DNA of 64,000 bases from Callorhinchus milii (lineage: Eukaryota). The stretch covers positions 48,052,001 through 48,116,000 of the forward strand of contig NW_024704742.1 of assembly GCF_018977255.1 (NCBI RefSeq). Direction: 5' to 3'. The notes under the pieces are model-generated. The model was not told the origin of the DNA. It saw only the letters and a list, made by a program, of their open reading frames with translations, and did not search any database. Both the position numbers and the translations under genes were made by a program. Positions 1 through 64,000 of this stretch are shown piece by piece (the first letter of the stretch is position 1; the number at the start of each line of letters is the position of its first letter).

Positions 1-827
1 CTACAGCTCGGCTCGGCATTGTGCTTCGCCACTGTCAGTGGTTCTGGGATGGTACCCTGCATGAGGGGGTGGGGGTGCTATATGAAGAAGTCCAGGACCT
101 CTTCACATTTGACATTCAAGGTAAGGATCAAGGGTGTTTGAGAGGGCGCTCGGAGGAGTGGGTGGTGGAGAACAACACTTTAGGGTTATTTTTGGCCTCC
201 AGAATGGCCTTGGAGTAAAAAGGCAGATTTGGCCTGAGAGAGGGAGAGCCAGTAGGAATGCAATGCTCGAACTACATTTTTGAATGAACTGAGGCTGGTT
301 TTGTACCATCTGCACTCGAGTGTCCGAGTTGGGATTTGAGGAAGCAAAGGTGGCTGTTATACCAGGGTGAGCAAGTGGGTTTGGGGATGACTCTACATTT
401 CAGGGGGACAAGGGAATTGCCTCCCATCACCTTTCTGTTATTTTATGCTATTATATACTCCCCCACCCCCTCCCCCAGAGATCTTTCAGAAATTACAACA
501 TTCCCCCCCTCCAGATTCTGTCCACATTTACAACACCCCCCCAGTTCCGTCTACAGTTATCACAACACTTACCTCCCTCAACCTATTTAGCAGAACATAT
601 GTCAGGAGGAATGGTGCCTCCCAGGTCCTGATATTTCTACACTGCAAGCAGATTTATGAAGAGGTTCCAAGTGGAATAAGTGTGTCTGAAACTGTCCACC
701 GCTAATGTGAGGAAAATGTGCTGCAGGAATAAAAGAGTAGCTGGCCTCTCTTTCCAGATCTGGGCCTTTCTCCTGTAACATTTTATGAATTGAAAATATT
801 TTTTGCATTAATTCCACTAGCAACAAC

Positions 828-1400
828 AAAATAACAACAAAATTATATTTGTATAGTGCCTTTCACGTCGGGAGGACATCCCAAGGCACTGGACAATCAG
901 TGTTTCAGACCTGAGCTGAGGTTTGGGATCAGGGATGATAGAGGGCAGGGGGGGAAGGAGGGTAACCAAAGGCACGTTTGAAGAGGAGGGTCTTGAGGGA
1001 CTTGAAGGAGGCAAGGAAGGGGCGCGGCAGAGGGACTGCAAGATGGAGTTCCAGAGGGTGGGGGCAGAGTGGCTGAAGGCTCGCCTGCCAATGGTAGAGC
1101 AGGCGAGGCGGGGACTGTGAAGCAGGCCGGAGCCACTGAGCAGAACTAGGTTGGTAAGAGGTGGCAGAGGCAGTGGAGAGGAAGGCCATGGAGGGCGTTG
1201 AAAATGAGGACCAGAATCTTGAACTGTATCCTCTGTGTGATGGGAAGCCAGTGGAGTCGGGCGAGGATGGGGATGATAGGGTCGGGGTGTCTGGAGCAGG
1301 AGAGGACTTGGGCTGCAGAGTTCTGGATAATCTGAAACCTATGGAGGGAGGAGTTTGGGAGGCTGACAAGCTATGAGTTTTCTTAGTTGAGCCTGGATGT
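828..1400 (-). mobile_element. L2-clade LINE 3' fragment
   Basis: (CAA)n tail and ...ggacatcctcccgacgtgaaaggcact 3' stem on minus strand; end of ORF2 homologous to the copy at 15770-16320. Confidence 0.85.
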
Positions 1401-1760
1401 TATGAATGCGTGTATGAGGGTTTCGGTGGCCTGCGGTGTGAGACAGTGGCTGAGCCGGGTGATGTTGTGGAGGAGGGGAAAGCAGAGCGGGTCATGGCAC
1501 AGATGTGGGGTATAAAGGATAGTTGAGGGTTAAACAAGACCCCAAGGTTCCGGACTGGCTCAGTGAGGTGGAGTGTGCAACCAGGGATGGTGATACTGTC
1601 AGCGCCTGAGGTGAGGAGGGCTGACGGGAGCCAATCAGGAGAGCCTCGGCCTTGTTGACATTCAGCTGGAGAAAGTTGGCTCTCATCCAGGACTTGATGT
1701 CTGATAGACATTCTGTCAGGACAGTAGTGGTCCTGGAGTTGAGGGTGGAGGCAGAGAGGT
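1400..1760 (-). mobile_element. L2 ORF2 fragment (post-RT)
   Basis: Minus-strand ORFs give CLSDIKSWMRANFLQLN and [14 protein letters not shown]. Confidence 0.85.
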
Positions 1761-1799
1761 GGCCCCCCCACAAATAAAACTGATCATCCACTTCACAGA

Positions 1800-2670
1800 T
1801 GTTTGCAGGGCGTTGCTGCGCGGAAATTGGCTTCCGCTTTCATCCGCAAATTCACCGACATATTTGTGCCTGAAAGTTTTATGCGACACTGTGGAACTCT
1901 CTCCCTCAAACCCGTCCGCCTCGACAAACCCCCCCCCCCTCCGCCTCCTCCATATTCAGATTGCACCCAAAAACCTTTCACCGTGGCCCACGGTCAGTCC
2001 CCCCCCCCACCCCTCGCCCCCCGCGCTTGGCATCGGGCTCCACCGCTGCGAAGCGCTCTGAGACCCGCTCCCGGGGGGTGGGGGGAGGGGGTTGGGGGAA
2101 GGGCTGTGGGGCACATTGTTGTTGTTGCTGCTGTTGTTGTTGTTGTTGTGAGCTCTGACGTCACGATGCGATGACTCGCTCCCCGCCATTATCACGTGGT
2201 CGGAGACCCCGCCCACCCGCCGGCCGTTGGGTCACGTGAGTCCCCTCCCGCGGGCCGTTTCTCTCCCGGCCGGTTAGGTGGGCGAGTGCGCGTGCGCCTG
2301 GGCTGCGCGAGGGGTGAGGTGCTGGTGGCGGCGGCGGCGGTTGGTGGGAAATGCCGAGAAAAAAACGCAATCCTGCGCCCTGGGTTCAGGCCTCGCCCCC
2401 CGGGGCAGCGCCCGCCGCTCCCGCTCCCCCCGGGGCCCGGCAGGGGCTCGCCAGAGGGGAGCCCAGGCGGCCCGGGCCCTCGGCCTCGGCCTGTGAGAGC
2501 GCGGGGGCCGCCGCCTCGGGCTCCGGGCTGAGCAGAGAGAAGCTGGTGGAGCGGCTGATGGAGATGTTCTCGCACCTGGACCCCAGTGTGGTGTACGTGG
2601 TGCTGTCCGAGTGCGACTTCAAAGGTAATTCACGGCCGGACACAGCCTGCGCCGGCCTTCACCAGAGGGT
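1800..2670 (+). promoter_or_regulatory. CpG-island promoter of N4BP2
   Basis: High GC and CpG density; CRE TGACGTCA 2156-2163; E-boxes CACGTG 2193-2198 and GTCACGTGAG 2231-2240; GC boxes ~2208-2221; NRF1-like TGCGCGTGCGC 2287-2297. Confidence 0.8.
2351..2624 (+). CDS. N4BP2: N4BP2 coding exon 1 (start of CUE-like domain)
   Basis: ATG at 2351 within the CpG island; ends ECDFK-G|GTAATT, phase 1. Confidence 0.92.
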
Positions 2671-5600
2671 CCCCCAGCCCCCCCCCCAGCCCGCCCCCCC
2701 CAGCCAGCTCCCACACCCCAGCCCCCCCCCAGCCCCCCCCCAGCCAGCCCCCCCCCCCCAGCCAGCTCACACACCCCAGCCCCCCCCCAGCCCCCCCCCA
2801 GCCAGCCAGCCCCCCCCCAGCCAGCCCCCAGCCAGCCCCCCCAGCCAGCTCCCACACCCCCAGCCCCCCCCCCCCCCCAGCCAGCCCCCCCCCCCACCAG
2901 CTCACCACCCCAGCCAGCCCCCCCCCCAGCCCCCCCCAGCCCCCCCCAGCCAGCCCCCCCCCAGCCCCCCCCCCAGCCAGCCCCCCCCCAGCCAGCCCCC
3001 CCCAGCCAGCCCCCCCCCCAGCCAGCCCCCCCCCACCAGCCCCCCCAGCCAGCCCCCCCCCCAGCCAGCCCCCCCCCAGCCAGCCCCCCCCCAGCCAGCC
3101 CCCCCCCCAGCCAGCCCCCCCCAGCCAGCCCCCCCCCAGCCAGCCCCCCCCCAGCCAGCCCCCCCCAGCCAGCCCCCCCAGCCCCCCCCCCCCCCAGCCC
3201 CCCCCCCCAGCCCCCCCAGCCCCCCCAGCCCCCCCAGCCCCCCCCCCAGCCCCAGCCACCCCCCCCCCAGCCCCCCCCCCCCCACCCCCCCCCCAGCCCC
3301 CCCCCCCAGCCCCCCCCAGCCCCCCCCCACCAGCCCGCCCCCAGCCAGCCCCCCCCCCACCAGCCCGCCCCCCAGCCAGCCCCCCCCCACCAGCCCGCCC
3401 CCAGCCAGCCCCCCCAGCCCCCCCCAGCCCCCACCCCCAGCCCCCACCCCAGCCCCCCCAGCCAGCCCCAGCCCCCCCCCCAGCCAGCCAGCCCCCAGCC
3501 AGCCAGCCCCCAGCCAGCCAGCCCCCCAGCCCCCCCCAGCTAGCCCCCCCCCCAGCCAGCCCACCCCCAGCCCAGCCCCAGCCAGCCCCCAGCCAGCCCC
3601 AGCCAGCCCCAGCCAGCCCCCCCCCCAGCCAGCCCCCCAGCCAGCCCCCCCCAGCCAGCCCCCCCAGCCAGCCCGCCCCCCAGCCAGCCCCCCCAGCCAG
3701 CCCGCCCCCCCAGCCAGCCCGCCCCCCCAGCCAGCCCGCCCCCCAGCCAGCCCGCCCCCCAGCCAGCCCGCCAGCCAGCCAACCCCCCCAGCCAGCCAAC
3801 CCCCCCAGCCAGCCCCCCCAGCCAGCCCCCCCCAGCCAGCCCCCCCCCAGCCAGCCCCCCCCAGCCAGCCCCCCCCAGCCAGCCCCCCCCCCCAGCCAGC
3901 CCCCCCCCAGCCAGCCCCCCCCCAGCCAGCCCCCCCCCCAGCCAGCCCCCCCCCAGCCAGCCCCCCCCCCAGCCAGCCCCCCCCCCAGCCAGCCCCCCCC
4001 CAGCCAGCCCCCCCAGCCAGCCCCCCCCCCAGCCAGCCCCCCCCCCAGCCAGCCCCCCCCCAGCCAGCCCCCCCCCCCAGCCAGCCCCCCCCCCAGCCAG
4101 CCAGCCCCCCCCAGCCAGCTCCCCCCCCCAGCCAGCTCCCCCCCCAGCCAGCCCCCCCCAGCCAGCCCCCCCCCAGCCAGCCAGCCAGCCCCCCCCCCAG
4201 CCAGCCCCCCCCCAGCCAGCCCCCCCCAGCCAGCCAGCCAGCCCCCCCCCAGCCAGCCCCCCCCCAGCCAGCCAGCCCCCCCCAGCCAGCCAGCCCCCCC
4301 CCAGCCCCCCCCCCAGCCAGCCAGCCCCCCCCCAGCCAGCCCCCCCCAGCCAGCCAGCTCCCCCCCCAGCCAGCCCCCCCCCAGCCAGCCCCCCCCCCCA
4401 GCCAGCCCCCCCCCCAGCCAGCCCCCCCCAGCCACCCCCCCCAGCCAGCCAGCCAGCCCCCCCAGCCAGCCCCCCCCCACCAGCCAGCCCCCCCCAGCCA
4501 GCCCCCCCCCAGCCAGCCAGCCCCCCCCAGCCAGCCCCCCCCAGCCAGCCAGCCCCCCAGCCAGCCCCCCCCCAGCCAGCCCCCCCCCAGCCAGCCCCCC
4601 CAGCCAGCCCCCCCCCCAGCCAGCCCCCCCCCAGCCAGCCCCCCCCCCAGCCAGCCCCCCCCAGCCAGCCCCCCCCCCAGCCAGCCCCCCCCCAGCCAGC
4701 CCCCCCCAGCCAGCCCCCCCCCAGCCAGCCAGCCCCAGCCAGCCCCCCAGCCAGCCAGCCCCCCCCCAGCCAGCCACCCCCCCCAGCCCCCCCCCAGCCC
4801 CCAGCCCGCCCCCACCAACCACTCCCCACCAGCCCAGTGCCCCCAGACCTGACTTTCACTTTCGTTGCTCTCCTGCAGAGCTCAGACCTGCTTATACTGG
4901 GGAGAGATGCAGCACTGCCCGGGAGGGAGGGAGGAAGGCCCTATTCCTGGAGTGCCATCTTCTCTCCACTGGAGCTACTATTCACTCTTCCCATCCCACC
5001 ACCCACCCTTTTGTGTCCTGCTCTTGCAGGGTTGAGCTAACTCTGATGCTATGGGCTCAGCCTCCATAAGCTCCATGTGACAAAACATTATATAATCTGA
5101 TAAGCCTCCTGCAGATTCCCTGGTGATTTATTACCTGGTGACTTCTGGCGAAAAGGAAATGTCTTGGATTTAATAATAATAATATCCTTGCATTTGATAT
5201 AGTGCTTTTCACATGTTCTAAACGTCCCAAAGCACTTCACAGAATATACCGTAAAGTGAATTGACTGTATATTTGTGGGCGAACGCGGCAGCCAATTGTG
5301 CACAGCAGTGTCCCACAAACAGTCGTGGATTGAAAATGACCAATTTATTATTGTTTTGTTTTTTGGAGGGATTATTATTAGGCGTGTGGAGTAAGGAAAC
5401 TTGCCCAAGGTTTCCTTGGGCAATTTACGTACCACCCTTCTCGTAGAGAGATATCTTAGAGGACTTTACAAGGGATAATAATAATCCTTGTATTTGATGC
5501 AGCTTCTTATCATGTTGAGACATCTCAAATGCTTCACAGAATACACTGTAAAGTACAGTGACTGTGTAATACTGGGGTAGAACCCTGTGTGAGTGAGGGA

Positions 5601-8600
5601 GATGACCATAAGCTTGTAAGAAATAGTATATTAGTTATTTTATGGTGGGACTTTAAAGCCAGAAAAAGAGGGAGGGAGTTTCAGAGGTGCATAGGATTGA
5701 TGCACCGATGGTGACATGGAGAGGGTGGGGGACGTGCAGCGAGCTGTTGATTACAGTAGATGACTTTGCAATTTCTTTCCACCACTCATTAAAATGATCA
5801 CTTTTAATCAAAGCAAGTTTGAAACCTAAATTTCGGAGCTGAATCCGATTATGTGAAGTTGTTTGCTGTGTAACCTCTTAAATATGTAATTTATTTTTTC
5901 ATGAACTATAGTAATTACACATGTTGAAAGTATCCAAGTTGCTTGATTTTTTTAAAAAAAGCATGTTTACTTTTACATAAACAAATGTGTATCACAACTA
6001 CTAGTTTTGAAAATGTTGCATTGCTGCAGTTATTAACATAATGTTTGAGGTACAGTAATTGTTGAATGATCCTGTAACTAATTATGACCGTGGGAAGAAT
6101 CATTGTTAGCATGTTTGAACATTTCTTCGTATTTGTAACACAGTAAATATTTTACTGCATCTTGACTCCCTGGCACAATATCTTTTTCATAAGATTTCAT
6201 ATAAGATGCTATATTTTTAACATTGTATGAATATGTTTCAGAGGATTTCTTTTGAAAGAAAATTATTAGTATATTTATGCACAAATTTCTTTTTTGCTTC
6301 TCCAGCTGATGATGCCATGGATTCTTTGCTTCTACTGTCTGATGCTGCAGAAGGAGTAGCTACAAGGGTGGCATCGTCTGCAGACTCCTCAGGATTTGAT
6401 TTTGTGGCAGCTGCTTTGACTGATGATGAACAGGATCAAGTTAATGAAGAAGGCAAAATGACTTTCCAGACTGTCCCAAGAGACTATATAAATAATTCAG
6501 ATTCTGTTGCTGAAAGTGTTCAGAGATCTGGATTTGATTTGACTGAAGACTTTGACTTCATAATCGAAAATGAATTAGCAACATGTTTTACAAACACCAC
6601 AAATAAAAGCAGCTCTGAATTCCATAAACAGTACCAGCCATTTTTCAACCAGTATAATTCTCCCATGGGCCAATTTTCTGCTAATCATATCAATGATCAG
6701 TTCCCAAGGCGGGTTCAGTCAAGTTTGGAATCTGCTCCAACTGGTTTATCAAATGAACAGCAAAACTGGCAACAAATAGGTCCTGATGACAGGCTATTTC
6801 TCAGGCAGTCACCATTTACCTTAAACACAAATAGCCTCAAAGATAATTCGAGTCCAGGTTTTCATGGAGAAAACCACATATTTGAGCAGAGCTCAGAAGC
6901 TCAATCAGATTGCAACCATATTGGTCTGGATACTCCTGAGGGGTTCAGTAGCAAGAAGTCCTGTGTTGATTCTGATCAGAGTAATGTATTTCCAAACGCA
7001 ATAGGGTCTGCCAGTATCTGGCCGAATCAAAGTGAAAGCAACAGTATATCAAGAGCAATTTGGATGAATATAGGAGCTATTGGAACAAAGGAGTACAGTG
7101 GCTTAGAAGCCACTCCTAGGCAGTATGTCACTCAATCCAATCAAATGGACCACCAAAATAGATTTTCCTGGAACAATGAGATTTCTGATCAATCTGGGGG
7201 GAATTTTTATACCGATAGAAATAGATTTCTCTATGATCTAAAACATGATAATTCAGCAACATTTGAAAATTTTGATTTGTTTAAAAAATCTCAAGGAATC
7301 AAAGGAACAAATGAAATTAAAGCAACAAATAACACCATCTCACCATCTGCGAATGCAAAGAACACTTCGGGCCATGAGCAACAAAGCACATCATGTTTCC
7401 CTTATTGGTTTGATGTAAGGCAAGATTCAAGTACTGAAAAGCTCTCCAAATTGGTCACTAATGAAGAGACAGATTCTCCTCAACATTCAAATAATTCATT
7501 GTTTGTGAATAATTCTAAGTTGCCTTCTAATGTATGGAATCCATGGGCTCCTGAATTTCAGGCTGCAAGTTCAGTGAAAACATTTGTCACCCCTGTGGCA
7601 CTGAGTCCTCTGAAACCAAGGCCTGGTTTTACTTCACCGAGGAGACCTATTGGATGGACACCTGGTTCTGGTCCACCTCATTTGGATAATAGTCGATTAA
7701 TTGCCAACAATTCACAATCCAAACCATGGTTAAATCTACATGACCATCAGCGGTTGCAGTCTTCTGCACAAAACACAAGCAGGATGACAGTGGGACCAGC
7801 CAAACTTCTGTTTCTATTGAGGGGACTTCCAGGATCAGGCAAAAGTACTCTAGCTAGGTAACACTTAAGATTTTTTAATTCTTTTATACAGTAAAAAAAG
7901 GACATCAGTTATCTGAATGTTGATTTGTCTGTGTTGGGCTTTGAAGCAGAAGGTGGATACGGGGCTGTGAAATACTGGCAAAAAATACTGTGGTACACGT
8001 GTATGAAGTAGTGTGCAACAGGCAGAATTAAAGCTGCTCAGACCCTGACTAAATTGTTTCAAGCATCTTTGTGTGCAATTCTGCACATGCACTATTTTTT
8101 GCTGGTGGATAAATAGGTAATGGAGATCTTAAGAGTAAGAACTTGAGGCCTTAGCAATCCTGTATTGGATTGTACTTTTTGCTAGGCCAGTCTAGAAACT
8201 CATAGATAGCTGTATTTATTTCAATGGGAATTGCACTTTTCTGCCTGCTTGCCAACACTATGCTTTCCTGGAGTCAGCCAACTGGCTATATATTTGTTTC
8301 CAGGCTGGTCCCAAGCATCCTCTCCCATTGAAGTACATGGAGTCATCTCAATTGGTAATGATGGTTATGAAATATTCATGTTTCCCATTTGCAAATCTCT
8401 AAAGCTGTATGTGCATGGGGACTATGGTGATGTAGAAATTACACTGGAGTGAATTTCAAAGCAAGAGAGGATCTTGTCATGTTTGTGTAGTTGTTTAGAA
8501 GTCCTAAATGATGACTTCATCAATGCTGTCAGTTATATCACTGGAGTGAACAGCCTAGGACTGGAGATCTGAACAGGCAGATATTTTAAAATGAGAAACT

Positions 8601-11600
8601 TTAAGTAATGGTGACATATCTATCTATTCTAATATACTTGGAGGGTGGGGTGTACTTTGAAAGAGAATAATCTCAGGCTTCCCTTTTATTTAATGTATTG
8701 TATACTGAGTAGATTTTTAAATCATTCTATCAGAATGATAATTAGATTTTTTTTTGCATGCTTACTCCATGATTTTTCAGTTGTATAAACCTGAACCTTT
8801 TCAAACGAGAAAAAAACTTCAAATTGAAATAAGTTTATGCTTTATGTATTTGGGCAGAAATCTTGTTGGACAAGGGCCTAATGGAATAATTCTCAGTACA
8901 GATGACTACTTCTGTAAGAATGGACAATACGAGTTCGCTCCTTGCTTGATTGGAGAGGCTCATGAATGGAACCAAAACCGAGGTGAGCGGTTCTATCATC
9001 TGCTATTTCCTATTGTGTATACTTTTACAGTATCTTGCTAACAATTTAAATTTCTATAGCGTCTTGCATGTTTGGAAGGATGTCTCAAAGATGGGGTAGA
9101 GGTGGGGCGAGGTGGAGAAATCGAGAGGAAAGGTGGCTAAAAGCACAGTTGAAGAGATGTATGCAGGGATAAGGTGGTGTGACTCTAGAGTCAGAGAGCG
9201 GGCACATGATTGTTGAAGGGCCACCAATTGATTGTGGAGCAGAGTGGGGTGGTGGTGAGGGGTGGTCGTGATGTAGGCTGGTGTTCGCTGAGCAGTGGGA
9301 GCGGCTGGGGCAGTAGTTAAAGGAAGTTGCAGAGGTAGAAAGATGAAAAAAATTATGTTGCTCTGTTTGCACACTTTCCTGAAGTAACTAATCAGCTTGG
9401 CTCAGTTGTTGGCGCTGTTTGTGGGGCATTGCTCTGCGCAATTGGTACACAGTCAAGGTCCACAGTCACTTTCCGATATATCCTGTGAAACACTTTGAGA
9501 TGTCCTCCCAATGTGAAAGGTGCTATATCAAATGTAAGATTAAGGATTAATATTGATCATGAATGGCACGTTAAATATTCTTTATCAGCACTGCAAAGCT
9601 ATGTTAGAAATGACATAGCTACCTAATCCGGAGAACAGAGGCTTCAGGGTTCTCCAATCAGGTCAGCTCTAAGAAGCAATAACTACTCTTTATATCTGAC
9701 ATGTTTACTTCATTCATAACTCAACCTTCCTTTAATGATGAGTACAGGCCATCTGGTTTGTCTCAGAGATACCTGTGAACATAACAAAGACCATGTGTTT
9801 GCATATCACATTTTTGCAAGACTGCACCAGACAGGAGCAAGACCATTAGATCATAAAAAGGCAGCATGAATTACTCATGTCTAGCACGGTTGCACAAATT
9901 TTTATTTCAAGGTACAGGATTGCAGCAGTATAGTAATTGGCTTGAAGCCGCATTGGGTTGCACTGTATCTCAAAATCCTTCTTTCCTTGGAGCCTTTGCT
10001 GATGTGAAATTTACACTATTTGCATTTTGAAGTGAATACCACAGAAAAAAGGAAAATGCACATCTGTGTGTTGGCAGTTGTTTAGAGTTCACAGATGATC
10101 ATGTTTTCTTACGTGAAGCCTCTAATTTTTTTTATGGGTTGTTTGTACAGACCGGTCACACAAACTATCTCCTCCCTATAAAGGAGGGGTGAGAGCTCAA
10201 TCAGATTGCTTGTGTCTGAGGCTGTGTTATCAAACAGTTATCAAACATATCTTATCAAACAGGCAACTTATGTTGCCACCTCTGGAGATGAATCTCTTCT
10301 GTAGGAAGAAGTTTTGATCTCTGCCTCATTACCACCAAGGATGAGGTTACATAATTTTTTTAAAAAAATATTTAAAAAGCCCAAATCCAATGGCTTCCCA
10401 TCACACAGGATGCAGTTCAATGTCCTGGTCCTCACCTTCAAAGTCCTTCACCATTGGCAGGCGGGTCTTCAGCCACACTGCCCCCACCCTCTGGAACTTC
10501 ATCCAGCAGTCCCTCTGCCTCGCCCTCTCCCTTGCCTCCTTCAAGACGCGTCTCAAGACCCTCTTCGATCATGTCTTTGATCACCCTGTTTCTCCCGCTA
10601 CCCTCCCTGATCCCAACCCCCAGCTCGGGTCCGAAATACTGATTGTCCAGTGCCTTGGGACATCCTCTCGATGTGAAAGGCGCTATACAAATGTCATTTT
10701 GTTGTTATTTTTATCAATTTTTGAAAAAAACTCCTTGTTAGATTTCTTCCCCTTCCTACAGAGCACTCGGTTCAACTAGAATTTATCTAGGTCTCTGTCT
10801 TGCAACCAACCACAGAAAAAAAAGGGACTAGATTACTTTCTATTACATTTTTTTACCCTGTAAAATAATATTGAGAACACATCAATGAAGAAGTGTGGTC
10901 AAGAACCAATGTCCACCACGACGTGATTTTTTGGGGTTTGGTAGAGTCAATTCATTTTTAATAATAATAATAAATTGGATATTATTGCTGTTGTGACTAT
11001 TATTTTAAACTGTTTAAATCAAATAACTTTCTGGTCATGTGTCCTGTATCTCATGAGGATGTTGTTTAATTTCAGCTAAAGAAGCTATGGAGCAGGGATG
11101 TTCTCCAGTTATAATAGATAACACAAACACACAGGCTTGGGAGATGAAACCTTACATTGCTGTGGTGAGTAAAAGTGGTTTAGAAATTGGTTTGTATATT
11201 CTGAAAACATTTGCTGTATCTTGTAAAAATGCATGTTTTCATTTGTAATATTGGTAATTTTATTTTTTTGTAGTTTCTGGCACTCTGCTATTTAATGTCT
11301 ATATGCACTGAATGTTTTGGGTTGCATTATGCAGTGGGTGTTCTCTAGCTGAGCATTACTCAGGAAAACCGTGGTGTGGTGGTGTTCGGACTTACCAATG
11401 TGCTTTCCAATGCATGGTGACATGACAAAGGAAAGATATTTGACATCTCACAAGCAAAAATATTACAGAGTGTATTGGTCCTCCTATTTTTGGTACCAGC
11501 TCAGACTGATGTATTTTACATTGTCTTCACTCTGCTACCTACACTCTGAGGCAATCTTGAGTAAAACTTCAGTAAAGTAACTTTTTTGGGGGATTCTAAA

Positions 11601-14600
11601 ACCTCAAATTTCTTCTTTTTTCTGCAGGCATTGAAGTACAATTATAAAGTTGTATTCCGTGAGCCTAATACCTGGTGGAAGTTCAAACCACGGGAGCTTG
11701 AATGGTGAGGCATTGGATTTTTTTGGCAATAAACCACTTCAACCTATTACTGAAATAAGTGGATTGGGAAAAAAGATGAGGAGCAGTCATTTGATATTCA
11801 GAAACGTTTCCTTGTTTCCATAATGTTATCCTACTGCAATTTCCTGCACCCTTCACCTAGCTTTAGACGTAAATGGCAGCAGACACGTGCTAACTGACCT
11901 GACAATAGCTCTATTTCACCTTGGAGTATGTGCAGCATCCATGGCATAACAGTGGCATAAATAAGACCTTGTCGGATCCTGATTTCTCAATCATGTAGAA
12001 TTCTTTTAGCTCTAAAATAAGTGGCCAGGATTTGTCACTCATTTTCTGTGTTTGGTTTCACTTTCACTAGTACACAGGTTCAATTTTGGCAGGTCAGGGT
12101 CCCAAACCAGCAGGTCTGACTATGCACTTTTGTATTCTGTAAATTATTTTCTGATAAATTGCAATATGATTATAAGAGTTTATTTTTGTTTTGCAATATT
12201 ATTTGGCATTGGCGAGACAAACTTCCCAGGCTAACCTCCTAGAACTGCTTCAAGAATATATAAAAGTTTGGATTGTTTACACCACAACAGAAAAGATTCA
12301 GGGGAGCTCTTTATTGTAGCATTGAAGATGCTGAAATATTTGGGTAATCTGAATGCGAACAATATTTGCTTGGTATAGTCAACAATTTTGGAACAAGTTT
12401 ACCTACTCAAGCTCAAAAGGTTGAAGGCAAACTGACCTGTTTAATTGTTTTACACAGCAAGTGGTGAATATAGAATTACACAGATGAATATGTGGAGTAG
12501 TCTACTGCATCCCATTCCAACAATCTATCTCTGGGATTTCCATGTGTAAGTGGGATGCAAGGAATTCTCAGCTTGGTTTGGTTACTTTTAAGCATGGTGA
12601 TGTGTTTCCATGTGTATCATATCCCAGTCTGATCCAAAGAAACTGGGATGGTAGTTTGTGACAACAAATTCAAGACTTTTAGATGGCTATTTGGTTTAAG
12701 ATTTGAGTTGTATAAGTGAGAGAGAGGTGTAGGATTTGTTGTTAAACTTTGTAGCGAGCCAAATGGACTCTGGTATTTTTCTAATGCAGTACTTTCCTAA
12801 ATTCTGTTGCCCAGATACCATGGAGAAATCTGTTTGGTTAATGTCACCTTCAACCTTTGATAAATGTTACGATCTTGTATCTTGCATTGTAGTATCCATT
12901 CTGTGTTTAGTCCAGTGATACAGTATTTCCTCTTTCATGTTTATGCATGGATGTGATGCATTTTAAATTGAAATTGTAGGACACTTTAACAATTGGAGAT
13001 TCTTAGTTTGAAGCTTTGTTTCCCAACAGTATTATTTAATTGTTTTTTATTGTGTTAAGTTAACCAAGAGTTTTTTTGTGTTTTTAGGCGTAACACCCAT
13101 GGTGTGCCAAAAGAGAAAATTAAAGCAATGTTGGAGCGGTATGAACGCCACGTGACTGTTGGCTCTGTCATGAGGTCCTTGACACCTGCCCGAATTGAAA
13201 GAACAGAATATTCTCTCATACGGACTGAAGACTTTGGGTAAGTGACGGGGAGTGGCGGCAGGACAGCGCGGGGAGGAGCCTGGGCCTACCTACTCAGGTA
13301 TTTAAGCCACACCGACTGCCCCATTCCCCACCACACTCGCCAGCCACCCCGGACACAGACCCGGGGAGCCAACCTCTCATCCCCATTCCCCCCATCTCTG
13401 CCTCACAACCTGGACACCCCTCCCTCCCCACACACCCTTCTGTCAACCGCTCCCTCCACATCAGACTACAAAACGTCCGCTCCCTCTGTAACAAGGCCCT
13501 GGTCATCAACGATCTCATCCTTAATGAGAGCGTTGACATCATGGCCTTAACGGAAACCTGGCTCACCCCAGGCGACACCTTCCCCTTCACGGGGGCCACA
13601 CCACCCGACTACACCTCCCACCACATCCCCCGCCTCAACCGCCGTGGAGGTGGTGTAGCCCTTATCTCAAGGATATTATCCCCCTACTCCTCTGGCTCTT
13701 TCCCCTCTTTCGAGCACCTCACCCTCTCCCACCCCTCCTTCCTCTCACTCAAAATCCTCCTCCTCTACTGGCCCCCTAAAACCTCTCCCACCTTCATCTC
13801 CGATATTTCGACACTTCTTACATCTCTCTGCCTCTGCTCTGATCGCCTCATCATCCTGGGCGACTTCAACCTGCACTTCACCCCCTCCTGCTCCATCTCC
13901 TCGGACTTCTCTTCCCTGCTCTCCTCGCTCAACCTCTCCCTCCATATCAACTCCCCCACTCATAGTCACAGCCACCCACTCGACTTGGTAATCACCCGGG
14001 GCCTCAGTGTCTTGGATGTCACTATCACCGACAAAGCCGTCTCCAATCACCACTTCATCTCCTTCACCACCTCCACCCCCCTCCCCACCTCCACCAGACC
14101 CACCACCATCTTCTACCGCCCCTGGAAGAAGTTACCCCCACAATCCCTAACCGTTGCCTTGGAGTCCTCTGAACTCCTCTCCCTCTGGCCTTCAACCCTC
14201 ACTGACCCCTCTTCTCCTCTCACCCTCCTCCACAACATCCTCTCCTCCACACTCGACACTCTTGTCCCCATCACCTCCCGTACTGTCCTACTCTCGCTCC
14301 TCCCCCTGGTTCACCACCCACCTCCGCTCACTGAAGAGCCAGGTGTGGGCCGCTGAACGCACCTGCTTCAAATCTGGCCTAACGGTCCACCGACAAATCT
14401 GGCTGCACCTCCTCAAAATCTACCGCTCCACTCTAACCTCGGCCAAATCGTCCTTCTACTCCAGGATAATCCTGGAGGCGAAGGACAACCCCAGGCTTCT
14501 ATTTTCTACCACATCCCGACTCCTCCGTCCCCCCCGCCACCCCGCGCAGGTCATCTCTTCCAACCTTCACTGCGAGGAGATGCTGGATTTCCTTGAATCC

Positions 14601-17600
14601 AAAATCAAGGGAATCCGCTCCTCGGTCACTTCCCCTCCAACATCCCTGAAACCCACCACCTGCTCCCTTGACCCCATCCCCACTCCACTCCTTATCTCCC
14701 AGCTCCACTTCCTTGCCCCACATATCACAGACATCGTCAACCTGTCCCTCTCCTCTGGCTCTGTTCCCATTCCCTTAAAAACTGCCATCATCACGCCCAC
14801 CCTGAAAAAACCCTCACTTGATGCGTCGCAGCTATCAAGCTACCGGCCCTTCTCCAACCTCCCCTTCCTGTCCAAGGTCCTTGAACGAGTTGTCACCTCC
14901 CAGCTGCGCTCTTTCCTCTCCACCCATTCATTATTTGAACCCCTTCAGTCGGGTTTCCGTGCTGCCCATAGCACAGAAACCGCCCTGGTCAAGGTCACCA
15001 ATGACATCCTGACCATCTGTGACCAGGGCTCCCTCTGCCTCCTCGTCCTCCTCGACCTATAGGCAGCATTCGATACGGTCGACCACGCTATCCTACTCCA
15101 CCGCTTGTCCTCCCACCTCAACCTTCAAGGCCCTGTCCTTGAGTGGTTTAGGTCGTACCTCTCCCACCGTCTTCATTTTGTTTCCACAAATGGCTTTTCC
15201 TCCGGCCCCCGCACTGTCTCGTGTGGTGTCCCTCAGTGCTCAGTCCTCGGTCCCCTCCTCTTCACCCTCTATATGCTCCCCCTCGGTGACATCATCCGCA
15301 GACATGGGGTTAACTTCCACATGTATGCGGATGACACCCAACTCTACCTTTCCTCCTCTACCCTCAACTCCACGACCACCGATGTCCTGACAGCTGCCTG
15401 TCCGACATCGAGTCCTGGACGAGAGACAACTTTCTTCAGCTCAACGTGCGCAAAACTGAGGCCCTCCTGATTGGCTCACGTCAGCGCCTCCGCACCTCAG
15501 GCGCTGACAGCATCAGCATCCAAGGCTGCACTCTCCACCTCTCAAAGCCAGTCAGGAACCTCGGGGTTCTGTTCGACCCTGAGCTGTCCTTTCTCCCTCA
15601 TATCCGCACCACAACTGGCACCGCCTTCCATCACCTCCGGAACATCGCCAGACTACGGCACTACCTCACCCCTCACGCTGCTGAAACTCTGGTCCACGCC
15701 TTTATCACCTCAAGGCTGGACTATGGGAACTCTCTCCTCGCCGGCCTTCCCGGCACCTCCCTCCACAAGCTGCAGGTCATTCAGAACTCTGCAGCTCGTG
15801 TACTGTCCCGCACCAGGCTTCGGGACCACATCACTCCCACCCTCGCTCGCCTCCACTGGCTCCCCATCCCCCAGAGGATCGAATTCAAGATCCTCATCCT
15901 CACCTACAAGGCCATTCACGGCCTTGCTCCCTCCTACCTCTCCGACCTACTATCCCCCTACCTACCTGCCCGTACCCTCCGTTCCTCTGGCTCCGGTCTG
16001 CTCCACATCCCCCGCCCCAACTGCCCTACCATCGGTGGCCGGGCCTTCAGCCTCTCAGCCCCGAGGCTCTGGAACTCTATCCCCCAGTGCCTTCGCCGCC
16101 TCCTCCCTTTCCTCCTTCAAGGCCGGTCTCAAGACCTTTCTCTGTGACCGTGCCTTCAGCTCCCCTCTCGACTCTCTACCCCTTCCTCGCTCCCTCCCTT
16201 CCCTCCCCTCACCCTGACCATTTCCCCCCAAGGCTCGGGTCCTGACCCAACTGTACAGCCCCTTGGGACGTCCTCCCGACGTGAAAGGCGCTCTATAAAT
16301 GGAATCTTGTTGTTGTTGTTGAGTGAACATAAACCATGTACTGAAAAGATAACCTGCAACTTTCAAAAGTCTTATCACTCAATTTTTTTTCTGGTTCATG
16401 GTGCAAGTCTAGCAAATGTTCAGTTCATAGTTCAGTTTAAATATGTAGCCAAAATATTACTTTTTAAATATGTAAGAATTTTTCCAATACACTGATCTTG
16501 AGGTTACATTTATGTACTTGTCTATTTGCAGGGTAACAAATACAGAGGTGCAGCCTTCGGCTATAGCACTAAGAGGAGCAGCTTGCCAAGATCTCAAACG
16601 TTCATCATACACTCCTGTGTCTCCTTTAACTTGTATGGAAGATGGAAAAACAGTAGAGACTGAAGTGATGTCCTCTGATAATAACTTGGTGAAAGACATG
16701 TGGCAACTGGCAGATTACACTAGTGAAAGTGGAAATCATAAGATTGGGAATGATTGTGACGATAACCATGGTCTTTCAGAGTTTATAAATGGAGAACGGT
16801 TACAAAAATTTAATCAGACTGTACGGTCAGCAGTTAGTGATAGTTCAGACATTTGCTCAAATGTAGAAATGGAAGCAGGAACGGATGAGAGAAATATTGA
16901 ATCTGAGTTTAATGCAACAGAAAATACAGATGGTTTGAATGGTCATGGAGACATAACTGATTCTGATATAACAACTACATTTAGTACTATTGGTCAGAGA
17001 ATTAGAAGGAGGAGTCGACAAAGTTCTTGTGATACAGAAGGGGTTCTAGAAATGCCCCCAGTGTGTGGAGAAGATGTTTCAATTGTAAAAAAGGCACAGA
17101 TTGTGAACAAGTCTATTGAGAGGACTGAATCAGAACTCGGGAACTTTGTTGGAGACTGGCCAGCAGTAACTATCCCAAAACCTCAAGACCAGCGAGAAAG
17201 AAAAACTAGGAAAACCGAATGCACAAATCATGAGATTGGAGGTCAAACTAATAACGAGGAGCTAATCAACATAAGCAATTCAATAAAAGAAGCATTGAAC
17301 AGTTCAAATGAACATGAAAATAGAGAAAGATGTTGTGTTTTGTCAGGTACAATTGACTATGATGAATCTGTAGACAAACTCGCCTCTAATAGCAATGATT
17401 CTGAAATATATTCAAATGAGGAAGCCTCTGATTCAGAAACAAAATTTGAGAATTGTGAGGAACCGAAATGTGCAACTGCTTTAGAACAAATTTCAGAGAA
17501 GTTACTTGAAACCCACACAAATACAAAGTCTCGTCAAGGAAGGAGAATGGGGAAAGTTTGCAAACTAGCACTGACGTTCAGTGGCACGAGCCCTGTCCCT

Positions 17601-20600
17601 GCTGAGTTGCCAGAGCAGGCCTCCATGATCTCTGATCAAATTCAGAATGGGACTATACCATCAGAGAATTCAAGGCACTGCAACGGAACACAAACAGCAC
17701 CGGAGGACTTTGTGACGTTGTGGCGCATTGAGACGCAAAAAGCTGCTTTGGTTCCATTTAAAGTATTGACTGGAACTGTAGATGGATTTAAATCAACCTA
17801 TTTGAATGCAATAGAAAAATGTGTAAATCCTAACCAAACAGTGCCATATAGAGTCATGTATGACAAAAGTACACATGTGGATGAAAGCGTCTTTGTTAAT
17901 AAAGAGGCGAATCTGCAGATACTCCGTGATTGTTTCAAATCTGTCCCCTTCGAGGATCTGACTGATTTGTATGAAAAGTGCAACAATGATGTGGAATGGA
18001 CTACCAATTTATTGCTTGATTCTGGCATGAAACTCTCAAGAGAAGATTTATTGAAGCAGGAGTCAGCACCACCCCAAGAATTGAACCAAGTATCACAAAC
18101 AAAGAATGCAAAATCAGATGAGCAGCCACCAAATGAAGAATCTACAGCTGTAGAAAATATGTTGCCTAGTGCTAGTAAGAAGGCAACTGATGCAAATTTA
18201 GAAATGTCCGAAACTAATGAAGAGGAAATTAGCAGTGCTAATAATTTGCCTGACCATGCTGAGGATTTTGAAGACTTAAACCCCTCACCTAACATTGAAA
18301 CAGAATCTGAAGTTGTAACTGAACTTGTCGATTCTCGTGTAGTAGATGTACGCAATCCAACATCTGATATAAATTGCAGTCAGTTACCTAATCCCAGCAA
18401 TGAATGCACTCTAAGACCAGAACTCAATGAAGTGTTGCTCAGAAAGGAATCAGGAAACACAGAATGTATAGATGACAAAGCGTCAGACACTTCAAGTATA
18501 AAACTGACAAAAGAAGCGGATGTTGGTTTCCCTGAATGTGCAGAAATAAAAGAGATGAACTCTGAAAATATGAACGCCTCACAATCAAATCCAGAGGGCT
18601 GTTTGAATACTCAAAATGTACTGAGTACTGAAAGTCAGTTCAGCTCTGATACAGTGGAAAAAGAAAATGGGAATGAAGAGAAAGAGATTGGACAAGAAGA
18701 TGAAAGTGAAAAGCTGAATGGTTTAGGAATGTATGCTGATTCACTGGTCATTAAATCCTTGGAATTGTGTTTACCACCTGAACTGGCCATTCAGCTCAAT
18801 GAGCTATTTGGTTCAGTAGGCCTTGATCCAGGTAAGCAAGATGTATAGCTGTTCACTGTACAGTTGTCCTAACCATATATGTATTATTTGGAATTTTTAC
18901 ATTGTACCTGGGTAGAAAAATTTTAATGTCCCAATGGGTGTAGAATTTAGTTAACTGTGCAGTCCCTTTTAATGGATCTGAATAAAATATTTGTATGCAG
19001 TGGGGTTGAAAATACGGTATTTTAAGCACTTGGGACGTCCTCCTGATCTGAAACACACTATTTCTGTTTCTGATTAGTGTTTTTTTCCTCTCATAATAAT
19101 AATCCTTGCATTTGATATAGTGCTTTTCACGTCGGGAGGACGTCTCATCTGTGTAACATTGATTTTTTTTCAGATGCTATGACTTTAGATGATTGTGTCG
19201 TCCAGATTGATCTGAGCTTAGCAAAAATGATTCACGAGAAGTGGAAAGAGTCTATATTGGTGAGTACAATTTATAGTTTGCAGTATTATTTGTTTTACTT
19301 CTGGATCCCAGAGCTTGAAAGCCCTTGAAAAGGTCATGGGTTGAAGCCCATGTTGGGTCTCAGACAAGGTTTATCCCCAGACCAATACTGAGGTGTACTG
19401 TATGGTTGGAGGTGCCGCCCTTTGGGTGAGATGTTAAACTAACCCTGTTCAGGTAGACGTAAATGGCACGATTTGAAAAGAGAAGGGAAACCCTCAAAAA
19501 ATACTGGTCATTCACTTTATGATTGTTACTGAGACATTGCAATGTGCAAATTGGCTGCTCTGTTTGCCTACAAAATGTACACGTTTTACAGTATATCCTG
19601 TGAAGTGCTTTCAAAGATCCTCTTGACTTGAAAGTTGCTATGACCAATGTCAATATTATTGAATACAGTTCTGATAGGATTGAGCCCTTTTTATTAGTTG
19701 CCTCAGTAAAATAGTTTGTATGTTATCAGTAAAATTTCTAATCTGGGAGTACTCTGAATACAACTGCTTTCAGATTTGATAAATTAGGTAAGCAGGATGT
19801 GTCCCTTCAGGGAGAGTGTGATTTCCATTCCAATGAACATCTCTGGTATTACCATGTGCAGGTGGGATACATGGAACTCTGTTTGACTTAGATATTTTTA
19901 AGCAAGGTAATGGGTTTATGCATATATTAAACATGCTCACCAAAAAAAAAGTTGGCTCCAATTTGCCAGTACCACTCAGAGTAAGAGTAGACAATTGTAT
20001 GGTAGATAATTTTAAGAAATGCCTCTTTGCGCGTCCATACACTGTTACTGACTAAATGTGCAGGCTGTGAGTTTGAACCCTACATCAGAACTTGAGTTCA
20101 TAATCTAGGTTGGCATCCAGTGTGGTACTGCTGGATTGTTGGAAGGGCCATCCTTTAGATGAGATTTTGTATTTGTCTCTTCTAGGGGGTCGGGTGCGCA
20201 TCTCACAGTGAGGTGGGGGTGAGCTCTAGGACAGGCTGCACAGTGAGGTGGGGGTGAGCTCTAGGACAGGCTGCACAGTGAGGTGGGGGCGAGCTCTAGG
20301 ACAGGCTGCACAGTGAGGTGGGGGCGAGCTCTAGGACAGTGGGCAGGTGGGAGTCTACACGTGGGCCCGTGGAAATGTTTTAAAAAATCTGTTTTGGGTC
20401 TGGTCTGGCTAGGTATGAATTCCAGATACTTGGAGTCTGGTAAGCTGAAGTTTTACTATAACTAATTTTAAGAAATGCTTTGTCACATATATGTAGCTGT
20501 TATTCTTCTTTATCCTTCGGTGGGGGTGGGGGGTGGAGGTAACCAGGATCTCTTTGGAGCTGAACTGGCTCCAAGGTAACAAGCTTGGCACCGGAGTGTC

Positions 20601-23600
20601 AGAATCGAGCCAGCCATCTGTGGTGGCCTTGGTAGTCCTGACGGGTCTGCAGTATTCCAGGGCAGTGCTGATGACAGCCTAGCTCATTGGCAGGACCTGG
20701 ATGAGCAAGAGAAGCAGTCACTCGGGGCAGGAAGGCATCCCACTCAGCTCCTGTTAACCATGCTAGCCAAAGCCCTAACGGGTAGGTTGATTCTGGCTGG
20801 ACGAGAAAGCTCAGCGGGAAAGCTTGCCAGATAGTGATAATAATGGCAAACTGCGGTTTTAACTGGTTAGACTCCATTTGAACCCCAACATACAGGCTGG
20901 GGTCCCCAAGCCTTGGCGCTTGCCAACCTGTGCCTAATGGTTTCCGGAATTAGGTAAGCAGGATGTGTCCCTCCAATGAGAGAGTGTGAATTCCATTCCA
21001 ACAATCTATCTCTGGGATTTACATATGTAGGGGAATGCATGGAAATCTCAGGTTGATTTGGATACTTAAGCATGGTGCATGTCAGACACTTGGTAAACAA
21101 AAACGTAACTTACTAACTGAAGGTTAATTTCCACCTTAAACTTAAATCATTTTATCTTGCTTGACTGATGTGCATTTCTTTTTTTTCCAGGAACGGCAAA
21201 GACAAGAAGCTCTGTCATATCAGCTCCTTTTGGAAGGTAGTAGATATTTCTATATATACATTGCTGAACAGCCCCTGAAAATTACATATTTATAACTTAC
21301 GAAAATGATGAAATCAAATAAGCAGAATGGAGAATAAAATCAAATGAATCATATTTACACTATTTCCTATTCAGCTTTCTTCCTGAAAATGTACTTGATC
21401 ATGTTCTTCTCTCATACACTTGGTAGTTTGGTTCCATAAAATCCCAGCTAGTGTTGTAACTGGGCACGATCACCAGTGAGCGTTACTGTATTCATTGTGC
21501 ATTCATGATCAAAGCTGCCTGGACTTCTGTGCCCCCCAAAAAGGTGGGCTTCGGGGTCATCGCATCAAGCTGTGCTCACCGGAAGTGATGTGAGTGACCT
21601 AAAGACCCCATAGTTACTTCTTTTGTTAGCTGGCGTTGTCTTGAAGCAAATTTTTAAAAATTTTTAGATCTGCAATGCAAAGACAAAACTTTTAGAGCCG
21701 TCGCCTACTGTTCACTCTATTCGTTAATAGCTATAATGAGAATGGGTCCCCAAGATAAGGAATCCCAAGTTATAACAAAGCACGTTTTAATGGTGGTGAG
21801 GTCCTGCATGAGGGGCGCTATATAAATTCAAGTAGTTGTTCTACTAAATGTTTTGGTTTATATTGATATTCTTGTCCTCTCCTCTGATCTCAGATAGAAT
21901 TCACATGTCTCCTCTGTTATGAAAGCTGCCTCCTTAATTTCCCTTTTTCGCACTCACAACATTTCAACTATGCGAAACTCAAGTCCATTGAGAATTGAAT
22001 GCTGCTCACATATATTGACAATGCTCTTGTAACATTTCTCCTTTCTAGTCACGGGCTCTTTTGCCCTCTGTCTTAGTTGCAACCTTTTTTTGTTCTGTAT
22101 TTTAGGAATAATTTGTTTATTGCTCCTCTGATCTTGACTAATTTCTTCTTCTCCTTTCCCATTTCCCCCACTTTGTCCATCTCATGTTGAAATTGATTTG
22201 CACTGTATCCTATTTAACCTCATTGTTTTCCAGAACCTGAAGATTATTGAACTTCATCAGTCTTTTCTCCTTCTTGTAATGGTTTTTATAACGAACTTCA
22301 CATCACCTAATTACTATCTCTTGATTTATCTGCTCTTCGACCTTAGTGCTGTACTGCTGCTAAATTCCTGTGGTGGTTCTGTTGGGAATAGCTCAGTCGC
22401 AACACCAAGGGACCATAGTTATGTTACATTCATTTGTAAGCTGTTTTGAAATATATTTATAAATTTGAGAAAGCATTGCCTTATATTTATCTGCATTAAA
22501 ATCCATTGTTATTCCTTACTTAATTGGTCCAGAATTTCTTCAATGCATCACCTGTCTCCGCCAATATCTCACTCCAAAAGCCGCCGAAACCCTGGTCCAT
22601 GCCTTTGTCACCTCTCGGCTGGACTATTCAAATGCCCTCCTGACCGGTCTCCCCTCCACTACCATTCATAAAATCCAGGTCATCTAGAATTCTGCTGCCC
22701 TCATTCTTACCTGTACCAAACTCCACTCCCCGATTACCCCAGTCCTTGCCAGACTGCACTGGCTGCCTGTCCCAGAGAGGATCGATTTCAAGATCCTCAC
22801 TCTTGTTTTCAAATCCCTCCACTCCTCTGCACCCCCCTAATTCTCTGACCTCCTCTCTCCTCACAACAGTGCCGATTGCCTTCGCTCCACCAGGTCTGGT
22901 CTCCTCCTCGTCCCCCGAATACTCCGCTCCACCATCGGCGGCCGTGCCTTCAGCCACTACCCTTGGAAGCTCTGGAACTCACTTCCTCGCTCCCTTTGCC
23001 TCGCCCCCTCTCTTCCTACTTTCAGGTCTCGGCTAAAGATCTCTTTTCGACCGCGCCTTTGGTCACCTTCTTCCCCCTCCCCCCGGCTCGGCCCCAGGAT
23101 CCGTTATTATGAAGCGCTCTGAGATGCCGTCCGGCATGGAGGGCGCTATATAAATCCATGTTGTTGTATTTTCCTTGTATTGATCATATATGCTGATATC
23201 GTATCGTAAGCAAGTGTAACAAGATGTATTCTCTTCCAAGTCATTAATGAATAGTATGAGCTGTAGGAGATGCTTCTGCAGTTTATCATTGCCTAGTATT
23301 GGGGTAAGATGGTGGGACAGGATTCCCTTGAGGATATTGCTGTATTGTAAAGGGTACCAAGGTGGAGTAAGGGCTGAGGCGCAATTTACCTTCTGCTACC
23401 ACAGCAACTAATCCCTGCAGTGAGAGCACTGACTGACTAAGTTGATTTGGAGATCCTTCATAAAACGTTGTGTGTTTTTAATATCACAAAGGCTGGCATC
23501 AATAGAGCACATCAGTACTGTTGTTATGCTGTTACCCTTAGCCTACCCCCATGAAAGAAGGACTAGCTCTTGGAAGGCTGCGAACAAGACCTGCCTGAAA

Positions 23601-26600
23601 AAGGGAATCGGTGTACTTCAAGTTCCTGTTTGGCTCTATTTGAAATGTTGTCATTTACAATGAAAGTGGGCCCTTGGATTGTTGTCTGAACTGCTGCTCA
23701 AGTGTCCTTTCAATAGGAATTTCTCGTAGACAATCATAAGTAAGGAGAGACGTGCAGATATGCTCTCTTTCTTGATGTCAGTTTCAGAGTTGTCGCTCTG
23801 CATCTTAATGTTAACTTTAGCTGAACAAATTAAAGAAACTGTTATCCTACTTGATAATTGAGCTTGTCTATTGCTTGTTTCAGTTTAAAAATATACAAAT
23901 GTATTTCTTTAGATGACAATTTATCTCTGGACTTAAAGTGTCAACTTGAGGGCGCGGAAGAAGAGGACCCTTCATCTTCCTTGAAGCAAGTAGCGAAAAC
24001 TAGTGGAAATCAAGGAAATAAGGCAATTGTTCAGCCATTTACTGCCAATCATAACGTGATGCAAGGCTTACCTTTTATGGACCATTGGGGCTCTCGGGCT
24101 CCTAGTGTCTCCTTAAGACACATCATGTCTGAGGAAATGAATTTCCAGGTGAAGCAAGACCAGGTATGTATGCATTTCAGTTTTGTTATGGGAATTATTT
24201 CAGTTGCCTGGAACTATGATTGGCAAGAACACAGTGAAAAGTGGAAGTGAATGGTGCTCTTTATATTATTCTTGGAGAAAAATGAAAGACCCTTCAAATA
24301 TCAGCGATTTTGTAGTCTGGGAATTGGGTGGAACATGCATCTTCTTTGCAAGATACTAGCCTAAAAATATAGTCATTTGTGTTAAGTTAAAAGACTATGT
24401 AACAGTAAATTCAATTCATATAGCGCCTTTCACATCGGAAAGATATCCCAAGGTGCTCGGACAGTTGAGGATTTACATCTGAGCTGGAGGTTTAATTTAG
24501 GAGTGGTGGGTGCCTTGGGCAGTGGGGTGGGAAAATAATCAAACATGCGGTGAAAGAGACTGGTCTTATGATGGACTTTGACGGAGAAGAGGAAAGGAGT
24601 GAGACGCAAGGACTACGGGATGGAGTTCCAGACCTACGGGGCAAAAATACTGAAAGCTTGACCCCGATGGTGGGGTGTGCAGGGTGGAGTACCTGATGCA
24701 GACTGGCGATGTGCAGCAGACCAAGGCCTGCCCAGCAGAGGGAGTGGGTGGGAAGGAAGGGTTTTAGAAGGTCACTGGGGAGGGGAAAGACCATGGAGGC
24801 ATTTAAAAGTGAGGACAAGTATCTTTAATTCAATCATATATAACATATTGCAGCTATTTTCATTATTTCTCTCTTGCAGTCCATTTTGAGTTCTCTCTTG
24901 CCCAAAAAAGACTGTGCATCAAAGTTGAAGGAGAAACAACTCTTTGACATGTTTCCAGGCATTGATAAGCACTTCATCATGGATATGTATAAAGATAACA
25001 AGTGAGTTTCATTCCAGAATGCCTAGGCTTTTGTTAGTTGTGGAAAATGCAACTTGGGGGGAGAATTTTTTTAATATCTTGCGCAGTATCATTTATTTTG
25101 TGTCAGCCCTCCATGTTCTTGTTCCTCTCTGCATTCAGCTTAGAATGGAATGCTCGTTCCCTCCCTGGAAAGATGCATCCTGCTTACCTGATTCTGAAAA
25201 GTGTTAGGTACAGGTTGGCAAAAGTCGAGGGTTGGAGCCTGAGGCTTGCAGGGTAATGGGATCTGAGTGGGAAAAGGCCCTACCCCCAATGACTGGTTTG
25301 CCTTTCTATGTCCTGCCAATGAGCCAGTCAGGTTGTCCTGTCAGCAGCAGTGCCCTGGAATACTGCGGACCCACCTAGGTCAGGAACTGGACTACTGAGA
25401 CCGCCACAGAGGGCTGGCTCAATTCTGACATTCGGTTGCCAAAGCTAGTTCAGGTTCAAGGAGACTTTGGCCTCTTCTTTTTCTCCCCCCGCCCCCCCCA
25501 AGGAGGATAAGGTGAGGAGATTGGTTGAGGAGATGCCTTACATAGTCAGATTGATTGTCACTTAATAAAAAAATTATTCCACCGTGCCTAATTTTAGTAC
25601 TTCCTCAATAAAACTTAAAATTATGTAAGACTATATTGTAATCTTCTATCTGCATTTAGTATGTCATTAGATGTGAAGTGTACTGAGAAGATAGATAGAG
25701 TCCTGTAGCTCAGTGGTTAGAGCACTTGCTTTGCAAGCGAGAGACCCGAGTTCAATTCCCGGCAGAGGGCGAAACCTTGGGCAAGTTTCCTTACTCCACA
25801 CAGAGCCTAATAATAATCCCTCCAAAACAAAACAATAATAAATTGGTCATTTTCAATCTACGACTGTTTGTGGGACATTGCTGTGCGCAATTGGCTGCCG
25901 CGTTCGCCCACAAATATACAGTCAATTCACTTTACAGTGTGTGTGTTCTGTGAAGCGCTTTGGGATGTCCTCCCGACGTGAAAAGCGCTATGTCAAATGC
26001 AAGGATTATTATTATAAGTGTACTGAGAAGATAGATAAGAGTCCTGTAGCTCAGTGGTTAGAGCACTTGCTTTGCAAGTGAGAGACCTGAGTTCAATTCC
26101 AGGCAGAGCGAAACCTTGGGCAAGTTTCCTTACTCCACACAGAGCCTAATAATAATCCCTCCAAAACCAAAAACAATAATAAATTGGTCATTTTTAATCT
26201 ACAACTGTTTGTGGGATACATTGCTGTGTGCAATTGGCTGCCGCGTTCGCCCACAAATATACAGTTAATTCACTTTACAGTGTGTTCTGTGAAGCGCTTT
26301 GAGACGTCCTCCCGACCTGAAAAGCGCTATATCAAATGCAAGGATTATTATTATAAACTATTGACATTAAGTAACAAGGCAAAGAAATGCCATTTACTGT
26401 AATTAATGTTCTTTGTAGTTCTTATTCATGACAAAAAGAATGAGCTTGAAAAAAAATAATTTTGTTTTTTCCATTAGTTATTCTTTCAATCAGACAGAAC
26501 AATTTCTGAATTCAGTGCTTGACTGTGATCCATACCCACCAAGAACTGTTGTAGCTCAGGATAGTTCCTCTCAAAATGAACAGAGTGCTGAGAGGAACAA

Positions 26601-29328
26601 GCTTAAGGTGAGCAGTTGGTTGAAATATCTTAAAACATATGAAAAATTCAGAGTCGCTAAATTGAAGGTCAAATTGCTCTTTGATGATTTAATTAACAAA
26701 CTATAAAAAATGATCAGAATTTTGTACTTTTTAAGGCTTGCACACTTTTCTGATAACTGATAGTAAGATATATAACACATTGACTTTCTGAGGACAAAGT
26801 GCAATGTGGTGGACATAAAAATTGTTGTGGAAAACAAAGCACCATCCACTACCATCTGCACCAATTAGGATCATTGTAGTTATGAAAACACTGAAAGTAA
26901 TGGATCATCACACAGAATGCAAATTAACTATAGTGCTTAACCATACTGTTAATGATATACTGAACATGGTTATTATGAATTTATTATGAACTGCTACACC
27001 AAACTACTGGAATATGTGTGGTTTATTTTCTGTACCAGCTGATAGAGAACCAAGAGAGAATAGTTGTGAAGAGCAAAAGATCAATGATTCTAAATGAGAT
27101 GTCCAATGATGGGATTTCTTATGTTGTTTAGCATTAGGCATCATGCAGATGTCTCATCCGTTATATGCTGCACCATGACCAAAACAAGGGATTGATTTTG
27201 TTTGTGGATTTATTGCTGCAGCTAATTCAATTATGGTTTCCCTTTTGCATTTGTTTAAGATAAAGGCGACTAAGGAAAAAAAGGTGGTACAAAATGAATA
27301 CCTGTTCCAGGATATCGAGTACCCAGATTATGTAGATTTCAGGGCTGAAGCGTCTGTGCATCGTCGCAAGCAACAGGAATGTTTCAGTAAGGCAGCGGAA
27401 GCCCATCAAAGGGGTCTGAAGGAAGTGGCAACACATTATGCACAGCAGGTAAGGACTCTTAAGAAGTAGCGGTGACCCAAGAAAGCTGGTAAACGTTTCT
27501 CCTGGATTAGTCTTGTTGACAGTTTAGTACCAATTTTTGTGCGTGTGAGGAGCTGTTACATCTCGAAGACGTGGTAAGGCGCTATATCAAATGCAAAGAT
27601 TATTATTACACAGGTCACCTAATAATACCCTTGGTAATTTGGAGATGTTCTAAGTGAGCCGACAGAATCTATCACACGTTTTCACTATCGTTCTAGTGTT
27701 CTACTTGATTGTAATTCATTCTTACAATGAAATGTCAATCGGAGAAACAATTTTTGATAATTTCTATGAGCTTTTGTGGTGATGGGCTGTTTTGTGCACT
27801 TCAAAATACTGTTTTACTCTGATTGTTCTGTAATATAACCATCTATGTTTAAAGGGCCACCTTCATGGAGAGAAGATGAAAGAAGCTAATCACAGAGCTG
27901 CTGTACGAATCTTTGATCAAGTGAATGCATCACTACTTCCAAACAATGTTTTAGATCTGCATGGACTTCATGTGAACGAAGCCTTGTACCACCTGAAAAA
28001 TGTGCTGCTTGAGAAGCTTCATGGTAGGTTGATGGTATTGAGTAAGGTTAAAGGAATCCAGAGTCAGCCTGGAAAGAGGGAAGCTCTGCCATTCTCCTTT
28101 TTGAACACGTGTACTGTCTTTTCATAGTCAGTCCAGTTGTAAACAACCAATTACAATTGTAAAGCACCTTTCACATAGGCAAAATCTCAAAGTGCCTTAT
28201 AAAGACTGGGTGGGAGATTAGTGGATATGGAAGGTGGTTGGAGATGCAGTCAATTAGAGAGGTTTTTAATTGGGTTTTGAAAGTGGAGAAGGAGGGAGCA
28301 TGTTGAAGGGATTTCAGAAAAGAGTTTCAAAGAGTGGGAGAGAAGTTGTTGAAAGCTCGCCTACTGATGGTAAGCTGGTATTGACAGGGACCTGAAGCAG
28401 GACAGTATTGGTGGAAGGGGGGATCTGGGTGCTGTCCTCAACACTGCAAGCCAAACTCTAATATGTAAGGGTCCTAGCTATCCATGGAGTAGTCTGTGCA
28501 ATGTAGCAACATTAATTGTCATTTGCAGTTCACATGCTTGCCAGATTTATACAGTGTGCCCTTGGAGCAATGTTATTTAAAATGCTTATACTCTTGATCC
28601 TCTAACTGGTTGCATAGCATTTTGTATGTAAAGTAAAACCCATTTTTGAATAAACGTGTGGAGCTTTGATGAGCTGTGAATGGTCTATTTATGCCCTTCA
28701 AATTTAATGCATATTTACTTCCATGGTATATGCCTTAACTGTTACTAATTCTTTCAGAACACCAGCAAAAAGGCGGTAAATCTTTTTTGTCTGTTATAAC
28801 TGGAAGAGGAAACCACAGTCAAGGTGGAGTAGCACGTCTTAAACCAGCAGTCATTGAGTACCTCAACAGCCAGAATTTCAGGTAACGTTATTGCACTGTA
28901 TTCATTAACTCTTGTTTGATAGTTATCTAAGAAATGAGTTGTGTTACACACCCTGCAAAAGTATTTTTTGATACATCTTTCCTCCTGCTTTGGTGAGAGT
29001 ATGATTCAATCTGTGTTACTCAGCTGTGGCGACATGGGATGCTAAATCGTTCCTAAATCGTTTGGAAAGGGAAAAGCAGACAGGATTCTTGATATTTATG
29101 GGCTCTTCATCACCCCTTATCTGTAGTGTGCATGTATGGCATCCAGGTGAGAATTCTATCTTGGCTGTGACACCATCTACAGCCGAGCTGCCTGGTGACA
29201 TTCAGTAGATTACACAAAGTTGTCAGAGGTGGGAGAGATAAAACTATTTCTAATAATGGCTTACTTTCTTACTTTGTTGCAGGTTCAAGGAGCCACAGCC
29301 AGGCGTTATCCATGTTTTGCTGAAATGA
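2351..29328 (+). CDS. N4BP2: NEDD4-binding protein 2 (CUE, P-loop kinase, DUF1771, Smr nuclease); 16 coding exons, 5730 nt, 1909 aa
   Basis: join(2351-2624,6306-7857,8858-8982,11076-11164,11628-11704,13088-13237,16532-18831,19174-19259,21191-21236,23913-24163,24880-25001,26478-26607,27260-27448,27855-28023,28758-28881,29283-29328). All introns GT-AG with consistent phases. Motifs: MPRKK start, [61 protein letters not shown]. Confidence 0.96.
2671..4846. repeat. ~2.2-kb C-rich satellite (C3-12-AG and CCAG units) in intron 1
   Basis: Directly visible; + strand almost devoid of T. Confidence 0.97.
5171..5415 (-). mobile_element. tRNA-derived SINE, short form, head truncated
   Basis: Reverse complement matches the copy at 49420-49733. 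Confidence 0.88.
6306..7857 (+). CDS. N4BP2: N4BP2 coding exon 2 (end of CUE, long linker, Walker A)
   Basis: ttctccAG acceptor; ADDAMDSLL...[21 protein letters not shown] donor, phase 2. Confidence 0.95.
8858..8982 (+). CDS. N4BP2: N4BP2 coding exon 3 (kinase domain)
   Basis: [18 protein letters not shown]...[15 protein letters not shown] donor. Confidence 0.95.
10388..10710 (+). mobile_element. L2 3' fragment
   Basis: Homologous to the 3' end of the 13246-16321 element; tail gtgaaaggcgctatacaaat...ttgttgtt. Confidence 0.85.
11076..11164 (+). CDS. N4BP2: N4BP2 coding exon 4 (kinase domain)
   Basis: tttc[38 protein letters not shown] donor. Confidence 0.95.
11628..11704 (+). CDS. N4BP2: N4BP2 coding exon 5
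   Basis: ttctgc[33 protein letters not shown] donor. Confidence 0.95.
13088..13237 (+). CDS. N4BP2: N4BP2 coding exon 6
   Basis: ttttt[21 protein letters not shown]...; GTAAGT donor at 13238. Confidence 0.93.
13246..16321 (+). mobile_element. L2-clade LINE with nearly complete but disrupted ORF2 (APE endonuclease + RT)
   Basis: ALTETWL, GGGVA, GDFNLH, LDLV (endonuclease); [30 protein letters not shown] (RT); frameshifts ~14290 and ~15390, stop at 15060; (GTT)n tail; flanked by AGTGA. Confidence 0.95.
16532..18831 (+). CDS. N4BP2: N4BP2 coding exon 7 (2.3-kb exon with CUE-like segment)
   Basis: tttgcAG; ORF 16512-18848 with [53 protein letters not shown] donor. Confidence 0.95.
19174..19259 (+). 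CDS. N4BP2: N4BP2 coding exon 8
   Basis: ttttc[31 protein letters not shown] donor. Confidence 0.93.
19310..19655 (+). mobile_element. Deu-domain SINE, degraded
   Basis: ggaggtgccgccctttgggtgagatgttaaac...gtgcaaattggctgc, recalled Deu-domain-like core. Confidence 0.7.
20204..20340. repeat. 35-bp minisatellite, ~4 copies
   Basis: cacagtgaggtgggggYgagctctaggacaggctg at 20204, 20239, 20274, 20309. Confidence 0.95.
20500..21085. repeat. Unclassified interspersed repeat, longest copy
   Basis: Homologous segments at ~12510-12620, ~19770-19925, ~44070-44200 (same orientation) and ~25140-25510 (inverted). Confidence 0.75.
21191..21236 (+). CDS. N4BP2: N4BP2 coding exon 9
   Basis: ttttcc[23 protein letters not shown] donor; phase 0 to 1 fits its neighbours. 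Confidence 0.88.
22545..23167 (+). mobile_element. L2 3' fragment, second subfamily
   Basis: [18 protein letters not shown] coding; tail gagatgccgtccggcatggagggcgctatataaa...(gtt)n; closely matches 43000-43617. Confidence 0.9.
23913..24163 (+). CDS. N4BP2: N4BP2 coding exon 10
   Basis: ctttAG; ...[22 protein letters not shown]...; GTATGT donor (alternative in-frame donor after 24148). Confidence 0.9.
24880..25001 (+). CDS. N4BP2: N4BP2 coding exon 11 (CUE-like)
   Basis: cttgc[39 protein letters not shown] donor. Confidence 0.93.
25140..25510. repeat. Inverted copy of the unclassified repeat at 20500-21085
   Basis: catcctgcttacctgatt and tgccctggaatactgc...ggctggctcaattctgaca are reverse complements of segments near 20950 and 20600-20670. 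Confidence 0.75.
25698..26355 (+). mobile_element. Two tandem full-length tRNA-derived SINEs (25698-26015, 26039-26355)
   Basis: A box tagctcagtggttagagc, B box gttcaattcc, Deu-like 3' core, L2-type tail and (ATT)n. Confidence 0.93.
26478..26607 (+). CDS. N4BP2: N4BP2 coding exon 12
   Basis: ccatt[16 protein letters not shown]...RTVVAQ; GTGAGC donor. Confidence 0.92.
27260..27448 (+). CDS. N4BP2: N4BP2 coding exon 13 (DUF1771)
   Basis: [16 protein letters not shown]...[10 protein letters not shown]...HYAQQ; GTAAGG donor; exon could start at 27260 or 27266. Confidence 0.92.
27855..28023 (+). CDS. N4BP2: N4BP2 coding exon 14 (DUF1771/Smr)
   Basis: [16 protein letters not shown]...[17 protein letters not shown] donor. 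Confidence 0.95.
28758..28881 (+). CDS. N4BP2: N4BP2 coding exon 15 (Smr)
   Basis: ctttc[34 protein letters not shown] donor. Confidence 0.95.
29283..29328 (+). CDS. N4BP2: N4BP2 terminal coding exon 16
   Basis: gttgc[16 protein letters not shown] then TGA at 29326-29328. Confidence 0.93.
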
Positions 29329-29818
29329 AAGCTATTTTAGCTGGACTGTTATTTCCTCACAGTGTTCAAACATCTTTGTACTCTCATGCATTCAAGGACA
29401 TTTTTTTAAAAAGACAAAACTCAGGGAAACAATTAGAACTAATGCAGTGAAGCCTCTTAAGTGATTTTATAATGAAATGTTTAAAAATGTATCAGTTGTT
29501 TTAATACAGGAATTAAACTGAATGTCTATCCTGCTAAAACAATGTTCTTTTGCAAGGAAGGCTAATCCTAATTAATCTTATTTATTTTAAACCTCTCTGC
29601 TTGTTTCTATTAGTGTTATAATATTTTAGGAGAAGAGATTAGGGGTTGCCCATTCAAATTCTATTTTCATTCAAATTCTGTGAAATCCCTTCATGTTGCC
29701 AAGCAGCAATTTGTTCCCAGGTTGTATTAAGGCTTTTTTGCTATGTATTATTCTTGAATACACTTCTTGGTTTACTGCAAAATATTTATCTATTTACAAA
29801 AAACTTGTCAATGGTAAA

Positions 29819-32315
29819 AATCATAGAATCATACAGCACAGAAAGAGGCTGTTCGGCCCATCGTGTCTGCGCTGGCTCTGAGAAGAGCAATCCATCTCAA
29901 TCCCACTGGACTGCTTTCTCTCCATAGCTCTGCAAATTAGCCTCCCCAAATTACTCATCTACTTCTCTCTTAAAAGTTGTTATTGAATCGGCTTCCACTA
30001 CCCTTTCAAGTAATGCATTCCAGATCCGAACAACTCACTGGTGAAAACATTTTCCTAACCTCCCCTCTGTTTTAACAACTAACTTAAATCGGTGTCCTTG
30101 GATTACTGACCCACATGCCAGTGGATACAGTTTTTCTCGGTTCAACCTATCATTTCCTCTCATGATCTTAAAAACATTTATTAAATCCCCTCTTATTCTT
30201 CTCTGCTCTCGGAAGAATAATCCTAGTTTCGTTAACCTCTCCTCATAACTAAGGTCCTTCATTCCTTTGCACCCTCTCCAGTGCCCTGATATCTTTCCTG
30301 AAGTGCAGTGCCTAGAACTGAACGCAGTACTCCCAACTGAGGCCTAACCAGCATTTTATAAATATTCAACATAACCTCCTGACTTGAATTCTATGCCCCT
30401 ATTTATAAAACCTAATATCCCGTATGCTTTTTTTAACAACTTTATCTATCTGTCCTGTCACCTTCAGAGATTTGCTTATGTGGACCCATAGGTCTCTGTT
30501 CATTTGCCCCCTTTAAGATTGTACCATCTAGCTTATACTGCCTCCTCATTCTTCCTACCAAAATGCAACACTTTGCATTTCTCCACATTAAACCCCATCT
30601 TCCACGTCTCTGCTCATTTTACCTGTCTAAGTCCTCTTGGAGTCTGGTGCTATCCTCCTCACCATTAACTACTTTTCATAGCTTAGTATCGTCTGCAGAT
30701 TTGGAAATTGTGCTCCCTATATCCAGGTCCAGATCATTAATATAGATCAGAAAGAGCAGTTGTCCCAATACCTGAGGGACACTACTACACACCTCCCGCC
30801 AGTCAGAAAAGCAACCTTTACTACCACTCTCTGCTTTCTGTCTCCTAGCGAGTTCTGGATCCATGTTGCCACAGTCCCTTTAATAACATGGGCTTCTATT
30901 TTGCTTATAAGTCTTATGTGGCACATTGTTAAATACCTTTGGAAAATCTAGATAAACTACGTCTACTGCACTACCTTCATCCACCCTCTGTCACTTCATC
31001 AAAAAATTCAGTTAGGTTTGTCAGACATGATCTGCCTTTAACAAATCCTTGTTGACTGTTGTTTATTAAACTATATTTTTCGAAGTGAGAATTTATATTG
31101 TCCCAGATTAGTCTTCAGAAGTTTCCCTACTATTAATGTTAGGCTGATTGGCCTGTAGTTCTCAGGTTTATCCTTCTGCCCCTTTTTGTGCAGGGGAATA
31201 ACATTTGCAACCTTCCAGTCCTCTGGTACCACTCCTACCAAAGAGGATTGAAAGATTGTAGCCAGAGCCTCCGCTATTTCCACCCTTGCTTCCCTCGGTA
31301 ACCTAGGTTGCATCCTGTCTGGACCAGGTGACTTATCTATGTTGAGCACTGAGAGCCTTTTTAGTACCTCCTCCCCGTTGATTTTTATCATATTCAATTT
31401 CTGTTCACACGTCTGCGATATTGTGGCATTGGTTGCATAGTCTTGTGAAGAGAGTTGCAAAATACTTAATTAGTACATCAGCCATGTCCTCTGCCTCAAC
31501 AAGGAGATTTTGACTAGGGTCCCTAATTGGACCCACCCTATCTTTGACTAACCTTTTACTCTTGATATGCTTATAAAATATCTTAGGGTTCCCTTTTATG
31601 TTTCATGCTAATCTTTTCTCATACAATCTCTTCACCCCTCTTGTTTCCCTTTTCATTTCTTCTCTGTACTTCCTATATTCTAATTGATTATCCTGTGTGT
31701 TTTGGACCTGACATTTGTCATAAGCCTCCTTTTTCTGTTTTATTCCCAATTTCCTTAGTCATCCAGGGAGGTTTGACCGTCCTACCTTTCTCCTTTGTGG
31801 GAATGTATTTGCTCTGTTTCCGAACTATCTCCTCCTTGAAGGCTTCCCATTGTTCATTTGCTGTCTTACCTGTCAACCTTTCCAGTCTATCTTGACCAGG
31901 TCCCTTTTTAGCTCACTGAAATTAACCTGCTTCCAACTGAGGGTCTTTACCCTTGATTGATTGTTGTCCTTTTCCATAACTATGCTAAACCTAATAATAT
32001 TGTGATCACTGTTATCTAGCTGCTCACCTACTGCCTGCTCTTTTTTTGTTCCATGTCGGATGGTCACCCACTCACCCTTCTTCTGAGCTCTCTGTTTAGC
32101 TGGGGTGACCACCTCCTGAACTCTCTGTGGCTGTGGAGTGACCACCTCCTGAAAAGTTCAATCCATAAATTCTTCAGCTCTGGTTTAAACGCTTCTCCGC
32201 AGCATTTGTTGTCTTTGTTGCAATAACATTGGTCCCAGTCCTGCTCAGGTGTACCCATCCCTCGTGTACAGGTCCCATCTGCTCCAGAGGTTTAGAAACC
32301 TGAAGCCCTCCTTCC
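29819..32315 (-). mobile_element. CR1-clade LINE, decayed and rearranged
   Basis: 3' end ...gatgggccgaacagcctctttctgtgctgtatgattctatga; DLSYEERL, SADDTKL, KSPGPD, NYRPISLT, SDHNIIRF; ORF1-like pieces at 32020-32315. Confidence 0.9.
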
Positions 32316-32409
32316 CACTTTTCTCGCCTCCCCTAATTTTGATTTTTCTGATTTTTTTTTTCCTTCTAATGGGGTATAATTCATGCTTACCTGGAATCGG
32401 ACCAAACTC

Positions 32410-32780
32410 TGTATCTCCACTGGCACCCCTTCACTGAACGGATCAATTTCAAGATCCTCACACTTGTTTTCAAATCCGTTCACTCCATGGCACCTCCCTA
32501 TCTCTCCGACCTCCTCACTCCCTATTCACCACCCAGTGCCTCCTGCTCGTCCCTCGCACCCTCCGCTCCACATTGTAGGTAGCGGTTTCAGCCACTACGC
32601 CCTGAAACTGTGGAACACTCTCCCTCAATCCTTCTGCCTTGCCCCCTCTCCCTTTTCAAGTCCTGTATGAAAACCTTCCTTATCGATCGTGCTTATGGTC
32701 ACCTGACCCCAACCCGGCTCGGAGTCAGGCTCAGCCACTGTTAAGCGCTCTGATATGCTATAATAAGTGCAAGTTGTTGT
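32410..32780 (+). mobile_element. L2 3' fragment
   Basis: ctccactggc...atcaatttcaagatcctca...aagcgctctga...gttgttg. Confidence 0.8.
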
Positions 32781-35700
32781 AATTCCACAGGTGGTGTATG
32801 CATTGTCCAAGTGTTCATAATTGAGTATAAGCTTGGCAATGAGTGTGAACGATTCAACTGCAGTGGATGCATCTTTGATCCCACACACTGGGATGTTCTA
32901 GTGGAGATCTCCTAATACAGAGATCTAAACGAATAGATCTATATAGTGAAATAGTGAAAACGAATAGAGACCGTGTCTGATTTCCCCTATTTTAATCTAT
33001 TGGCACAAAGCACAAGAGGCTGCTGGGTGAGATCAAGGCCAATAGATTAAGAGGGGTATCTGGCTGAGATCAGATAACTAAGCACAGACCAGGTTTGAAA
33101 CCTACAGTTTTCCAGTCTGGCTTTGTTTAGTACGCTAGTTGAAGAAATCTCTAGAAATGGGTAAGTTTAGTCGCTTAAAATTACTTAATATAAGTCCTCC
33201 CTTGTTATTTTTGATCCTGTTCGTTTGTATCAGCAGCTCATTGAATAGACATATTCTGAAGGGAATTTGTCCACCTATTTGCTGAGAAAACATTGTACAT
33301 TTTAATTTTTACTTGTTTGTTGGGGAAGGGTGTGTAATATGTGTGGTTAAGCTCGACTGAGTGTTTGCTGTCAGTGAGATTCTATCAGTTACTTGTTCCT
33401 GAACTACAGATTGCACTTTCTTGGGAAGCGTATTACATTTTAATGTTTACATGTAAATGGAAGTTTTATTGAAGAAAAATGAGAACTCTCACCCTGATTT
33501 ATGGTTTTAAATGGGTAATCTATTAAATACGAACAAAAGGTGCATTTGCTATGTTCATTTTCTCTTTTCGATGGGGTTTAGTGGCCTGGAAATATAAAAA
33601 TTAACTTTGAAATGTGAAAATTCTCATTAATGTGATATTTGTCTGTTTTGTAATTGATATTGGTAAATATTTTGACAAATAGATGTAACAGCTGCTGACT
33701 GCCACGGGTAGCTTTGGGTCCAAACATTTTGAAAAAAGTCAAACTATTCAGATGTCGATTGAGACATGGACGGATGAGGTTTTGAACCAGAGCTGAAATT
33801 CATGGCGGTAATACGAATCAATAAGTAGCTCAGTTTGAATTTTTCTTGAAAAATAGAATTTGATGCTTGTAGTGAATTTGAAGATACTTTGTATATTGGT
33901 TAATGCAGTGATCAAATTGGTGTGCTTTAGAAAGCAAGTCTATTTACATATACATTGTTTATTAATACCCAATATAAGTTATACATTTCAACAGAGCAGG
34001 TTTAAATTGATGTAGTTATGTACTTTTAAAACATTGTTTCCTTCTAGCATTGAGATGATTGCTTTTGAAAGCATGAGGGAGACTGTCATTTGTTAATTAA
34101 AACATAATTTGAGTGATTTTTATATTGTGATAAGCATTTGATACGATTTTAATGCCAGGTATATCCTTGATATCAACCAGAACAATATTTTCAGTATTTA
34201 CATAGCGTATGTACTTTGAAAAAAACTCTACAAAATTAAGATTGCATTTTTTAATGTGTAAGTAAAATATTCTGTGGTTTAAATTTAAATCTATCAAAAT
34301 GGATTGTTTTATTTTTACAATATATGAATCGAGTGGTGGATTTACATAATTTTTCTATTAAAGATATTTACATTTCATATTATATGTGCATTCTTTAAGA
34401 CTTGCTCTGATGATTCGGTGTCAGCCTGGATCAGTTGGTAGCACTCTAGCCAACAAATCCTCAAAATAAAATTAGTCATTCACTTAATAACTTTTCACTT
34501 CACAACTTTTGTGGGACATTGCTGGGTGCAAATTGGCTGCCGAGTTTGCCCACAAAACACAGTCACTGCACTTTACAGTACATCCTGTGAAGTACTTTAG
34601 ATGACTTCCCAAGGTGAAAGGCGCTATAACAAATGCAAAGATTAAAATGATGTGTCAGAAATATTCATGACTAACTGGGAAGGACTATTGTTATACAGCT
34701 ACAATTGTTCTATTTCTAGTTATCTGAACTTGGAGATGAGAAGTAGCCCTGAAAATCACCTGTCAACATCCCTGGTTGCTTACTCCACAGGACAGAGCCA
34801 GTACAAAATGTTTTTTTGATCCCTGACTCCTTTAAGCCTTTTATCTGGTCCCTGATCAATTCTGATTATCTCCAGAACATTGCCCATCTCGGTCATTACT
34901 TTCTCCCCATGTAGCTTCATCCATGCCTTTAGCACGTTTAGACTTCACCAATGTCTGCTCTGAAGCTCCTCTAAATAGACCCATGAAGGAGTATGGGGAT
35001 TGGGTAGAGCAATGGGATAGAAAGGGCAGCTGTTACTCTGAACCATTGTGGACTCAATGGACCAAATGAACTCTCTTTGCACTCTAAATTTCAATTTCTC
35101 CCTGAAATCTGGCTGAACCTCAGTGATCTTCTCAATTCCCAACATATTCCCTGCCCAAACCAGTTCAAACCCTCTGGGATGCTGCCCTGCGTGAAGGGTG
35201 CTATATAAAGTTGTTGCAGAATCAATGTTTCAACTGATTTCAACTAATCACAACTTCACTTGGGGTTCTGACTTCTCTGTCTCCTCTTTTGAGCACCTCA
35301 CCCAGTATCACCCCTATCTCATCTTCAAGATCCTAATCTATTGACTTCCCAATCTACCATGCTCCTTCTCTGTGATATTTCTCTCCTTGCTCTATTTCTA
35401 TACTGACTGCCTTCTCATAGTGAGTGACTTCAGCCATCACTTTTTAATTCTTTCTGCCTCATCTCTTCTCAGTTCTCCAGTCTTTCCTCAAACTCATGCT
35501 CCATGTAAACTCACACAAACTCCCCCACCCACACCAATGGTCACCTCTCAATTTTGTCATCACCCATGACCTCAATGGCTCTCGCCTTTGCTGACAAGGC
35601 TATCTCTGACCATTTTCTAATTTCCTTCAATATCTCTCTTCTATGCCCTGAATTATTTCCTGCCCTGGGAAAAATTCACACCTCAGGCCCTATCATTATC

Positions 35701-35936
35701 TGACTTGCTCATCCCTCTTGCTCTCCAATCAGAGTGACCTTGTCTCCTCTACATTCAACGCACCTCCCCTCCACCCATCCCCCCACACCCGGAAATCCAG
35801 TTCCATCTCCCACCCCACCCATTCTCCTTATCTGCTTATCTCCCGGGGTGGGGTTGGGAGTGGCGATGGCGTGAGGAGCTCTTAAATACAAACAGCAAAT
35901 GAATAATCCTGTTCTGTGTTCATTCTATGTTCTGTA

Positions 35937-36221
35937 GAGTCCTGTAGCTCAGTGGTTAGAGCACTCACCTCACAAGTGATAGGATCTGGGTTTGATTCCC
36001 GGCAGAGCGAAACCTTGGGCAAGTTTCCTTCTCCACACGCCTGATAACCCTAAGAATGAAATAATAATTTGGTCACTTTGTGGGACAGTGCTGTGCGCAA
36101 TTGGCTGCAGCGTTTTGTCCACAAAATATACACTGAATTCACTTTACAGTATATTCTGTGAAGCTCTTTGAGACATCTAGAAGACGTGAAAAGCGCGATA
36201 TCAAATGCAAGGATTATTATT
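35937..36221 (+). mobile_element. tRNA-derived SINE inside decayed L2 fragments
   Basis: gagtcctgtagctcagtggttagagc head; aaatgcaaggattattatt tail. Confidence 0.88.
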
Positions 36222-37194
36222 TCTTATTACTTGACTGTAAGTGGCACAAAACTGGCCTCACACTCGATCACCAGATCTCTGTCTTCTCCAAAACTATCAC
36301 CTCTTCCCCTTGAAGGTCATCCTAGAGGCCAAAGACCAGACCGAGCTCCTCTCCGCTATGAATCACCTCCTCCTGCCCTGTGCTCTTTCTCACTTTTCTC
36401 CACGCTTTGCCCTAATTTCTCCTTGATCCCTCTTCACCCTCAAAATCCACATGAAACCCTCCACCTGCTGCTGTCCAGCCAATCACCTCTCATCTACTTT
36501 GCTGACAGACATAGTCAACCTGTCCTTCTCTTCCAGCACTGTCTTCCTCCCCCTCTAAACTCCTCTGATTCCCCAAATCCCTCCTCAACCCCTCCAAACT
36601 CAATTACTGGCCCATCTCCATCTATGTTGTTGCTACTCAACTGTATTCCTACACTTTTCCTTCATTCTTTGCTTAAGCCCTTCCAGTCTGGTTTCTGCCT
36701 CACAGCACTGAACCATTCCTTGTCTTCACTCCTCATCAGTTCGCCTAGTTGGACCATCCTAGTTTTGCCCATAAAAGAACAGTCCATTCACTTTACACTT
36801 TACAGTATATTTGAGCCGTCTCACTGACTTGATAAGGTGTTATATCAAATGCAAGGATTATTAATATTATCCACAAGACAAAGTTCATACAAATCTCCAG
36901 CAGCTGCATCCTCACCCACAGCAAACTCCACATGTACATTATCCCAGGCCTTGCCAGGCTCCCACTGGCTCTTTTATCTTCAAACGGCACCATACAGAGG
37001 GGCCCCAATAATTCTTAGTACTGCTTTGTCTGGAACCTCCCTATCTCTATAATTTTATCTTAACCCACTGTTCTACTCACCCTTCTGCTTGGCGATCTGA
37101 AGCCTGCAACACAACTCTGTCTCCACCCTCCATTGAAGGCCAAGCCTTCATCAGTAACTATATTGTTAACCTCTAATATTGTCTCCTATTAATC

Positions 37195-37431
37195 AGGGCG
37201 AAACCTTGGGCAAGTTTCCTTACTCCACACGCCTAATAATAATCCCTCAAAAAAACAATAATAAATTGGTCATTTTCAATCCTCGACCGTTTGTAGGATA
37301 CTGCTGTGTGCAATTGGCTGCTCCATTTCGCCCACAAATATACGATCAATTCACTTTACAGCATATTCTATGAAGTGCTTTGAAACGTCTAGAAGACGTG
37401 AAAAGTGCTATACCAAATGCAGGAATTATTA
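37195..37431 (+). mobile_element. tRNA-derived SINE, short form, 5' truncated
   Basis: gggcgaaaccttgggcaagtttccttactccacacgcctaataataatccc... Confidence 0.88.
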
Positions 37432-37591
37432 TTTCTATGTCACTGACTCTATCTGTATATAAAATCCTCCTAAAAACTTATTTCTTCCCTTTCCATCTTT
37501 CCTTGCTTGGCGTACGTCACTATTTCTGTGAAGCTCTCCAAGTTGCTATCCTATGTGAAATGCGCTATATAAATACAAGTTGGTATTCTCT

Positions 37592-38243
37592 CAATAATAA
37601 TAATAATCCTTACATTTGATATAGCGCTTTTCACGTCTTCTAGACGTCTCAAAGCGCTTCACAGAATAGACTGTAAAGTGAATTGACTGTATATTTGTGG
37701 GCGAAATGTGGCAGCCAATTACGCACAGCAATGTCCCACAAACAGTCGTGGATTGAAATGAACAATTTATTATTGAATCTACCTGGATTCAAACTGACCA
37801 CTACAACTTGCACTTATATAGCGCCCTCCATGCAGAGTAGTGTCGCAGAGCTAATGGCGCACAGCATTGTCCCACAAACAGTCATGGATTGAAATGAACA
37901 ATTTATTATTGAATCTGCCTGGATTCAAACTGACCACTACAACTTGCACTTATATAGCGCCCTCCATGCAGGGTAGTGTCGCAGAGCTAATGGCGCACAG
38001 CATTGTCCCACAAACAGTCATGGAATGAAGTGAACAATTTATTATTATTATTTTGTTTTGAAGGAATTATTACCCCTAGAAAAGCAATCCACCAATCGAC
38101 TAACAACTGGGTTCCTACTTACTGCTAGGTAAACAGAGGCGTGTGGAGTAAGGAAACTTGTCCAACATTTCACCCTGCTGGGAGTTGAGCCCAGGTGTCT
38201 TTCTTATGAGGTGAGTGCTCTGACTATTAAGCTACAGGACTCC
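37592..38243 (-). mobile_element. tRNA-derived SINE, long form, interrupted by a 136-bp tandem duplication
   Basis: Tail at 37592, head gctacaggactc at ~38231-38242; units start at 37722, 37858, 37994. Confidence 0.85.
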
Positions 38244-39494
38244 ATGATATGCAGTTGAAGAAGACACAACTCACAAATCACTTCTTTTTCCAGAGTGCAA
38301 ACTTACTTGTACCTACACCAGATGGTGCTGCAGTGCATGTCAGAAGGCAATCAATGTCTGATTATCTTGTGACACTCGCCTGACAGTTAAATTACTGCTT
38401 CATGGAAAATATAGAGTTAGAACATTACTGTGAGACGAAGAGGTAGACTTTCTCAGCTATTGTATGAGAACTCTTCGGTGGATCTTATTACCGTAATTTT
38501 ATTGCATTCTTCTTTTCCAGTCCTTCTGTTTAGATCAAATAATAAGAATGGAAGCAGACCCGAAATGTTGATATCCATGAGGCTAAAAATAATCTGTGAA
38601 ATTGACCATATTTCATGGAAGGTCATATGTATTTTGTATCCTTGCAGCGTCCTAGCCTCAGCCACCTTCCTGGTAACATAGGGTTGCCAGTAGTATTTTG
38701 AACAGTTAGTACTCCACTCTCTCTTTCCCTTTCTGGCTATCTCCATTTCCATAGGTGAGCGCAATGTTGAGAAGGGTGTGGGAGGGGGGAGCAGAATAGA
38801 ATGGTCACTAAAATTAAATTGATAATTATATTGATAAAATAAGATCTAACCTCAACATGATCAAAAAAAATACGTTTTTTTTTACATGTTTCACTTTGTG
38901 GAGAAAAAAGTGGAATGAACAACAACTTGCATTTGCATAGCGTCCTTCACGTGGGGTAGTGTTCCGGAGAGCTTGAAAGTGGCAGACAATGAGCCAAGGG
39001 GAAAGGGAGTGGGGAAGGAACTTTAGATGGGATTTGAAGGTGGAGAGAGAGGGGGCAAGGTGGAGATGACAAGGCCACTGATGGTGCAATGGAGGGGATG
39101 AGGGACAAGCTGGAGGCAGACAAGCAGAGACAGCGGGTGATGGAGTAGGGAGCAAGCAAGGGATTTGAAAACGAATGAGAGGATCTTGAAATCGATCTGT
39201 TCGGTAATTGGGAGTCAGTGGAGCCTGACAAGAACTGGTGTGAACATTTTCTGTCACAATGTAAAATGGGTGTCTGGCAGTCAAAAGTGTTGCCAGGTTT
39301 TGAAAATTATCAAATTAACTGATTTTAAAGCTTGTAGATAAAAATAAATAATCCCAGCTCAAGAAATTAAGATGGGATCCCACATGAATTTTGCAGGTAA
39401 GAGTGAATGTTTGAGTTTAATAACTAATGAGAAACATTTATATTTTGAAAAGCATTATTCTTGGTTTGAAAACTGTGATACAATATTTAATTAT

Positions 39495-39866
39495 AAAAAT
39501 CCTTGCATTTGATATAGTGCCTTATCACATCGTTGAGACATCTCAAAGCACTTCACAAAGTATATTGTAAAGTGGATTGACTGTGTATTGTGTGGGCAAA
39601 ATGCGGCAGCCAATTGTGCACAGTAGTGTCCCACAGACAGTCATGGATTGAGTGACCAAATTAATATTATTATTGTATTTCAACTGATTATTACTCCTGA
39701 AAAAGCAATCTGCCAATCGACTAACAACCAAGTTCCTACTTACTGTTAGGTAAACAGAGGTGTGTGGAGTAAGGAAACGTATCTAAAATTTCGTCCTACC
39801 CGTGAAATGAATCCAGGTCGTCTCGCTTGCGAGGCGAGCTTGCTAACCACTACGTTATGGGACTCC
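39495..39866 (-). mobile_element. tRNA-derived SINE, long form
   Basis: Tail, Deu-like core, internal ctctgtttacctaacagtaagtaggaac segment and degenerate head on minus strand. Confidence 0.85.
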
Positions 39867-41149
39867 ACGGTTTAAACAGTATTTAACAGTTTAAAGGTTC
39901 CATTGCCGAAAGAGAAACAGAAGTGTTGACTGATTATTAATATTCCATTTGGTGTAGGAAACAAAAATAGACATTGCAGTTCCTTACAGGGGAAGTTTCC
40001 AGTCTGTACTCTGCTGTTGTAAGAGGAAGAAGCATTTGGCAGATATTAGATACTTTCCAAAATAGTCTTCTGCACTTTTTTTCTTTAGACAACCATTGGA
40101 TGAGACTTTAAACCCAAGATCCTGTCTAACAATGCTGCTGGGAAGATCTTCAGGTGGGATTTGAAGGTGGGGAGAGAGGGGGCAAGGTGGAGGTGGCACC
40201 TTGCCCTCTCTCTCCCCACCTTCAAAAATTCCTACAGATTATTCTGAAGAAGAAACAGGGAGGTCTCTCAGGTTCCATCCCAATATTTCCCTCTCATCTA
40301 AAATCACCTGAAATCAAAATATTAGTTATCCAATTGCTGTTTTGGGACATTGCTAGACATCACTATAATTTGAAGTAACTCATTGTGTGAAGCACTTTCA
40401 GATGCTTCAGTGATGAGATGTTCTATCAATGTAAAAATAATTTTGATAACTAAGCAACACAAGTAAGTTCTTTAATTTTTTTGCCTTTCCTGAAGCCATA
40501 GCTTTGCTCATGAGATCACGAACTTCCTTGATAATCTTGCTTAAGTGACTATTCTTCATGCCTTGCCTTATCAACCTGTCCGTTCCCTTTGCTCACCTGC
40601 TCCGGCCTGCTCCACGTCCCCCCTGTCCCACCATCAGTGGTTGGACATTCGGCCTCTCTGCCCCCACCCTTTGGACCTCTATCCACATTCCCTTCACCTC
40701 GCTCCCTTCCTTGCCTGCTTCAGAGCACGTCTCAAAAGCCTCCTCTTCGACCACACCTTTGGCCATCCTATACCTAGCCTCCCTGCCCTCCACCCCTTTT
40801 GATCCCAACCCCTTGCTCGGGTCCAAATCCCTGAACGTACAGCGCCTTGGGACATCCTCCCGATGTGAAGTATTCGCTGTTTGAATATGGGAGGTGGACG
40901 AACAATACTATATCACGTCCTTACCAGAACTACGCCCACATTTCAAACAGGGGCAGGAGTCCTGGCTACTTTTTCCGATCTTTAACCTGGCCCAAATATA
41001 GGACCGTTTGTGTCATTTTAGGTGAGATCTGATCAATCCAATAAACAAATCATAACTGTAGAATAAACATGATTTCAACCTTTGATTTTGCTACAACACT
41101 TTACAAAGTGTAATTGGCACATTGTGATGTCAATAAAGTCCCGCTTCCC

Positions 41150-41845
41150 ATAATAATAATAATCCTTGCATTTGATATAGCACCTTATCAAGTTTTCAAG
41201 AAGTCTCAAAGCACTTCACAGAATGTACTGTAAAATAATAATAATAATAATAATAAGCCTTGCATTTGATATAGCGCTTTTCACGTCTTCTAGACATCTC
41301 AAAGTGCTTCACAGAATATACTGTAAAGTGAATTGACTGCATATTTGTGGGCAAAGCGCGGCAGCCAATTGCGCATAGCAGTTCCCCACAAACAGTTGTG
41401 GATTGAAAATGGCCAATTTATTATTGTTTTGTTTTGGAGGGATTATTATTAGGCATGTGGAGTAAGGAAACTTGCCCAAGGTTTGTCCCTGCCTGGAATT
41501 GAATCCAGGTGTCTTGCTTTCAAGGTGAGTGCTCTAACCACTGAGCTACAGGACTTCAAAGTGAATTGATTGTATGTTTTCTGGGTGAAACGCGGCAGCC
41601 AATTGTGCAGAGCAGTGTCCCACAAACAGTCGTAGATTAAGTGACCAAATTATTTTTTTTAAAAGGAATTATTGTCCTCAGAAAAGTGATCCACCAATCA
41701 ACTAATACTGGGTTCCTGCTTAGTGATCGATAAACAGAGACATGTGGAGTAAGGAAACCTGCCCAATGATTTGCCCTGCTGGGAATCAAACCCGGGTCCG
41801 CTCGCTTCCCAGGCGGGTGGTCTAACCACTGAGCTACAGAACTTC
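41150..41845 (-). mobile_element. Nested SINEs: short form (~41235-41555) inserted in a long form
   Basis: Outer tail 41150-41232 continues at ~41558 (aaagtgaattg); two heads at ~41555 and ~41840. Confidence 0.85.
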
Positions 41846-41849
41846 CCAT

Positions 41850-43617
41850 GCTGAAGATTCATTTCAAATTGCACTACTTCTGCCGACTTCACTGCCCTCC
41901 TCTCCCTAAACCTCACCCTTCATATAAATTCACCCTCCGTGGTCGTGCCCTTGACCTCGTTATCATCCACGGCCTTGACATTTCTGACCTCAGCATAGTG
42001 GACAAGGCCATCTCGGTCCACTTCCTCATCTCTTTCTCCTCCCACTTCCCTCTCTCCTCCACCAAGCACTCAATCATCCTCTACCTCACTTGGAAAAGGC
42101 TACCCCCTGAGACCCTCACAAAGGCCCTCACATCATCAAACATCCTATCCCTCTGACCTTCCACCCGCGGAGATCCTTAAGCAGCCATCCAGCTGCTCCA
42201 TGATCACCTCTCCTCCACCTTCAACTCCCTCGTTCCCCTGAAATCCAGGACCATTTCCAAACCCACCCGATCCCCCTAGTACAACCACCATCTCCGCCGC
42301 CTAGAAACCCAAACCCGGCTGCTCCAGTCCGTTTCTGCCCTGCCCACAGTACAGAGACTGTGCTTGTGAAAGTCACAAACGACATCCTCTCTATCTGTGA
42401 CCAGGGTTCCCTCTGCCTCCTTGTTCTCGTGGACCTCTCCGCGGCGTTCGACACAGTCGATCACACCATCCTCCTCCACCGCCTTTCCTCTGTCATCCAC
42501 CTCAGTGAGACTGCACTCGCCTGGATCGAGTCCTACCTCACAAACCGCCAGCACTACATCTGCACAAACGGCTTCTCCTCCCGCTCTCACCCGGGTACCT
42601 GCGGGGTATCCCAAGGTTCCATCCTTGGCCCCCTCCTCTTTCTGATCTATATGCTCCCTCTTGGGGATGTCATCCGCATACTTGGGACGACACCCAACTC
42701 TATTTATCCACCTCACTTTGCGACCCCCAGTCCCCTGATGTTCTGTCAGACTGCCTGTCAGATCTCAGGGGCTGGATGAGCGCAAATTAACTTCAGCTGA
42801 ACGTTGACAAGATGGAAGCCATACTCTTTGGCTCTCGTCAACGTCTAAAATCTCATGGCTCTCACCTCCTCCACCTACCCGACCTCCTCCTAAAACTCTC
42901 CGCACCCGTACGCAACCTAGGTGTCAGGTTCGACCCCCAATTATCCTTCCTCCCCCGCATCCAGTCCTTCACCAGAACTGCCTTCTTCCACCTCGGACGA
43001 ATCACCTGTCTCCGCCAATACCTCTCTGAAAGCCGCTGAAACCCTAGTCCATGCCTTTGTCACCTCTCGGCTGGACTATTCTAACGCCCTCCTCGCCAGT
43101 CTCCCATCCACTACCGTCCATAAAATCCAAATCATTCAAAACTCTGCCGCCCGCATTCTCACCTGCACCAAACTCCGCTCCCCGATCACCCCAGTCCTTG
43201 CCAGACTGCACTGGCTGCCTATCCCAGAGAAGATCGATTTCAAGATCCTCACCTTTGTATTCAAATCCCTCCACTCCTCTGCACCCCCCTACTTCTCTGA
43301 CCTCCACTCTCCTCACAACAGTGCCCGTTGCCTTCGTTCCTCCGGCTCTGGCCTCCTCCTCGTCCCGAGTCATCCACTCCACCCTCGGCGGCTGTGCCTT
43401 CAGCCACTATGCCCCGAGGCTCTGGAACTCCCTTCCTCACTCCCTTCGCTTCGCCCCCTCTCTATTTTCAGGTCCCTGCTGAAGACCTTTCTTTTCAACT
43501 GCGCCTTTGGTCACCTTCCTCACCCTCCCCCTGGCTCAGCCCCGGGATCCGTTACTGTGAAGTGCTCTGAGACGCCGTCCGGCATGGAGGGCGCTATATA
43601 AATCTAAGTTGTTGTTG
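41850..43617 (+). mobile_element. L2 with internal deletion (endonuclease end joined to RT), second subfamily tail
   Basis: LDLVI...ISVHFLISF; jump near 42320 to [31 protein letters not shown]; tail ggcatggagggcgctatataaatctaagttgttgttg. Confidence 0.92.
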
Positions 43618-44639
43618 TAAAGCCTTTTCACAATAAAATGTGTCATCACCCATAGTTGTTTCCGCATTTTCAAGTGACTTCTTTATTGAGTAATTTCCAT
43701 GATGTTGAGAATTTTCCTCAAGCAAAACTTCTGTTTCTACATTTATTTGGGCATGTAAACATTAGAATACTGCTGGTTCATAAAATTAGAAATAATACTT
43801 GTTGCAGATTCAAATCAATTGAAAACTTTGCTGGCTAGATATGCGGTAAGATACTATATGCTGTACTATGTTTGCAAGAGAAACATACAGTAATTTGAAT
43901 TGTGACTTAATTTACTGAACAAAATTAATGATTGGAGGGAAAAGTACTTTCTATTTTAAAAAATACAAATGCTTGTATTGTGTGGGCAAAATGTAAGACT
44001 GACAATAGTGAGAATGAAAGACAAGCTTGAGATTTGAGTGTGACTGTTCACCACACCTTGTAAGCAGGGAGAGAGTTTACATTCCAGATATAGGGAAATT
44101 TCCATGTGTGGGTCGCATACATATATGGAGCTCTCAATCTGATTTGGATATTCTTAAGTTTGGTGATGGTTTCTCCTTGTGTTAGACACCCGGCTGACCA
44201 AAAAAAAAAGTTTTTTTTTAATGAGACTGAGAGCAGATTTGGACAATGCCGATGGACTATACAGTGTGCTCTGCCCAAGAGATGTTAGTGTCAGTGGGGC
44301 TGGAACTGTCCAGGGGTTTAGTTTAAATTATTGCTGCTTTGCTTCCGCACATATACAAAACCAATGATGGTGCCATATGCTATAATTGGTGGTGTCCAAC
44401 GGCGTCACACAAATGCATGGTACCTTTTGGTACCTGTTATGATCTGAGCATGCAGCTAGTTAATGGTAGTCGAGGCCAGGTGCTGAGCCTGAATGTTAGA
44501 TGTCTTTGCTGCTGGCCTATTTTGCTGATACTATTTGGTTATATGCTCATGCCATTATCGACTCAGCAGAATGAGTATATGAAGTGGTATCAGTTCTGGC
44601 CCCAGGGGCTTTCCACATCTCTGTTGTTTGCAATAATGA

Positions 44640-44862
44640 AACCACAAACACACATATACATACCTATACACCACGCAGTCACACACCTAAATACCATAAA
44701 CACATACACACATGCCTTTACACCATGTGCACAGATACACAAACCAGAACATCATAAATCCATACATACCTATACACCATATACACACACAAACACACAC
44801 ATCATACCTACCCATCATATACACATAAATACCTATCCAGCAGGCATACACACATCACATGT
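44640..44862. repeat. Degenerate (CA/TA)-rich low-complexity tract
   Basis: acacac/catacac runs. Confidence 0.8.
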
Positions 44863-46049
44863 TTAAACTTATCACTTTGTCGAGGTATCTCAAAATGCTT
44901 AACAGGATTTTTACTATGAAGTGTGTATTTGTAGGCAAACATTTGTGGTCAGTTTGTGCTCTGCAATGTCCCACAGATAGCCGTGAATGATCAATCTTAT
45001 TTAGGTGATTTTTAGCTAGTACACCTAGAGAAAATCTTGTTGATTAATGTACCGACTAGAATATTAAGTTATTGAAGACATTTTGTTTCTGTTGCGAAAT
45101 CTAGGTGATGGGACAAAACCCTTAATACAGAACATCACCCAAGATTAAAAAGATCGAAGAGAAAATTACACTCATATACAAGACAGTAGAACAAGAGGGT
45201 ACAGGTTTACAGTTGGAAAATTCAATTTCAGGATAGATACCAGGACATTTTTCTTTACTCAGAGGAAATTAATGACTGAAACAGATTGCCAGGAGGGGTG
45301 GGTAAGGCCAGGACACAGAGCTTATTTTTTTAAAAAAACAGCTTGATACTGTAATGGAAGGATGGTAGAGTGGGTATTTTGGAAACATGAGATCAAATAG
45401 GCCAAAGAGCCTTTTCCATCCAAATTTCCCTAGTGATCACTTATGATAATAATTCACTGATACATCATCATACAGTTTTTTTTACTAATACGTCAACCAT
45501 AAGGAAATTAATTTTGGGTTTGTGGCAACATTGATGCCTGCGGAAGAAATCCAAAGAAAAAAGTAGTTTCATTGTGTCACTGGGAGCAGTCACATCTATA
45601 TATTTTAGCTAACTTTCCCAGCACCATAACAAAGTTCTTTTCAACGGTGATTGTATATTGTTCCTCAAGTAAATATCTTATGCTGGAGAATTTTACAGAG
45701 AAGCTGACATGCAATAAAAAATTTAACTGTTGAGAGCAAAGTGGACACTTTTATAGTATTGAATTGTCAAGGAGATTGATTTTCCAATTGACAAATGGTT
45801 GTGTCCTCTAATTCAGTCTAAACAATGTAAACTAGAGAAACTTTCAGCACAAAAGGAGAAATATAGCCCATCGTGTCTGTGTCACTGTGCCAAAATCTAC
45901 AAATCTGTGACCCCAATGTTTCGGTGGTGCTAAGCACTCGCTCACAAAGCACTTGACAGGACATACTTGTGGTTTGAAGCTTATTGACAGGATGTTGCAC
46001 CAAAAATTTTAGTAGAAAGCTGCAGACTGACTTGGTATTTCTTTTCCTG

Positions 46050-46301
46050 ATGCTTACCGAGAGTGGACATGCTGTCCTTGGGGTTTTCTTTTTGAGGAAG
46101 CCTGCTCACAACTGAGGATTATTACTTTGTGTGGTGTTGGGGTGAGGGGTGGGTTGGTTCAAAGCTACGTAAAGTCAGACTGACATTTTGCACAGTTTCT
46201 GTCTCACTGGGAAGAATTAAACTTCCGTGATTCATTAGACGGTGAACGAGCCGGGCAGCACAAAGTAATTCAACCGATCTGATAGCGTTCAAGAGGTAAG
46301 C
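46050..46301 (+). promoter_or_regulatory. Candidate promoter/non-coding first exon of a downstream gene
   Basis: Repeat-free; ETS GAGGAAG 46094, RUNX TGTGGT 46130, ETS+AP-1-like ACTTCCG-TGATTCA 46221-46234, local CpGs, donor GAG|GTAAGC at 46296. Confidence 0.35.
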
Positions 46302-49300
46302 CCACTTTCTTTCATCCAACTTAACATCGTGTAAACTCTCATAGAAAGGGAATGATTCGGCTCAAATTCCGAAAAGGCAAAACAGTTCCTTTAATTTTCT
46401 AAAAGCAATTTCTAGAATCAAACAAAGGATTCTTATCTCAGCTTTGCTCTGACTCCTTTCCAAATGTCGTTTGAAAACAGCTTCAGCTTCGTTACTGAAT
46501 GAAAGGAGAGAACAATATAATTTAACTCAATCCAGTTCTGAATATTATGTATAAAATCATTGAATGTCTTTGTGAACTAATGCAATCTTTCTGCTGTGAT
46601 TTAAGAGGGTAGAATTTGTGATGGTAACAAGGTTCGGCTGACAATCCAGATGCTTTTTGCACCTTGATCTGATGTTAAAATAAAAATGTATAGCCATTTA
46701 ACTGATCCAATTTTCAGAGCAAATTGTGAGACTTGCCTCTTAAATGTCTTGAACTGCTTGACACGTTTTCATCTGTAAATTGCTTCCGATCTTCTTCCAT
46801 TTCGGTTAAACTCAATCATCAAAGGGGTCTCAGTCCAGAAACATTTAACACCAAGTGAGAAAACAAAGTTTAAAAAGTTACCAAGTGGAAAGGGAATAAT
46901 CTTTGTTACATGGAAACGCTTCACAAATTGGGTGTGAGTTACTTGGCTGCAGATCGAGGTCTGTAACAATATAGAGTTTATCATAATCAGCAGAAGGTAA
47001 ATCTTCTGAGGAAGTTTAGTTATAAACAATACAGAATGATAGAGATTGAGTTGGAACAATCATGTACTTGTACTGTACATGTACAATATGTACACATTTT
47101 CTGGTAATTATGATTTATATAAAGAAGGCGAGCACTCCCTTTTTACGACTGATCCACCGCAAGCCCACAAAATATACTGTCAATTCACTGTATAGTGTAC
47201 TCTGTGAAGTGCTTTGAGGAGCCTCAAAGATGTGATAAGACATTATATCAAATGCAAGGATTATTATTATAAAATATAGTCAACAACAACTTGCATTTAT
47301 ATAGAGGCCTTCGTGCCGAGTAGTGTCCCGGAACTCTTCAATAACGTCCCAGAGCACTTTGGTAGTGTAACTATTGTCATACAGTTTGTATTTCATTGCA
47401 AATATGTTGCCCAATGCAAGCAACGCTTTGGAAGTAATTGTGTTCAAAAGAGCTACAGGGCTGTTAAAATGAAAGTACTGATCAAAGTTTGACAACAAGT
47501 AGAGCTTTATTATAAACAGCATTGAGCTGCCTGAAACGTCATTTTAATATTGCTTATTTTGATGAAGAACAGCATAAAATAATTTATTGTGAAATGAACG
47601 CAAGCTGGTTTAATATTTAGGGTGTCCTTCAAAAACAGTGAGGCCAAAGCGCATCCAAGCCGAAAGGACAGGAGCTTTGATTTTTTCAGTTGATAGTGAC
47701 TTCCATGGATCAAGGACGGTGAAGTGTAACAGCACATTTTAATATATGATATGGGTGTGGCAACCCATTAGATATCAGATGAAGTAGTTCTTAAGACAGC
47801 ACTAGTTTTCAATGAAGGATTGATTTTGTGTAACTTATTTATACATAACATTATGACTACACCTTCATTATTTTGAGGAAAGTATTCTTAAAATTAAAAA
47901 GTTGAATTCCTAAATTGCACACAGCAGCACTTTCCCATAAAGTAATGTGACATATTAAGTTTTGCTTTTCTACACTGTACTGAGAATTTTATTCAACCGT
48001 TACACCACACAGAATAAAACATCAACGTCTAGATAACAAGCAGTGGTAGGAATTAAATATTACTGCGTCTTTTTTGACCAAGAACAATTATATAATATTT
48101 TTTATTGTCAGTGGAGTGAGTACAGCGACACATTTAAAGACTGTAATAATGATACAAATTACATTCCAGGCTGTTACCTTTGAACATGGATTTGAGGCTG
48201 AGTAAAAGGCAGTACAGGGAAACAATTGAAAACTGCAATGCTTTGTTTTAGTGCTTCGGTTTTTGGAATTAAAAAGAAACAGGAGAAATTGTTTGACTGA
48301 AGATTGGAAATTAATTTTAAGTTTAATAGTGCCCTCGAGCTGTAAATAAACTGAAAAGGTCTCAGAGAGGGAAGAAAATCAGTTTTAGACTACCTCTTGA
48401 TGATTTAATGGTATAATTTTCCCGTAATACAAGTCATTGGGAGGAAAGTAACTAGTTACGTAAAGACGCTCGGTCTATTTATCCGGTTTGTTGGTAATTT
48501 TTAATCTACATTGTATGGGTGGAGGTGGTTTATATTACGTACAAAATTCCACGGGCGCTGCATAAGCACTTGATACGTGGGTGTCGCATTATTTTGCCGC
48601 CTATAATAAACACTTTTTCCATCTAGTTGAAAGGGAGTTAAAAGGGTTTAAAGTGTATGAGGTGTGCATTTTTTGAGGGTGGGGGTTGTGCGGGGGGGAA
48701 TAGCTAAACAAAAAAGTTCATTTCTTGTGGGTACATGGATATGTGACAGGATATTGGTTTGTTGATAACAGATGAAAGTAACATCTGTTGTGAAGAAGGC
48801 CTTCATTTTCTACAAATATATCCACTCAGTATAAAAACATAAATTTACAGCCATTCGGCCCATTGCATTTGTGCTGGTCTTTGAAAAGGACAATCCATCC
48901 AGTCCCAGTTACCTGCCTATTCCCTGTAGCCCTGCAAGTTACAAACATACAGTGAGCACACAATAACTATCGTTGATCTTTCATATGGAAGGAAAGACCC
49001 ACGCAAAAACTACTTTTTATATGTTCAAGTGGCATCAGAAAATCACCTTTTCAGGAGGAGGGGAAAACTGTTCAATTACTGCCGGTTTTAGTTTACTCTT
49101 TAATCTGTTTATTTTGTTTCGGACCTGTTTTCTATTTTTTTTATTTAAAAAATATTCCTGTGTTTCCTCACTTTTTCACTCATTTTGCTGCTTCTTTCCT
49201 CCTGTTTTCAGCTTTATTTGTGTGCGACTTTCATTTCCTTTTTTCTTTGTTGCACTAGAAAACAAGAATTGGCACTTGTTTTTCAGCATCAATTCTGAAG

Positions 49301-49419
49301 GAGTGCAATAAGAAAATTTTCCTCCCCCCCACTGTTCCGTATTTTTACTCCCACATGAGCCTTCACCCCTCCAAATTCCCTCTCCCATACCCCTTTATTA
49401 GCTTCTCTCTCATGTAAAG

Positions 49420-49733
49420 GAGTCCTGTAGCTCAGTGGTTAGAGCACTCGCCTTGCAAGCGAGACACCTGGATTCAATTCCCTGCAGGGCGAAACCTTGG
49501 GCAAGTTCCCTTACTCCACACGCCTAATAATAATCCCTCCAAAACAAAACAATAATAAATTGGTCATTTTCAATCCATGACTGTTTGTGGGACACTGCTG
49601 TATTCAATTAGCTGCCGCATTTCGCCCACAAATATACGGTCAATTCACTTTACAGCATATTCCTTGAAGCGCTTTGAGATGTCGAGAAGACGTGAAAAGC
49701 GCTATATCAAATGCAAGGATTATTATTATTATT
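49420..49733 (+). mobile_element. Full-length tRNA-derived SINE, short form
   Basis: Intact A/B boxes, core, L2-type tail, (ATT)5. Confidence 0.92.
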
Positions 49734-50084
49734 GTGTATGCATCTATATAATCTTTCTATTTAGTTCTAATTAAGGGTACCTAATTGTGAGGCAAGCAGC
49801 TCCGTTAACTGACTGTTAACTTTTATGGCGATACGCCAAGTTGAAAAACTCCAGGATGCTTTAGATTCTCTCTATCGTCCTCTTTACCTCATGAATCTTT
49901 GTTGGTATTGTACGGTATAAAATAATTAAAAAATAAAAGCAATTGCTGTGAGTTTGGAATATCTGGCCCCGGCCAAAGTGTCATGTCTGAGCTGGACTGG
50001 TGTCCTGAATGGGAGGCGAGGATGCCAAAATTTAAGAGCAGAATGAAGAAAGGCTCTTCAGTGGACATCACCAAGCTCAGTTTC

Positions 50085-50440
50085 AATTTGGCTCAGTTGG
50101 TAGCATTTTAGCCTCTTGGTCAAGGCGGGTGTGATGGGAGCTGGGCTGACACACCAGTGCCGTAGTAGAGGAGCCCTGCATTGTCGGAGCTGCCATCTTT
50201 CAGCTGAGACATTAAACTGAGGTGCCGCCTGCCTGATTAGGTTGATGGTAAAGATCCCATTGAACTATTTGAAAAGGGAAGAGAGTTCTCCCAGTGGTTT
50301 GGCCATCAATCCTCCAGTTAAATTGGGAATTCACTTCATGGCCTTTTGAGGGAATTTGCTGGTGTAAATACCTGGGAGCAAAAAAATAAACACTTAACAG
50401 TAATAACATTTGAAGCTCATTGAGACATTCCGATGCAATA
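50085..50440 (+). mobile_element. Deu-domain SINE
   Basis: tggctcagttggtagca head; gagacattaaactgagg...aaagatcccattgaactatttgaaaag. Confidence 0.75.
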
Positions 50441-50894
50441 AAACAATGTAAACTTGCACACTCTTTCTTAAGCAAGCATGACGAGATAAATGTAGAATTA
50501 AAAATATACATTTTGTAGAGGGAGGGGCAAAAACACTTTGCATACACTAAAATAATTTTTTTTATAATGTCAGGAAATGTTTACTAGTGTCCTGAAATAA
50601 ATTTGTTCAGTGTGAGTTAACTTCATGCGACTAGGTTGCTGCGTGTTTGTAAAACGCTTTTGAGACATTCCCCCTATGTGAAAGGCACTATATAAGTATA
50701 TTCATAGTTTTATGAAGTTATGTTTAACATTAACATTCAGTGTTGCATACAAACATTTCCTATTCAGTGAATAGGACAAAAAACTATTTACAGTATTTTA
50801 TCTGCTTGTTCCAACATTTTTCTCTTTTTCAAACTGATCTTGTTAAATTGTATTCACTATTTTATTCAGTTTGTTCCTCAAACAATAGCTATAA

Positions 50895-51215
50895 TGTAAT
50901 ATAAAATATAATATAGCACCTTTCACATCAGAAGGATGTCTCAAATTTTATTTGGAAGATTGTTAGTGAGAACACTGGGAGAAACTCCCTTCTCTTTTCA
51001 AATAGTGCCATGAGATCTTTTAACGTCTATCTCAACAGGCAGACTGGACCTTGGTTTAATGTCTCATCCGAAGGACGGCACCTCCAATAGCGCAGTTATA
51101 CCTCCAGCATGGCGTAGGATTGTCAGCCTTGACTCTGAATTCTAAGTCCCAATATCGGGCTTGAACTCCCAATCTTCTAACTTCAGAGGTGAGAGTGCTA
51201 CCAACTTAAGTAAAT
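50895..51215 (-). mobile_element. Deu-domain SINE
   Basis: Reverse complement reads ggaggtgccgtccttcggatgagacattaaacc...gatctcatggcactatttgaaaagagaaggg. Confidence 0.78.
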
Positions 51216-54200
51216 CCTTTGCCTCAGTGAAGATGAACACTTGCATGATGGGGCAGTGGGGGAGAGCGCACTGTTTGGGTAAATAAATAGTCACATTCTT
51301 TTTCTTGTTGCTCACATGAGCAGTACTCCCCTGTTTATTAAATAACACTGATTAAAAGAATCTTTCACATCCAGAGGACAAATGTAAATAGACCAAGGAG
51401 AACCTTTGATTGTCATTTGAGACCCTCATCCCTGCCTGTGCTGAAGTAATTCCTTTAGATATGCTCAGTACTTTTCTAACAGGTACAATTCTGAAAATGG
51501 TGAGCACCAAGATACTAAAAAAATCAGGAAGACTAACCCATTACGATTTTTCTTATTGAGGTATTTTCTATTTTGAAGTTCATTTTCCTCTATTTGCTCT
51601 TAAGGAGCCGACACAGACACAAAGGCTGAATGGCCTTCTTCTGTGCTCTACATTTCTATGGTTCTTTGGTTCTATGAAGGTTGGTGACTCGTGGCGGGCG
51701 ATGGTGAACAGCTGAACCTGTCATGTCCTTCCCTGATATCTACATTTCTAGCAGGAGACGCTACTAAATAATGATAAAGAGAAGTGTAACTTCCTTACCT
51801 CTAACTTCCTTATGTTAAGGAACAGCCTGCGATTGAAGGTGGGTAAATTTAGAATAAATCTGTGGAAATACTGCTGCAGTGAGCAAGTAGTAAACATATG
51901 GAACAGGCTCCTTAGGGAGACGGCAGAAGCAGAAAGTGTTGATCTAAGAACAAATTAGATAGATTTCTGTTAGGAAATAATACCTCGGTATACAATATAT
52001 AGTTTGGTACACAACATATCATGGTGGAAGGCAAACTGGAAGGACCTTGGTCTTTTGCCTAGCAAATTCTATGTTCTTAACTGAGTTCACTCTCTTCCCC
52101 TACCCCCTCATCCCAATGTATTGGCAGCACCAAAGCCAGTTGTGTGCCCTCCTCTAGTCTCTCCCCTAGCTAACTTAGAACAGATGAAGTATTAACTCTG
52201 AAACCTTCCTAGTCTGTATGTGATTAAATATCAAACTCACAGAGGCTCGGGGAGAGCAGAACACATTTTTTTTTGGAAATGTAGTTATTACGACTATTTT
52301 TAAGTTTATACATATTTACATATGATTGTGTTAGTTCATAAATGTTACCTATGTAAATCTTCACTGGTGTTAATTTACTGAGTATTTCTATAAGAAAAAA
52401 ATAGATTGCAGTGATAGGTGGGATGTTTGACCCCCTCCCACTTCCTCTCCCCGTTTAATGGTCAGCCAGGAAGAACTCCTTGCAGGCAGACCTGTTAGAC
52501 TAAATTAATAATAATAATAATCCTTGCATTGTATTTAGTGCCTTGCATGTTGACAGGACGTCTCAAAGAGATTCACAAGGTTCACTGCATATGTAGGCGA
52601 ACCCGGCAGATAATTTGCGTACAGCAATTTCCCACAAACAGCCATAAAGTGAATGAACAATTTTACCAGGGGGATTGTGGTGGGACAGTGAGAAAAACTC
52701 CTTTTTGAATTGTGCCATGGGATCAGGCAGGATTGATTGTTGAACTGAAACTCCAAGTGGAGTTAGGCTAACATTTTATAGACTGTGTGATCACAAGGAT
52801 CATGCCTAAAATGCAGAAACTCTCATTCACTGTGTGTACTGTGTAAGTTTGTCATTGGTATTGTGTGTGAAGGCCTTTCTCTCTAAGGGCTTTTCATCAT
52901 GAGCAGCTCATAAGTAGTTACCTCTATTTCATCAATACTAATGTGGTCACTACAGTCCTCCTCCAAATTCTCTTGTTCAACCTAGGCTCAAATACGTTTC
53001 CCACAAGCTTTCTCCTCCCTGCATCATCATCGCACTAATTCCTATTCAAACTCATTCCTTTCCAGGATCAGACAACTGGAATTACTTACTTCCCTCAGTC
53101 TTCTGTTGTCATACAATTTATAGGATTTTATTATCTAGGCTTGGTGCCCTTTAATAATAATAACCCTTACATCTGCTATAGCACCTTTCATGTCAGGAGG
53201 ACATCTAAAAGAGCTTCACGGGATATACCGTGAAGTAGTGGACTGTATTTTGTTGGCAAAGCGCAGCAGTTAATTTGCACACAGCAACTTTAGCCACTTA
53301 TTGATGTATCTTTTTCTTTGTAATTTCTTTTCTCCCTAGGTGTTATGCTATACTGTGGGGCTCTGCCCTTCACTTATATTCTCAAAACAAGTTGTGGCGC
53401 ATGAAGTTCACTGTCAGTTTATAGCAAATGTTGTTTTGAACGGTGCAAATAATGGAATCTGTACAATGTAGTATTTGGATTTTTGCTTATGTTTACACGC
53501 CAAACAGACAGTGTCTACATTTTCCAGTAATTCCTGCAGGGTACTTTGGGATGTCCGCCTGACGTGAAAGGTGCCTTTTTAAATGCAAGGAATGTTATTA
53601 TTATGGTACATTTTGTTAGAATTTACACTTTTTGTATAATGCTAGAATCATAATAGATGTTGTGAATGGGTTAACTTTTAAGTTAAGTGTGGGGGGCAAC
53701 TGGACTGACTGTCATGGGATAGGACACATCTGGTTTTCTCTGTTTTTGAAAGAATAACGGACAGCTTTGGAAAAGGGCAGAGGGTCACCTCTTATCAGTA
53801 AATGACAACAAGCCCACAGAGGTAACGGTCCAAGGTACCGGTCGACACAGGATCTCGACTTAACAATAAGTCGTTAGATTCTGACAGGGCCGAGCGACAG
53901 AAGGCAACCCTCAAGAATAGCAACTAATGAGCAAGTTGCTTAAACTAGAGGGCCTTGGTACCATCCCGGGATACTGATAAGAAATAACCAGTCACTTAAA
54001 AGGAATGTACTAATGATCCCACACCACAACATAATGAGCACCAGATACAGCCCTAAACTGATCAATCCTCTATTTTAGACAATTAGATCAGATAACAGGG
54101 GTCTTAAGGACAATGTGTATGTGTGTGAGGCACGTACACCCCATGAGGTGTTCACGTGCAGGATTTCGACAGGTGATCTAAAGTCCGCACCATGATTGGA

Positions 54201-54232
54201 CGAACATCGGTAAAGAGTTCCGATAACTTTGT

Positions 54233-54505
54233 GTACGGGACCATCCCGGGTCACGGAGACAAGTACGGGAGATGGAGCCGTCCCGGGTCGCGGAGACAAG
54301 GGTACGGGCGATGGGGCCGTCCCGGGCTGCGGAGACAAGTACGGGGGGTGGGGCCATCCCGGGTCGCGGAGACAAGGGTACGGGCGATGGGGCCGTCCCG
54401 GGCTGCGGAGACAAGTACGGGAGATGGGGCCATTCCGGGTCGCGGAGACAAGGGTACAGGAGATGGGGCCATCCCGGGCTGCAGAGACAAGGGTACGGGA
54501 GATGG
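54233..54505. repeat. 37/39-bp GC-rich tandem array inside the LTR, ~7 copies
   Basis: gtacgggagatggggccRtcccgggtcgcggagacaa(gg) starting at 54233, 54263, 54302, 54339, 54378, 54415, 54454, 54493. Confidence 0.95.
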
Positions 54506-54785
54506 AAGACTGAGAGCCAGAAACATTAAGACTGAGGATATCAGATGAAAGATTGAAAGCTGTAAGCAAGAAAACTGAAAGCCTGAAGAATCAAGCTTGT
54601 GTGCTCTAAAGACACAGTGTTGAACTCGAGATATCTACAGTGGTATTCTGTTATAAGATCTGTTGATTGTACCGGCCTTTGGTCTGACCCATCGGGATAT
54701 TGGGGAATAACGAACGAATAATAATAAAACAGTCTGATATCTGGTTGCAAACGGATTATGACTGATTTTATTTCCTTAACAGATT

Positions 54786-54803
54786 TGGCGTAGTCGGCAG
54801 GAT
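54786..54803 (+). other. Primer-binding site complementary to the tRNA-Ser 3' end
   Basis: TGGCGTAGTCGGCAGGAT is the exact reverse complement of ATCCTGCCGACTACGCCA (vertebrate tRNA-Ser AGA-type 3' end, from memory); starts after a 4-nt spacer following a CA LTR end. Confidence 0.9.
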
Positions 54804-55034
54804 ACTCTGAATTAGTACACTCGGCAGTTGACGTGTTTGAGTCCAGTACGACCATAACTAGTAAATAGTTGGGACGGTGGCTGTGGTACTTGCAGAAATT
54901 ATGTGTTCGGTACGATCGTAACTAGTAGATAGTTGGCCGTGCCTGCGGGCAATTAACCCATTGGGATTCTGAGTATTAAAGAACCAATATAATCCATTCG
55001 AGCGAGTGTCTCTGATTTTATTTTCTAACAATTT

Positions 55035-55370
55035 GCCATTGTTTTACGTTGCCGTTTTAAGGTCCTGTCTGCCTGTTCAGAAGCATGTTGAAATTGCCGT
55101 GGTGCTACTTGAAAAGAGAAGGGAGTTTCTCCCATTGTCTTGGCCAACAATTCCCAAGGTAAAATTGGCCAACAATTCCCAAGGTAAAATTGGCCAACAA
55201 TTCCCAAGGTAAAATTGGCCATACACCTCATGGCTGTAAACTGTTTGCGGGACATTATTTTGCGCAAATTGGCTGCTGCGTTTGCCTACACAGTTAATAC
55301 TCTACAGTGAATTCTGTGAAGCGATTTGAGACGTGAAAGGCTCTATGTCAAATACAAAGATTATTATTAA
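55035..55370 (+). mobile_element. Deu-domain SINE fragment with a 25-bp triplication (55140-55221)
   Basis: gaaaagagaagggagtttctccc...(ttggccaacaattcccaaggtaaaa)x3...gcgcaaattggctgc. Confidence 0.8.
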
Positions 55371-56384
55371 TAATAATCCTTGCATTTGATGTAGCACCTT
55401 ATCACGCTGTTAAGACGTCTCAAAGCTACCACCCTTACAGACATTTCTCCCCCACTCACTTATGCTCTAAGAGTGCTTGATCAGTTCATTTTGAACATAT
55501 TGCACTTGCCCTCCTAATCCTAACTTTATATTCAAGTTATTTTTGATTGTTAATTGACATAGATTTAACTGCTTCAGCTGAAATAAATGAGATAAATATT
55601 TCAAAGTAGATCAAACAAGAAGACTAAGAATAGCAATAGAAATTAGTGAAAGGTACACTGTATCGAGAAGAAACATGGAGAAAATCTTATTTATTAAATA
55701 TTTTGAGCAATTTACCCAAATAATATAATAGAAACAAAATTATTGGTTAGTCAAAATACAACTAGATAAAAATAATAATGACAATAATCCTTGGATTTGA
55801 TATAGTGGCTTATCATGTTGTTGAGATGTGTCAAAGCACTTGATAGGATTTACTGCAAAGTGTAGTGAATGTATTTTGTTTGGAAACTATGACTGTGTAG
55901 TGTAGATGCTAAGACCAAAAAGTTAACACAATATAGTGAGAGATTCAGCTAGACACTGTGTTTCTCTTCCCCAAAGTTGTTGTGTGGGGGTAAAAAATAA
56001 TAATAAAGATCTCAGGTGCTTACCAAAAATCTATTGAAAATAAGAAAATTCAAAACTTTAACTACTATACCAGCTGCTTTGTTATCGCAAGATTGGTTCT
56101 GACGAAGAAAGCCCTTTGGTCCATTTGATGTCTTCCTTCCAGAATTCCCATCCTACCGTTTTCCTAGCTTAGTTCTGTTTTCAGTCTTTCTCTCTCTTAA
56201 GACTTGCAATTTTTCTTCAGTGCTCAGTAATCTGTTGCATAGCAAAATTATGTTCTAAAAAGACTGAGACAGGTGCAACCAGATAGCTTGGAGGAAAGAG
56301 GATTTATCTAATACTGTACTTAATGGCAAGGCTGTGCTCTTAGCTCATTCAGTGTCAAGCAGGTCCAAGATAAATGTGGAATGC

Positions 56385-56535
56385 TTTATTGCAAAAGGGA
56401 TTAAGGGATATGGGGATAAGGCAGGGTTAGGTTATTAGCTGGAGTTAGATTAGAAGATCAGCCATGATTGAATGGCGGGGCAGGCTCGAAGGGCCGAATG
56501 GCCTACTCCTGCTCCTACATGTTATGTTATGTTAA
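56385..56535 (+). mobile_element. CR1 3' end
   Basis: gatcagccatgattgaatggcggggcaggctcgaagggccgaatggcctactcctgct plus (tgtta)n; near-identical to 62775-62910. Confidence 0.88.
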
Positions 56536-59500
56536 AACAAAGAGTCGCGTGAATATTAGTGTCATATTTGGAATTCTAAAATTTTTTGTTGAGAAGAATT
56601 AATGGGATTTGTTAGGTGTACAGCTTTTTCATTCACAGGTTTCCATAGGAAATATCTATTATTTTCCTACAAAATATTGTTTTAATATGTGTTTTCCACG
56701 GATTATAAATTTGCCGCATTAAAATTTAGTCACCTGTAGTACTATTCATTAAAATATCCATCATCATGGTTTAAAGATCCTTTAAACCCAGTTAATTTAT
56801 TTGACATTTAAAGTGACATAGACATAGCTGCAATGGTATGTATGTAAGGTTAAAGTATAATTCATGATCCAACCCTTTTTTCAGTACAGAAAAGCTGATT
56901 ATTTTCTAGACTATGGGTTACATTTCCTAAATGTATCTGCACTCGTTGATGTGATATATGGAGTGTATCAGGTGTAATATAATTTTAGAGATAATTGCAA
57001 TAATTTGCAAGTGGTAATTGTGGCTGAGAATGAAAGAACTGCTGAAATATGCTGACAGCCTCTGATGAAAAGTCATATGATTTATCTTTTCAGCCCTGAT
57101 GGGATTCTGCACTGTGGGCCTTGGCCCTCCACTTAGGCTTTGTGACGAGGAAACAAAAAGTTAGATTGAAATAGATTACAAACAATGGGTAAAAAGTTAA
57201 GCTTTCTGTTGCCAGATGTTTCAGTGCCTGGTGATGTTTAATAAAACACACTGTAACATTGTTGTGGGCTGTCAACTGTGGAAATGAAAATCGCATTTCC
57301 CCAGCTGCAAGATGGCACTTTACACCCATGAGACAGGCTGTCCAGTAACTGAAAATCTTTGTGGTTTCTGTTTTGCTTGGAAAATACTCAACAGCCACCT
57401 GCAATGTAGGTTCAGCATAGATACCCATAACAAAAGGCATTGCGGCAGATACTCTGGTATTTTTTATGCTAATGGTTTAAATGATTATCTTTCAGTACCT
57501 CATTGTAAAGTAATACAAGAAAATAATACCAGAAAATAATATTTGGGGATACAGTGTGTAGTTTGGGACACAACACATCAAGCAATTGCCAGAATGGTGG
57601 AAGGCAAACTAGATGGATCTTGGTCTTCTTCCGCCTAGCAAATTCTTATGTTCTTATGTAAATCTCGTGATAACATTGTTGTTACTGATCAGAGGAAGGT
57701 AGATCCCGATCTGGGATCATAGCAAACTACTGAGTCCTAGAAGCAGTGTGATCCAGCACCTTGGAATAGTGAAAGCTGCTATACAAACGTAATTTGTTAT
57801 TGTTGTTGATGATCTACAGTTCCCCAAATAATTATGCATAAAAAGCCATCAGGGCTGCGCTTCCGTCTACTTTCAATACTTCTTTCAAAATGCCTTGGAT
57901 TGATGTGTCTGTTGCTTTAATCTCGTATTCTCTTTGTGCACTCTGCTTTCCTCTACACTTATCTGTTGAACCACTGAGCACTGGGTAGTTATGTCTCTCA
58001 CTGACAAGTGCCTGATATTCTCTATGGTGTACTGAAATCTGTTATCTCTGCTGAACTCTACAGTACAGCAGTTAGTTCCAGGAATACCACATACTGTACT
58101 ATCAATCCAGTATCTTAAAAAACAATTTAAAAAAAGTTGTAAATCCAATACTGTATGTTGTGAGGTGCACTAAAGCATGATTTATTCCTGCTGTGAGAAG
58201 TTTTCATTCTTGAGCTGTGGTTTTCCCTGCTGTTGCACATTACTATATTCTTCCATAGAATTGTTTTAGGATTCATGCTAGAGCACTATAACAGTAAGCG
58301 ATATAACAAATGGGAAACAGCCAGGATTAGAAGAGAGGTTTGCTTCTTTAAGCTTCACAAGCAATGTGAATTTCATCAAAAATAGTGATATTTTAATTAA
58401 AGTATTTGATGAACTCCCCTTTTAATTTTGCAAGCTGGTATGAAGGGTACAGCATATTCAGAAGTTTTGATTGTCCTCTGAATTTTCCTGATTTTTTCAA
58501 CAATGCTCTTACTCTGTCAACAAAAACAGAATGTGTCCTGGGTACCTGGGCGTGATCACAATTGTGTAAGTGAAGTAATCTGGTGTATCTCAGTAAATTA
58601 CATTAATAATAATCCTTGGATTTGATATAGCACCTTTCACGTTGTGTGGCGGTCTTAAAGGGGGTATCACAGGTTGTAATGTAAAGTGGCGTGACTGGCC
58701 ATTCTGTAGGCAAACAGAGCAGCCAATCTGTATCCAGCGATGTCCCAAAACAGCCATGGAGTGAGTGACCAATTTTATTTGGGGGATTTGTTGGCCAGGA
58801 CACCGGGAGAAGCTCCCTTCTCTTTTTGAATAGTGTCATTATGCGCACTTGCTCAGAGGCAATAATATTTCGCTGTCTGACCTTTTTGCTGTTGAGTTTC
58901 TCTCTTTCAGGTTAGCAGTTTACAATTAGGACAATTTCAACAGCTTCAATTTTTACATAAGTTCAATATTTACCATTACCACATTGAATTCCATTTGCCC
59001 ATATTGCACATTAGGCCCATTGTGTTGTGGTGAGACTTGTGAAGTTTTACTATAGAAATCCCTTACTGCCATTAGAATCAAGGTTCAAATTGAAGAAGTG
59101 AGGGACATGTGGAAGTTTTTTTCACATAAGAGGTGATTGGAATTTGCAATGCCCACTCCACAACATGTTAAAGGGAATTGGATCCTGCTTAGGTGATCGA
59201 CAATCCACTATATGAAGTTTCTCCTGGTTCTTGGGCAACAATCCTCCAAAATAAAAAAAATGGTCATTTATTTAATGCTGTTTGTGGTTATTACTGTGTG
59301 CAAATTGGCTATCTAGTCCACCTACAAATACACTGTCCACTACATTGTACAGTATATCCTGTGAAGTTTTTTGAGTCGTCACAACAACATAAGATGCTAT
59401 AGCAAATGCAAGGACTATTACTTTTATAACACCTGAGGAAAATAATATTAACAGGACTTGGGGAATGGCATTAGAATAAATAGCTCTATTGGAAATGCAG

Positions 59501-59786
59501 GTATCAGTACAGATATGACAGACTTTTTGGATTCCTTCTGTGGTGTAAACTTTCTACAGTTCCTGTGGAACATCATTATCAGAGTGTACGGTTTCACAGT
59601 GGAAGCCATGGAAATTGTGAGGAATCAGAAGCTTTCTTTAATATTGTTCCTCATGTTTTTAACATGTCGCTTTAATGTCATGTCAACAGGTTGTGTAGGC
59701 AAAGTACTTGATGATAAAGTTGTCAAAAACAGAGAAGAAAATAATTGTGGCCTTGGTAGTATTGCTAAGTCATTATCGCAGGAAAT

Positions 59787-60100
59787 ATAATAATAATAAT
59801 TCTTGCATTTAATATAGCGCCTTATCACGTCTTCAAGACTTCTCAAAGCGCTTCACAGAATATACAGTAAAGTGAATTAACTTTACAGTAATTAAAGTGT
59901 ATATTTTGTGGGCAAAATGTGGCAGACAATTGTGCACAACAGTGTCCAAAACAGTTGTGGATTGAGTGACCAATTTCTTATATGTGTTTTTGAAGGAATT
60001 ATTATCCCCGGAAAAGCGATCCGCCAATCGACTAACAACAGGGTTCCTACTTACTGCTAGGTAAACAGAGCCGTGGGGGGTAAGGAAACTTGCCCAACAT
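59787..60100 (-). mobile_element. tRNA-derived SINE, long form, head truncated
   Basis: Contains ccaatcgactaacaacagggttcctacttactgctaggtaaacagag. Confidence 0.85.
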
Positions 60101-61289
60101 ATACCATTTAATTTAGATTGCTTGTTAGATGCTTATAACCATATCTTAATTAAAGAGTTCCCAATTATATCAGCCGTCACACTTTGGGTCGATACACAAG
60201 TAAGCATTTGTGCTTATAATAATAATAATAACAATAATCCTTCCATTTGATTTAGCACTGTATCACACGCTCAAAGCGCTTTACAGGATACATTGTAAAG
60301 TTGTGTGACTATGTATATTTTGTGAGCAAACATTTGATGAAGTAAGGAGATTTTCAGGGAATCAATTTTAGTTTAAAATTGTTTATTAGGTACATAAGAA
60401 CAGGAATCTTTGCTTTGTGTAACAACAAATTGTATTTGTATATGAGGGCACTGACAGATAGTGGGAATGTAATTGCTGCAGAGATACGCCCTGAGTTGTG
60501 TAAATAGGTTACAACATATGTGGTGGTTGAATTAGGATTGTGTATTATCTTGTGGTACTTTTTAACAGCACTAGGCTGATAATGAAGTGCAGCACTGGGG
60601 GAGTGGGAGAGGGCGAGAGGACAGGGAAAAGAAACTTGGTCTTTGCTTGACTCCTATTCTCCCACTTGGGAAGAGTCTGGTATTCATATTATATTCTTCC
60701 AGTCCACTCTTAGGAAATCATCTTGAGCAGGCAAGACAGAAGGATTGAGACAGGGAGTTCCCAAAGTTTGGGATGAAGGCACGGTCACCAATGTTGGAGC
60801 CAAGGGGTGGGAGGATATGTAGAAGGTCCAAACTGACCGAGGGAGGGGATTGGAGTGGAGTGGAGGAGTGGAATGTGAGCAGGTTGGAGAGGTGGGGAAG
60901 TGTCAAGGCATGAAGCGATTTTTCGGTGACGATTAAGAAATCGGTCTATTCTGCGAAAAGGAGCCAATGGCGCTTGTTTTCATTCATGTTTTGAAACTCA
61001 GCAATTTCACATTGCAGACCTGCCTTTATTAGAATTGCAACAAGTTATTGCCTAATATAAATTGTTGCGTATTATTAACCACTACACTTCACCATAATAT
61101 CCAGCTCTAGTTTCACATTGGTAGCTCGAATCTGTCCAGCTCGATTCTGTCTATTCTCAATCCATTTCTGGCTAGACAGATTTTGAAACAATTTTCAGAT
61201 GAGAATCTTTATGTTAAAAAAACTCATAATATATTAGATTATACAAGTCCAGATTTTACATTAACACAGCAATAACAATTAAAAAACTG

Positions 61290-61397
61290 AAGTGACTGGG
61301 AACACTCAGCAGGTCAGGCAGCATCTATGGAGAAGGAAAGTGAGTCAACGTTTCGGGTCCAGTTCTGACGAAGAGTCGTGGATCCGAAAAATTGACT
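61290..61397. mobile_element. 108-bp Penelope-like fragment with hammerhead-like core
   Basis: 14-bp direct repeat CAATTAAAAAACTG (61276-61289, 61398-61411); actcagcaggtcaggcagcatct motif; CTGACGA...GAAA at 61365-61389. Confidence 0.7.
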
Positions 61398-61489
61398 CAA
61401 TTAAAAAACTGTGTTTTTGATGAATTGATAATAAACAGTATAATTTTAAAAAGACTTTGAGCCTATTCAGTTTAGTATGCTTTAATATG

Positions 61490-61803
61490 CTTTAGTGTCC
61501 TGGTCTCATCCTCTCTTCTGCCAACCTCGTTTGCATCGCTGCAGATCATCCAGAACTCTGCAGCTCGTGTACTCTCCCGCACTAGGCTCCGTGACCCTAT
61601 CACCTCCATCCTCACCCGACTCCACTGGCTTCCCATCACACAGAGGATACAGTTCAAGATCCTGGTCCTCACCTTCAAAGCCCTCCATGGCCTCGCTTCC
61701 CGCTACTGCTGTGACCTCCTAACCCCCTACCAACCTGCCTGATCCCTCGACTCAGCGGGCTCCGGCCTGCTTCATGTCTCCCGCCTTGCCCGTCCCACTA
61801 TTG
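61490..61803 (+). mobile_element. L2 ORF2 3' fragment
   Basis: [15 protein letters not shown]...LHWLP-type coding. Confidence 0.85.
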
Positions 61804-62094
61804 CTTAAAAATGAATTAGGGCTCAAACCGCCACCTTCAAAATCCTCTTAGAAGAGCACCTGTTTTGAACAAGAACTCTCTTAAAACACCTCCAAGCCTT
61901 TGTCTTATGTGCTTTGACTGTTACTGCACAAATACAGGCTTCACATGAGAAACATTCAACATTTCTGCTCTTCCAAAATATGGAAATCCAATATTGTCTA
62001 TGACCTGGGAATACAATTTTTGATCCGTTTCTTGTGATCATGAGAAATTCACAAAGATCATGTTCGTACGAACCAGATCATCCAGCCCATTTAG

Positions 62095-62425
62095 AATAAC
62101 AATAATAAAGATGTAGCGCTTTTCACATCTTCTAGACGTCTCAAAGCGCTTCACAGAATATACTGCAAAGTGAATTGACTGTATATTTGTGAGTGAAACG
62201 CGGCAGCCAATTGCACACAGCAGCGTCCCACAAAGAGTCGTGGATTGAGTGACCAAATTATTGTTTATTTATTTTTTCTTGAGGGATTATTATTAGGCGT
62301 GTGGCGTAAGGAAACTTGCCCAAGGTTTCGCCCTGCCTGGGATCGAACCCAGGTCTCTCGCATGTGAGAAGTCTGGAAGACGTGAAAAGCACTGTATCAA
62401 ATGCAAGGATTATTATTATATTATT
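62095..62425 (-). mobile_element. Short-form SINE (minus) joined to a plus-strand SINE tail
   Basis: Minus copy 62095-62365; plus tail gaagacgtgaaaagcact...ggattattatt ~62370-62425. Confidence 0.85.
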
Positions 62426-62649
62426 ATTTAAAATGTTATGTACCTCTAATAAGCTTTCCTCTAAGACATCTCCTTTCACGACTGAAGAGCCCTGGCTCGT
62501 CTAATTCATCTCATAATTTGTCTAATTTTGGCTAAATTGATAATTATCAAAAGGGCTGTGTTATGAAATGCTGTAAAATACATCCAGTGGGAGGAACCAA
62601 GAAACCGAACAGTACATTAAGGATGTGATTGTATATTTAGATTTGTTAA

Positions 62650-62910
62650 TGTACACTCAGGAAGGTGATATAAGAGTTGACTCCAGGAGCATGTATGGAA
62701 CTCGCTACTCCAAAGGGCTGTTGACGCTCAGTCCTTGAACATATTCAAGACTGAGATAGATAGATCTCTTATTGTAAAAGGTATTAAGGGATATGGGGAT
62801 AAGGCAGGGATAGGTTATTAGCTGGAGTTAGATTAGAAGATCAGCCATGATTGAATGGCGGGGCAGGCTCGAAGGGCCGAATGGCCTACTCCTGCTTCTA
62901 TATGTTATGA
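62650..62910 (+). mobile_element. CR1 3' fragment
   Basis: tggaactcgctactccaaagggctgttgacgc...attcaagactgagatagatag...gggccgaatggcctactcctgct. Confidence 0.88.
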
Positions 62911-63764
62911 GACAAAATGGCGTTTATAATGCATATGTTTTTTACATTAATATCGAGAAGAACTACTGGGACTAGTCTGGGTGCAATATTTTATCTTTAC
63001 AAAAAAATCTAAAAGCATACAAAAACGACTCTTCCAAACCGAAGCAACCTACAAGTCTTGATAGGGATGATGAACACACCTTATGAACATTCTTTAGTTA
63101 TGTTATTTGTTGGGTACAACTTGAACTGTGTACTTGCACACTTATGAGGTGATGTTGCTTTGGGGCCTATTGCTAGTGATTATTTATACCTTTGCAGGAT
63201 ATGAGATGTAATATTCTGAACAAAATTTGTAAATATTTGATTTGCAAAATAAAAAATACAGTATGACTTGGTAAGACAAGGATGGTGAGAAATGTATTAC
63301 TTCTTTTTTAGAAATTGAATCTTTGAGCTAAATGGAAATGAGGAAAAAGCCCCGGAACATATCAGTAACATCCTCAGTCACTCCTCCACACGACAGTGCT
63401 GATAACCACAGCCTTTTTTTCTAACGGCTGAAAGTTGCAGCATGATCACAGCACAATGACACATCGATGCTCTGTAGCAATGTTGGGAATATGACTAATA
63501 ATTTATTCAGGCACAACGTAGCTCATTATTGTACCAGAATTCGCAGAAAAATAGTAAATCAAGACTGTGATTACACTTTGGAAACAAAATTATTCCAAGT
63601 TACAGTACATTCAGTACTTACAACCTACTATGAAGTTCTTTGAGACGTTTCAACATGATCATTTCAAATTCAAAGATTATTGTTAATTTTGTGAACTGTA
63701 ATAAGGACAGCTCCGTTCACATTGTCCCAAGGGAGGGAATTGGCCAGACTTAGGTTTATAAAAA

Positions 63765-64000
63765 TATTCCTTCCATTTGATATAGCGCCTTATCACGTCT
63801 TCTAGATGTCTCAAAGTGCTTCACAGGATATACTGTAAAGGGAACTGACTACATTTTGAGGGTGAAGCTCAGCAGCCAATTGTGCGCAGCAGTGTTATAC
63901 AAACAGTTGTGGATTGAGTGTCCAAACTATTATCATTATTTCATTTATTTATTTTTGAAGGGCTTATTACCCCCAGAGAGCAATCTGCCAATCGACTAAT
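63765..64000 (-). mobile_element. tRNA-derived SINE, long form, runs off the window
   Basis: Tail, Deu-like core, gcaatctgccaatcgactaa. Confidence 0.85.

Follow-up and report, generated by a model that had tools for sequence, protein, structure and literature searches.

A CmiERV lineage I element in Callorhinchus milii with a primer-binding site and a second, diverged LTR end behind its LTR

Described relatives and the family of the element

The family to which the element reported here belongs is known from a provirus on scaffold 2 of the elephant shark, one of the CmiERVs of Han (2015), whose Dataset 1 supplement is the source for the comparisons below. In the available part of that study (PMC4422223) the provirus is placed in lineage I, grouped with snakehead retrovirus and apart from the epsilon-like lineages, and its 5' LTR closes with the same last letters as the distal end of our element, followed by a 3-nt spacer and the same primer-binding site (PBS); a relationship to snakehead retrovirus is also stated for the "clade Huo" of Xu et al. 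(2018) in the excerpt at hand (PMC6001957). As far as the accessible portions of the sources go, target-site duplications (TSDs) measure 4 bp in ERV1 and 5 bp in ERV3/ERV4, with the snakehead-related elements left unclassified (PMC4299795), and they measure 5 bp in class III elements and in the relatives of XtERV-S (PMC8278194). A TSD length for snakehead-like ERVs was not found stated in the accessible portions of the literature, PMC4455052 and PMC10435555 included.

Further systems resemble parts of the arrangement, each as represented in the excerpts available. Defective HIV-1 proviruses produced by aberrant strand transfer (PMC12657518) show template switches from U3/R to the 5' region that join LTR ends to upstream sequence; these are somatic dead ends, whereas the shark product has seemingly kept a full U3 and spread through the germ line. 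The recombinant recKoRV1 (PMC6112702) is likewise multi-copy and spreading, with microhomologies at some breakpoints and TSDs at its insertion sites; its partners are unrelated and its two LTRs match, whereas in the shark a diverged LTR end from the family itself was inserted behind a PBS. XtERV-S (PMC8278194) shares a tRNA-Ser(AGA/TGA) primer, TGT..ACA ends and LTR variants with one half replaced, but is ERV-L-like with 5-bp TSDs. Drosophila Gypsy (PMC1635307) also has two tRNA sites, but its second one, located at the 3' end, base-pairs with a different portion of the tRNA and is not used for priming.

The window, by which we mean the whole stretch of 64,000 nucleotides analysed (contig NW_024704742.1), contains one copy of the element and no second copy elsewhere in its 64 kb. 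A motif check of the letters placed the start, TGTTAGAA, at 53614 and the finish, TTCTAACA, at 55030, giving 1417 bp with perfect 8-bp inverted termini between two occurrences of ATTT (Table 1); length, termini and the position of every named motif agree with the first-pass annotation. On comparison with the available letters of the scaffold-2 provirus, which ends like the distal end in the window, these termini are the ordinary ends of the family. There are no Rfam or tRNA matches inside the element, no Pfam matches in the 5 plus-strand frames overlapping it, and the predicted fold of the leader RNA is ordinary (z = +0.71; 147 of 200 shuffles were as good); the element is noncoding, lacks a PPT and is most likely inert.

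The likeness to lineage I runs through the LTR start, the 5' part of U3, the distal-type terminal sequence, the tRNA-Ser PBS and the R-U5 blocks. Counted by eye against the available sequence of the scaffold-2 5' LTR, 110 of the first 118 letters are identical, and blocks of R-U5 are also common to both; a contig from another locus begins aligning exactly at 53614. Judged by LTR sequence identity, and by the termini together with the tRNA-Ser PBS, the 1168-bp LTR belongs to the published, snakehead-retrovirus-like CmiERV lineage I. An initial leaning toward class I ERVs or gypsy elements does not hold, the LTR matching lineage I and not the epsilon-like lineages II/III in the part of PMC4422223 available. 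The scaffold-2 provirus differs, in the portion seen, in the length of its LTR (about 830 bp), which lacks the 37/39-bp array, in its R-U5 and leader, and in having one LTR end per LTR, with no second end or PBS in view. We conclude that the element is a real structural variant of a known ERV family, common to a sub-lineage, and not a new class of mobile element.

Two further observations concern U3. The LTR-start motif is repeated at 53640-53648, 26 bp into U3, and this second occurrence is exact in the published provirus as available and in about 90% of the contig depth. The tandem array at 54237-54505 is typical of the abundant LTR subtype, and the contigs show several replacements of this region, indicating that U3 is modular in the CmiERV lineage I family.

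Table 1. Parts of the element and its host flanks, in window coordinates
Feature	Position	Strand	Basis or remark
3' tail of abundant SINE, host flank	53492..53603	+	
Left ATTT, candidate target-site copy	53610..53613	+	Single contigs cross the left junction up to 53638
Complete LTR (U3-R-U5), CmiERV lineage I family, abundant subtype	53614..54781	+	1168 bp; sequence match and depth
5' part of U3, common to the published CmiERV scaffold-2 LTR	53614..54197	+	By-eye comparison with the available sequence; end point approximate
U3 tandem array, 37/39-bp units, 76-bp dimer x3.3	54237..54505	+	Absent from the published provirus as available
TATAA, candidate TATA box	54652..54656	+	Inferred from letters
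AATAAA poly(A) signal	54723..54728	+	59 bp from internal end
Internal LTR end	54762..54781	+	Last 8 letters and spacer unlike the published family form as available
Intact 18-nt PBS, tRNA-Ser(AGA/TGA)	54786..54803	+	4-nt spacer before PBS; same PBS in CmiERV scaffold 2 as available
Leader stub	54804..54837	+	Unlike the published provirus leader as available; multi-copy in contigs
Two copies of 64-bp-spaced repeat, homologous to LTR U3-end/R region	54838..54936	+	
Diverged second LTR 3' end (U3-end/R/U5-like)	54881..55030	+	ATTAAA at 54975; intact family terminus at 55012-55030
ATTT(G): target-site copy on the right, native spacer with the opening PBS letters, or both	55031..55035	+	
SINE body, host flank	55059..55170	+	

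The primer-binding site and the two LTR ends

Behind the internal LTR end lies an intact PBS, as first annotated: all 18 of its 18 positions are complementary to the 3' end of tRNA-Ser-AGA-1-1/TGA-2-1, these being mammalian tRNAs and not those of the host (PMC10359600, in the part available), and the matching 18-mer is listed as a tRNA fragment in the accessible part of PMC12025293. The leader of about 150 bp that had been described behind it survives in part: some 30-75 bp after the PBS are unrelated to the LTR, the remainder being two copies of a repeat that are spaced by 64 bp, homologous to the 3' part of the LTR and 83% alike over a 35-bp core.

Some 30 bp past the PBS sits a diverged LTR 3' end. 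Homology between the two LTR ends covers about 115-150 bp, well beyond the terminal 19 bp; under all three scoring schemes none of 500 dinucleotide shuffles reached the score of the alignment, and with the last 20 bp left out 0-1 of 500 did, so that a second end distal to the PBS, as proposed at the outset, is homologous above chance. Identity is about 60-65% over the last ~115 bp in a MAFFT alignment counted by eye, and 150 of 198 aligned columns (76%) when gaps are treated leniently.

A difference of some 25-40% between the ends is too large for two LTRs of one insertion, which had also been the earlier argument. The copy itself departs from at least 90% of the contig depth at 23 of the 36 variant positions listed within the element; such copy-specific differences amount to at least about 1.6% in the LTR and likewise in the distal part, and a number of them may be subfamily markers. 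CpG observed/expected ratios are 0.77 and 1.15 in the element against 0.30-0.37 in the flanks. Given the modest copy-specific difference and the retained CpG, the ends had diverged before this insertion. An internally deleted provirus, that is, a single insertion with its two LTRs, was considered and rejected, as the ends are far too different relative to the age of the copy.

The closer match of the left terminus to the distal end than to the internal one had been taken to point to a recombinant LTR or a TRIM-like element; this argument falls away, as the LTR of the published family member closes, in the sequence available, with just the letters of the distal end. In five long contig pieces of the internal-type LTR the match breaks off at 54773, directly before the variant letters of the window, and since the family form equals the distal end, the internal end is probably a variant peculiar to this copy.

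A solo LTR consists of one U3-R-U5 without PBS or internal sequence; here a PBS and 249 bp follow the first end, and only with an extended LTR would the element behave as a solo LTR.

Copies in public contigs and the origin of the arrangement

Contigs from 4 of 24 public runs (at most 4 samples, from 2 studies) were aligned to 53350-55250 at 82% likeness. Their depths are sums over contigs and serve as order-of-magnitude guides, not copy numbers: relative to the unique flank, the median depth of the LTR was 1724x in run X1, 1519x in X3 and 889x in X4, and that of the four bins making up the distal 250 bp was 25-183x. A joint that returns from 55035 to 54794 across four other letters occurs in all four runs and both studies (depth 117, 178, 216 and 44), at 17-30x the flank in the three runs with flank cover, and a variant joint from 55018 to 54794 occurs in two of the four, with at least 41 letters on each side. 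In many copies, therefore, the diverged, distal-type end is followed by a degenerate PBS, which retains the last ten bases of the intact site, and then by the same leader stub; as the aligner's treatment of the letters up to 55035 is hidden, the "ATTTG" of these other copies is read from the end coordinate. Four X4 rows fit one contig over 54791-54934, tying the stub to the repeats.

Because the distal piece and the joints are multi-copy, the architecture is not unique to this locus, and the question raised earlier, whether the junction is a one-off, can be answered in the negative. Among the contig pieces listed, none spans the whole unit, the junction of internal end and PBS, or the right junction, and none represents another solo extended LTR or an extended 3' LTR. 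Pattern scans for the element gave no match in either viral or metagenome contigs. Run X5, labelled "RNA?", was considered as a source of evidence for transcription and discarded: the depths of the joint and of the SINE are both 0.37 of those in X1, and with an expected unique depth of about 1.8 the run behaves like shallow DNA.

The explanation that we tentatively prefer, at a probability somewhat below one half (about 0.45), is that a reverse-transcription recombinant placed a diverged LTR 3' end behind the PBS and so gave rise to a sub-lineage with two PBSs, of which this locus is a solo extended LTR. Two related RNAs would have been co-packaged, and minus-strand DNA made from one of them (variant c, copied through U5, R and the end of U3) would have switched template to just behind the PBS of the other (variant a), continuing through PBS, U5 and R; the normal jump would then produce an LTR reading U3-R-U5-PBS-stub-(U3 end-R-U5)c, behind which the provirus would carry another PBS and then the leader. 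From an RNA with two PBSs, priming at the first would yield ordinary LTRs and leave the insert within the leader, the second PBS there decaying for lack of use (the 17-30x joint), and priming at the second would give extended LTRs ending at the distal terminus. A provirus with such extended LTRs may have integrated here, its interior being lost later by ordinary LTR-LTR recombination. The candidate TATA box at 54652 suggests that U3 sequence was included in the insert.

A template switch of this kind is the simplest single event giving both the order seen in the window and the multi-copy joint, and the fact that the element stops exactly at an intact family terminus counts in favour of a solo extended LTR. 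The PBS is re-copied from the tRNA in every retroviral cycle, so that a degenerate PBS common to many copies points to an unused second site. In HIV-1, minus-strand transfers out of U3 soon after first-strand transfer are documented in the available part of PMC12657518. An origin by recombination with a related LTR, one of two options in the first-pass annotation, is judged the likeliest; the direction of capture is reversed, the LTR with its PBS being the normal 5' end and the distal LTR end the foreign piece.

The same family-level insert may instead have arrived in a provirus with normal LTRs that collapsed after insertion, by recombination of the internal distal-type end with the 3' LTR's end, leaving a real TSD. 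We consider this rather unlikely, although the final sequence would be identical to that of a solo extended LTR and does not itself tell the two apart. The recombining ends would have 19 bases in common, or 24 with a target site reading ATTTG, so that a coincidental ATTTG would lengthen the homology and hence be favoured; the family end equals the distal end in the published sequence available, the second PBS is degenerate in the multi-copy joint, which speaks against priming there, and microhomology-linked ERV recombinants are known from recKoRV (PMC6112702, in part). This route of about 20 bp would, however, have to beat the 1168-bp LTR-LTR route, and depth over 54950-55013 (97-183x) exceeds that of the joint (17-30x), which leaves room for copies ending at the distal terminus, with bin noise of several-fold.

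The first-pass annotation had also offered a minimal, TRIM-like parasite. TRIMs are defined, in the available part of PMC6934838, by two terminal direct repeats of 100-250 bp and an internal domain running from PBS to PPT. The element is similarly noncoding, with a short stretch between two LTR-like ends that starts with a PBS; it exceeds 1000 bp, a PPT is absent, and in place of terminal direct repeats a 1168-bp LTR faces an end of about 150 bp with about 60-75% identity, which sets this option aside for the element as a whole. The narrower idea, that a unit of about 245 bp (PBS, stub and short LTR end) is or was a TRIM-like mini-element or tandem array with the long LTR fused in front, seems to us very unlikely: backward joints in contigs are also expected from a head-to-tail array, the repeat number varies (an X5 contig has an additional 64-bp unit, joint 54902 to 54839) and TGTT occurs at 54834, yet the longest purine run in 54804-55030 is 6 nt, the U3 start of the family is absent from the unit, and the published definition is again at odds with the length and the unequal ends.

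If the preferred origin by template switch is true, the sub-lineage would be a readable fossil of how an LTR boundary can move once recombination has set another LTR end and primer site into the leader, a lineage so equipped either extending its LTR or letting the second site decay; roughly tens of copies in one genome make the idea testable. It would not point to a new element class or to a host function. In the literature covered, no natural ERV was found described whose leader holds a further LTR end and PBS; most subscription papers and Repbase fall outside this scope.

Junctions, host flanks and the remainder of the window

The 4-bp TSD reported at first stands in so far as ATTT is present on both sides, but its right copy is weaker evidence than it appeared. 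ATTTG are the letters that natively follow the LTR end in the scaffold-2 provirus of CmiERV lineage I, in the sequence available, and a right ATTT(G) identical to them is not independent evidence of a TSD. The local chance that a flank matches the native letters is P 0.010 for ATTT and 0.002 for ATTTG; the right flank matches the native spacer and PBS at 5 of 5 letters and at 9 of the first 12. Under a solo extended LTR and under collapse after insertion alike, the TSD is real and coincides with the native letters. This tells against a solo extended LTR, as a true TSD would need host letters that equal the native ones by chance, and so does the existence of ERV classes with 5-bp TSDs, in the sources as available, since no 5-bp match is found at the element borders of this locus. 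The spacer before the PBS can in this way be mistaken for part of a 4-bp TSD at an LTR end, a point of importance in annotating snakehead-like ERVs.

The coincidence would disappear if the right junction had formed without integrase, a cDNA with the distal terminus and a single-stranded PBS overhang annealing to a look-alike site, so that the "TSD" is microhomology. The match of the flank at 9 of 12 native letters is in keeping with this, as are integrase-less Tf1 insertions, in which the flank downstream agrees with the initial five letters of the PBS, and certain HIV-1 cases (PMC11042837, in part). Beyond the first five letters, however, only 4 of 7 match (P about 0.07, binomial), on the left the element has a clean terminus and a 4-mer that matches, and integrase-free insertions usually lack TSDs in the same source as available; we regard this alternative as improbable. 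Engineered vectors with two PBSs exist, and an ERV lineage with two primer sites would be their natural germ-line counterpart. A bolder version, which we think unlikely, is that such a lineage for a time had two working primer sites and repeatedly integrated extended LTRs carrying an internal PBS, the right end of this copy perhaps having been joined through PBS-overhang homology and not by integrase.

Least probable in our estimate is that a plain provirus was truncated a few bases past the distal end beside a chance ATTT on the left, or that repeat copies were mis-assembled. The right ATTTG is indeed the native continuation in the published sequence available, the right junction is absent among the contig pieces listed, and SINE homology across the site is not demonstrated: in the homology test, alignments to 3 window copies start at 55059-55060 and the left flank adds no gain. 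Such a truncation would, on the other hand, need a breakpoint within about 5 bp of the terminus together with a 1% coincidence on the left, and the left junction is confirmed in two runs, single contigs of X1 and X4 crossing it to 53638 with 0 and 1 differences. The unbroken left junction in these two samples fits a fixed insertion. An empty-site joint was not seen among 15 of 59 joints; the joint from 53571 to 55112, at single-copy depth, was considered as an empty allele and rejected, as what it connects is a pair of SINE pieces, not positions 53613 and 55035.

The SINE to the right of the element has what we take to be a Deu-type core, and carries a perfect 25-bp tandem triplication at 55140-55221, presumably recent. 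At 25676-26356 lie two head-to-tail copies of a 339-bp tRNA-derived SINE, 93% alike, and the tRNA calls of the window (5 by ARAGORN, 7 by Rfam) look like SINE heads. For a host gene near the element, no convincing match was obtained in 79 of the 86 plus-strand frames of at least 45 aa beyond 43 kb. At the other side of the window, exons of a plus-strand gene extend over 2318-24250, with the start of AAA_33 and matches to DUF7817/DUF7818; we assume that this gene is probably N4BP2. Directly past its first coding exon, at 2674-4835, lies a 2.2-kb C-rich simple-repeat array with a period of 15 bp.
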